Assembly: GCA_964016885.1 (NCBI GenBank)
Contig: OZ024763.1
Span: forward strand, 3,658,001 to 3,722,000
Origin: Eledone cirrhosa
Lineage: Eukaryota
Length of the DNA stretch: 64,000 bases
Direction of reading: 5' to 3'
In this document: positions 1 through 64,000 of the stretch, piece after piece
Numbering within the stretch: position 1 is the stretch's first letter
How the letters are laid out: each line of letters begins with the position of its first letter
Program-made: the position numbers and the translations under genes
Notes under the pieces: generated by a model
Told to the model about the DNA's origin: nothing
The model's database searches: none
The model's input: only the letters and a program-made list of their open reading frames with translations

Positions 1-54
1 AGTAATGAAATAATTAATAATTTTAGTAAATCCTTTAAAAGTCTTCATTAATTA

Positions 55-224
55 CCGTATTTCCCGGCGTTGAAGATGCTTCGTCCTCGAGGGGACACCC
101 TAATTTTGAAAACCCCCAATTTTTAAAAAAAATAATAAACAACCTTTGGCCTCCAGGATGCATGGTAGATTTTTCTAGACTTATTTTAGGGGAAAAGTAG
201 CATCTTCAACGCTGGGAAATACGG
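55..224. mobile_element. Tc1/pogo-type MITE
   Basis: TIRs CCGTATTTCCCGGCGTTGAAGATGCT / AGCATCTTCAACGCTGGGAAATACGG with flanking TA. Confidence 0.85.
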
Positions 225-440
225 TAATTAAAATAGAGGACATTTCAATAGAAATGTGGTCTTGAAGGGCGGTGCCCCAGCATGGCCTCAGCCGGATGGC
301 TGGAACAGGTAAGAGTAAAAGTGTATGAAAGGGTTAATCAAATGAAATAAGTGTATTTCGTTAGTCGGGGAAAGTGTTAATGAAGAAGAAAAAAATTAAT
401 GAACCAAATTTCTGTGATTAAATATTGTTTTATTTTTTAG

Positions 441-575
441 TGTTTGCCGTTGACTCACCAAGAGGAACTCACAAATCTTGTCCTGAGTCGTTTGTCCGAC
501 AAAACTGCTATTGTTCGGCGTTACGCCATCCAGTTATTGACCGTCTTGCTACAAATGAATCCATTTGCGTATAAG
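441..575 (+). CDS. NCAPD2: NCAPD2 coding exon (first in window)
   Basis: tttag|...|gttggt; CLPLTHQEELTNLVLSRLSDKTAIVRRYAIQLLTVLLQMNPFAYK. Confidence 0.93.
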
Positions 576-836
576 GTTGGTTGGCTTTTATTTTAGTGTG
601 TGTTGGTCAACAAACCACATTATTATAGACACACACATACACAATCAGACTTAAACACACACACACACACACATAATTATAACCAGTTCACGTCAATCTT
701 CCACGCTAGCATGGGTTGGATACGTTTGTCACACTATGAGACTAACCAGGTTTTATATTTTCTCCCTATATTCTATAACTTTGACAGGTTTTGGCCATTT
801 TGGCCCAGGCCATGTCTAACTTAATTGTATATAATA

Positions 837-1444
837 CTAGCAGAATGGCCTGGTGTTGCTCGGGATTTGCTCTAGGGTTCTTATATATTTGATATATATT
901 TATCCTTATCGAGCCTCGTGAAATAAATACATTTGTTTATATTTTGTTATTGTGTATGCAAAAATATCTGTACACGAATATATAATTATATATATATATA
1001 ATAAATATATATTAAAATAACAGATTAAAGTTTAAGCAAAGAATCGCTGCTTTCACCCTTAACGGGATCTTCTGAAACTAAAAAAATCAATCTGTGAACG
1101 CAGATTTCGAAAAACGTTACACACTATATATATACATATATACACAGACACACACACACACACGCGCACACACAGAACAACGTCATAATGTCGTAATGCA
1201 GACAGCCAGACATACAGACAGATATTATAAGGGCGCAACGTTATATCTATGTATCGATCTAAAAAGAAAGACTAGGAATTATAGAGAGAGATCGCTAAAT
1301 CGCCTAATGAAAATTCGAAATATTTTTTGCTCAAAACACTCACATGACCATAAGTATTACATGTGTAAAGTTAGAAAACAATCGGTTGGGTGGTTCTCGA
1401 GTTTTAGGGAGTCAGACAGACATTCTCTGTTTTAGATATATAGA
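837..1444 (-). mobile_element. non-autonomous Helitron-like element
   Basis: minus strand starts TC(TATATATC), ends with GC-rich imperfect hairpin CCCGAGCAACACCAGG then CTAG, in an A|T site; internal (CAGA)n. Confidence 0.65.
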
Positions 1445-1507
1445 TTTCCACCCTATATTCCACATATTTCCACCCTATATCCTATAATATAATATTTCCA
1501 CTTGTAG

Positions 1508-1592
1508 CTACAATACGAGGAGCTGAATGAAAATTATGAACAAGAAAAAGAGAAACTTAATAAGATGTTGGAAGAAAATAAAGCCATAGCAG
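1508..1592 (+). CDS. NCAPD2: NCAPD2 coding exon
   Basis: tgtag|...|gtgggt; LQYEELNENYEQEKEKLNKMLEENKAIA, phase 0 to 1. Confidence 0.88.
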
Positions 1593-1614
1593 GTGGGTTG
1601 TGGATTTGGTTTAG

Positions 1615-1900
1615 CCATCATCACTACCGTCATCGTCACTATCATCATTATCATTGCCATCATCATCAGCATCACCTTCATCATTATCACCATTATCATT
1701 GTCATCATCGTCTTCGTCATCACTTTCATCATCATCATCGCCATCATCAATATCATTGTCATCATCACCATCATCATCATCATCATCATCATGATTGTCA
1801 TCACCATCATTATCACCACCACCACCACCATAATCATTGTCATCATCATTATCATCATCACCACCATCATAATCATTACCATCATCATCAGCATTATCAT
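1615..1900. repeat. degenerate (CAT)n microsatellite
   Basis: source of the His/Ile/Asp/Met-rich ORFs. Confidence 0.95.
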
Positions 1901-2357
1901 CGTTTAACATCTGTCTCCCCTACTAGCATGAGTTGGACATGTCTTCACAGACATGGTCAGTACTGAAGTGAAGCTATGACCCCCTTAAGTGGGCTGGGCT
2001 TCCACATCTCGCCCACAAATGTTACCCATGTCTTATCATCATCATCATCTAATGTCTGTCTTCTCTGCCAGCGCGGACACATTGGTGACTGGGTGATGGA
2101 TGTTGTGAAGAGAAATGGAGTGAGATGACTGGGTCATGTGATGAGGACGGATGCGAGTGACTGGGAGAGATGGGTAATGGGAATAGCCAGTGATGGGTGG
2201 TGTGAAGATAAAAGGAATGAGATGGCTGGTCATGTGTTGAAGAAGGATGATAGTGTCTAGGTGAGGGGAACAGAGCCAGTGATAAATTTAAACTTTTTTA
2301 ATTCCTGACCTATCTAATAAACAACCGAATCTATAATAACATCTCTTTTATCTCCAG

Positions 2358-2493
2358 ATTCCAATCTGGCACTGATAGAACAGAACTGGATCAACCATGC
2401 AAAAGCTATGATGGAAGTATTTGAGAAATTTCCATCCGTCTCCTCCGATGAGTACGAGAATCTAATTGTCGTTGAAGATGACTCCTCTATGCA
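2358..2493 (+). CDS. NCAPD2: NCAPD2 coding exon
   Basis: ctccag|...|gtaagt; SNLALIEQNWINHAKAMMEVF..., phase 1 to 2. Confidence 0.85.
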
Positions 2494-3548
2494 GTAAGTC
2501 TACGAAATTGTACTAAATTTATTTTGACCGTTTAAGTCCTGGACCATAGTATTTTATTTTAATTCTTAGTACTGTACTACATGAAGCCACATTCAATAAT
2601 AATAATTTATTTAAATTATTAAATTACTGTACCACACAAAACCACATTCCAGAAGGCATACGTAAGAAAAAAGTATACTTACATACATGATGGCTACCCC
2701 CTCGTTATCGAGTATGGCCATTGCACGATATACCATTATTAATAATTATTAATTAATTCCATCGTACAATGCCTGTGCGTGAAGATTTTTTTTTTAAAGT
2801 GAGGAAAGACTGTGCACTGAGCCAATCCCACTCTCTGAGCGACAGTAGCTATAACCCCAAAAGAAGAAAAAATCAACATCATCGGTAACTACTGAGCCGC
2901 AAGTTTTATGTCGGAGTTATCCCAGTTTCCTGAGTTACCTTCTCCTAGAAGAATGCCCTGACAAAGGCTAGGGGTCCTTCACTCTCACTGATTTAACCGC
3001 ACAATTGGGTGTCCAGCCCAACTATTTCTATGTCCCTCACGCATATACATACACATGTACATATATGTATATACATGTGTATCTACATATTTACACACTT
3101 TTGGGTGACCATTGACTCTTATGAGTTCTTCCGCCCTTTGTCGGGTTTTATTTTTTATCCTGCAGGTTGTCCAAAATCACGCTCCTCACCAAGTAAATTT
3201 GGTGGGGTTGCCAGTTTAGTCACCGACGACCTGACCATGCGACAGGTTGTACTGGGTTACATGTTACCAGTAGCACTCAAGAGTGACCCGACATACGTAC
3301 ATACATATATACATACATACATTCACACACACACACACATACCTGTATTTTTCTGTCTCTCTTCCCCCACATTCCACCCATCTTCCCACTCACATCACCC
3401 GCCATATTTCCACATCTCTTCCATATTTTCTAGTCTCGCTTTTTCATATCCCTCCAATATTTCCACTTCCCGCCATATTTCCACACCACCCCCATATTTC
3501 CATCTCACCAGTCTCCCATCTTCTTCCACACATGGCTCTATCTTTCAG

Positions 3549-3665
3549 AATCAAAGATACAATAGACATGATAGTGACTTATATAGAACAAAAGGATTAC
3601 GTGGAGAGTCGTCTCTACCTGTTGGCCGGCAATAAACTTTGGCCTGATGTCTTTGTCTTGGAAAG
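3549..3665 (+). CDS. NCAPD2: NCAPD2 coding exon
   Basis: tttcag|...|gttagt; IKDTIDMIVTYIEQKDYVESRLYLLAGNKLWPDVFVLE, phase 2 to 2. Confidence 0.85.
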
Positions 3666-4301
3666 GTTAGTATGTTGCGTTTATATCTTGTTACTTCTTT
3701 TTACTTCTCTTACTCAGCATACAAGGTTCCTCTGTGGTCAGGGTTGGGTTGGGTCAGGGTAAGGTGTGTTTGTACAGCAATAAGTCCTATGTACCTTGCC
3801 AGGTTCTGTGTGTTTGTCTTGGAAAGGTGTGTATGTTGTGTTTATATCTTGTCACTTCTTTTTACATTACTGTTGCTCAGCATACAAGGTTCCTCTGGAG
3901 GTTGGGAAGGTGTGGTGGGGTGTGCTGAAAAGTTTGGCGTTAGGGAGGGCATCCAGCCCTAGAAACCAAGCCAGAAACAGTTCTCTGTGAGCAAGTCATG
4001 GTCACCTGACCCAAATGCCTCAAACAGGACAACCCGTCTAACCCATGCTAGTGTGGAAAAATGGATGTTAAACAATGATGGTGATGCACACACACACACG
4101 GGTAGGCTGACTATGGAGGAGTAATGCTAGGGCTGTGAAATCTTGCATGCATTAATTTGTAACTTTTCTTTCCTGGGCGCTATGTTGAAACATTTGGTCA
4201 TTCCATGAGGGTATCTTGGTCAGCCCATGAACTTTTCAGCAGACCCTCCAATTTTTTTCAATTTTATTAATTTTTTTTCTTGCTTCGTTTAAAAAATGTA
4301 G

Positions 4302-4393
4302 TTCCGAAGAAAGTGACGAAGATGAAGACAAGGAAGATAAAAACAATGTTTCATTGCCTGCCGTTATAAAAGGACTGAAAAAAATGTTTTTAG
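4302..4393 (+). CDS. NCAPD2: NCAPD2 coding exon
   Basis: tgtag|...|gtgaat; SEESDEDEDKEDKNNVSLPAVIKGLKKMFL, phase 2 to 1. Confidence 0.8.
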
Positions 4394-4829
4394 GTGAATA
4401 TTTGTTTTGTTATATAAAGAAACTTACATTGGAATTTTAAGTTACAATGACTTAACTCTTTAGCATTTAAACTGGCCCTGTTATATTTGGGGAGGGTCAT
4501 GTTGTCCTAATATTAATAGAAAAATATAGTAAAACACACTCAACATTTGGTGTTAGGAAGGGCATCCAGCCGTAGAAAACCTGCCAGATAGTTCTATACG
4601 AGCGAGATATGGTCACCCGACTAATCTTGCCTCAAGTGGGACAACTCCCGTCTAACCCATGCTAGTGTGGAAAATAAACGATGGTGATGATGACACTCAC
4701 GTCAGTATAGTTTTATATTTCTATAAACAATCTCGAACTATACTTATAAAACCAGGAGGCATCTTATACAAAGGGGCGTCTAATAGGCCAGCAAATACAG
4801 TAATCTTAATTTCTTGTCAATATTTCCAG

Positions 4830-4924
4830 AGGTTGATAACGAGATATTGGTTGGAACTGTGTCATCAAATGAAGTTGAAGTGAATGATTTGTCAAAACAA
4901 CAGGTTTTTGTTCTCTACTTGAAG
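4830..4924 (+). CDS. NCAPD2: NCAPD2 coding exon
   Basis: ttccag|...|gtaagt; ...NDLSKQQVFVLYLK, phase 1 to 0. Confidence 0.9.
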
Positions 4925-4965
4925 GTAAGTTATTCAAATTTGTTTAATTAACACTTTCGTTACCA

Positions 4966-5808
4966 ATGTTACCTCACATAATATCTCGCATAACATTTAC
5001 ATTACTCTATATACACTATTGTATTTTCACAGTAAAGACTTTATCTCACATAACATTTACATTACTCTATATATACTATTGTATTTTCACAGTAAAGGCT
5101 TTACCTCACATAATATCTCACATAACATTTCCATTACTCTATATATATTATTGTATTTTCACAGTAAAGGCTTTACCTCACATAATATCTCACATAACAT
5201 TTACATTACTCTATATATACTATTGTATTGTCACAGTAAAGGCTTTACCACACATAATATCTCACATAACATTTACATTACTCTATATATACTATTGTAT
5301 TGTCACAGTAAAGGCTTTACCTCACATAATATCTCACATAACATTTACATTACTCTATATATACTATTGTATTGTCACAGTAAAGGCTTTACCTCACATA
5401 ACATTTACATTACTCTATATATACTATTGTATTTTCACAGTAAAGGCTTTACCACACATAATATCTCACATAACATTTACATTACTCTATATATACTATT
5501 GTATTTTCACAGTAAAGGCTTTACCACACATAATATGTCGCATAACATTTCCATTACTCTATATATACTATTGTATTGTCACAGTAAAGGCTTTACCACA
5601 CATAATATCTCACATAACATTTACATTACTCTATATATACTATTGTATTGTCACAGTAAAGTCTTTACCTCACATAACATTTACATTACTCTATATATAC
5701 TGTTGTATTGTCACAGTAAAGGCTTTACCACACAATATCTCACATAACATTTCCATTACTCTATATATACTATTGTATTTTCACAGTAAAGGCTTTACCT
5801 CACAATAT
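4966..5808 (+). repeat. 70/58-bp minisatellite derived from the piggyBac-type MITE
   Basis: unit ACATTTACATTACTCTATATATACTATTGTATTTTCACAGTAAAGGCTTTACCTCACATAATATCTCACATA. Confidence 0.95.
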
Positions 5809-5921
5809 TGAATCTATGAGGTTTTGATATTATTTATTTTGAGAACAATACCTTAACATCAGTATAAGCACCTGGTTATGGCCAGTTTAAATACTAAAGG
5901 GTTAAACAATCTCTTTTCTAG

Positions 5922-6178
5922 GATTCCTTGACATTCAGCGCTCAAGTAAAAGAGGCCGTACCCCTGATCTGTAAGATGCTGTACTCCAAGGTGAACTCTG
6001 ACATCCTGGAAGCTATCGAGTTCTTTGTAACCAGCTATAAATTTGGCCTGTCTTCCGCTGTCATCGGTATCCGCAAGATGCAGATACTTCTCTGCTCCTC
6101 AAAGGACAGCGCCATCAAAGACGCAGTCGTCAGTGCTTTCAAACGAATCTATTTGACCTCTGAGATGGAGAACGAGAG
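5922..6178 (+). CDS. NCAPD2: NCAPD2 coding exon
   Basis: ttctag|...|gtgagg; DSLTFSAQVKEAVPLICKMLYSKVNSDILEAIEFFV...AVVSAFKRIYL. Confidence 0.94.
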
Positions 6179-6417
6179 GTGAGGGTCATCATCATCATTG
6201 CCATTGCCACCACCACCATCATCATCATCATTCACCGTCATTGCTTTTTCATCTGTTGTACCACACTTGCATGGGTCAGACAGGTCCTTTTCAGCGCAGC
6301 AGCTTTCCACATGCCATGTTCCTTTTGTCATCTCCCCCCGGTGAGTCTCAGCTATTTCAGGTCGGCTCTCACCACCTGGACCCAGGTCTTCCTTCGTCTA
6401 CCTCTACTGCAGCTGCC

Positions 6418-6459
<42 letters not shown>

Positions 6460-6499
6460 CTTTTGATTATGCAGGACACAAGTAATCCATAAGTAGGAG

Positions 6500-6786
6500 T
6501 AGGTCCTGCCTGACAGCACTCCTTAGTGCCCCACTCCATGTGTCTCACTTATGTGTCCACCGGTCTCACAAGGGCCAAGCCTAGCTTGATCCCGACAGAT
6601 ATCCTCCGTCCAAGTCCTTTTCGATGCTCCTGGGCCTCTACTGCCTCCTGGATTGACATTCATCACTTTGCTGATCCATCCTTCACTGCACTTGACATGG
6701 CCATACCAGGGCATGTGTCTCGTGTGAAGCACATCATCGAGGTTGTCTATCGTCAGTCTTTTCCTTACTTCTTAACCCATCGATCA
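6500..6786 (-). mobile_element. RTE LINE 3' fragment
   Basis: WYGHVKCSEGWISKVMNVNPGGSRGPGASKRTWTEDI. Confidence 0.7.
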
Positions 6787-7360
6787 CCACATGTCTGTAC
6801 CAGCACAGTCTTCTCTCCCACACATCACATGTCTGTACCAGCACAGTCTTCTCTCCCACACATCACATGTCTGTACCAGCACAGTCTTCTCTCCCACACA
6901 TCACATGTCTGTACCAGCACAGTCTTCTCTCCCACACATCACATGTCTGTACCAGCACAGTCTTCTCTCCCACACATCACATGTCTGTACCAGCACAGTC
7001 TTCTCTCCCACACACCACATGTCTGTACCAGCACAGTCTTCTCTCCCACACACCACATGTCTGTACCAGCACAGTCTTCTCTCCCACACATCACATGTCT
7101 GTACCAGCACAGTCTTCTCTCCCACACATCACATGTCTGTACCAGCACAGTCTTCTCTCCCACACATCACATGTCTGTACCAGCACAGTCTTCTCTCCCA
7201 CACATCACATGTCTGTACCAGCACAGTCTTCTCTCCCACACACCACATGTCTGTACCAGCACAGTCTTCTCTCCCACACACCACATGTCTGTACCAGCAC
7301 AGTCTTCTCTCCCACACATCACATGTCTGTACCAGCACAGTCTTCTCTCCCACACACCAC
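6786..7360. repeat. 38-bp minisatellite (~15 copies)
   Basis: CACATGTCTGTACCAGCACAGTCTTCTCTCCCACACAT. Confidence 0.97.
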
Positions 7361-7668
7361 TTTGGGTTAATTTTAAAATCACTTCCTCAGAGCATGGGGA
7401 AATCTCAGAGTAAAATGGTTTGATCGTGTTGCTGTCATCATCATCATCATCACCGTTTAACGTCTTTTTTCCCAGAACTGTTTCTAGTGTGTATATACCA
7501 TCATCATCATCATCACATTCATTTTCCCACGCTAGCATGGGTTAGACTAGTTGTCCTGTTGTAAGACAAGTCGGATCAGGTGACCATGTCCTGCTCCCAC
7601 AGAAATGTTATTTACTTTCAAGGGTTCTGTTTTGACATATTTTTTCATCTCTTTTATTCTTATTTCAG

Positions 7669-7753
7669 GAGCCGAGCCCTCAGAATAATCAACAACCTCA
7701 ATAATTTGCTGGAAAATGTTTCTCTGGAAGAGTTCATTTCACTGGAAGCAATG
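7669..7753 (+). CDS. NCAPD2: NCAPD2 coding exon
   Basis: tttcag|...|gtaggc; SRALRIINNLNNLLENVSLEEFISLEAM. Confidence 0.9.
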
Positions 7754-9033
7754 GTAGGCTCTCCTCCTCCTTCTCCCCCCTTCACACCTCTTCTTCTTAT
7801 TCTACTTCTTCCTCCTCATTTGTCCATCATTGTAATCTTCTTTCTCTCTCTCTCCCTCTCTCTCTCTCACATCCTAAGAAAAAATTATATTCATTTCGAA
7901 AATTTATAAGTTGTGGTACAAAATAGAAAATTATATTTATATATATTTTAATTAATGTTTCTTTTAATCAACAAAATCCCAGACCTGACTGAGTGGCGTA
8001 GAAGTCTTCAAATCCAACCAAGGAAACAATGTGTCCATTGCTAATATATCTAATAGTCTCAAATCCTGGTAGAAGGAGCCATGTGTCTTGCTCAAGAACA
8101 TAACACCTTACTCGGTCTAGGAATTGAACTCACAACCTCACGATTGTTCACTGATAATTGTGGGCAATCCACAAAATCCACTGTGGCATCAGAGTAGGGG
8201 GGGGGGGTTCTCAGTAATAGAATAAATGAATGAATATATATATACATGTGTGTATACATGTATATATACATACACACACGGTGTATTAAAAAGAATCATC
8301 TGATTTTATTTACAATATTTACAAATGCTCAATATCTAAATAACTTTATAAAAATTCATAAAAGTTATAAAAAAAGAAAGACTAAAACTTTACATCCAGA
8401 CATGTATTGTACAAGTTACCACCTGATTATATGGTCATTTGTTTAGAAAGTAGAACCTTTTGAAATATATATATATTTTTTTTTATATACCCTGCATATA
8501 TATCATCATTATCGTTTAACATCTTATCTTCCACTCTAGCATCGGTTAGAGAGGAATTGTCCCACTTGAGGCAAGATTGGTCGGGTGACCGTGTCACGCT
8601 CGTATAGGACTGTCTGGCAGGTTTCCTACGGCTAGATGCCCTTCCTAACACCAACCACATTTAAAGTGTGGACTGGGAGCCTTTTTACCGTGTTACCTAC
8701 ACAACCACATTACTGCGTGGACTGTTTTTTTTTTGTTTTTTTTTTGTCGTGACAATATGAATCACAATAAAATTTTGTCAGAGATAGATTAGCAAAATCT
8801 AATAAACGGGTGGGTGTGTGTAGAAAAAAATCTGAAAAATTAATAAGCCAGTGGGTGGGGGTAGGGGCATGTGGACAATTATTCAAGACCTGGAGGTACT
8901 TATGTAGGTATTTTGTGTCTCTCCTTTATTCTGTCCTACCTCATCTTGGTCAGGTCATTTTTGCTACACCCTGTATAATACCAACCTGGCAAAGCTACAT
9001 GTACGAGGGGTTTCTCTCTCTTCTCTGTTACAG

Positions 9034-9170
9034 ATAATCAACTTTAGGAAGTCCGGAGAGTTGGACAATTCCATCATCCAGATGATGTGGGAACGTTTCA
9101 CTATGAAGCTCCCTAACACGACCCTGGAAGAGAGTAGGGCTGCATTGAATTTAATTATGATGGCAGCTGG
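9034..9170 (+). CDS. NCAPD2: NCAPD2 coding exon
   Basis: ttacag|...|gtacgt; IIQMMWERFTMKLPNTTLEESRAALNLIMMAA. Confidence 0.92.
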
Positions 9171-9361
9171 GTACGTGGGAAACCCTTTTAATTCTAAGCC
9201 TTATATCATCATTATCATAATTACCATCATCATCATAATCACTAACATCATTACTACGGAGGTGGGTTCCACTCCAGGTTTCAAAAATGCCAAAGAATGT
9301 AATGGCATTATGGTGCCTTTATGACTCCCCAAGGAGTTACGGATCCACACACTCACGTGCA

Positions 9362-9392
<31 letters not shown>

Positions 9393-9410
9393 TCTCTCTC
9401 TCTCTCTCTC

Positions 9411-9743
9411 GGCACATGGCTTAGTGGTTAGAGCATTGGCTTCACAATCGAAAGGTTGTGAGTTCAATTCTCAGACCGGGTGATGTGTTGTTTCCTTGAG
9501 CAAGACACTTTATTTCACATTGCTCCAGTTTACTCAGCTGTAGAAATGAGATGATAGGGACTTGGGTCCCTATCATTCCACTGCAAAGTGGTCGTGGAGG
9601 AGCCACGGCAAAAAAGCACCCAGCACTCACTGTAAATGAGGTTGGTGTTAGGAAGGGCATTCAGCTGTAGAAATCAAGCCACAATCAGTTCCCGTCCCAC
9701 CCTTGCAAGAAGGGAAAAGCGGACGTAAAATGATGATGATGAT
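9411..9743 (+). mobile_element. SINE family A copy
   Basis: near-identical to 38471-38813. Confidence 0.85.
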
Positions 9744-9785
9744 ATATACAATTATTTAATCTCTGTCTTTTCAACGAACTTTTAG

Positions 9786-9918
9786 GGCTGACTCTGAAAT
9801 AATCCGAAGCAATATCTCGGTACTGGTGAATGAAGGACTTGGTCCAAGAGCTGAGAAGGATTTCAGAATTGCAAGAGATACTTGTTTGGCCTTTCTCAAG
9901 ATTGCAGCTGTTAAAAAG
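9786..9918 (+). CDS. NCAPD2: NCAPD2 coding exon
   Basis: ttttag|...|gtttgt; ADSEIIRSNISVLVNEGLGPRAEKDFRIARDTCLAFLKI. Confidence 0.92.
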
Positions 9919-10343
9919 GTTTGTCTTTTAATGAATTATATATACGTGTACACACACACATATCTATTTTTTCTTAAAGTTTTCCCTGAAAAAATTGTTT
10001 TTCGTTCGTTGTATTGTCCTCTCTTTGTTAATCTTAAGTTTATATATATATATATTTATATATTTATTTATTTATTTCATTTTGTGGTTGTCATTGCTGT
10101 TGTCGTTATTACTATTATTGTCGTTGTTGTCCTTACTATTGTTATTGTTGTCTCTGTCATAATTGTTGTTTTGGATTCTCATCATCCCGGGGAGATAAGT
10201 ATGTCCCCCTTTTCTTTACTGCTATAATTGTTGTTGTTGTTGTTAACCAATGTCTAACTCCCTGGGAAGCAGTACCACTCTCTAATGACTGAAATCAGTA
10301 AAGACAGTCATCATTTATTTTTTTTATTTTTATCTTCTGTCAG

Positions 10344-10428
10344 AAAATTGGAGAGGTGGCACCACCTCCTTACCGCTTGGATGAAGATCACAAACTCTTC
10401 ACTCGACTTCACGATTTACTTTTGGGAG
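10344..10428 (+). CDS. NCAPD2: NCAPD2 coding exon
   Basis: tgtcag|...|gtaagt; KIGEVAPPPYRLDEDHKLFTRLHDLLL. Confidence 0.9.
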
Positions 10429-10631
10429 GTAAGTGTCTTGTCGGGGATCTATTTATTTCCTAACCCTTCCAATACTAAACTGCCTGGAACAGTCCCCAAT
10501 TCTACAATATCAAGTTGCTTATTTTAAAGTGTTTATATCTGTGTGTGTGTGTGTGTGTGTGTGTCATCGTCATCATCATCTTGAAGCTACCATGGGTTAG
10601 ACGAGTGCATGTAAATCTATATATATATATA

Positions 10632-10788
10632 TATTTGAAAAAAAGGAAAAGAATGACTTCACTTGTAGTGTTAAAAAAAAATTTTTTATTTAACTTTATA
10701 TTATATTATGAAACTCATAATATATTATAAAATTAAATAAAAAGAATTTTTTAGTGAAGTCATTCTTTTCTTTTTTTTTTCAAATATA
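10632..10788. repeat. AT-rich imperfect fold-back flanked by (TA)n
   Basis: TATTTGAAAAAAAGGAAAAGAATGACTTCACT / AGTGAAGTCATTCTTTTCTTT..TCAAATA with inner ATATTATGA-aac-TCATAATAT. Confidence 0.8.
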
Positions 10789-11340
10789 CCTAACTGTACC
10801 AAGGATCTCGCACATTTTCCAATATATATATTTATATATGTGGTTAGAACATTGGGCTTGCAGTTGGGAGGTTGTGAGTTCAATTCTCAGACTGGGTGAT
10901 GCCTTGCTCTAGTTTACTCAGCTGTAGAAATGAGTTGCAATGTCACTCGTGCCAAGCTGTATCAGCCATTGCCTTTCTCTTGAACAACATCGGTGGTGTG
11001 GAGAGGGGAGACTGCTGGTCTTCCACAAACAACCTTGCCCGAACTTGTGCCTCAGATGTGAACTTTCTAGTTACAAATGGTCATTCATAACTGAAGGAGG
11101 TCTTTACTTTATATATATATATCCTTCCATAATTATTTCATGTTAGAACCTTTATGTTCCAAACAACAACTTAATAATAAGGAAATTAGTTATGTTACTA
11201 AATCACTTCAAATTGTTTTGGATTATTTCAAAAAATCATTGAACAATTATAAACCGTGTCTTTCAGTAAAGATATGACAATGAAAGGGGTTAAATTTCTT
11301 CAGTGCTCTGTGTTCTAACATGAGTTTCTTTTCATTTAAG

Positions 11341-11484
11341 GTCTTTTTGATTTACAAAACGAATATTGGGTCCCACTGTGCGAGAAAGCTGTCTGTACGA
11401 TCTACACATTAGCCGAGAGTCCTGACCATAGATGTGAATTACTATTGAAGGCTGTGGCAGAGAAAATATTTCATTTGAAATCTG
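11341..11484 (+). CDS. NCAPD2: NCAPD2 coding exon
   Basis: tttaag|...|gtaaat; YWVPLCEKAVCTIYTLAESPD. Confidence 0.92.
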
Positions 11485-11529
11485 GTAAATATATTATCTA
11501 TGTATGTTGAGGAGGCTGGTGGCTTTCAT

Positions 11530-12515
11530 CAACGTTTAACGTCCGTGTTCCACGCTTGCATGGGTTTGGATGGGAGTTTTCCCACTTGAGGCAAGAGTGG
11601 TTGTCTTGCTCGCATAGGACTGTCTGGCAGGTTTTCTACAGTTGGATGCCCTTCCTAACACCAACCACGTTTACAGTGTGGGACTGGGAGGTTTTTACCG
11701 TGTTGCCTACACGGCCACATTACAGCGTGGACTGTCTGGCGGGTTTTCTACAGCTGGATGCCCTTCCTAACACCAACCACGTTTACAGTGTGGGGCTGGG
11801 AGGTTTTTACCGTGTTGCCTACACACACACATTACAGCGTGGACTGTCTGGCGGGTTTTCTACAGTTGGATGCCCTTCCTAACACCAACCACGTTTACAG
11901 TGTGGGGCTGGGAGGTTTTTACCGTGTTGCCTACACACACACATTACAGCGTGGACTGTCTGGCGGGTTTTCTACAGCTGGATGCCCTTCCTAACACCAA
12001 CCACGTTTACAGTGTGGGGCTGGGAGGTTTTTACCGTGTTGCCTACACGGCCACATTACAGCGTGGACTGTGTGGCGGGTTTTCTACAGCTGGATGCCCT
12101 TCCTAACACCAACCACATTTACAGTGTGGGGCTGGGAGGTTTTTACCGTGTTGCCTACACGGCCACATTACAGCGTGGACTGTCTGGCGGGTTTTCTACA
12201 GTTGGATGCCCTTCCTAACACCAACCACGTTTACAGTGTGGGGCTGGGAGGTTTTTACCGTGTTGCCTACACGGCCACATTACAGCGTGGACTGTGTGTT
12301 TTTTTTGTCGTGACACCTACACGATCTCATTTGTTTCGGCCTCGATGGTGTGGCACCAACATAACTTTACATAGAAGGGGGCGGTGTGGATGGGTTGGGG
12401 GGGGGGGGGGGTATTTTGTTAGAGATGCCTACTGACTGTAGTAGGTTTTACTTTGTATTTAGGTAAGGTGGGTCTTCTCTATTACTGAGTACCGCCAAAG
12501 GTCTCGGTCCAGTGT
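11530..12515 (-). mobile_element. SINE-like family B with internal 112-bp tandem array (~6 copies)
   Basis: GTTTAACGTCC..CATGGGTTTGG tail; unit CTGGATGCCCTTCCTAACACCAACC...; other copies ~8503-8753, 16863-17245, 22463-22745, 34276-34672, 38963-39125. Confidence 0.8.
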
Positions 12516-12582
12516 GGTTAGAAAATAGATCAAACATATAAACATTGTATTTCTTTCAACTATCTTTTGTTTCTACTTACAG

Positions 12583-12785
12583 ACACCGACAGTGATACCA
12601 ATACACCACCAGCTACCATTTCCAGTTGTTCTATCGGTAGTTTGGTACGAATTATCTCTCTCGTAGGTTGTATAGCTCACAGACAGTTGGAACACTTGAA
12701 CAGGAACATCCTCCCTGAGATGAAACGAAGGAATGCCCTGCTTGAGAAAAATAAGTCCAAGAGAAAGAAGTCTCGAAAGAATCTG
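12583..12785 (+). CDS. NCAPD2: NCAPD2 coding exon
   Basis: ttacag|...|gtatgt; LVRIISLVGCIAHRQLEHLNRNILPEMKRRN. Confidence 0.92.
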
Positions 12786-13227
12786 GTATGTATGTATATG
12801 TACATGTATGTATATGAATATATATGTATGTATGTAGATATATATATGTGTGTGTGTGTGTGTACTCTGAAGTGGTTATGCTGGTGTCATAATAACATGC
12901 GCCCTGTACACTCGTGGCAGTGCTAGTGCCGCAAGAAAAGTGTTAAACGAAATACAGTGTAGTTAATTAGTAATAAAGCTACATGCGTGTTAAATAAACC
13001 CTGAAAAAATGTTGCAATACAGATCTGCCAACCTCTAAAAACCCAAACGGGGAGAACCATGAAAAAAAGATGCCCCAAAATGGGGAGATTTTACATAATG
13101 AAAGCTATACCCATTTTCACAAGAGAAGACATCGCTCACCTACTCCAAAGTGGGTGGGAGATCTTGTCGAGCAAGGAGAGTTGACAAGTCTGGTAATGTC
13201 ATTTTGTCATTTCATATTTCCTTGTAG

Positions 13228-13345
13228 GATAACATGACACCAAGCAGCGTCTCAATGGAAGATGAACTAAGTCTGACAGGAGTGACAGCAGAAGATGATG
13301 AAGCTGAGTGTATTCAGAAGATCTGTGAGACCGAGATTACTACTG
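13228..13345 (+). CDS. NCAPD2: NCAPD2 coding exon
   Basis: ttgtag|...|gtatgt; MEDELSLTGVTAEDDEAECIQKICETEI. Confidence 0.93.
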
Positions 13346-13379
13346 GTATGTCAACACTAATTCTTGTTTCTTTTTTAAC

Positions 13380-13598
13380 CCTTTAGCATTTACATTACTC
13401 TTTATTTTTTATTGTATTTCACAGTAAAGGCCTTTTCTCAATTAATTATCTCACATAATACCAAATCTAAGAGATTTTGATTTTATTTATTTTGAGAACA
13501 ATACCTTAACATTAGTATGAATGGCCAGTTACGGCCAGTTTGAACAGAAAGAGGTGACAGAATTCTGGCCAGATATGACCAGTTTAAATGCTAAAGAG
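13380..13598. mobile_element. piggyBac-type MITE (family also at ~4960-5905, 20840-21577, 23606-25564, 53400-53689, 63278-64000)
   Basis: TTAA|CCCTTTAGCATTTA ... TAAATGCTAAAGAG|TTAA; shared internal sequence among copies. Confidence 0.8.
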
Positions 13599-13946
13599 TT
13601 AAACCTGCTTAGACGTTAGCTATAATTTTCATTTTTTTTTTTTTTTTTTTTTGTCCTGTTGCTAAGTTATGAAGCCTCAAAGTCCTCCTACCAGCAGGTT
13701 CTCTGTTTCCAACTGATCTAGCTGGATCCCCAAATGTGACCAGCCAAGTTCATGGATATTATCCAACCATCTTGTTTGAAGTCTACCCCTGGTTCTCCTG
13801 CCAGTAGGTTTTGCCCATAAAATCTATCCAGCGAAACAATTTCTTTTAAAGTGTTTATATTTAACTCTTGTCCTACCATAAATTGCTTGTGTTAACCCCC
13901 CCCCCCCCCCTCCAACTAACTGACTATATAATGTCATTTGTTTTAG

Positions 13947-14070
13947 GTGAAAGCCTGCTAGCTGCTGTGGCCCCTTTGATTATAGGGATTTGCAAGAACC
14001 AGTCAAAATACAACAATGCTGAACTCCGTACTGCAGCTTGCCTGGCACTATCTAAACTCATGCTTATTAG
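13947..14070 (+). CDS. NCAPD2: NCAPD2 coding exon
   Basis: ttttag|...|gttggt; SLLAAVAPLIIGICKNQSKYNNAELRTAACLALSKLMLI. Confidence 0.94.
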
Positions 14071-14460
14071 GTTGGTAACAGATTTCACTTTAATATCTTA
14101 ATGTTATGAGATGTGGTCACACTCACCACATCTGTTATTGTTACTCTAACCACATCTGTTGTTGTAACACTCACCACATCTGTTGATGTCACACTCACCA
14201 CATCTGTTGATGTCGCACTCACCACATCTGTTGATGTCGCACTCACCACATCTGTTGATGTCACTGACCACACCTGTTGTCACACTCACCACATCTGCCA
14301 GTCCAAAAATGATGTTTCTATGAAATTGTTCTGACCATCACATATCTTCCGTGAATGAAGAGGCGAGGGGAAGATTGTAAAGGGCCGTAACTCTATGCCA
14401 CAAAGCATGTTGTCCGAAGCTCCCCCGATTACTACTAATAGATTATATTATATTCATAAG

Positions 14461-15083
14461 GGCGGTGGATTGGCAGTATCGGTAGAGGGTTGGGCGCCAT
14501 GCTTTGCAACAGAGTTACGGCCCTTTATGATCCGAGTTCAAATCTCACTGAGGTTAACTTTGCCTTTCGTCCTTACGGGATCAATAAAATAAAGTACCAG
14601 TAATGTACTGGGATAATTGCTGGCCTTGTGCCAAAAGTAGAAACAATTTTTTCTTAGAAAGGGTTACTTTGCCTTTCATCCTTACGGGATCAATAAAATA
14701 AAGTACCAGTAATATACTGGGATAATTGCTGGCCTTGTGCCAAAAGTAGAAACAATTTTTTCTTAGAAAGGGTAACTTTGCCTTTCATCCTTACGGGATC
14801 AATAAAATAAAGTACCAGTAATATACTGGGATAATTGCTGGCCTTGTGCCAAAAGTAGAAACAATTTTTTCTTAGAAAGGGTAACTTTGCCTTTCATCCT
14901 TACGGGATCAATAAAATAAAGTACCAGTAATGTACTGGGATAATTGCTGGCCTTGTGCCAAACGTAGAAACAATTTTTTCTTAGAAAGGGTAACTTTGCC
15001 TTTCATCCTTAGGGGATCAATAAAATAAAGTACCAGTAATATACTGGGATAATTGCTGGCCTTGTGCCAAAAGTAGAAACAAT
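14461..15083 (+). mobile_element. tRNA-derived SINE family C with 109-bp 3' unit repeated ~5 times
   Basis: B box GAGTTCAAATC; unit CTTTGCCTTTCATCCTTACGGGATCAATAAAATAAAGTACCAG...; minus copy ~53880-54045. Confidence 0.75.
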
Positions 15084-15120
15084 TGTATTCATAACGATGT
15101 ATTTTTTTGTATTTCTTCAG

Positions 15121-15276
15121 TTCTGAATTCTGTGACAACAACCTTCAGTTGCTGTTTACGATCTTGGAGAAGTCCTCCCTTCCAAACATCCGTGTCAACA
15201 CTATCATTGCCCTTGGAGACCTCTCTTCATTGTTCCCTAACCTTATTGAGCCATGGACTGCTCACATGTATGCCAG
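15121..15276 (+). CDS. NCAPD2: NCAPD2 coding exon
   Basis: cttcag|...|gtaagg; SEFCDNNLQLLFTILEKSSLPNIRVNTIIALGDL...PNLIEPWTAHMYA. Confidence 0.95.
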
Positions 15277-15580
15277 GTAAGGACTAGTGTTGTTGACCCT
15301 TCAGATATGATATCACCCTGCTCCTGTCTCACATGAAAACACCTCTGGTCATTGTTCATTTTACTGATGTTTGTGCATTGCCCTATGTACTGTACATGCA
15401 CTTTTTTGATGAGTTGTGGTGCACCTGGGCACTGTACACAATATTTCATTATTGTTATTGTTATTATATCATGACTCATACACTGTTCATTTTCCTGACA
15501 TTTGTACATTACATTATTCTATGTACTATACATGCACCTTTGATGAGTTGTAGTGCACCTGAGCACTGTACACAATAATT

Positions 15581-15615
<35 letters not shown>

Positions 15616-15664
15616 GGCATTAGGTCTGTGGTTGAAAGATGATTGTTTTAAAAAGTTAAAACAA

Positions 15665-16205
15665 TCTCTCTCTCACCATTCCTCTATCACTGTCACTTTC
15701 TTTCTCTTTCTCTATCGCTCTCTCACCATCATTCTCTATCTCTATCATTTTCTCTTTTTCTCTATCACTCTCTCTCTCTCTCTCTCACTCTCACTCTCCC
15801 AATCTCTGTTCCTCTATCACTTTCCCTCTCTCATTAACACTCTCTATCACTCCCTCTTTTTCTCTCTCTCTCTCTCACTCTCACTGTCCCAATCTCTGTT
15901 CCTCTATCACTTTCCCTCTCTCATTAACACTCTATCACTCTCTCTTTCTCTCACTCTCCCAATCTCTGTTCCTCTATCACTTTCCCTCTCATTAACACTC
16001 TATCACTCTCTCTTTCTCTCTCTCACTCTCACTCTCCCAATCTCTGTTCCTCTATCACTTTCCCTCTCTCATTAACACTCTCTATCACTCCCTCTTTCTC
16101 TCTCTATCAATTTCCCTCTATCTATCTTCTATCTATCTCACTATCACTCTCAATCTCTGTCCCTCTATCTCCCTATCACTCCCCCTCTCACTATCTCTCT
16201 CTCTG
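15665..16205. repeat. (CT)-rich pyrimidine tract with subrepeats
   Basis: runs up to the acceptor of exon 16213. Confidence 0.9.
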
Positions 16206-16212
16206 TCCCCAG

Positions 16213-16390
16213 GTTACGAGATCCTTCTCCATTGGTTCGTATAAACACAGTCCGTGTCCTCTCCCATCTAATACTCAACGACATGGTCAAAATTAAGGGC
16301 CAAATCAGTGAGATGGCCATCTGTATCATTGATCCCGATGAAAACACCCAGGCACTGGTTAAAATATTCTTTTCGGAACTTTCCCAAAAG
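16213..16390 (+). CDS. NCAPD2: NCAPD2 coding exon
   Basis: ccccag|...|gtaagc; LRDPSPLVRINTVRVLSHLILNDMVKIKGQISEMA...FFSELSQK. Confidence 0.95.
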
Positions 16391-16771
16391 GTAAGCCACT
16401 AAACTAAGTAATATATGTATATATGTATATATTCATTCTTTCTAACACCGGATTCACTAACGAAAGGTCTGTTTTCTGACTCGCTCATATATTCATACAG
16501 CTTATGCTGAAAGAATAACTATGTTGCTTGTGTTTATTTCCATCTTCGGTTAGCTTCCCCCTGTGTTGTTTACTTGTCTCACTCGCTTTACGCGTTTCTA
16601 TTGTCCTAATAACTTATTTTAGTTATTATCGCTCCAACGTGAGGTATATGATTTTTAATGCGATGAAATACCCATGATCGTTTGGTAAATCACTGATGAG
16701 GGACTCATTTTATAACATGTTATCCATGTGCAACCAGCAGTATTCTTCTCACCCATATTTTCATATATATT

Positions 16772-16830
<59 letters not shown>

Positions 16831-17538
16831 TATTATACACACACACACACACACACATATCAGCATCATCGTCATCGTTTAACGTCCATCTTCCACGTTA
16901 GCATGGGTTAGACTAGAGTTTTGCTTCATTTGATGTGGGAATGGTCAGGAGACCGTGTCTCGCTCATACAGGACTGTCTCTGGCAGGTTTTCTACGACTG
17001 GATGCCCTTCTTAACCACATTTACTGTGTGGACTGGGAGCCTTTTCCCTGTGTTTCCTACACGGCCACCTTACAGTGTGGACTGTTGTCATCGACACAGT
17101 GGACAGAACGGGAGAGGGGGTTAGGGTGTGGCGGTGGGGTGTACATTGAGTTAAGAGGTGTCTACTAACTGTAGGTTTGTATGCAATGGTAGTCGGGTCT
17201 TCTGCACAACTGCATGACGCCAAAGGTCTTGATCCAGTGTCATTGTCTTAGAGAGGTGTAGGTGGGCAAGGTCAGTTTTTATCACACACACACACAGTCT
17301 GTTTGCTTTTTACGTGAAGATGCATTCGTGAACACGGTGTGTAAAGCAAATTTGTGTAATTCAAGTCTAATTTTTCCATATATAAAAAATTTGAAAACCA
17401 CATACAAACACAATATTCACGCAAAGTGAATATTTTATATTTTTCTAGACGCATTAAAGTGAATTTGCGTGCCTCAAGTTCGCATAAAAAGTGAACAGAC
17501 CATATATGTGTGTGTGTATATATGTATGTATATACATT

Positions 17539-17571
<33 letters not shown>

Positions 17572-17572
<1 letters not shown>

Positions 17573-17760
17573 ACGAAGGAAATGTGGTAAGGAACCAGGT
17601 GGACCATAACGCACCAAAGTACTCAATACTTAGGGTAGTAGAGTGGGTAATAGGAACAAGTAAGACCCCGACGGCTGAGCTCAAGCCGTTTCGACGGCTA
17701 ATTCTGTACAGAATTAGCCGTCGATACGGCTTGAGCTCAGCCGTCGGGGTCTTACTTGTT

Positions 17761-17801
<41 letters not shown>

Positions 17802-17994
17802 ATGAAAAGAGTCAGGACCCCGACAGCTAGATCCAAAACTAAGCTGTTGGCTTAGTTGAGATCTAGCTATCGAAACGGCTGGAGCTCGGCCGTCAGGGTC
17901 CTGACTCTTTTCATATTACCCACTCTACTACCATAAGTATTGAGTACTCTGGTGCATTATGGTCCATCTGGTTCCTTACCACACTTTCTTTGTT
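17572..17994. repeat. branched fold-back: ~80-bp outer inverted repeat enclosing two inner hairpins
   Basis: outer arms 17572-17652/17914-17994; inner palindrome 17650-17765 centred on TGTACA; second hairpin 17801-17915. Confidence 0.93.
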
Positions 17995-17999
17995 ATATA

Positions 18000-18034
<35 letters not shown>

Positions 18035-18079
18035 CACAGAAAAAAAGAGAATCAGTGTTGCGACGAATGGAATTTATTG

Positions 18080-18174
18080 GACATATACAATCGTTTCTCT
18101 GGCGACCAGCTCGAGGCCCGATCGATGTGATGATCGAACCTGACTCTGAAAATCGCAAGGTCCTCAGATACGTC
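18080..18174 (-). ncRNA. degenerate type I hammerhead ribozyme motif
   Basis: minus strand: GACGTAT-CTGAGGA-(63-nt stem II, GCGA/TCGC, TCGATC/GATCGG)-GAAA-CGATTG-TA-TATGTC then AATAAA; register off by one nt at stem I. Confidence 0.55.
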
Positions 18175-18347
18175 TTGATTCTACGAAGCAGATTTTCCTA
18201 ATCTCTTTTTTTCTGTGATGATATTCTCTGCTCTGAGAGCATCGAGTGCTCAAACAGCCTACCGCATATGGACGCTTTAAGCATCCAACACCAATTATAT
18301 ATACACACACACACACACATGTAATATCTTCTCTGTTCTCCCTCCAG

Positions 18348-18442
18348 GTCAACGCCATCTATAACATCCTTGCCGATATAATCAGTCGTCTGTCAGATCC
18401 TGAAATTGGGGTCTGTGAAGAATCATTCCAGATCATTCTAAA
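18348..18442 (+). CDS. NCAPD2: NCAPD2 coding exon
   Basis: ctccag|...|gtaagt; VNAIYNILADIISRLSDPEIGVCEESFQIIL. Confidence 0.94.
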
Positions 18443-18652
18443 GTAAGTTCTAAAAGAAGTATATATATTATATTTGCATCATCATCATCATTATTTAACG
18501 CCTATTTCTCCATGCTAGCATGGAGAAATAGGCGTTAAACAAGTTGGCACATTATGAGACCAAGTCAAGCCCAGAGACCAAGTCTTGCTCATACAGATCT
18601 GTACTTCGGCTTGGTTTTTACGGCTGAATTTCTGAATGTCCTTCCTAACACC

Positions 18653-18898
18653 AACCACTTTACAGGATGAACTGGGTGCTTTTTATCATGGCATTGAAAC
18701 AACCACTTTACAGGGTGAACTGGGTGCTTTTTATCATGGCATTGAAACAACCACTTTACAGGGTGAACTGGGTGCTTTTTATCATAGCATTGAAACAACC
18801 ACTTTACAGGGTGAACTGGGTGCTTTTTATCATGGCATTGAAACAACCACTTTACAGGGTGAACTGGGTGCTTTTTATCATAGCATTGAAACAACCAC
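18653..18898. repeat. 48-bp tandem repeat (~5 copies) within a SINE-like element
   Basis: AACCACTTTACAGGGTGAACTGGGTGCTTTTTATCATGGCATTGAAAC. Confidence 0.92.
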
Positions 18899-19173
18899 TA
18901 GAGACCAGGCTGCCTAGGGTGGCTCTACCAGGGGCAAAGCTCCAGATGGTAACCCTCTTTCAGATCTACGGTGAGTCAACACACCACGGGTCACTGTTGG
19001 TCTGGAACCTCCCCTAGAGACCAGGCTGCCTAGGGTGGCTCTACCAGGGGCAAAGCTCCAGGTGGTAACCCTCTTTCAGATCTACAGAACACGCAAACCC
19101 CGTTCGCCACGATACGGCCAGAGTTTGTAAAGGGAGGTAACTAATTAGATCTTATGTTTCTCTTTCTTTGTAG

Positions 19174-19254
19174 GTTTTTGTTCAATTTCATCCGAAGTGA
19201 CAAACATGCGGAGAATCTGGTTGAGAAGATATGTCAGAGGTTCCGGGTTACATC
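19174..19254 (+). CDS. NCAPD2: NCAPD2 coding exon
   Basis: ttgtag|...|gtaagt; FLFNFIRSDKHAENLVEKICQRFRVT. Confidence 0.93.
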
Positions 19255-19285
19255 GTAAGTGGCTCACTTCATATTTCATGTGACA

Positions 19286-20410
19286 TGGTGGTGGTGGTGA
19301 AAGAGGGATGGTGTGGTGGTGGTGGTGGTGAAAGAGGGATGGTGTGGTGGTGGTGGTGGTGAAAGAGGGATGGTGTGGTGGTGGTGGTGGTGGTGAAAGA
19401 GGGATGGTGTGGTGGTGGTGGTGGTGAAAGAGGGATGGTGTGGTGGTGGTGGTGGTGGTGGTGAAAGAGGGATGGTGTGGTGGTGGTGGTGGTGAAAGAG
19501 GGATGGTGTGGTGGTGGTGAAAGAGGGGTGGTGGTGGTGGTGAAAGAAGGATGGTGTGGTGGTGGTGAAAGAGGGGTGGTGTGGTGGTGGTGGTGGTGAA
19601 AGAAGGGTGGTGTGGTGGTGAAAGAGGGATGGTGTGGTGGTGGTGAAAGAGGGGTGGTGTGGTGGTGGTGGTGGTGAAAGAAGGGTGGTGTGGTGGTGAA
19701 AGAGGGATGGTGTGGTGGTGGTGAAAGAGGGATGGTGTGGTGGTGGTGGTGGTGAAAGAGGGATGGTGTGGTTGTGGTGGTGGTGGTGGTGGTGAAAGAG
19801 GGATGGTGTGGTGGTGGTGGTGGAGGTGAAAGAGGGATGGTGTGGTGGTGGTGGTGGTGGTGGTGAAAGAGGGATGGTGTGGTGGTGAAAGAGGGATGGT
19901 GTGGTGGTGGTGGTGGTGAAAGAGGGATGGTGTGGTGGTGGTGGTGGTGGTGAAAGAGGGATGGTGTGGTGGTGGTGGTGTTGAGTGGTTTTGGTGGTGT
20001 GGCGACGGTGACGGTGATGAGGGTAGTGGTTTTGATGGTGGTGGTGGTGGTGGTGATTGGTACAGTTGTGATTTTGGAGGGTGGGGGTGGTAACGATGGC
20101 TTTGATGTGGTTTTGGTATGGTGGTGATTGGTGCAGCTGTGATGGTGTGGTGAGGTGGAGGTGGGAGCAGTGGTGGTGAGGTGGAGGTGGCAGTAGTGGT
20201 GGTGAGGTGGAGGTGGGAGCAGTGGTGGTGGTGAGGTGGAGGTGGCAGTAGTGTTGGTGAGGTGGCAGTGGCAGCAGTGGTGGTGAGGTGGAGGTGGCAG
20301 CAGTGGTGGTGAGGTGGAGGTGGCAGTAGTGTTGCTGCTGGTGGTGGTTGTTGTAGTTGTAATAGCAGGTGTGGTGGCAGCAGTGTTGTGGTGAGGTAGT
20401 GGTGGTGGTG
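19286..20410. repeat. (GGT)n-rich array punctuated by GAAAGAGGGAT
   Basis: fills nearly the whole intron between exons 19174 and 20467. Confidence 0.95.
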
Positions 20411-20466
20411 TTTTTTCATATGTTCTGGTTCTCTTACTTCAACCCCTCTCTCTCCTCTCCCTCCAG

Positions 20467-20650
20467 GGTGGAGCGTCAGTGGACAGATTTAGCATTTTGC
20501 CTTTCCCTGCTCACCTTTAACGAGAAATGTGTCCGCAAGCTGCAGGAGTACTTTAGCTGTTATGCAGACAAACTGGCTAATGATGACCTCTGTGACTATA
20601 TGCTGTCTATTCTAAAGAAGTCCAGAAGCCGCTGTAAGGCTCATTTTCAT
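20467..20650 (+). CDS. NCAPD2: NCAPD2 coding exon
   Basis: ctccag|...|gtaagt; VERQWTDLAFCLSLLTFNEKCVRKLQEYFSCYADKL. Confidence 0.94.
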
Positions 20651-21106
20651 GTAAGTTCACCCTCTATGTTGTTCTTGTTTCTTGTATTATTAATTGCACC
20701 CAGTACACTCTGCACTTATAGTCATGAATCTTGGGTAACCATCTCAAATATAAGGGGCAGAAGCTGGTACAGTAATGCATCAACTTCAGCATTCAGTAAT
20801 CAGAAGGGAGGTAGGTGTAAAAGCCAAACTTGGTATCTTTGACCCTTTAATGTTCAAACAGGCCAGAATTCTCTACCTCTTTCTGTTGAAACTGGCTGTA
20901 ACTGGTCACCCAAACTGATGTTAACCTTTTAACATTTAATCCGGCCAGAATTCTCTCACCTCTTTCTGTTCAAACTGGCTGTAACCAGCTGCTTATACTG
21001 ATGTTAAGGTATTGTTCTCAATATTAATAACATCAAAATCTCATCGATTCGATATTATGCAAGATAAAATCTTTACCACAAAAATACAATAGTATATATA
21101 GAGTAA

Positions 21107-21415
21107 TCATCATCATCATCATTTTACGTCCGCTTTTCCCTGCTTCCAAGGGTGGGACGGGAACTGATTCTGGCTTGATTTCTACAGCTGGATGCCCTTC
21201 TTAACACCAACCTCATTTACAGTGAGTGGGTGCTTTTTTGCAGTGGAATGATAGGGACCCCAGTCCTATCATCTCATTTCTACAGCTGAGTAAACTGGAG
21301 CAATGTGAAATAAAGTGTCTTGCTCAAGGAAACAACACATCACCCGGTCTGAGAATTGAACTCACAACCTTTCGATTGCGAGGCCAATGCTCTAACCACT
21401 AAGCCATGTGCCTCC
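21107..21415 (-). mobile_element. SINE family A copy inside a piggyBac-type MITE
   Basis: reverse complement of family A; interrupts GAGTAAT|GTAAATG of the MITE. Confidence 0.83.
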
Positions 21416-21980
21416 ATATGCCAGTAATGTAAATGCTAAAGGGTTATGGTATTGTTCTCAAAATAAATACTTTCAAAATCTCATATTCGATATTATGTGA
21501 AATAATTATGCGAGGTAAAGCCTTTACCATGAAAATATAATAGTATATATAGAGTATTGTAAATGTTAAAGGGTTAATTAACTATGGTTGTGAATCTTGG
21601 GTAATGACCAAAAGAATAAGATCGCGTAGAAGTGGTCGAAGTGGTCGAAATGGGATTCCTGCAAAGAGTCTGTGGAGTAACAATACCTGATAGTGTAGAT
21701 ACCCTAAGAAGAGTTGAAATCATTGTAGGCAAGATTTCACAGCTCTAGCATCACTCCTTCAGAGACAGACTTTAGTGTTTCTACAATCTATTCTTCACAG
21801 TATCTATCATTAGAAATACTTCAATTAAACAGTTAACGAGCTAAGACAATCGTTACCAGAAATACTTCAATTAAACAGTTAACGAGCTAAGACAATCGTT
21901 ACCAGAAATACTTCAATTAAACAGTTAACGAGCTAAGACAATCGTTACCAATGTTCTTTTCTTCGTTTCTGTTTATTTAG

Positions 21981-22140
21981 CCGACCATTGATGAGATTGA
22001 AGCCAAGATTATCCACTGCCATTCCAAGGGACTTGATGAGGATATCCCTGAAAATATCAGTGTATTCAAGACACCTGGAAAAGCTCCTTTAAAAACCAAA
22101 AAAAGGACTTCCAGCACAAACCTTAGAACTCCAAGACAAG
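21981..22140 (+). CDS. NCAPD2: NCAPD2 coding exon
   Basis: atttag|...|gtgagt; PTIDEIEAKIIHCHSKGLDED...KTPGK...LRTPRQ. Confidence 0.9.
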
Positions 22141-22761
22141 GTGAGTTTTTTTTTTATGTGGTAACCCTTTTTTTGTTTTAATTTGTTTTGTTTTGTTTTT
22201 TTGTTATTACATTTTATTGTTATTATTATTGGCAGAATCGGTAGAGCGTCGGACAACATGCTTTGTGGCATAGTTACATCCCTTTACGTTCTCAGTTCAA
22301 ATCCTACACACACATACATGCATATCTACCTAGTTGTTGTTTAAATTCCAATGAAAGTCATGTCTGTTAGAAACCAACTCTCTCTCTATTGGTAAAAATT
22401 TATAAAATTATAAAACCAGAAGAACATACATACATACTTACATATATATATATATATATATATCATCGTCATTTAACGTCTATCTTCCACGCTAGCATGG
22501 GTTTAGACGGGAATTTTCCCACTTGAGGCAAGATTGGTCGTCTCACTCGTATGGGACTGTCTGGCAGGTTTTCTACGGCTGGATGCCCTTTCTAACACCA
22601 ACCACATTTACAGTGTGGACTGGGAAGTTTTTACCGTGTTACCTACACGGCCACATTACAGCGTGGACTGTTTTTTTTTTTTGTCGTGACACCTATACGA
22701 CTTCATTTATTTAGGACTGGATGTTGTGGTTCCAACATAACTTTACATATACACTCCATAT

Positions 22762-23088
22762 GGGGGCACATGACTTTGTGGTTAGAGCCTTGCAATCGAA
22801 AGGTTGTGAGTTCAATTCTCAGACCAGGTGATGTGTTGTTTCCTTGAGCAAGACACTTTATTTCACATTGCTCCAGTTTACTCAACTGTAGAAATGAGAT
22901 GATAGGGACTGGGGTCCCTATCATTCCACTGCAAAGTGGTCGTGGAGGTGCCACGGCAAAAAGCACCCACCACTCACTGTAAATGAGGTTGGTGTTAGGA
23001 AGGACATCCAGCTGTAGAAATCAAGCCAGAATCGGTTCCTGTCCCACCCTTGCAAGCAGGGAAAAGCGGACGTAAAATGATGATGATG
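22762..23088 (+). mobile_element. SINE family A copy
   Basis: matches 38471-38813. Confidence 0.83.
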
Positions 23089-23148
23089 ACACTTACATAT
23101 ATACATACATAAAAACATACTAATACAATTCCCATGTATCTGTTCCAG

Positions 23149-23235
23149 CTAAAGCTCCATCAGTAGAAACCAGGGTTACCCCAAGGCACTCTCAGAGGAA
23201 GAAAAATAAAACATCTTATTTCTCAAGTGACAGTG
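23149..23235 (+). CDS. NCAPD2: NCAPD2 coding exon
   Basis: ttccag|...|gtaagt; KAPSVETRVTPRHSQRKKNKTSYFSSDS, phase 1 to 1. Confidence 0.82.
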
Positions 23236-23419
23236 GTAAGTATGGCTTCATTGAATCTCTTCTTTCTTTTTTTCAGAGACTTTATAGAATGAAGTACCAG
23301 TTATATACTGTCGGTACTCACAGGTATCAAATATCTAGAGTGGTATGTACCCCAATGACTGGATGCACCTGTTATGGGGAGATGCACCCTGCCAAGTATC
23401 TCCAAGGCCCATTGAAATG

Positions 23420-23505
<86 letters not shown>

Positions 23506-23727
23506 TTACCAATGTCAGAAAAACACATTTATGGAAGAAATCTGCTGTGTTCTGACCTGAGGAGGGCAGGCGGGGCTCAGCCAGGTTTTGGAAAAATGGC
23601 CTTAACTCTTTAGCATTTAAATCGGCTGTATCTGGTCAGAATTCTCTTACCTCTTTTGTTCAAACCAGCTGTAACCGGTCACTCATACTGATGCTATGGT
23701 ATTGTTATCAAAATCTCATAGATTCGA

Positions 23728-24472
23728 TATTATGTGAGGTAAAGCCTTTACTGTGAAAATGCAATAGTATATATAGAGTAATGTAAATGTTATGTGAGAT
23801 ATTATGTGAGGTAAAGCCTTTACTGTGAAAATACAATAGTATATATAGAGTAATGTAAATGTTATGTGAGATATTATGTGAGGTAAAGCCTTTACTGTGA
23901 AAATACAATAGTATATATAGAGTAATGGAAATGTTATGTGAGGTAAAGCTTTTACTGTGAAAATGCAATAGTATATATAGAGTAATGTAAATGTTATGTG
24001 AGATATTATGTGAGGTAAAGCCTTTACTGTGAAAATGCAATAGTATATATAGAGTAATGTAAATGTTATGTGAGATATTATGTGAGGTAAAGCCTTTACT
24101 GTGAAAATACAATAGTATATATAGAGTAATGTAAATGTTATGTGAGATATTATGTGAGGTAAAGCCTTTACTGTGAAAATACAATAGTATATATAGAGTA
24201 ATGGAAATGTTATGTGAGGTAAAGCCTTTACTGTGAAAATGCAATAGTATATATAGAGTAATGTAAATGTTATGTGAGATATTATGTGAGGTAAAGCCTT
24301 TACTGTGAAAATGCAATAGTATATATAGAGTAATGTAAATGTTATGTGAGATATTATGTGAGGTAAAGCCTTTACTGTGAAAATGCAATAGTATATATAG
24401 AGTAATGTAAATGTTATGTGAGGTAAAGCCTTTACTGTGAAAATGCAATAGTATATATAGAGTAATGTAAAT
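23728..24472 (-). repeat. same 70/58-bp minisatellite, opposite strand
   Basis: reverse complement of the 4966-5808 unit. Confidence 0.95.
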
Positions 24473-24477
24473 ATTAA

Positions 24478-25556
24478 CCCTTTATCATTCGCATTAATTT
24501 TCAAACGTCATGCTTATCTGTTCGCATTATTTTGAGTTAATCATACTCAAGAGGGTGATCAATTTTATTTGTTTGTAATTTTCTTAATTTTCTATGTGCA
24601 GACTTGAAATTTTGTCAGTAGATGTTTAAATATCAATAATTTACAATTATATAATTTTACCTGATTTTTCTTTGGTCAAATTTGACTTTTATGGGCAGGT
24701 GAAATTAATTAATAGGGACATTTGAAGTATCAACCAGGTGCAAATACTGGTTTAATTTTAAATACGTTGTTTTCAGCATAATACTTGATATATAAGAATC
24801 ACTAAATCTTATATCAGTGTTCCAGTAATTCCACAGTCTTGGAAATTGTTTTATACTGAATATAATATTTATGGTAAAAAATGCTTGCATTTCCACAGCA
24901 TCTGTCGGTCGCTAAACAGATCGGGTTTTCCTCAATTTGAAATCTGTTGTTGGGCATATCGATTAATCTCTTCTGCCATAACTTCGAACAAAGTTTGTGG
25001 TAAAAACAAAAAGAAATAATCCAGTGCTTTAGATTCAGGAGCTAACATGTGTTGTGGACCAGTAATTTGAATAAAATTGGTGTGGTATTTTTCAACTAAG
25101 TTGCTGTAATATTTTCAATGGCGCCCTGGAGTCTCCTTCGTTTTCACTTTCAAAACAACAACCATCGTTGGACGAAATTTCAGAAATATAAATATCAGAT
25201 TTATTTGAAGATAAATCACTAATATTATCGTTTGTTTGTTGTTTATTCTGAATGTCGTCGTGTGTAAAAACTTCAGTCGGTATCACTACTTTCACAAGCC
25301 ATGTTGATACAAAAAAAAAAATTTGTTGCACTTTCAAAGTTAAAAAAACACGTGTTGTTTTAAGTTGTTCCACTATATTAAGTGTTAATTTTCGCGGTAA
25401 AGACCTAATCTCGCAGCAGTCTCGAATTGACGAGATTTTGATGATGGTTTGTTTATTTTTAGAATGACTTTTTTTAGTGTGGGTGTTTTCGGGTGATTTC
25501 GGGCGGTTTGAACAAATGAAGGGGAAATAATTTCAGGCGGTTTGAACACTAAAGGG
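24478..25556 (-). mobile_element. degraded piggyBac transposon
   Basis: TTAA|CCCTTTA...TAAAGGG|TTAA; transposase relics ALDYFFLFLPQTLFEVMAEEINRYA and PRLWNYWNTD..ISSIM...LNQYLHLVD, acidic N-terminus. Confidence 0.82.
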
Positions 25557-25706
25557 TTAAAGGGTTAAGGAACACTGTATGCTGATAGTACGGGGATGCC
25601 TGTGATTCCCTCAGGAGTTACAGGTCCATAACATAACATTGCAAGGATATTGAAATGAAATGTCTGTTATTTACATTGATGTGTGTCTACTTTTATTGTC
25701 TTTCAG

Positions 25707-25717
25707 ACGAAGACTGA
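25707..25717 (+). CDS. NCAPD2: probable terminal NCAPD2 coding exon (DED*)
   Basis: strong acceptor ttgtctttcag; phase 1 gives D-E-D-TGA; AATAAA at 26014-26019; see finding on the alternative frames. Confidence 0.6.
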
Positions 25718-25991
25718 ACCTTCAGATGGCAGCGACAACGAAGACTTCATTCCGGCTGCTAAGACATCTGAGTAAAAGGATGAGGTCAACCAGGAGGCAG
25801 AACTCATCCCCACTGAAGCCTGTCAGCTGAAGTTTTTGTAGATATGTATATATACACAATGTATAGCAGACATTGAGGTCCAAACATTCAACACGGTCAT
25901 TCTCTCTCACAAAGATGTATATATATATGTATATACATATATATATATATACATATGTGTGTGTATGTATGTATATATATATATATATATA

Positions 25992-26392
25992 TAAAATATT
26001 AAAAAAAATAATGAATAAACAAAGAAACAGTTCCTTATATTAAACAAAAAAAGTTCATTATTTAACGATCGTTTCTAGGACATATATGTGTTAGAATTGG
26101 CATGCATATTCAAAAGATCTATGTACAAAATTATACAAACTATCAAAGAGAATATACATACCAACACATATATATGCTGTCTTCAGAAATAATCCGTCAG
26201 AAGACAGCATATATATGTGTTGGTATGTATATTCTCTTTGATAGTTTGTATAATTTTGTACATAGATCTTTTGAATATGCATGCCAATTCTAACACATAT
26301 ATGTCCTAGAAACGATCGTTAAATAATGAACTTTTTTTGTTTAATATAAGGAACTGTTTCATTGTTTTATTCATTATTTTTTTAATATTTTA
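25992..26392. repeat. ~190-bp-arm near-perfect inverted repeat (fold-back element) between (TA)n tracts
   Basis: 26000-26184 is the reverse complement of 26200-26385, with a ~15-nt spacer; mirror-image ORFs 26091-26282(-) and 26102-26293(+). Confidence 0.95.
26057..26193 (-). ncRNA. type I hammerhead ribozyme motif with 104-nt stem II
   Basis: minus strand: ATTATTT-CTGAAGA-(long hairpin incl. TTGGTATGTATATTC/GAATATGCATGCCAA)-GAAA-CGATCG-TT-AAATAAT; palindromic stem III; first stem II pair is a C-A mismatch. Confidence 0.68.
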
Positions 26393-26512
26393 TCTTGACT
26401 CTGTATTCCGTTTATCTTTCACCGAAAGTGATCTCTTCTTTCCATGATATCCGGATTACATTGAGTTGTTCATACGGATTGAACACTACCGTAAACTTTT
26501 GGTAGATTTATC

Positions 26513-26556
<44 letters not shown>

Positions 26557-26651
26557 TCTTACGTTAACTATTTTTCCCATTTTGACACTATAGTCCCTTA
26601 TATATTATGGAATACTGTTGGCTTTCCGCTACAATGTTTTCTATACCTTTC

Positions 26652-26738
<87 letters not shown>

Positions 26739-26861
26739 TTAACTTTTCACTATACATACATTTCACTCACCCAAGTATTGAGTACTTAACCAAACGTATT
26801 ACTAGTCTTAACTGGTGACTCTCTGTGTGTGTGGTTATGTAATTAACAACATAAGACAATT

Positions 26862-26936
26862 ATTCCATTTACCAAAGGTTTCACGAAGCCAGACAAGCTC
26901 AAGACAGTCGTCTGAAATGGCTCATCAGAATGAAAT
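26862..26936 (-). ncRNA. type I hammerhead ribozyme motif (mirror copy)
   Basis: minus strand reads ATTTCATT-CTGATGA-gccatttcagacga...ttgtctggcttcgt-GAAA-CCTTTGG-TA-AATGGAAT. Confidence 0.72.
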
Positions 26937-26959
26937 TTTATTTGAAGACTTCAAATAAA

Positions 26960-27034
26960 ATTTCATTCTGATGAGCCATTCCAGACGACTGTGTTGAGCT
27001 CGTCTGTCTTTGTGAAACCTTTGGTAAATGGAAT
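26960..27034 (+). ncRNA. type I hammerhead ribozyme motif
   Basis: stem I ATTTCATT/AATGGAAT, CTGATGA at 26968-26974, 39-nt stem II domain (CAGACGA/TCGTCTG), GAAA at 27014-27017, stem III CC-TTT-GG, GUA site (cut after 27026). Confidence 0.75.
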
Positions 27035-27122
27035 AATTGTCTTATGTTGTTAATTACATAACTATATAGCTCTGTAGTATATATATAGAGAGCACTTTCC
27101 TTTCCTTTACCTTTCTTACGGA

Positions 27123-27176
<54 letters not shown>

Positions 27177-27363
27177 TAAGATGCAGTTTCACATTGAAGG
27201 TTTTTATTAATTAAACTCAGTTACGGACGTTTCACAGATGGTTGGCTCAGGATCCTTAGATAAGATTAGAAGAGATTAGGGGCTGGATTCTGGTCTATAA
27301 CACAAACAGAGACCCTGGGCCTAATCAATAGAAACCTCAATGTGAAACCTCATTTTCTTCTGA

Positions 27364-27395
<32 letters not shown>

Positions 27396-27859
27396 TATAT
27401 ATAATATATACATATATATAATATATACTTATATATAATATATACATTTATATAATATATATATATATATATAATATATACATATATATAATATATACAT
27501 ATATATAATATATACATTTATATAATGATGATGATGATGATGATATATATATAATATACATATATATAATGTATACATTTATATAATATATACATATATA
27601 TATATGTTATATATTTTCTATATTTCTATGACACACGTATCTGTGTGCCCACTTGGTCATAGAGCCATCACATAGTATGGGGGAGGGGGACATTATGCTG
27701 TTTAGCAATGCTAAACAAGCTTAACTGTACCTGTCCTAGGGACGACAAATCCGAAGTTGCTGCAAACCAAATGTAGAAATGTGCTTTACCAAACAATGTT
27801 GTGTTTAAGAAAGGAAGTAGTCGATGATATGTCTGAGTATGTAGAGATGTAATTTGTGT

Positions 27860-30800
27860 GTCCAGGTGTGATTTGATTGAGACAGGTGTACAAGTGTGAT
27901 TTGATTTGTGTACAGGTGTGATTTGATTGAGACAGGTGTACAAGTGTGATTTGATTGTGTACAGGTGTGATGTGAGTGGAGACAGGTGTACAAGTGTGAT
28001 TTGATTGTGTACAGGTGTGATGTGAGTGGAGACAGGTGTACAAGTGTGATTTGATTTGTGTAGAGGTGTGATGTGAGTGGAGACAGGTGTACAAGTGTGA
28101 TTTGATTTGTGTAGAGGTGTGATGTGAGTGGAGACAGGTGTACAAGTGTGATTTGATTGTGTACAGGTGTGATGTGAGTGGAGACAGGTGTACAAGTGTG
28201 ATTTGATTGTGTACAGGTGTGATGTGAGTGGAGACAGGTGTACAAGTGTGATTTGATTGTGTACAGGTGTGATGTGAGTGGAGACAGGTGTACAAGTGTG
28301 ATTTGATTTGTGTAGAGGTGTGATGTGAGTGGAGACAGGTGTACAAGTGTGATTTGATTGTGTACAGGTGTGATGTGAGTGGAGACTTGTGTACAGGTGT
28401 GATGTGAGTGGAGACAGGTGTACAAGTGTGATTCGATTGTGTACAGGTGTGATGTGAGTGGAGACAGGTGTACAAGTGTGATTTGATTGTGTACAGGTGT
28501 GATGTGAGTGGAGACTTATATATAATATATACATTTATATAATATATATATATATATATAATATATACATATATATAATATATACATATATATAATATAT
28601 ACATTTATATAATGATGATGATGATGATATATATATAATATACATATATATAATGTATACATTTATATAATATATACATATATATATATGTTATATATTT
28701 TCTATATTTCTATGACACACGTATCTGTGTGCCCACTTGGTCATAGAGCCATCACATAGTATGGGGGAGGGGGACATTATGCTGTTTAGCAATGCTAAAC
28801 AAGCTTAACTGTACCTGTCCTAGGGACGACAAATCCGAAGTTGCTGCAAACCAAATGTAGAAATGTGCTTTACCAAACAATGTTGTGTTTAAGAAAGGAA
28901 GTAGTCGATGATATGTCTGAGTATGTAGAGATGTAATTTGTGTGTCCAGGTGTGATTTGATTGAGACAGGTGTACAAGTGTGATTTGATTTGTGTACAGG
29001 TGTGATTTGATTGAGACAGGTGTACAAGTGTGATTTGATTGTGTACAGGTGTGATGTGAGTGGAGACAGGTGTACAAGTGTGATTTGATTGTGTACAGGT
29101 GTGATGTGAGTGGAGACAGGTGTACAAGTGTGATTTGATTTGTGTAGAGGTGTGATGTGAGTGGAGACAGGTGTACAAGTGTGATTTGATTTGTGTAGAG
29201 GTGTGATGTGAGTGGAGACAGGTGTACAAGTGTGATTTGATTGTGTACAGGTGTGATGTGAGTGGAGACAGGTGTACAAGTGTGATTTGATTGTGTACAG
29301 GTGTGATGTGAGTGGAGACTTGTGTACAAGTGTGATTTGATTGTGTACAGGTGTGATGTGAGTGGAGACAGGTGTACAAGTGTGATTTGATTGTGTACAG
29401 GTGTGATGTGAGTGGAGACAGGTGTACAAGTGTGATTTGATTGTGTACAGGTGTGATGTGAGTGGAGACTTGTGTACAAGTGTGATTTGATTGTGTACAG
29501 GTGTGATGTGAGTGGAGACAGGTGTACAAGTGTGATTTGATTGTGTACAGGTGTGATGTGAGTGGAGACTTGTGTACAAGTGTGATTTGATTGTGTACAG
29601 GTGTGATGTGAGTGGAGACAGGTGTACAAGTGTGATTTGATTGTGTACAGGTGTGATGTGAGTGGAGACAGGTGTACAAGTGTGATTTGATTGTGTACAG
29701 GTGTGATGTGAGTGGAGACAGGTGTACAAGTGTGATTTGATTGTGTACAGGTGTGATGTGAGTGGAGACAGGTGTACAAGTGTGATTTGATTGTGTACAG
29801 GTGTGATGTGAGTGGAGACAGGTGTACAAGTGTGATTTGATTGTGTACAGGTGTGATGTGAGTGGAGACAGGTGTACAAGTGTGATTTGATTGTGTACAG
29901 GTGTGATGTGAGTGGAGACTTGTGTACAGGTGTGATGTGAGTGGAGACAGGTGTACAAGTGTGATTTGATTGTGTACAGGTGTGATGTGAGTGGAGACAG
30001 GTGTACAAGTGTGATTTGATTTGTGTAGAGGTGTGATGTGAGTGGAGACAGGTGTACAAGTGTGATTTGATTGTGTACAGGTGTGATGTGAGTGGAGACA
30101 GGTGTACAAGTGTGATTTGATTGTGTACAGGTGTGATGTGAGTGGAGACAGGTGTACAAGTGTGATTTGATTTGTGTAGAGGTGTGATGTGAGTGGAGAC
30201 AGGTGTACAAGTGTGATTTGATTGTGTACAGGTGTGATGTGAGTGGAGACTTGTGTACAGGTGTGATGTGAGTGGAGACAGGTGTACAAGTGTGATTCGA
30301 TTGTGTACAGGTGTGATGTGAGTGGAGACAGGTGTACAAGTGTGATTTGATTGTGTACAGGTGTGATGTGAGTGGAGACAGGTGTACAAGTGTGATTTGA
30401 TTTGTGTAGAGGTGTGATGTGAGTGGAGACAGGTGTACAAGTGTGATTCGATTGTGTACAGGTGTGATGTGAGTGGAGACAGGTGTACAAGTGTGATTTG
30501 ATTTGTGTAGAGGTGTGATGTGAGTGGAGACAGGTGTACAAGTGTGATTTGATTGTGTACAGGTGTGATGTGAGTGGAGACAGGTGTACAAGTGTGATTT
30601 GATTGTGTACAGGTGTGATGTGAGTGGAGACAGGTGTACAAGTGTGATTTGATTGTGTACAGGTGTGATGTGAGTGGAGACAGGTGTACAAGTGTGATTT
30701 GATTGTGTACAGGTGTGATGTGAGTGGAGACAGGTGTACAAGTGTGATTTGATTGTGTACAGGTGTGATGTGAGTGGAGACAGGTGTACAAGTGTGATTT

Positions 30801-31040
30801 GATTGTGTAGAGGTGTGATGTGAGTGGAGACAGGTGTACAAGTGTGATTTGATTGTGTACAGGTGTGATGTGAGTGGAGACAGGTGTACAAGTGTGATTT
30901 GATTGTGTACAGGTGTGATGTGAGTGGAGACAGGTGTACAAGTGTGATTCGATTGTGTACAGGTGTGATGTGAGTGGAGACAGATGTACAGGTGGTGTAA
31001 TTTGTGCGAGGACAGGTGTGATGTGAGTGGAGACAGGTGT
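27860..31040. repeat. 50-bp minisatellite in two blocks (27860-28516 and 28945-31040)
   Basis: GAGACAGGTGTACAAGTGTGATTTGATTGTGTACAGGTGTGATGTGAGTG. Confidence 0.97.
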
Positions 31041-31564
31041 AATTTGTGTGAGGAGACAGATGTGGTCAGGTGTAAATGTGTAATTTGAGTGTGTACAGAT
31101 ATAATGTAAAAGGAGACAGCTGTGTACAGGTGTGATCTGAGTGTGTACAGGTGTAAATATGAATGTGTGTGCATATGTGTAATTTGAAAGAAGACAGGTG
31201 TGTACAGGTATAATGTAAGTGAGGACAGGTGTGTCCAGCTATAAAGTGAATGAAGAAAGGACTTCAATTCAATACCTTGTTACATCTAATTAGTTATTCA
31301 TTATTCATTTAAACTTCACAGAAATTGGGTTTTTTTTGTTTTGTTTTTTCTTCATTTAATTTTTCAAACTTCAATTTATTCATTTATCTTTACATATTTT
31401 TTTTTTGTTTTATATTCTGTTAATATCTTTTCTTACAAATTTGTCTTTCGTTATGTTTCATTTTAATTAATTAATTCAATACAGTAAGTCCCCAACGTAC
31501 TAACGAGTTTGTTAGCTGATTTGTTCTTTAGTTGATCATCTAACATAGGAACCAGTATGAACAT

Positions 31565-33508
31565 CTATATATATAGAGGTATATATATGTATATATATAT
31601 ACAGTATATATATACAGTATATAGAGGTATATATATACAGTATATAGAGGTATATATATATATACAGTATATAGAGGTATATATATATATACAGTATATA
31701 GAGGTATATATATATATATATACAGTATATAGAGGTATATATATATATATACAGTATATAGAGGTATATATATATATATACAGTATATAGAGGTATATAT
31801 ATATATACAGTATATAGAGGTATATATATACAGTATATAGAGGTATATATATATATATACAGTATATAGAGGTATATATATATATATATACAGTATATAG
31901 AGGTATATATATATATATACAGTATATAGAGGTATATATATATATATATACAGTATATAGAGGTATATATATATATATACAGTATATAGAGGTATATATA
32001 TATATATACAGTATATAGAGGTATATATATATATATACAGTATATAGAGGTATATATATACAGTATATAGAGGTATATATATATACAGTATATAGAGGTA
32101 TATATATATACAGTATATAGAGGTATATATATATATACAGTATATAGAGGTATATATATATATATACAGTATATAGAGGTATATATATATATATACAGTA
32201 TATAGAGGTATATATATACAGTATATAGAGGTATATATATATATACAGTATATAGAGGTATATATATATATACAGTATATAGAGGTATATATATATATAC
32301 AGTATATAGAGGTATATATATACAGTATATAGAGGTATATATATATATACAGTATATAGAGGTATATATATATATACAGTATATAGAGGTATATATATAT
32401 ATATACAGTATATAGAGGTATATATATATATATACAGTATATAGAGGTATATATATATATATGCAGTATATAGAGGTATATATATATATATACAGTATAT
32501 AGAGGTATATATATATATATACAGTATATAGAGGTATATATATATATATACAGTATATAGAGGTATATATATATATATATATACAGTATATAGAGGTATA
32601 TATATATATACAGTATATAGAGGTATATATATATATATATACAGTATATAGAGGTATATATATATATATACAGTATATAGAGGTATATATATATATATAC
32701 AGTATATAGAGGTATATATATATATATACAGTATATAGAGGTATATATATATATATACAGTATATAGAGGTATATATATATATATACAGTATATAGAGGT
32801 ATATATATATATACAGTATATAGAGGTATATATATATATACAGTATATAGAGGTATATATATATATACAGTATATAGAGGTATATATATACAGTATATAG
32901 AGGTATATATATATATACAGTATATAGAGGTATATATATATATACAGTATATAGAGGTATATATATATATATACAGTATATAGAGGTATATATATATATA
33001 TACAGTATATAGAGGTATATATATATATACAGTATATAGAGGTATATATATATATATATACAGTATATAGAGGTATATATATATATATATATACAGTATA
33101 TAGAGGTATATATATATATATATACAGTATATAGAGGTATATATATATATACAGTATATAGAGGTATATATATATATATACAGTATATAGAGGTATATAT
33201 ATATATACAGTATATAGAGGTATATATATATACAGTATATAGAGGTATATATATATATATACAGTATATAGAGGTATATATATATATATACAGTATATAG
33301 AGGTATATATATATATACAGTATATAGAGGTATATATATACAGTATATAGAGGTATATATATATATACAGTATATAGAGGTATATATATATATACAGTAT
33401 ATAGAGGTATATATATATATACAGTATATAGAGGTATATATATATACAGTATATAGAGGTATATATATATATATACAGTATATAGAGGTATATATATACA
33501 GTATATAG

Positions 33509-33555
<47 letters not shown>
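31565..33555. repeat. CAGTATATAGAGG(TA)n variable-length satellite
   Basis: ~22-32-bp units for 2 kb, ending at the mariner TA site. Confidence 0.97.
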
Positions 33556-34833
<1,278 letters not shown>

Positions 34834-34964
34834 AATATAACATGTAATAATGAATTTAATTACTGTAAAGCTAATGACAATAAATTATTAAAGAAAAAAG
34901 TACTTTTTCAATTCTGCAAAAACAGATTGGAATCCCATACTGTTGGTAGGGTTTCAGCTTGTTT

Positions 34965-35310
34965 TTATACTGCAAAGAAGGAACCCTTTTTATGCTACAA
35001 GAGAAGGGACCCTGTTTTATGTTGCAAAAGAAGGGACCCTTTTTTATGCTGCAAAAGAAGGAACCTTTTTTATGCTACAAGAGAAGGAACCCTGTTTTAT
35101 GTTGCAAAAGAAGGGACCCTTTTTTATGCTGCAAAAGAAGGAACCTTTTTTATGCTACAAGAGAAGGAACCCTGTTTTATGTTGCAAAAGAAGGGACCCT
35201 TTTTTTATAATACGAAAGAAGGAACCCTTTTTTATGCTACAAAAGAAGGAACCCTGTTTTTATACTGCGAAAGAAGGAACCCTTTTTTATACTGCAAAAG
35301 AAGGAACCCA
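34965..35310. repeat. ~22-bp tandem repeat
   Basis: AAAAGAAGG(A/G)ACCCTTTTTTATGCTGC variants. Confidence 0.9.
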
Positions 35311-36570
35311 GGGCTCGAAAAAGCCCATAAAAACAAACCAGCTTCTTCACCAGTTTTTTCTTGTCTCTCCTCTCATTTGTAAAAGGTAAATTGTTAAGGA
35401 AATCACACAAAGAAATAGAATCAAGATGACGGCAAAACACAACCACAGTTTGTTGGGGGTGGGTAAGCACACAAGACTGAGCGTGAGGTCTGTCAGGGGT
35501 GGGTAAACATGCAAGACTGAACGTGAGGAATTAAGTTGTGAAGCAGTAGAGGGCATGCAAACCGTGACCTGATTTCAAACCTTAACTTTTTTTTTTTTTT
35601 TTTTTTTTTCAACTCTCACAAAGTTTATTTTTCTTCGTGAAATTATTCGTATCTGCGAAAGTTCATACCTGCAGAAGTTCATTAGTAGGATGTTCATAAG
35701 GTGGGGACTTGCTGTATATTTATATTTTTTCACTGACAAACTTTTGTATTTAATTTTGGTTCAATATTTTATTTATATTTTTTTACCAAAAAACTGTCAT
35801 ATTGTTTTTTGGTTTTTGTTTTTGTTTTTTTTTTGTTTGTTTAATATTTTTAATATCATTTTTTTTTTTTTTTCGCAGACATACGTTATTAATTGGTTTG
35901 TAATCAGTTTCACAGTTCATTATAATTAGTCGTGTATAAATAAACCAGAATTTCACTCAAATTATTTTTTTCCATTAATTTCTTTCATTTTTTTGTCTTT
36001 ATTTTGTTCTTTACCCCTTTTTTGATACAAAATCACCAGAAACCTCCCCATCTTCTCCTTGTTTCTGTGATATAAATTGTTATAAATCTGTTTTTGGATT
36101 TTCAGTCTCATCATTAGATTGTATAGTGTTGTTTCTGTCTTTATTTCAGAGCAGGCAAATGGGATTTTTACTGTTAGATTTTTGTGCCATATGCGTGCTT
36201 TATACATGTGTTACTAATGCATATTGTGTGTTGTTTTATACATGTGTTACTAATGTGTATTGTGTATGTGTGTTATGTATGTTTGTGTTTGAACTAATGT
36301 GTATGTTATCTGAGTGTTTATCTGAAGTCTGTCTCGAGCCAGAAGGTTCATCAAGCCGGTTTCCGTACAAGACCCTCTTCCCTGGACAGGACACCAGTCC
36401 ACCACAGGGTTAAAGTCTATCCAGAGCCCGGAGATTCATCAGGCCGGTACTTATCCCAGAGTCCGTGGTGTGAAGCAACTGAGAGTATAAGACTCCCACC
36501 TGGACAAGATGACAGTCTATTGCACTGTTGCCCCACACACACACACACATGTGGCCCCTTTTGGGGGAAA

Positions 36571-36748
36571 TCAGTAGAGAGATGACTTTGAGACAGCACT
36601 GACTATTGGGTCACACGATGACCTCGGGGTTGTGGTCAGTTTAAAGCTTGTCGGTTGTTTCTTGGTCACCTTTTGATAGCCAATGGTCTCCAGAAGTGCA
36701 CCTCTGAAGCGTGAACCTGTCACACAATACATGCAGAAGTTGAGGCAC
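36571..36748 (-). CDS. GPCR coding exon 2 (end of TM7, helix 8, C-tail)
   Basis: acceptor ctctctcaacag; joins in phase to give LLYINRCLNFCMYCVTGSRFRGAL...SSLY*. Confidence 0.88.
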
Positions 36749-37477
36749 CTGTTGAGAGAGAGAGAAGGAATGAATGGGTGACTAAGGAGAAAGAGAGATA
36801 GATATTTATAGATAAGGGGCTGTAGGAGAAACAATAGTACTAAGACAAGATGGAGTAAATGGATTAAGACCAAAAACAAGCAAGTGAAGGTAGAGGGAAG
36901 AACAGTCATTGAGAAGGTTACAGTATGTGTAATGAAAGAACTTTGTTGAACTAATTAACAACCAATAGTAATAGAGCTGAAGTGAAAGTAACTCCTTTTT
37001 TGCCAGCTGAATGGACTGGAGGAATGTGAAATAAAGTGTCTTGCTCAAGGACATAGTGCATTGACCAGTCCAGGAATCAAACTCATGACCTAAGGATCGT
37101 AAACTGAGCACCTTAGCCACTAGGCCATACAACTGTGTGTGTGTATATATATGATGATGATCATCATCATCATCATTATCACCATTTAACGTCCATTTTT
37201 CCACATCAGTGTGGATTAGATTAGTTGTTCCGTTGTAAAACAAATCAGATCAGATGACCATGTCTTGCTCATACAGAACTGATTTTGTTTTGGTTTCTAT
37301 GGCTGGATGCCCTTCCTAAGGCTAACCACACTTACACTGTGGACTGGGTGCTTTTAATCATGTCACTTACACAACCACTTTAGAGTGGACTGGGTGCTTT
37401 TTATTATGACACCAGAACAACTACTTTACAATTTGGACTGTAAGCCATACATCTGTGTTTGTTTGTTTGTGTGTGTG

Positions 37478-37531
<54 letters not shown>

Positions 37532-37723
37532 GGGTGGCCCAAAAGTCACACAGGGATTTTAGTTTTTATTAACTTCCTGAATTGTACAGATTGATGTATG
37601 AAATGTTGATACAACTTAAAGGACATAATGGAAATTATTTTGTACTCGTCAATCCTTGTCACACCTCTACATTACCACAATATTATAAAATAAAAGAATT
37701 ATAAAGTTGTGACCCCTGTGTGA

Positions 37724-37756
<33 letters not shown>

Positions 37757-37819
37757 TTTTTATTTTTTTTAAAGGCCACCCTTAATATAATATATGTACG
37801 TGTGGGTGTATGTATATCA

Positions 37820-38451
37820 ATGTAAAGTTATGTTGGTGCCACAACATCCAGGCCGAAACAAATGAGATGGTGTAGGTGTCATGACAAAAAAACACACAGT
37901 CCACGCTGTAATGTGGCCGTGTAGGCAACACGGTAAAAACCTCCCAGCCCCACACTGTAAATGTGGTTGGTGTTAGGAAGGGCATCCAGCTGTAGAAAAC
38001 CCGCCAGACAGTCCACGCTGTAATGTGGCCGTGTAGGCAACACGGTAAAAACCTCCCAGCCCCACACTGTAAATGTGGTTGGTGTTAGGAAAGGCATCCA
38101 GCTGTAGAAAACCCGCCAGACAGTCCACGCTGTAATGTGGCCGTGTAGGCAACACGGTAAAAACCTCCCAGCCCCACACTGTAAATGTGGTTGGTGTTAG
38201 GAAGGGCATCCAGCTGAAGAAAACCCGCCAGACAGTCCACGCTGTAATGTGGCCGTGTAGGCAACACGGTAAAAACCTCCCAGCCCCACACTGTAAATGT
38301 GGTTGGTGTTAGGAAGGGCATCCAGCTGTAGAAAACCTGCCAGACAGTCCTATGCGAGCAAGACAATCACTCTTGCCTCAAGTGGGAAAACCCCCGTCCA
38401 AACCCATGCAAGCGTGGAATCACGGACGTTAAACGATGATGATGATGATGA
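37820..38451 (+). mobile_element. SINE-like family B with 112-bp tandem array (~4 copies)
   Basis: reverse complement of 11530-12370. Confidence 0.8.
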
Positions 38452-38470
38452 TATATATACACACACACAT

Positions 38471-38813
38471 GGAGGCACATGGCTTAGTGGTTAGAGCATT
38501 GGCCTTGCAATCGAAAGGTTGTGAGTTCAATTCTCAGACCGGGTGATGTGTTGTTTCCTTGAGCAAGACACTTTATTTCACATTGCTCCAGTTTACTCAG
38601 CTGTAGAAATGAGATGATAGGGACTGGGGTCCATATCATTCCACTGCAAAGTGGTCGTGGAGGTGCCACGGCAAAAAAGCACCCAGCACTCACTGTAAAT
38701 GAGGTTGGTGTTAGGAAGGGCATCCAGCCGTAGAAATCAAGCCAGCATCAGTTCCCGTCCCACCCTTGCAAGCAGGGAAAAAGCGGACGTAAAATGAAAT
38801 GATGATGATGATG
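38471..38813 (+). mobile_element. tRNA-derived SINE family A, full length
   Basis: A box TGGCTTAGTGG, B box GAGTTCAATTC, CORE-like CCTTGAGCAAGACACTT, RTE-like tail ending GGACGTAAAAT(GAT)n. Confidence 0.88.
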
Positions 38814-39274
38814 ACACAGTGTGGCCCAAAAGTCACACAGGGGTTTTAGTTTTTATTAACTTCCTGAATTGTACAGATTGATGTATGAAATGTTGATACA
38901 ACTTAAAGGACATAATGGAAATTATTTTGTTCTTGTCAATCCTTGTCACACCTCTACATTACTACATCATCATCATCATCGTTTAACGTCCATGTTCCAC
39001 GCTTTCATGGGTTTGGATGGGAGTTTTCCCACTTGAGGCAAGAGTGGTTGTCTTGCTCGCATAGGACTGTCTGGCGGGTTTTCTACAGCTGGATGCCCTT
39101 CCTAACACCAACCACATTTACAGTATTAAATATTATAAAATAAAAGAATTATAAAGTTGTGACCCCTGTGTGATATTTTTTTTATTTTTTTAATTTTTTT
39201 TTTTAAAGGCCACCCTTAATATAATATATGTACATGTGGGTGTATGTATATATATATATATGACAGATACATAC

Positions 39275-40809
39275 CTGTTTATATAAAGCAGATAGAAAAC
39301 AATCGCAAAGACAAGCTGGTTGACAGATATCATGTGAGGGTTGCTCTGTTTCAGTTGTTGGTCTAGGATGGTCACAAGTAGAGAGAATGGCAGCGTGAGT
39401 ATGACAAGGGTGAAGGACTCAACGAGGAGCATGACGGTGATCTGTCGACCCTTCGTTCGATCCAATGACTGCGAAGTCCGCGTCGAATCGGAGAACTGTT
39501 TGAAACGCCGAGACTGCTTGATCTTGCCGATGATGATGATGTTGCTGATGATGATGACGAAGAACGAGGAGAAGAGGAAAAAGTTATGGACGGCGGGCCA
39601 GAGGTTCTCGTAGAACACACGGTAGGCGTCGTTTGGAATGTCGATGGTACACAGCTGCTCTGTACGACCCGAAGGAACCATATTGGAGGTGAACAAGAAA
39701 TGGCTGTCTTTGAGAATTATTAACCAGACAAGTGTGAACACGACCTTCTTGGCGCGCTTTGTCGTACACAAAGTTTGGGCTTTCATCGGAAATAAAATTG
39801 CGATTGCTTTATCGACAGTCATTCCTACAGTAAGGATTATCGCGTAGTCACTGCTTCCCCATCCGAAAAAATTGAAGAATTTACACATGATATGGGAGTC
39901 TTTTGATCTGTGGATGGACTCGGGGAAGTTCACGTAGAACCAGTGAGCAGGTAACGCTATTAAAAGACTTGCAGTGTCGGCTATTGTGCTGGATATCAGG
40001 TAGACAGATGTAGATACAGACGAGAACCAACGACCAAACATGACCTTCACCACCAAACAGTTACATACAGATCCTAGGATTATCAGAACTGGAGGTACAT
40101 ACAGGTTGATAACTTCTGCAGCCCTGTGTTCCCAATAGAGGTCAAGTGAGCTATCGTTGTTGTTGGTGGTGGTGGTGGTGGTGGTCTCATTTTTACTACC
40201 AATATTGTTGTTGTTGTTGTTGCCGCTGTTGCTGTTGTTGTCATTTTTACAACCATTGCTGCTGCTGTTGTTGTGACTACCATTACTGCTACTGTAGTTG
40301 CTGTTGCTGTTGTAGTTGCTGTTGTCGTTGTTGCTGTTGTTACTACCATTACTGCTACTGTAGTTACTGTTGCTGCTGTAGTTGCTGTTGCTGTTGTTAC
40401 TACCATTGCTGCTACTGTAGTTACTGTTGCTGTTGTAGTTGCTGTTGCTGTTGTTACTACCATTACTGCTACTGTAGTTACTGTTGCTGTTGTTACTACC
40501 ATTACTGCTACTGTAGTTACTGTTGCTGTTGTTGTTGTTGCTGTTGTTGTTACTACCATTACTGCTGCTACTGTAGTTGTTGTTATTGTTGCTTCCGTTA
40601 CTGCTGCTGCTGTTATTGTTGTTGTCACCCCTACTGTTGTTATTGTTGCTGTTGTTGTTGTTGTTGCTATTATTCCAACCATTGCCCGGAGATGAGAAAT
40701 AGTGAGTAATTTTTCCATAACTCTTGACCAAACCATCGAGTTGGTTGACAGAACTCACAGAATATATTTGGTAAACCAGGAAAACCAGGAAAACTCTCAG
40801 ACAAGACAT
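39275..40809 (-). CDS. Rhodopsin-family (class A) GPCR, FMRFamide-receptor-like/orphan lophotrochozoan type, coding exon 1
   Basis: ATG at 40809, hydrophobic signal-like MSCLRVFLVFLVYQIYS, Asn/Ser tract, TM1 VPPVLIILGSVCNCLVV, TM2 STSVYLISSTIADT, TM3 CK...MTVDKAIAILFP, TM6 RQITVMLL..SFTLVILTLP; donor ag|gtatgt. Confidence 0.9.
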
Positions 40810-40859
40810 CTTAAATCTCCACAAGATAAAAATAACAACTTGGGCATTTTTTACTTCTT

Positions 40860-40873
40860 TTGTATATGTATGT

Positions 40874-40917
<44 letters not shown>

Positions 40918-40956
40918 GTATGTGTGTATATATCTATGTCAGTGTCTATGTATAAA

Positions 40957-40995
<39 letters not shown>

Positions 40996-41009
40996 ATGTG
41001 TGTATTATG

Positions 41010-41046
<37 letters not shown>

Positions 41047-41335
41047 GTGTGTGTGTATATATCTATGTCAGTGTCTATGTATAAATATCTCTCTCTCTGT
41101 ATATGTGTGTATTATGTATACATATGTATATATATATATATATATATGTGTGTGTATATATATCTATGTCAGTGTCTATGTATAAATATCTCTCTCTCTC
41201 TGTATATGTGTGTATTATGTATACATATGTATATATATATGTATATATATATGTGTGTGTATATATATCTATGTCAGTGTCTATGTATAAATATCTCTCT
41301 CTCTCTCTCTCTGTATATGTGTGTATTATGTATAC

Positions 41336-41415
<80 letters not shown>

Positions 41416-41706
41416 ATATATATCTATGTCAGTGTCTATGTATAAATATTTCTCTCTCTCTCTGTATATGTGTGTATTATGTATACATATGTATATATAT
41501 GTATATATATATGTGTGTGTATATATATCTATGTCAGTGTCTATGTATAAATCTCTCTCTCTCTCTCTCTGTATATGTGTGTATTATGTATACATATGTA
41601 TATATATATGTATATATATATGTGTGTGTATATATATCTATGTCAGTGTCTATGTATAAATATCTCTCTCTCTCTCTCTCTGTATATGTGTGTATTATGT
41701 ATACAT

Positions 41707-41740
<34 letters not shown>

Positions 41741-41822
41741 ATATATATATCTATGTCAGTGTCTATGTATAAATATCTCTCTCTCTCTCTCTCTGTATAT
41801 GTGTGTATTATGTATACATATG

Positions 41823-41853
<31 letters not shown>

Positions 41854-42044
41854 ATATATATCTATGTCAGTGTCTATGTATAAATATCTCTCTCTCTCTC
41901 TCTCTGTATATGTGTGTATTATGTATACATATGTATATATATATGTATATATATATGTGTGTGTATATATATCTATGTCAGTGTCTATGTATAAATATCT
42001 CTCTCTCTCTCTCTCTGTATATGTGTGTATTATGTATACATATG

Positions 42045-42079
<35 letters not shown>

Positions 42080-43990
42080 ATATATATCTATGTCAGTGTC
42101 TATGTATAAATATCTCTCTCTCTCTGTATATGTGTATTATGTATACATGTGTATATATATGTGTGTGTGTATATTATGTATAACTATGTTATATTATGTG
42201 TATGTATATTATATATGTATGTATATTATATATGTATGTATATTATATATGTATGTATATTATATATGTATGTATATTATATATGTATGTATATTATATA
42301 TGTATATTATGTATGTATATTATGTATGTATATTATATTTGTATGTATATTATGTATGTATATTATATATGTATGTATATTGTATATGTATGTATGTATC
42401 TATATTGTATATTGTATTTATGTATATTGCATATATGTATATTGTATATATATATGTATATTGTATATATATATGTATATTGTATATATATATGTATATT
42501 GTATATATATATGTATATTGTATATATATGTATATTGTATATATATATGTATATTGTATATATATGTATATTGTATATATATATATGTATATTGTATATA
42601 TATATATGTATATTGTATATATATATATATATATATGTATATTGTATATATATTGTATATTGTATATATATATATATGTATATTGTATATATATATATGT
42701 ATATTGTATATATATATGTATATTGTATGTATGTATATTGTATATTGTATGTATGTATATTGTATATATGTATGTATATTGTATATATATTTGTATATTG
42801 TATATATATTTGTATATTGTATATATATATGTATATTGTATATATATATGTATATTGTATATTGTATATTATATATGTATATTGTATATATATATATGTA
42901 TATTGTATATATATATATGTATATTGTATATATATATGTATATTGTATATATATATGTATATTGTATATATATATGTATATTGTATATTGTATTTTGTAT
43001 ATATGTATATTGTATATTATATATGTATATTGTATATTGTATATATATGTATATTGTATATTGTATATATATATATATGTATATGTATATTGTATATATA
43101 TTGTATATATATATGTATATTGTATATATATATGTATATTGTATGTTTGTATATTGTATGTATGTATATTGTATATATATTTGTATATTGTATATATATA
43201 TGTATATTGTATATATATATGTATATTGTATATATATATGTATATTGTATATTCTATATGTATATTGTATATATATGTATATTGTATATTATATATGTAT
43301 ATTGTATATTATATATGTATATTGTATATGTATATTGTATATATATATGTATATTGTATATATATATGTATATTGTATATGTATATTGTATATATATATG
43401 TATATTGTATATATATATGTATATTGTATATATATATGTATATTGTATATATGTATATTGTATATTATATATGTATATTGTATATATATATGTATATTGT
43501 ATATATATATGTATATTGTATATTGTATATATATATGTATATTGTATATTGTATATATATATGTATATTGTATATATATATGTATATTGTATATATATAT
43601 GTATATTGTATATATATATGTATATTGTATATATATATATATGTATATTGTATATTGTATATATGTGTATATTGTATATATGTGTATATTGTATATATAT
43701 GTATATTGTATATATATATATATATGTATATTGTATATATATGTATATTGTATATATGTATATTATATATATATATATGTATATTATATATATATATATA
43801 TATGTATATATTATATATATATATGTTAACAGTGTTGGCCACTATCAATAAAGGTGTCGAGCCATGAGAATGAAACTTATAGCAGTTTCTAATGAAACTA
43901 TTCCATAAATAACATATCTGTATATGTATATATATGTTTGTGTATATATATATATATGTATTTATGTGTGTCTGTCTTTGTGTATGTATG

Positions 43991-44026
<36 letters not shown>

Positions 44027-44178
44027 AATGTGTGTGTGTTTGTATGTATATATGTGAGTGAGCATATATATATGTGTGTGTGTGTGTTTATGTATGTTTA
44101 TATGTGTGTGTATATATATATATGTAATTGTATATATGTGACTGGGCATATATGTGTGTGTGTTTATGTATGTTTATA

Positions 44179-44220
<42 letters not shown>

Positions 44221-44420
44221 ATTGTATATATGTGAGTGTGCATATATATGTGTTTATGTATGTTTATATGTGTGTGTATATATATATATATATAATTGTA
44301 TATATGTGAGTGTGCATATATATATGTGTGTTTATGTATGTTTATATATATATGTGTGTTTATGTATGTTTATATTATATATATATGTATATATATATAT
44401 TTCTTTGTATATATATCAAT
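40860..44420. repeat. compound microsatellite field (~120-bp higher-order unit, then TATATTG/(TA)n)
   Basis: ATCTATGTCAGTGTCTATGTATAAATAT(CT)n..(TA)n(TG)n repeated ~11 times to ~42150. Confidence 0.95.
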
Positions 44421-44624
44421 ATAATGTCTATGCATGGCGGAGAGAGACAGAAGATAATGTATGATGGCTGTATGGTGACAGATGTAGGAATATGTAAGAC
44501 AGGATGTTGTGGGTTTGTCTTTCTAACTAAATCGACAACATCCTTCCTGGCTTCTATTGGACTTAAAAGAATAGCAGAGAAGTCATTCACTTTCTCTGGG
44601 AGAGAAACAGAGAGATATTGTGTG

Positions 44625-45450
44625 GTGCTAACAATAGGAGACAGGATAAATGTGGTGCTGGGGTTTTATATCCTACCTTCCTGCCTTCTAACAATAGGGG
44701 CAGGATGATTGTGGGCCTAGGGTTTTATATCCTACCTTGCTGGCTTCTAACAATAGGGGACAGGATGATTGTGGGCCTAGGGTTTTATATCCTACCTTGC
44801 TGGCTTCTAACAATAGGGGACAGGATGATTGTGGGCCTAGGGTTTTATATCCTACCTTCCTGCCTTCTAACAATAGGGGACAGGATGATTGTGGGCCTAG
44901 GGTTTTATATCCTATCTTCCTGGCTTCTAACAATAGGGGACAGGATGATTGTGGGCCTAGGGTTTTATATCCTAACTTCCTGGCTTCTAACAATAGGGGA
45001 CAGGATGATTGTGGGCCTAGGGTTTTATATCCTAACTTCCTGGCTTCTAACAATAGGGGACAGGTTGATTGTGGGCCTAGGGTTTTATATCCTAACTTCC
45101 TGGCTTCTAACAATAGGGGACAGGTTGATTGTGGGCCTAGGGTTTTATATCCTAACTTCCTGGCTTCTAACAATAGGGGACAGGTTGATTGTGGGCCTAG
45201 GGTTTTATATCCTAACTTCCTGGCTTCTAACAATAGGGGACAGGATGATTGTTGGCCTAGGGTTTTATATCCTAACTTCCTGGCTTCTAATAATAGGGGA
45301 CAGGATGATTGTGGGCCTACGGTTCTATTTCCTGGCTTCTAACAATAGGAGACAGGATAGTTGTGGTGCTGGGGTTTTATATCCTACCTTCCTGGCTTCT
45401 AACAATAGGGGACAGGATAGTTGTGGTGCTAGGGTACTATATCCTACACT
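44625..45450. repeat. 60-bp minisatellite (~13 copies)
   Basis: CAGGATGATTGTGGGCCTAGGGTTTTATATCCTAACTTCCTGGCTTCTAACAATAGGGGA. Confidence 0.97.
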
Positions 45451-45759
45451 CAGGTGCCAAATAATAGAGGGGTGGTTGGAATAAGTGGGGAGTGGTAGAT
45501 GTAGAGAGAGAGGGTGAAGGTGGGAGGTAAAATCCCTGGATGTTTTCTAGTAATATAAAATCCTGTTAGCCTCTTTCTGGAGGAAATGATACAGTCGGTA
45601 TGTCATGTAAGGTATGTGATGAAACTTATAACCTCCAGTTCACAGCTGGTGAAAGGAAAGGAAAGGAATTTCTCACAGGGTAAACTATATGTGAAGAGAA
45701 AAGAAAATTTTTTTTAAAAACATACAAATCTATATACATATATGTCGCCCTAAATCATA

Positions 45760-46119
45760 GCTTAGTGGTTAGAGCATTGGCCTTGCAATCGAAAGGTTGT
45801 GAGTTCAATTCTCAGACCGGGTGATGTGTTGTTTCCTTGAGCAAGACACTTTATTTCACATTGCTCCAGTTTACTCAGCTGTAGAAATGAGTTGATCGGG
45901 ACCATCATTCGACTGCAAAGTGGGCGTGGAGGTACCACGGCAAAAAAACACCCAGCCCACACTGTAAAGTGGACATGTAGGCGCCACGGAAAAAAAGCAC
46001 CCAGCACTCACTGTAAATGAGGTTGGTGTTAGGAAGGGCACCCAGCTGTAGAAATCAAGCCAGAATCAGTTCCCGTTCCACCCTTGCAAGCAGGGAAAAG
46101 TGGACGTAAAATGATGATG
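45760..46119 (+). mobile_element. SINE family A copy
   Basis: matches family A with an internal subrepeat. Confidence 0.83.
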
Positions 46120-46253
46120 ATAGATATGTTTCTTTATTAACCACAGGGGCACAAAAGAAGGGGACAAATACAAAGGGGGAAGTTTACATACGATAAAAAC
46201 GTGTAAAATGATAGATAGATAGATAGATATATATGTGTGTGTGTGTGTATGTG

Positions 46254-46286
<33 letters not shown>

Positions 46287-47729
46287 TGTATGTCCAGTTT
46301 AGAATAGGGGGTAAACTCTCTCTCTGTCCTATGAGGTGACTAAAAGGACATCTGACCGTAAAAAATTGACTGAACAATCACCTCATGTCGAGTATGAAGC
46401 TTGTCTTAAGGTTTGCAAGTCATTCTTAATTTTTCAGGCTAACCCTTGTTTCAGCAGAGTAACTCTTGTTTAGCAGGCTAACCCTTATTTAGCAGATTAA
46501 CCCTTGTTTCAGCAGAGTAACCCTTGTTTAGCAGGCTAACCCTTGTTTTAGCAGGCTAACCCTTGTTTAGCAGAGTAACCCTTACTTTAGCAGGCTTAAA
46601 TGACCCTACATTCCAAGTAGTGAGGTGCAGGAGAAGGGTTATATTCATGAATCCTTCCAAATTCTTGATTATTTTCAAAATTCTATGCAAACGATGGGTA
46701 TCAATCCTGCAACAGAAAAAAAAAAAATAGAAGCCAAACACAATGATGATGATGGTGGTGATGATGGTGATGGTGAGGGTGAGGGTGAGGGTGAGGATGA
46801 TGTAGTGGTAGTGGATCCACTACTACTACCAACACCACCACTAGATCCACGCCTTCCACTACCACCACTAAGCTACAACCACAACAACAACACCACCAAG
46901 TTTTATTGTCACACAGTTCCAAACAATGGACAACAGAAATTATGGCTGTTTGTAAAGAATGATTTATATATATATTTATATATATATATATATATACACA
47001 TACATTTTTATATATCTATATATATACATACATTTAGATATATCTATATATATACATACATTTAGATATATAACCCATGCTAGCGTGGAAAATGGGCGTT
47101 TGTTGTTGTTGATGATGTTGCTGCTGCTGTTGTTGATGATGATGATGCGATTCATTTGCACTTATGCAAATATATATATATTATGTTGTATAATCCCCTC
47201 CTTCCTTCACACCCTCTCTCTATCCCTCCCTTCCTTCACAGCCTCTCTCTATCCCTCCCTTCCTTCACACCCTCTCTCTATCCCTCCCTTCCTCCCTCTC
47301 CAACAACGTACTTCAAATAAATGTGATTTACTGTGGCACAACTGAGATTCAGTTGTGGGAATTGGATTTGATTAAAGAATTTCTTGACAACACACAGAGA
47401 CTAGTGTGTGTATGTGTCGTCGTATGTGTGTGTGTGTAGTGTTGTGTGTGTGTGTGTGTGTTTGATTCAGTATGTGTGTGTATGAGAGAGAGAGTGTGTA
47501 ATATAAGAGGCTAGAGAAGGAGTAGGGTGGGAGGGAAGGGCGGGGTGAGAAGACAGCTGATCAAATAAAGACATTTATGGAGAGTCTTTGAGAAATATGG
47601 ACTTTATATTAACCAAAGCTGTTGACTTAGGAAACACGGAAACCATTTTGAAATGTGTTTATAATACAAAAAATAATGAAAATTATTGTGTACTGTGTAT
47701 GACACACACACACACACACACACACACAC

Positions 47730-48105
47730 TGAAAATTATTGTTTACAGTGCTCAGGTGCACTTCAACTCATCAAAGGTGCATGTATAGCACGTAGAATAT
47801 TGTATAAATGTCAGTCAGGAAAGTCAGCAGTGTATGAGTCATGATATACATGTATGCGTGTGTATGTAGGGGGGATATTAGGTGTAGTGTTGGCGAGTCT
47901 CAGGAAACATGGAGGTTTTAAAGGATGCAGTGCCTCGACAGCTAACAACTGATGCAGGGAGTTTGTTTGTTCCATGGAGGTTTTAAAGGATGCAGTGTCT
48001 CGACAGCTAACAACTGATGCAGGCAGTTTGTTCCATGCTTCAGCAACTCTGAGTGTGAAAAAATGTTTCCGAAAGTCATGGGAGCTGTGTTGTTTTCTGA
48101 TTTTG
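47730..48105 (-). mobile_element. CR1 3' fragment (others at ~15330-15612 + and 63338-63595 -)
   Basis: reverse complement matches 59510-59810. Confidence 0.85.
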
Positions 48106-48324
48106 CAAGCATGACATCATGTGTCTCAATGTAAATAATCATTTTAATATTTTAATAGGTGAGAAAATTAACAGACGGTGATCTCTGACTTGCACTCGAT
48201 AGGTTTGATGCGAAGTGCGAAAACTGAGACACTCGTCCTCTCAAAGAAGCCTGCGCACTGCATGTTACATGCGAAAGGGGCCGTGTTCAGGGTGATGGAA
48301 GGCTGGAGGCTGAATTAAGAATAT

Positions 48325-48690
48325 AAGCGGCTGAAATGGGATTCCTTCGAAGGTTCTTTTGAGTAATGTTACTCGATAGAGTGCATAGCCCATTGATCAG
48401 AGAGTCATTCGAGGTAGAGCCACTACTACAAATTGAGAGATCACAGCTCTGATATTATGGCCATGTGGTTAGAATGTCTCAGGAAAGAATCACTGGACAG
48501 ATTTTATGGACAAAACCAACTGGCAGGAGACCCAGGGGTAGACTCTGAGCAAGATGGTTGGATAACATCCATGAGCTTGGCTGGTCTTGTTTGGGGATCC
48601 AGCCAGATCAGTTGGTGACAGTTGCTTCTGTCAGGAGCCGCTGGAGGAAGTGTTTGAGGACTCTGGCGCCACAACCCTCTCAGAAATAAG
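48325..48690 (+). mobile_element. RTE LINE 3' fragment (related minus copy ~13670-13830)
   Basis: AAEMGFLRR...IERSQL*YYGHVVRM...PTGRRPRGR..RWLD with stops. Confidence 0.78.
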
Positions 48691-49005
48691 CCGCAATGAT
48701 AATGGTAGTGGAGGTGATGATGATGGTAATGGTAGTGGTGATGATGATTATGGTGATGTTAGAGGTGATGATGATTATGGTGATGTTAGAGGTGATGAAA
48801 TGTCAAGTTATTATCTCAACATTCAGATAACTTTCATCTTTGATTTCCTGCAGTTTTATATTCTAGACATGGACACTAGTGCTGGTGTGGTGGTGTGGTG
48901 GTGTGGTGGTGGTGGTGGTGGTGGTGGTGGTGGTGCTACTGTTGCTGCTGCTCTCTTTCTCACACACTCATTCTTTCAATCTCTCTCTCTCTATATATAT
49001 ATATT

Positions 49006-49044
<39 letters not shown>

Positions 49045-49234
49045 ATATATTTATATATTTATATTTATATATATATTTATATATTTATATATTTATATTT
49101 ATATATATATATTTATATATATACATATATATATTTATATATATATATACATATATTTATATATATATATATTTATATATATACATATATTTATATATAT
49201 ATATACAATATTTATATATATATATACATATATT

Positions 49235-49270
<36 letters not shown>

Positions 49271-49739
49271 CATATATATATACATATATATATTTATATA
49301 TATACATATATATTTTTATATATATACATATATATTTTTATATATATATATATTTATATATATACATATATATATTTATATATATACATATATATATTTA
49401 TATATATACATATATATATTTATATATATACATATATATATTTATATATATATACATATATATATTTATATATATATACATATATATATTTATATATATA
49501 TACATATATATATTTATATATATACATATATATATTTATATATATACATATATATATATTTATATATATACATATATATATATTTATATATATACATATA
49601 TATATATTTATATATATACACATATATATTTATATATATACACATATATATTTATATATATACATATATATATTTATATATATATATATATATTTATATA
49701 TATTTATATATATACATATATATTTATATATATAAATAT

Positions 49740-49866
49740 ATCATCATCATCATCATCATTTTACGTCCGCCCTTCCCTGCTTGCAAGGGTGGGACGGGTT
49801 TTATTCAGCACAGCATCTCTCCACTCGTCATGGTCCCTCGTCATCTCCACCGTGAGCTTCAATGAT
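49740..49866 (-). mobile_element. RTE LINE extreme 3' end with (ATG)n tail
   Basis: [28 protein letters not shown] resembles the end of the 50388 ORF; tail shared with SINEs. Confidence 0.7.
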
Positions 49867-49886
49867 CGGTGATGATGATCATAATC

Positions 49887-49985
<99 letters not shown>

Positions 49986-50207
49986 AATATATATATAAAT
50001 ATATATATATATATAAATATATATATAAATATAAATATATAAATAAATATAAATATATAAATATAAATATATATTTATATATATACATATATATTTATAT
50101 ATTTACATTTATAATTATATATTTTGATATTTATATATATATATATATTTATATATATATTTATATATATATATTTATATATATATATATTTATATATAT
50201 ATATATT

Positions 50208-50262
<55 letters not shown>

Positions 50263-50295
50263 GTATAATATATATATATATATATTTATGTATAA

Positions 50296-50328
<33 letters not shown>

Positions 50329-50372
50329 AATATATATTTATATATATATTTATATATATATATATATTTATA

Positions 50373-51803
50373 TATAGAGGTATAAAGTTGATGGACCAGG
50401 TCATGAAAGTAACAGAAAGAGTTATAGCACAGCTGATTAGGGACCGGGTGAATATAGACGAGATGCAATTTGGGTTTGTTCCAGGGAAAGGCACCACTGA
50501 TGCGCTCTTCCTTGTGAGGCAATTACAGGAAAAGTACCTAGCTAAAAGTAAGCCACTCTACTTGGTATTTGTCGACCTTGAGAAAGCCTTTGACAGAGTT
50601 CCACGTGCAGTAATCTGGTGGGCTCTTAGAAAACTAGGAGTAGATGAATGGCTTGTGAAAGCGGTACAAGCCATGTATAGGGGAGCAGTCAGCAAAGTTA
50701 GGATTGGCAATGAGTATAGCGAGGAATTTAGCGTACAGGTTGGGGTCCACCAGGGCTCTGTTCTTAGCCCTCTCCTGTTCATCATAGTCCTGCAGGCAAT
50801 AACGGAGGAGTTTAAGACCGGATGCCCATGGGAACTCCTGTATGCTGATGACCTCGCACTCATAGCTGAATCTATGGTAGAACTAGAGAATAAATTCCAA
50901 ACCTGGAAGCAGGGACTAGAGAGAAAGGGCCTCAAAGTCAACATGACAAAGACTAAGGTCCTTATAAGTAGACGAGAAAACAGAACCCAGATCCCCTCAG
51001 GGAAATGGCCTTGCTCAGTATGTAGGAAAGGTGTAGGTAGGAACTCCATTCTTTGCCCCAAATGCAAACAATGGGTACACAAGAGATGTAGCGGGATCTC
51101 AGGAAGCTTAATTAAGAATGTAGGATTCACATGCAGCAGCTGTGCTGAAACAGCAAGCAAACAGCCACAGGAAACAAGTACCACCAATCTCTGGGAGGGC
51201 CCTGTAGAAACAGTAGACAGCTTCTGCTACCTAGGTGACCGAATTAGCAACGGAGGTGGGTGCTCAGAAAGTACAATAACTAGGGTAAGAACGGGATGGA
51301 AGAAGTTTAGGGAACTACTACCACTGCTAGCTGCAAAAGGCTTCTCCCTCAGAATGAAAGGCAGACTGTATGATGCGTGTATCCGAACAGCGATGTTGCA
51401 TGGTAGTGAGACCTGGGCGCTGAAGGTGGAAGACTTACGTAGATTAGAGAGAAACGAAGCCTGCATGCTCCGATGGATGTGTAACAGTAATATACGTGAA
51501 CGACAAAGCATAAATGAATTGAGAGAGAGACTGAGCATAAGAGGAATCAAATGCTGCGTGCAGGAGAGGCGGTTACGCTGGTATGGACATGTGATGCGTA
51601 TGAAGGATGACAGCTGCATAAAAAGGTGCAGAGCACTAGAAGTTGATGGAAACCGCGGAGTGGGGAGACCCAAGATGACTTGGGATGAGGTGATAAAAGC
51701 CGACCTTACCCAACTACACCTCTCAAAGTCAATGACACACGACCGTGACTTCTGGCGTCACGCAGTAATACAGGGTACCCGACCTCCCATGGGTACATGC
51801 TGA
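50373..51803 (+). mobile_element. RTE-clade LINE, 5'-truncated, uninterrupted reverse transcriptase ORF
   Basis: QFGFVPGKGTTDA, FVDLEKAFDRV, GVHQGSVLSPLLF, LLYADD, FCYLG, RRLRWYGHVMR, GRPKMTW. Confidence 0.95.
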
Positions 51804-52208
51804 AGCATATAAACAATATGCCCCCCCCCACCGCAAGGTGGTCGTGGAGGTGCCACGGCAAAAAAGCACCCAGCCCACACTGTAAAGTGGACGTGTAGGC
51901 GCCACGAAAAAGCACCCAGCACTCACTGTAAATGAGGTTGGTGTTAGGAAGGGCATCCAGCTGTAGAAATCAAGCCAGATCAGTTCCTGTATGAGCAAGG
52001 CATGGTCAGCCGACCAGACACTGCCCACAACAGGACAACCCGTCTAACCCATGCTAGCGTGGAAGAACGGACGTAAAACGGTGATGATGATGATGATGAT
52101 GATTTATATATTATTTATATATATATTTATATATATATATTTATATATTATTTATATATATATTTATATATATACATATATATATTTATATATATACATA
52201 TATATATT

Positions 52209-52260
<52 letters not shown>

Positions 52261-52290
52261 CATATATATTTATATATATACATATATATT

Positions 52291-52468
<178 letters not shown>

Positions 52469-52546
52469 CATTTATATTTATATATATTTATAATTATATA
52501 TTTATATTTATATATATATATATTTATATTTATATATATATATATT

Positions 52547-52603
<57 letters not shown>

Positions 52604-52713
52604 ATTTATATTTATATATATATATATTTATATATAATATATATATATTTATATTTATAATTATATATTTATATTTATATATATATATATTTATATTTAT
52701 ATATATATATATT

Positions 52714-52770
<57 letters not shown>

Positions 52771-52840
52771 ATTTATATTTATATATATATATATTTATAT
52801 ATAATATATATATATTTATATTTATATTTATATATATATT

Positions 52841-52871
<31 letters not shown>

Positions 52872-53037
52872 ATACATGATTATGATCATCATCATCACCG
52901 CTTTACGTCCGTTCTTCCCCGCTAACATGGGTTAGATGGGTTGTCCTCTTGTGGGCAGTGTCCGGTCGGTTGACCATGCCTTGCTCATACAGGAACTGAT
53001 TTGGTTTGATTTCTACAGCTGGATGCCCTTCCTAACA

Positions 53038-53087
<50 letters not shown>

Positions 53088-54666
53088 GTGTGTGTAGAAT
53101 TCATGACAAAAGCACCTCCAGCCCACACTATAAAGCTGTTGTTGTTGTTGTTGTTATCATTATTTATGTTGTGAGTTCAAATCCCACCAAAATCAACTTT
53201 GCCTCTCATACTTACAAATCTGTTCTGTATCTACTCGCCCAGTGTCCAAGCATTCTTCACTTGCGGAGTATTGTCGAACAACTATTGTTGCCTATAGGAT
53301 AGTTCTGGCTATCGATTGATTTTAGCCCATTATTTTTCTGGTGTGGGGTGAGTGGGAATGTCAGGTAGTTTTCCTCGGTCTGGTGGCTCTAATGAATTCA
53401 CCCTTTATATTATTCTGTATATACTATTGTATTTTAATGGTAAACACTTTATCTCACATAATATCTCCCATAACATTTACATTACTCTATATTTACTATT
53501 GTAATTTCACGGTAAAAGCTTTACCTCAAATAATTATCTCACATAATATAGAATCTATGAGATTTTGATGTTATTTATTTTGAGAACAATGCCTTAACAT
53601 CAGTATAAGTGGCCGGTTACAGCTGGTTTGAAAAGAAAGACATGAGATAATTCTGACTGCATATGGCTGGTTTAAATGCTAAAGGGTTAAAGATAGAGAG
53701 GCAGCCCCCTGTGCTATCATACACACATTTGTATGCATGTTGTTACAGCTCCCATCTCATAGGGGGTTTTTCGGGCATTTTAATGATAGAGGCCAGTTAA
53801 ATACCAGTAATAGTCTTGGTGCACTTGGAATAATAAAAAAGGGAACTGAAAAATATTTGGAAAGCAGAAATTTTTTTAACTTTTGACACAAGGCCAGCAA
53901 TTTCACCAGTGTATTACTGGTACTTTATTTTATCGACCCCGTAAGAATGAAAGGCAAAGTTAACCTCGGGGGGGATTTGAACTCAGACCGTAAAGGGTAG
54001 CAACTCTATGCTGAAAAGCATGTTGTCCGACGCTCTACCGATTGCTGACAATAATAATGACAGAGACAGTGGGGGTGGGGTTTAAAATAGAATTGAGTAA
54101 AAATATTCAATAAAAAAACAACAATGAAAATATGTAAAAACATATAAAAATATAAAATAATAATAATTGTTTCTACTTTTGGCACAAGGCCAGCAATTAC
54201 CCAATGCATTACTGGTACTTTATTCTATCGACCCCGAAAGGATCAAAATAATAATAATGATGATGATGATGATGATAGTTATGATGTTGTTAATCAAAAA
54301 ATATTTTAAATATAAAATCTTACTTACTTGGAGCAGGATTGTCCACTTTTGCTTTCATAACATCTCCCCCTCTCTCTCTCTCTCTCATAACATCTCCCTC
54401 TCTCTCTTTCTCTCTCTCTCTTTCATAACATCTTCCTCTCTCTCTCTCTCATAACATCTCCCTCTCTCTTTCTCTCATAACATCTCCCCCTCTCTCTCTA
54501 AACATCTCCTTCTCTCTCATAACATCTTTCTCTCTCACACTTGTCCACTCTCTCTCTCTCTCCATCTCCCTCCCCTCACACTGTAACTCACTCCTACTCC
54601 AATCACAGTCAATCAAACCAAGTGTTTTATAAAGTGTAACCACACACACACACACACATATTGTGT

Positions 54667-54706
<40 letters not shown>

Positions 54707-55421
54707 TCATCATCATTTTACGTGTGTGTATATATATATACACATATATATTTATTTATATAATCACCGGGAGAGATGACCCCTTAGCCTTTGTCAAGGC
54801 AGAATTCTAGGAGAAGGAAAACTCTGATATAACACCTGCAACCCTGTTGGTATCCAATGATGTTGACTTGTTCTTCTTTTTGGTAAATATCATCTTGGTT
54901 AAGAGAGTGGGACTGGCTTTGTGCAGTGCCTTTGCTCACCATAAAAGCTTCACGGCACAGGCATTGCTTTATATCTGGAGATCTCTCTGCACTTGTCGTC
55001 ACATGGTACCATGGGCCCAGCACTATGTGTCAATAATTGTCTCAAGTGTAGTGTTTGTACCAGAGTTTTCAAGTCGCTGGCTGGACTAAAAAGTCACACT
55101 CGTTCAGCGCATCAGTAGGGGTTCTCCTACATGGATATAAAGTAGTGGCCGTACTCGAAAACGAGTTGGCAGCCACTATGTATGTATGTATATATATATG
55201 TATGTATGTATATGTATGTATGTATATATATGTATGTATGTATATATATGTATGTATGTATGTGTATGTATGTATATATGTATATATATATATATATGTA
55301 TGTATATATGTATGTATATATAAATGTATGTATATATAAATGTATGTATATATATATATATGTATGTATGTATATATGTATGTATATATATATATATGTA
55401 TGTATATATAAATGTATGTAT

Positions 55422-55461
<40 letters not shown>

Positions 55462-56156
55462 GTGTATGTATGTATGTATGTATGTATATATATATGTATG
55501 TATGTATATATATATGTATATATATATATGTATGTATATATATATGTATATATATATATGTATGTATGTATATATATATGTATATATATATATGTATGTA
55601 TGTATATATGTATGTATGTATATATATATGTATGTATGTATATATATATATACATACCTATATATATACATACATGCCTACACACACATATCACTGCACA
55701 TCATGTCCTTAAAGATATATATGTGTGTGTATGGTAGCACTGGTCGATATATATATTATACATGTAATAAATATATATATATACACATATATATATGTAC
55801 ATACATACATATATACATACCATACAATCATGGAAAAATGGCCATAAAAATGATAGCGATCATGATGATGATGTATATACACACACACTCACAAACGTAC
55901 ACACACACACATATATATATACATACAATCACTCACACATATATACACTTAAACACTGACACATATATATATATATACAAACACACACACACAAGCATAC
56001 ATATATATATAAATATACACATGCACAATCACTCACACACATACATACACACACACATATATATATAGACAAGCATACACATGTATATATCTACAGACAA
56101 ACACACACATTTACATATACACAATATATATGTGTGTGTGTTATATATCTATCTAT

Positions 56157-56550
56157 CTAAGGCGGGTAAAATTCCCGAGATCCATGGACGAGTTCTCTCC
56201 AGCGGTCTCTGTCCCTCATTATCGCTGCCATATCCTGCATCTCCAACAGACCAGTGTCTGTCCTTAGGGCATCAACATATGTTAACCTTGGTCTTCCTCT
56301 TCTAGTGTGTCCATGTAGGGGCTCCCAAAGGAGCACTGAGTGCAATGTCAACTCTGGATGTTGGTGAGCATGTCCAGCCAACCTCAGTCTCCTCTGTGTC
56401 ACTTTTGAGCTGACTCTTGGGATGCTCCCATACAGCTCTGAGTTTTTCATCCTCAGTGTATACTGATTAATGTTCAGAGCCATCCTCAACATTCTCGTGT
56501 AGCACCCATCCACCATCTGAGTGAGTTTCTTGGTCAGTGTCCAAGTCTCA
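56157..56550 (-). mobile_element. RTE-like LINE 3' fragment
   Basis: DGCYTRMLRMALN...RRLRLAGH...LLWEP.HG...RGRPRLTYVD...MRDRDRWR. Confidence 0.85.
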
Positions 56551-57681
56551 AGTGTTATATATATATATTGATATATATGTGTGTGTGTGTGTGTGTGTGT
56601 AAATAGGGACTAAAAGACGATCATTAGGAAGAAAAGTTTTTTTATTTTACTTGATTTTTTTTCCCTTTTTTCTGGGTTAGAAAATGTTTAAAACAAAATA
56701 TTTTACTTTGTGTGAAGTGTTAAGGTATTAAAGTTAATTTATTTATTGATTAACAATGGCATTTATTTATGGACTAAACTTCTGACTAAACTAAAACTGG
56801 AACGAACAATGAACCAAAGCCCCAAATTCCTGTTCTCTAAAGAGTTACCTCCCTCACACCCTACCTAATCCCTTTTCTTATATAAATATCCGGCCAAAAT
56901 GGCGACAAGGGAGGTCGCTTGACCACGTCTTGACCAAACAAAATATAATATTTTCACCAAAAACTGCCCTTTAAACACATGTCATTCATTATTACAATTA
57001 CTTTGACTGTTCCCTGACAACTAGTACCAGCTTCAACATAGAATTATTTTAACAAAGTATATTTAATTTGACTTGATTTTCACCAACAAACCCCGTGTGG
57101 AAATGGACGGGGGAAAAAAAAAAAAAAAAAAAATACAAATCACTAGATCCCTTAGGGAACGCAGTAAGTTCTCCACAAAACCTATAAACAACAATATATA
57201 CACAGATTTATATACAGATACATACCACATGCATATATATACACAAGTGAAAAGAAACCACACTATTTCGTGTGAGACACTATATCGGCCAATCTTACAT
57301 ACATTTGTAAAATATCTCTGAACATTGACTTCGCTTCTAACCCACATACACCTTTTAATTATATATATATATACTAGCAGATGAAAGTTAATAATTTGAA
57401 AAAATATTATTGAAAGTTTATTATAAAGAAGCAGTATCAGGAAAAAAACGTTATTTTGCTGTTAATAAACTGTTGCCTTCTACAGTACGTTTCTTTTAAC
57501 TAACGCAGCATATTTATTTGTTTACATGCGCAGACTCTTCTGTACACACACACAACATTTAGGAAAACGGAAACAAAATACACAAAAAAACACATTTTAT
57601 TTCTATCGTAATCAAGTGCGCTAAACCTATATTGTTTACATTCTGTGTTTTTCTACGGATGGGTAGAAATAACAAAATTGC

Positions 57682-59822
57682 CATGGTGATATCCATCGAT
57701 GAAGTATGCGACAAAACTGGTTATGTTCCAAATTAGAACATTGTCCAGAAGATCACATCTGCCATATCTGTACGGAACCCGAAAACTCGTTCCGTAATCG
57801 TTGGGTCGAATGTGGAACCTGTCGCATCTCTGTCTCCTTCAATGCGCCACAGGCTCCCGCAGGATCCCAGGCCAAAACAAGAAACATCATATTGCTACGA
57901 TGGATAGACTCTGGGAGATGGTCCAGCTAACAAACTGGTCCTTTCAGTGCCTGGGCTGTATGCCTGCCTCTCCCATTGCTGCGGAACAACAACAACAAAA
58001 ACCGAAGATCGTGTCTTCTACCATTGTTCCCGAACAACAACAAAAACCGACCGTCAATACGGAGTTTGAGGAAATACGGCAAATGATTTCCGCTTTAAGC
58101 CGAGAAATAGGGGGAATAAAATCAAGCATTCGTGTAGAACCCCACAATGAGGGATCTTACCGGAGTGCCTTGTTAAAAAATCTCCGCGTACCTCATGTTG
58201 AACTTAGACGCACTGAGAATGCCACTGAATCTGCAAACCACGAAGTGATTGCCATTGGTGTACCAGAAGACATAGTTGATCTTCAGGCATTTGCTGCCAG
58301 TTCATCCAAAGACTTGGGCTGTGCTCCCGCAAAGGGTGCTCTACGCCTTGGCCGACCAGGCCCGAAACCCAGGCATATCACCTGTGAACTATCGTCCAGT
58401 CAGTCTTACTAGTTGCATTGCCAAACTGATGGAATCCTGTGTCAGAGAAACACTTTGGAACTTCTGGAGCTCTCACAGTCTTATCCGGCCCTTGCAATTT
58501 GGATTTATCCCTAACTCCAGCTGCTGTGATCAACTTATCGAGTTTCTTGAGGACATCACCCGGATCACTGATGGCGGCTCATGGGTGGATGTTGTTTACC
58601 TTGACTTTACGAAAGCCTTCAATTCTGTGCAACACAAAAGGCTTATGGCAAAACTCTCTGCAATGGGTGTGAAGGATGATCTTTTTAACTGGTTGAAGTC
58701 CTTCATTCTCAGTCGAAGAGAGGTAGTCACGGTTCTGGGACAGCATTCCTCACCATATGAGATGTCATCTGGTGTACCACAGGGATCTGTTCTTGGCCCC
58801 CTTTTGTTTGTGGCATATATTAATGACATAGATGCCAACTTAAAGAATGCCACTGTACTAAAGTACCCAGATGACATCAAGCTGTACCTTGAGATAAAGA
58901 GGACAGATCCTGAACACTATAGATCTTGCTTGCAGTCTGACCTGGACATAATGCAACAATGGATCTCAGACTAGCAACTCAAGCTAGCTGTGGACAAGTG
59001 CACCACCATGCATTTTGGGAGTAAAAACCCAGCGTCCACATACTCCCTCCACAGCACTAATATCAAGAAGTCTTGTGAACGTGACCTGGGCATTACGGTC
59101 AGCAGCGATTTGCGTTGGACGAAACACGTCTCTAAAATTGTCAAGAGGGCCGAAGGTGTCTTAGCATCACTCAGCAAGACCTTTGTCAGCCGCTCTCCAG
59201 ATATCTATTTAAGGTTGTACATGGCTATGGTGCGGCCCCACTTAGAATTTGCATCACCAGTCTGGAACCCCTATCTTGCTCAGAACACTGGAAACTGTTC
59301 AGAGACGTGCAACCAAGCGAATACCCTCCATCAGGCATCTACCATACTCTGAGCGCCTTGCTTCCCTGGGCATGGATACATTGAAGCTCCGACGCCTGGC
59401 AACTGACTTGGTAAACACCCACAAAATTGTTAACCATCTTGCCAACAACAACCCTGAGTACTTTTTTGATTTCCATGTGTCTAACACACGTGGGCATGCC
59501 CACAAAGTCAGAAAACACAGTTCCCATGACTTTCGGAAACATTTTTTCACGCTCAGAGTTGCTGAAGCATGGAACAAACTACCTGCATCAGTTGTTAGCT
59601 GTCGAGACACTGCATCCTTTAAGGCCTCCATGCTTCCCGAGATCCGCCAACACTACACCTAATGTTCCCCCTCCATACACATACACACATGTATACCATG
59701 ACTCATACACTATCCACTTCCCTGACATTTGTGTATTATTCTATGTACTATACATACACCTTTGATGAGTTGTAGTGCACCTGAGCACTTTACACAATAA
59801 TTTCATTATTATTATTATTATT
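57682..59822 (+). mobile_element. CR1/L2-type LINE, degraded, ORF1 relic fused to RT with endonuclease deleted
   Basis: NYRPVSLTS, QFGF, DVVYLDFTKAFNSV, SGVPQGSVLGPLLF, YPDD, DLGI, RPHLEFASPVWNP; stop at 58972 and frameshifts; (ATT)n tail. Confidence 0.92.
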
Positions 59823-60014
59823 TTAAATGAATTACCCCCTCTCATCTCTCTCTCCCCTACCCGATCACCCTGAATTACCTCTCCCTGCATATTAACGCTA
59901 TAAAAAGGGAAAACATATTCAACCCCAGACTACCATTTGCCTCCATTATGGATTAACCATGCGCTCTTGCCATAATAACACTTTTTGAACCTCTTATCCT
60001 CAAGAACTATGCCG

Positions 60015-60672
60015 GTAAATAATATTCTTTCTTTCCCATTTCCTTATCATGTTCCACATCACCCCCTTGTTTGTAAATAATATTATTCTTTCTTTCCTAT
60101 TACCTTATCATATTCCACATCACCCCCTTGTTTGTAAATAATATTATTCTTTCTTTCCTATTACCTTATCATGTTCCACATCACCCCCTTGTTTGTAAAT
60201 AATATTATTCTTTCTTTCCTATTACCTTATCATGTTCCACATCACCCCCTTGTTTGTAAATAATATTATTCTTTCTTTCCTATTACCTTATCATGTTCCA
60301 CATCACCCCCTTGTTTGTAAATAATATTATTCTTTCTTTCCTATTACCTTATCATGTTCCACATCACCCCCTTGTTTGTAAATAATAATATTCTTTCTTT
60401 CCTATTACCTTATCATGTTCCACATCACCCCCTTGTTTGTAAATAATAATATTCTTTCTTTCCTATTACCTTATCATGTTCCACATCACCCCCTTGTTTG
60501 TAAATAATATTATTCTTTCTTTCCCATTTCCTTATCATGTTCCACATCACCCCCTTGTTTGTAAATAATATTATTCTTTCTTTCCCATTTCCTTATCATG
60601 TTCCACATCACCCCCTTGTTTGTAAATAATATTATTCTTTCTTTCCCATTTCCTTAACATGTTCAACATCAC
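60015..60672. repeat. 61-bp minisatellite (~11 copies)
   Basis: TAAATAATATTATTCTTTCTTTCCTATTACCTTATCATGTTCCACATCACCCCCTTGTTTG. Confidence 0.97.
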
Positions 60673-60794
60673 ATTGTTTTCTCTCCAATACAAATTCCCC
60701 CCTTTGATAATGCATAAAATGCTGAAACCAGTAATAGACAATTATTAAATATATAAATGAATAAATAAATAAATACATGCCATTGTTAATTAAC

Positions 60795-61155
60795 TTGCTT
60801 GCAAGGGTGGGACGGGAACTGATTCTGGCTTGATTTCTACAGCTGGATGCCCTTCCTAACACCAACCTCATTTACAGTGTGGGCTGGGTGCTTTTTTTCC
60901 GTGGCGCCTACATGTCCACTTTACAGTGTGGGCTGGGTGCTTTTTTGCCGTGGCACCTCCACGACCACTTTGCAGTGGAATGATAGGGACCCCAGTCCCT
61001 ATCATCTTATCATCTCATTTCTACAGCTGAGTAAACTGGAGCAATGTGAAATAAAGTGTCTTGCTCAAGGAAACAACACATCACCCGGTCTGAGAATTGA
61101 ACTCACAACCTTTCAATTGCAAGACCAATACTCTAACCACTTAGCTATGTGCCTC
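60795..61155 (-). mobile_element. SINE family A copy
   Basis: reverse complement of family A. Confidence 0.83.
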
Positions 61156-61765
61156 CATTATATATATATATATATATGTGCCTCCAATATATATATATAT
61201 TTATATATTGATTATCAATATATATATAGATATATATTGATAATTTATGATATATTTGCCAGCTTATTACATTGTTATTTCTCGTTGTTAATATTGATTG
61301 ATAATTTTTCAGATTGATAACGAGTTTGTATGGTGTGAAGTTGTGTGATAATTTACATGTATCATCAGTCATCATTTCATGTCTGTTTCTCTCTAGTCTA
61401 GTTTATATGGGTTGTATAGCACTTACAGTCCTTTACACACTAGGTTATGTAGGTTGGTATAGTACCTACAATCAGTGGCAAACTGGCCAGGTTTCCCAAT
61501 GGCATGTAGGCCCAGGGGCCCAACAGTAGCATTACAGGGCCAACACATTGCCTTTAAAAAATATCTGAAATCTAAGAGAAAGAATAAAATAAAAAATAAA
61601 AAAAATAAACAATTAAGCAAAGCATTTGGTCAACCAATTCCCCTGGGAATTACTAGAAACCAAAATGTGCAAGTAGTTGGAAACTGGTTGTACATTCTAC
61701 TAAATCTAAAGTTTAGTGTACTTATTCATGCATGCAAACATACATATATAGACACAGACACACAA

Positions 61766-61799
<34 letters not shown>

Positions 61800-62107
61800 T
61801 TACACATACACACGAACTACTGACCAAATAATATTTGGTATCAATAGGTTAAATACATCTGTGGTGAAGGAGGTGTGTATATGTATACACACACACACAC
61901 ACACATATATATATTGAGTGAGTGTGAAAGTCTTTGGATTTCGCAAAATAGATAATATATTTTCCTGCAAAAATTTGATTGCACTGTTTTGTTTCGACCT
62001 ACGTATTTTTTGAAAATGTTATTTATTCATTATAAAAATTAAATGATAGCATTCTATATGTAGGTGGGTCCCCTTCGTCTCCTGGCAACCAATATTTTTA
62101 GACCCAG

Positions 62108-62395
62108 TTTTAATGTGATGTAGTCATAGTGTTGTTTTGTACTAAATGTTTATAGTGTCTTTACTAGTAGACAGATTATTGCGAAAATTTACAGTATTAC
62201 AGTAAAGACTTTAATATTTAATGTGATGTAGTCATAGTGTTGTTTTGTACTAAATGTTTATAGTGTCTTTACTAGTAGACAGATTATTGCAAAAATTTAC
62301 AGTATTACAGTAAAGACTTTAATATTTAATGTGATGTAGTTATAGTGTTGTTTTGTACTAAATGCTTATAGTATCTTTACTGGTGGACAGACTGT
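62108..62395. repeat. ~108-bp tandem repeat (~2.6 copies)
   Basis: TTTAATGTGATGTAGTCATAGTGTTGTTTTGTACTAAATG... recurring. Confidence 0.85.
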
Positions 62396-62707
62396 TGTGA
62401 AAATTTGTACTTTTCAAGAATGTCCTGTTAATGTGGTTTCATGTAGTTTGTTACTTCAAATGTTTAAAGAATCTTTACTAGCGGATAGAGGATCCCAGAC
62501 CTCATTCAGTTACCGAGTTGGGTGGAACTCTTCAAATCAGACAAAGCAAACAATGTTTCCATTAGTCTTTCCATTGCTGATACTATCTACTGGTTGCAAC
62601 TCCTGGCAGAAAGAGCAATGTGAAATAAAGTTTCTTCAAGAACACATCATATCACCCGGTCCAGGAATCGAACTCTCAACCTCATGGTTGTGAATTCAAT
62701 TCTAAGA

Positions 62708-62893
62708 CAGCGGTTCCCAGTGTGGGTTCCATAGAACCCAAGGTTTCCACAAATGAGTGTCCTGGGTTCCGTGACAAAAGGTAGAGGAGTATATTTATAT
62801 TATGACCATATAACAGTATTAGACTTTGGGGTTCCCCCCAAATGTTTCTGAACCAAAAAAGGTTCCACATTTGAAAAAGTTTGGGAAACCCTG
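62708..62893. mobile_element. hAT-type MITE inserted in a SINE head
   Basis: CAGCGGTTCCCA ... TGGGAAACCCTG termini; degenerate nTCTAAnn flanks. Confidence 0.6.
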
Positions 62894-64000
62894 CTCTAAC
62901 CACTAAGCCACGTTCCTTTACTGCCTAAACATGCATATATTTCCATTGGTAATACTAATACTATCTACTGGTCACAACTCCTAGCAGAAAGAGCAACGTG
63001 AAATAAAGTGTCTTTCTTACCCAATCGGTCCAAGAATTGAACTCACAACTTCACAGTTGTAAATCCCTTTTAAAACAAACAGCTTTCTATCATAGAACCA
63101 CTCACCATTTCAGACAGTTTGTTTTCAAGCGGCCTAACTGAATTCTGTATAAGAAACTTTGCATCTTTAAGAATCCAGGTGTCTTAAACTGTATTTAATT
63201 ACAGAAGTACCTTTTATCTATCATGACATCCAAATAGGTAACTATCAGTGAAGAAGGATTATAAACCAATTGGTTTAACCCTTTAGCATTTACATTACTC
63301 TATATTTACTATTATATTTTCATGGTAAAGGCTTTAAATAATAATAATAATGAAAATTATTGTGTACAGTGCTCAGGTGCACTACAACTCATCAAAGGTA
63401 CATGTATAGTACATAGAATAATGTAAAATGTCAGGAAAGTGAACAGTGTATGAATCAAGATATACACAGAGACACTCACATGCATACGTGTGTACGGAGG
63501 GGGAATATCAGGTGTAGTGTGGGTGAATTTCAGGAAACATGGAAATTTTAAAGGATGCAGTGTCCCAACAGCTAATAACTGATGCAGGTAGTTTATCTTA
63601 CGTAATATCAAATCTATGAGATTTTGATATTATTTACTTTCAGAACAATACCTTAACATAAGTATGAGTGGCCAGTTTGAACAGAAAAAGGTGAGAGAAT
63701 TCTGGCTGGATACGGCCAGTTTAAATGCCAAAGGGTTAACCCATTAACATTTACATTACTCTATATATACTATTATATTTGCATGGTAAAGGCTTTATCT
63801 GACATAATTATTTCACATAATATCGAATTTATGAGATTTTGATATTATTTACTTTGAAAACAATACCTTAACATAAGTATGAGTGGCTAGTTACAGCCAA
63901 TTTAAACAGATAGAGGTGAGAGAATTCTAGCCAGACGCTTCTGGTTCAACCCTTTAGCATTTAAACTGATCATATTCGTGCAGAATTCTCTCACCTCTTT

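What the first reader, a model, noticed from the sequence alone, without database searches (positions are those of the whole stretch)
26834..27062. Two-faced palindrome encoding a complete hammerhead on each strand
The 114-bp arms diverge at about five positions, all within the stem II region. CTGATGA, GAAA, stem III (A-CC-TTT-GG-T), the GUA site and the 8-bp stem I are identical in both arms. The first stem II pair is G-U rather than the usual G-C. The + copy lies ~1.25 kb past the probable NCAPD2 stop, so it could cut read-through transcripts. Pairing between the arms would compete with ribozyme folding and could silence it.
Basis: partly seen in the sequence, partly recalled or inferred. 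Interest (0 to 1): 0.75.

Follow-up and report, generated by a model that had tools for sequence, protein, structure and literature searches.

The report
Back-to-back Penelope retrotransposon ends with hammerheads
This mirror-image stretch is two back-to-back, truncated ends of a common Penelope-like jumping gene, each carrying a hammerhead ribozyme motif; such pairs recur across this animal genome and are described in print, and RNA read through both halves is predicted to fold into one hairpin that blocks self-cleavage.

Summary
The palindrome is real: 114-bp arms, 5 mismatches, and a type I hammerhead motif on each strand. It is not a host device.

Each arm is the end of a dispersed repeat (1,297-1,913 first-look candidates). 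In 89 sampled insertion sites, 33 are head-to-head, 12 of them with a full hammerhead on both arms, and 29 of the 33 carry a ~60-bp tail on one arm only.

At two other loci the tail runs into an ORF family with the Hydra-clade Penelope motifs RWK, DKT and CxCX5C. Inverted 5'-truncated copies, one-sided tails and opposite-strand hammerheads are published for Penelope-like elements (PMC8557442, PMC4209133).

Both arms have lost stem II pair 3, which the family keeps. In NCAPD2 read-through RNA the hairpin beats the ribozyme fold by ~107 kcal/mol and captures the core as it is made, so cutting is unlikely.

This scan has noted such palindromes elsewhere in this genome. Verdict: an ordinary, decaying transposon remnant.

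The parts
26834..26947 (-). Left arm: inverted, 5'-truncated copy of the element's terminal (pseudo-LTR) unit, ending at the family's short 3' end, without a tail
26862..26936 (-). Type I hammerhead motif: core at 26928, GAAA at 26882, predicted cut after 26870; stem II pair 3 broken (C·C)
26948..26948 (.). Head-to-head junction (1-nt spacer) at unit position ~133; many copies of the family are 5'-truncated at positions 131-137
26949..27062 (+). Right arm: 5'-truncated copy of the same terminal unit
26960..27034 (+). Type I hammerhead motif: core at 26968, GAAA at 27014, predicted cut after 27026; stem II pair 3 broken (C·U)
27063..27126 (+). Tail (~60 bp, degenerate), on this arm only; in longer copies elsewhere it continues through a leader into the ORF
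27127..27176 (.). (TA)n tract, the family's usual 3' flank and likely target; the left flank is a short (TG)n at 26824-26833; no target-site duplication can be read
25707..25717 (+). Context: probable last coding exon and stop codon of NCAPD2, inferred from splice phase; poly(A)-signal hexamers at 25998, 26014 and 26039

Best explanation
The palindrome is two head-to-head, 5'-truncated copies of the hammerhead-bearing terminal unit of an abundant repeat family that is likely a Hydra-clade Penelope-like retrotransposon; this copy is likely inert and decaying, and RNA read through both arms is predicted to form one long hairpin rather than self-cleave. Shown: family membership, the recurring head-to-head layout, two fixed 3' ends, a tail on one arm only, microsatellite flanks, and continuity of the tail into an ORF family with Hydra motifs. 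The ribozyme's original job was in the transposon's RNA, not the host's.
For: Family size: 1,297 and 1,913 first-look candidates, of which 40 were scored per search. Architecture of 89 sites: 52 single, 33 head-to-head, 3 same-strand pieces, 1 tail-to-tail. Of the 33, 29 have a tail on exactly one arm, 3 on both and 1 on neither. 3' ends: 65 long, 58 short, 5 other, of 128 pieces. Partner ORF: in L185 the tail runs straight into a leader and ORF, and L222 shows the same join (84% over 406 bp). Of 20 10-kb regions around top hits of that endonuclease, 13 hold the hammerhead unit: co-oriented 1.7-4.8 kb downstream in 8, inverted upstream in 9. Motifs RWK, DKT, GSFD, YRDD, CxCX5C, YVGxT, CxxC and CxH are present, matching the Hydra-clade description (PMC8557442 section 11). 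Inverted 5'-truncated copies and one-sided tails are described for PLEs (PMC8557442 passages). Two RT start sites bounding the tail, and cutting and extension of both strands, were shown in vitro (PMC11167929 parts 1-2 of 4). Hammerheads 100-700 bp apart on opposite strands were already noted for truncated PLEs (PMC4209133 part 1 of 4). Decay: arms differ from the family majority at 6 (+) and 7 (-) of 112 positions. The hammerhead fold lies 4.9 and 5.4 kcal/mol above the MFE, against 2.5 for the family majority and a median of ~4.2 in 71 copies. The full hairpin is -172.3/-173.7 kcal/mol, 106-107 below the hammerhead fold.
Against: The partner ORF pieces gave no Pfam RT or GIY-YIG hit and no PDB hit. 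Their 209 homologues (120 listed, mostly ~700 aa) carry no informative names. The clade label therefore rests on motifs, not a tree. Penelope-type families nest in each other's microsatellites: two unrelated families also appear in 5 and 4 of the same 20 regions, and a first candidate partner proved wrong (1 of 30). Three of the 20 regions were already known to be co-located when fetched. The 89 sites are top BLAST hits of three queries, one of them the tail, so they are not a random sample. All 5 arm differences fall in stem II (P=0.018, post hoc). The tail here is ~60 bp against 30-40 bp in the literature. The 3' region of the element is longer than in the <3-kb Hydra elements described.
Confidence: 0.88

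Rival explanations
1. Host-exapted ribozyme: the + copy cuts NCAPD2 read-through RNA at 27026/27027 and aids termination, with arm pairing as an off-switch.
For: The + motif is co-oriented with NCAPD2, 1,251 bp after the inferred stop. Core, stem I and stem III are identical in both arms, and the arm differences cluster in stem II (P=0.018).
Against: Read-through RNA meets the antisense arm first. The core is predicted to pair with it at p~1.0 once the RNA reaches 26985, and only RNAs starting at about 26940 or later escape. Stem II pair 3 is broken in both arms. Family-wide the core changes at 0.031-0.038 per column, like the non-ribozyme 3' flank (0.033). Poly(A) hexamers lie ~1 kb upstream. 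A metazoan PLE minimal hammerhead showed no cleavage as a monomer and little as a dimer (PMC4209133 part 2).
Confidence: 0.03
2. Non-autonomous retrozyme: a ~300-nt hammerhead monomer copied from a circular RNA and mobilised by PLE proteins.
For: The unit is ~300 bp with a type I hammerhead. Many copies align from unit position 13. Retrozyme-like palindromic arrays are noted elsewhere in this genome (unchecked notes). Retrozymes are proposed to derive from pLTRs (bioRxiv 10.64898/2026.07.22.740005, part 1 of 5).
Against: No head-to-tail multimer of the whole unit among 89 sites. The position-13 'start' is where alignment fails in a microsatellite, because shared sequence continues upstream. 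The tail continues into an ORF.
Confidence: 0.05
3. The palindrome arose after insertion, or by fold-back of one cDNA, rather than by two priming events.
For: The window arms share 4 changes relative to the family majority, and L065, L024 and L083 share 7, 4 and 4, which fits a single template or later conversion between arms.
Against: The short arm stops at the family's own short 3' end, which single copies also use, and 29 of 33 pairs have exactly one tail. The fold-back hairpin near the junction hotspot is only about -1 kcal/mol. Most pairs share 0-2 changes (12 of 16 pairs).
Confidence: 0.15
4. Assembly or sequencing artefact (hairpin chimera).
For: No public contig spans the whole stretch.
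Against: The arms differ at 5 positions, only one has the tail, and the layout recurs on many contigs with different junctions.
Confidence: 0.01

Closest known systems
Hydra-clade C-terminal-EN Penelope-like elements (Craig et al. 2021, PMC8557442; abstract, passages and section 11 read)
   Same: Partner ORF has RWK, DKT, a CxCX5C linker, a GIY-YIG-like C-terminal domain with CxxC and CxH; hammerhead in the terminal unit; (TA)n flanks; inverted 5'-truncated copy; tail at one end only.
   Different: Tail ~60 bp rather than 30-40; 1.7-4.8 kb of microsatellite-rich DNA lies between the endonuclease and the hammerhead unit (partly nested insertions), whereas Hydra elements are described as <3 kb; the window copy has no ORF.
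PLE hammerheads (Cervera and De la Pena 2014, PMC4209133; parts 1-2 of 4 read)
   Same: Type I motif with a short stem III suited to dimer folding; dual motifs on opposite strands from truncated PLEs are mentioned explicitly.
   Different: First stem II pair is G-U or A-U rather than the conserved G10.1-C11.1; stem I is 8 bp; loop 3 is UUU, so a dimer would carry U·U mismatches.
Poseidon PAc of Anolis (Frangieh et al. 2024, PMC11167929; parts 1-2 of 4 read)
   Same: Two fixed 3' ends bounding a tail; AT-rich targets; hammerhead at the pLTR-ORF junction.
   Different: Different clade; the ORF here starts ~190 nt after the short end rather than within stem II; no activity was tested here.
Metazoan non-LTR retrozymes (PMC7229834, passages read; bioRxiv 10.64898/2026.07.22.740005, part 1 of 5)
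   Same: ~300-bp, AT-rich unit with a type I hammerhead.
   Different: No tandem monomers in 89 sites; the unit is the end of an ORF-bearing element.

Membership tests
Type I hammerhead ribozyme | Core CUGANGA, GAAA, UH | tested here: met
   Both arms
Type I hammerhead ribozyme | Stems I and III | tested here: met
   8 of 8 and 3 of 3 pairs in both arms; a sister family keeps them with an unrelated, fully paired stem II (2 copies)
Type I hammerhead ribozyme | Intact stem II with G10.1-C11.1 | tested here: not met
   G-U first pair (family trait); pair 3 broken in both arms, 3 of 4 pairs
Type I hammerhead ribozyme | Match to an Rfam hammerhead model | tested here: not met
   None at the gathering score or at E<=10
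Type I hammerhead ribozyme | Self-cleavage | not testable with these tools
   Needs an in vitro assay
Penelope-like elements | Hammerhead-bearing terminal unit joined to an RT + C-terminal endonuclease ORF | tested here: met
   At other loci of the family, not in the window; domain identity is by motif only (no Pfam hit)
Penelope-like elements | 5' truncation with an inverted adjacent copy | tested here: met
   33 of 89 sites
Penelope-like elements | Optional tail at one end | tested here: met
   29 of 33 inverted pairs; window tail 27063-27126
Hydra clade | RWK, DKT, CxCX5C, CxxC/CxH motifs and (TA)n targets | tested here: met
   against PMC8557442 section 11; flanks
Hydra clade | Phylogenetic placement with Hydra RTs | not tested
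   No named reference proteins fetched; supplements of PMC8557442 not opened
Non-LTR retrozymes | Head-to-tail tandem monomers each with a hammerhead | tested here: not met
   None of 89 sites
Non-LTR retrozymes | Circular RNA | not testable with these tools

The most novel reading that the evidence does not exclude
The family records a two-ended insertion mechanism: a dimeric Penelope-type protein primes both ends of one cut, one subunit at each of the two RT start sites, so that head-to-head copies get exactly one tail (29 of 33). Read-through from NCAPD2 would turn this copy, and its neighbour 440 bp upstream, into hairpin sources of siRNA against their own families (inverted Penelope repeats giving siRNA: PMC3681739 passages), not into ribozymes.
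Probability: 0.4. Interest if true: 0.45.

Novelty: new member of a known kind. Interest (0 to 1): 0.2.

Why it matters
As a locus it matters little: it is one decayed copy of a large transposon family in a layout already in print. Its value is as a data point. How Penelope-like elements form inverted copies is called an open question in PMC8557442, and the one-tail rule and junction hotspot in this family give a prediction for in vitro TPRT. It also warns scanners that two-strand hammerhead palindromes near genes are common in this genome and are predicted to be self-silenced.

Tried and rejected
1. First partner candidate, the endonuclease upstream in L003: rejected. It has its own hammerhead and terminal unit, and our unit follows it in 1 of 30 loci, so it is a nested insertion. 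The inverted endonuclease in L020 was seen but not linked.

2. Rfam: no hammerhead. The 81 hits at E<=10 were all below their gathering scores, the best being miRNA-type hairpin models.

3. Pfam and PDB searches of the partner ORF found no RT or endonuclease family.

4. Expression: no RNA holder listed, which is no evidence either way.

5. Public contigs X1-X4 (one study) are fragmented over the repeat and none spans the stretch. One 60-nt piece crosses the centre without differences but has fewer than 31 letters on a side, so it does not count as bridging.

6. Fold-back self-priming at the junction hotspot: hairpin only about -1 kcal/mol, not supported.

7. 5' ends at the ribozyme cut site: 5 of 128 pieces start at unit positions 203-211, with no clear excess; not tested formally.

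8. Covariation analysis was not run: the copies descend from near-identical masters.

9. Search of earlier findings by sequence: nothing.

10. Paper searches found the general pattern in print; none of the listed titles or abstracts describes this family. Supplements were not opened and may list it.

11. The first script regex was wrong (0 hits) and was rerun.

Full report
Observation. The inverted repeat is at 26834-26947 / 26949-27062, with 114-nt arms, 96% complementary and 1 nt apart. The arms differ at five positions, all between CUGAUGA and GAAA. Each arm, read outward from the centre, has an 8-bp stem I, CUGAUGA, a stem II region, GAAA, stem III A-CC-UUU-GG-U and GUA. The predicted cuts are after 27026 (+) and after 26870 (-). 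Rfam finds no hammerhead model here, so the call rests on core and stem checks. The host gene upstream is NCAPD2-like on + (Cnd1 match at 16211-16405, E 7e-13). Its stop is inferred at 25715-25717 from splice phase, assuming no further exon in between.

It is a repeat family. The arm has 1,297 first-look candidates in the 3.0-Gb genome (40 scored, 51 matches), and the 3' end has 1,913. The loci show a unit of about 300 bp with variable 5' ends and two fixed 3' ends, mostly running into (TA)n. The long end adds a ~60-bp tail. I classified all 89 insertion sites in loci L001-L090: 52 single, 33 head-to-head, 3 same-strand pieces and 1 tail-to-tail. Twelve head-to-head sites, the window included, have a full hammerhead on both arms. 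The tail is on exactly one arm in 29 of the 33, on both in 3 and on neither in 1. These are top hits of three queries, one of them the tail, so the fractions are not genome-wide estimates.

The autonomous partner. A first candidate endonuclease upstream in L003 belongs to another family with its own hammerhead; our unit follows it in 1 of 30 loci. Walking upstream through microsatellite-rich shared sequence led to a second endonuclease family. I fetched 10 kb around 20 of the 25 loci listed, leaving out the query locus, two already fetched and two others. Thirteen hold the hammerhead unit: co-oriented 1.7-4.8 kb downstream in 8 and inverted upstream in 9. Two unrelated families appear in 5 and 4 of the same regions, so nesting gives a real background. 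The firmer link is direct continuity: in L185 the tail runs through a ~120-nt leader into the ORF start, and L222 independently shows the same join (84% over 406 bp). The ORF pieces contain RWK, DKT, GSFD, YRDD, CxCX5C, YVGxT, CxxC and CxH, which match the diagnostic features of Hydra-clade Penelope-like elements (PMC8557442 section 11). Pfam and PDB gave no RT or endonuclease hit. There are 209 longer homologues without informative names. No tree was built.

State of this copy. Among 80 copies covering the motif, the third stem II pair has G in 68. Both window arms have C, which breaks the pair. The arms share four changes from the family majority and differ from it at 6 and 7 of 112 positions. 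The hammerhead fold costs 4.9 (+) and 5.4 (-) kcal/mol over the MFE, against 2.5 for the majority sequence and a median of about 4.2 among 71 copies; 39 of 80 copies are intact by my criteria. The G-U first pair is a family trait (G-U 37, A-U 24, G-C 2 of 67 motif copies, a few possibly counted twice). A sister family keeps the core, stem I and stem III with a different, fully paired stem II (2 copies), which suggests the fold mattered to the element lineage. Across 78 other copies, the core changes as often as the non-ribozyme 3' flank (0.031-0.038 against 0.033 per column), and 48% of changes fall in the CpG-rich stem II region. Even so, having all five arm differences there has P=0.018 weighted and 0.004 unweighted. 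This post hoc result is the one point in favour of constraint or partial conversion between arms.

How it likely works. Shown in print: PLE insertions are 5'-truncated, often with an inverted truncated copy at the 5' end and a tail at one end (PMC8557442 passages). The tail lies between two RT start sites, and the protein cuts and extends both strands of AT-rich DNA (PMC11167929). Opposite-strand hammerhead pairs come from truncated PLEs (PMC4209133). Inferred here: both ends of one cut were primed, one from each start site, and the two short cDNAs were joined head to head near unit position 133. Fold-back of a single cDNA fits the shared changes but not the one-tail rule, and the local hairpin is weak.

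Effect on the host. Any transcript crossing both arms folds into a hairpin of -172 to -174 kcal/mol, about 106-107 below the ribozyme-containing fold. In a nascent + strand RNA, stem I and the core pair with the left arm at p~1.0 by position 26985, before the ribozyme is complete; only RNAs starting at about 26940 or later escape. Poly(A) hexamers lie at 25998-26039. A metazoan PLE minimal hammerhead did not cleave as a monomer (PMC4209133). Cutting of NCAPD2 read-through RNA is therefore unlikely. If transcribed, the more plausible product is double-stranded RNA; inverted Penelope repeats yield siRNA in flies (PMC3681739 passages). No RNA evidence was available.

Earlier notes and verdict. 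This scan has several unchecked notes on hammerhead palindromes of Penelope type elsewhere in this genome, including the two-ended priming idea and a Hydra-clade case; none matched this sequence. A second, younger hammerhead palindrome of another family sits 440 bp upstream. The finding is a new member of a known kind, interest 0.2.

Noticed in passing
window 25991-26393: Second head-to-head palindrome (197-bp arms, 95%) of a different, younger family (993 first-look candidates; 53 matches at 97-100%, many as inverted pairs). The - arm has a hammerhead-like motif with a ~105-nt stem II and a palindromic CGAUCG stem III loop; the + arm's core is broken at the junction. The nearest NCAPD2 poly(A) hexamers (25998, 26014, 26039) lie inside its left arm.
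   Followed up: partly
window ~24900-25570, - strand: Looks like a decayed piggyBac-type remnant in the last NCAPD2 intron, with a TTAACCC-like end near 25555-25570; the label is recalled, not tested.
   Followed up: no
window 27340-28990: AT-rich and 50-bp GT-rich minisatellites, with a 300-bp exact duplication 1,084 bp apart.
   Followed up: no
window 45758-45815 +: Weak tRNA match followed by sequence that recurs in many loci; probably a tRNA-derived SINE.
   Followed up: no
unit positions 131-137 across loci L001-L090: Cluster of 5' truncation and inversion junctions ~18 nt upstream of the ribozyme core; unexplained, and partly favoured by the first query.
   Followed up: partly
L065, L024, L083, L001: Some inverted pairs share 4-7 changes from the family majority while 12 of 16 share 0-2: a common diverged template or conversion between arms.
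   Followed up: partly
L091-L120, L043, L051, L099, L110, L118: Several other Penelope-type families with their own hammerheads, some also on both strands, often nested in each other's (TA)n ends.
   Followed up: no
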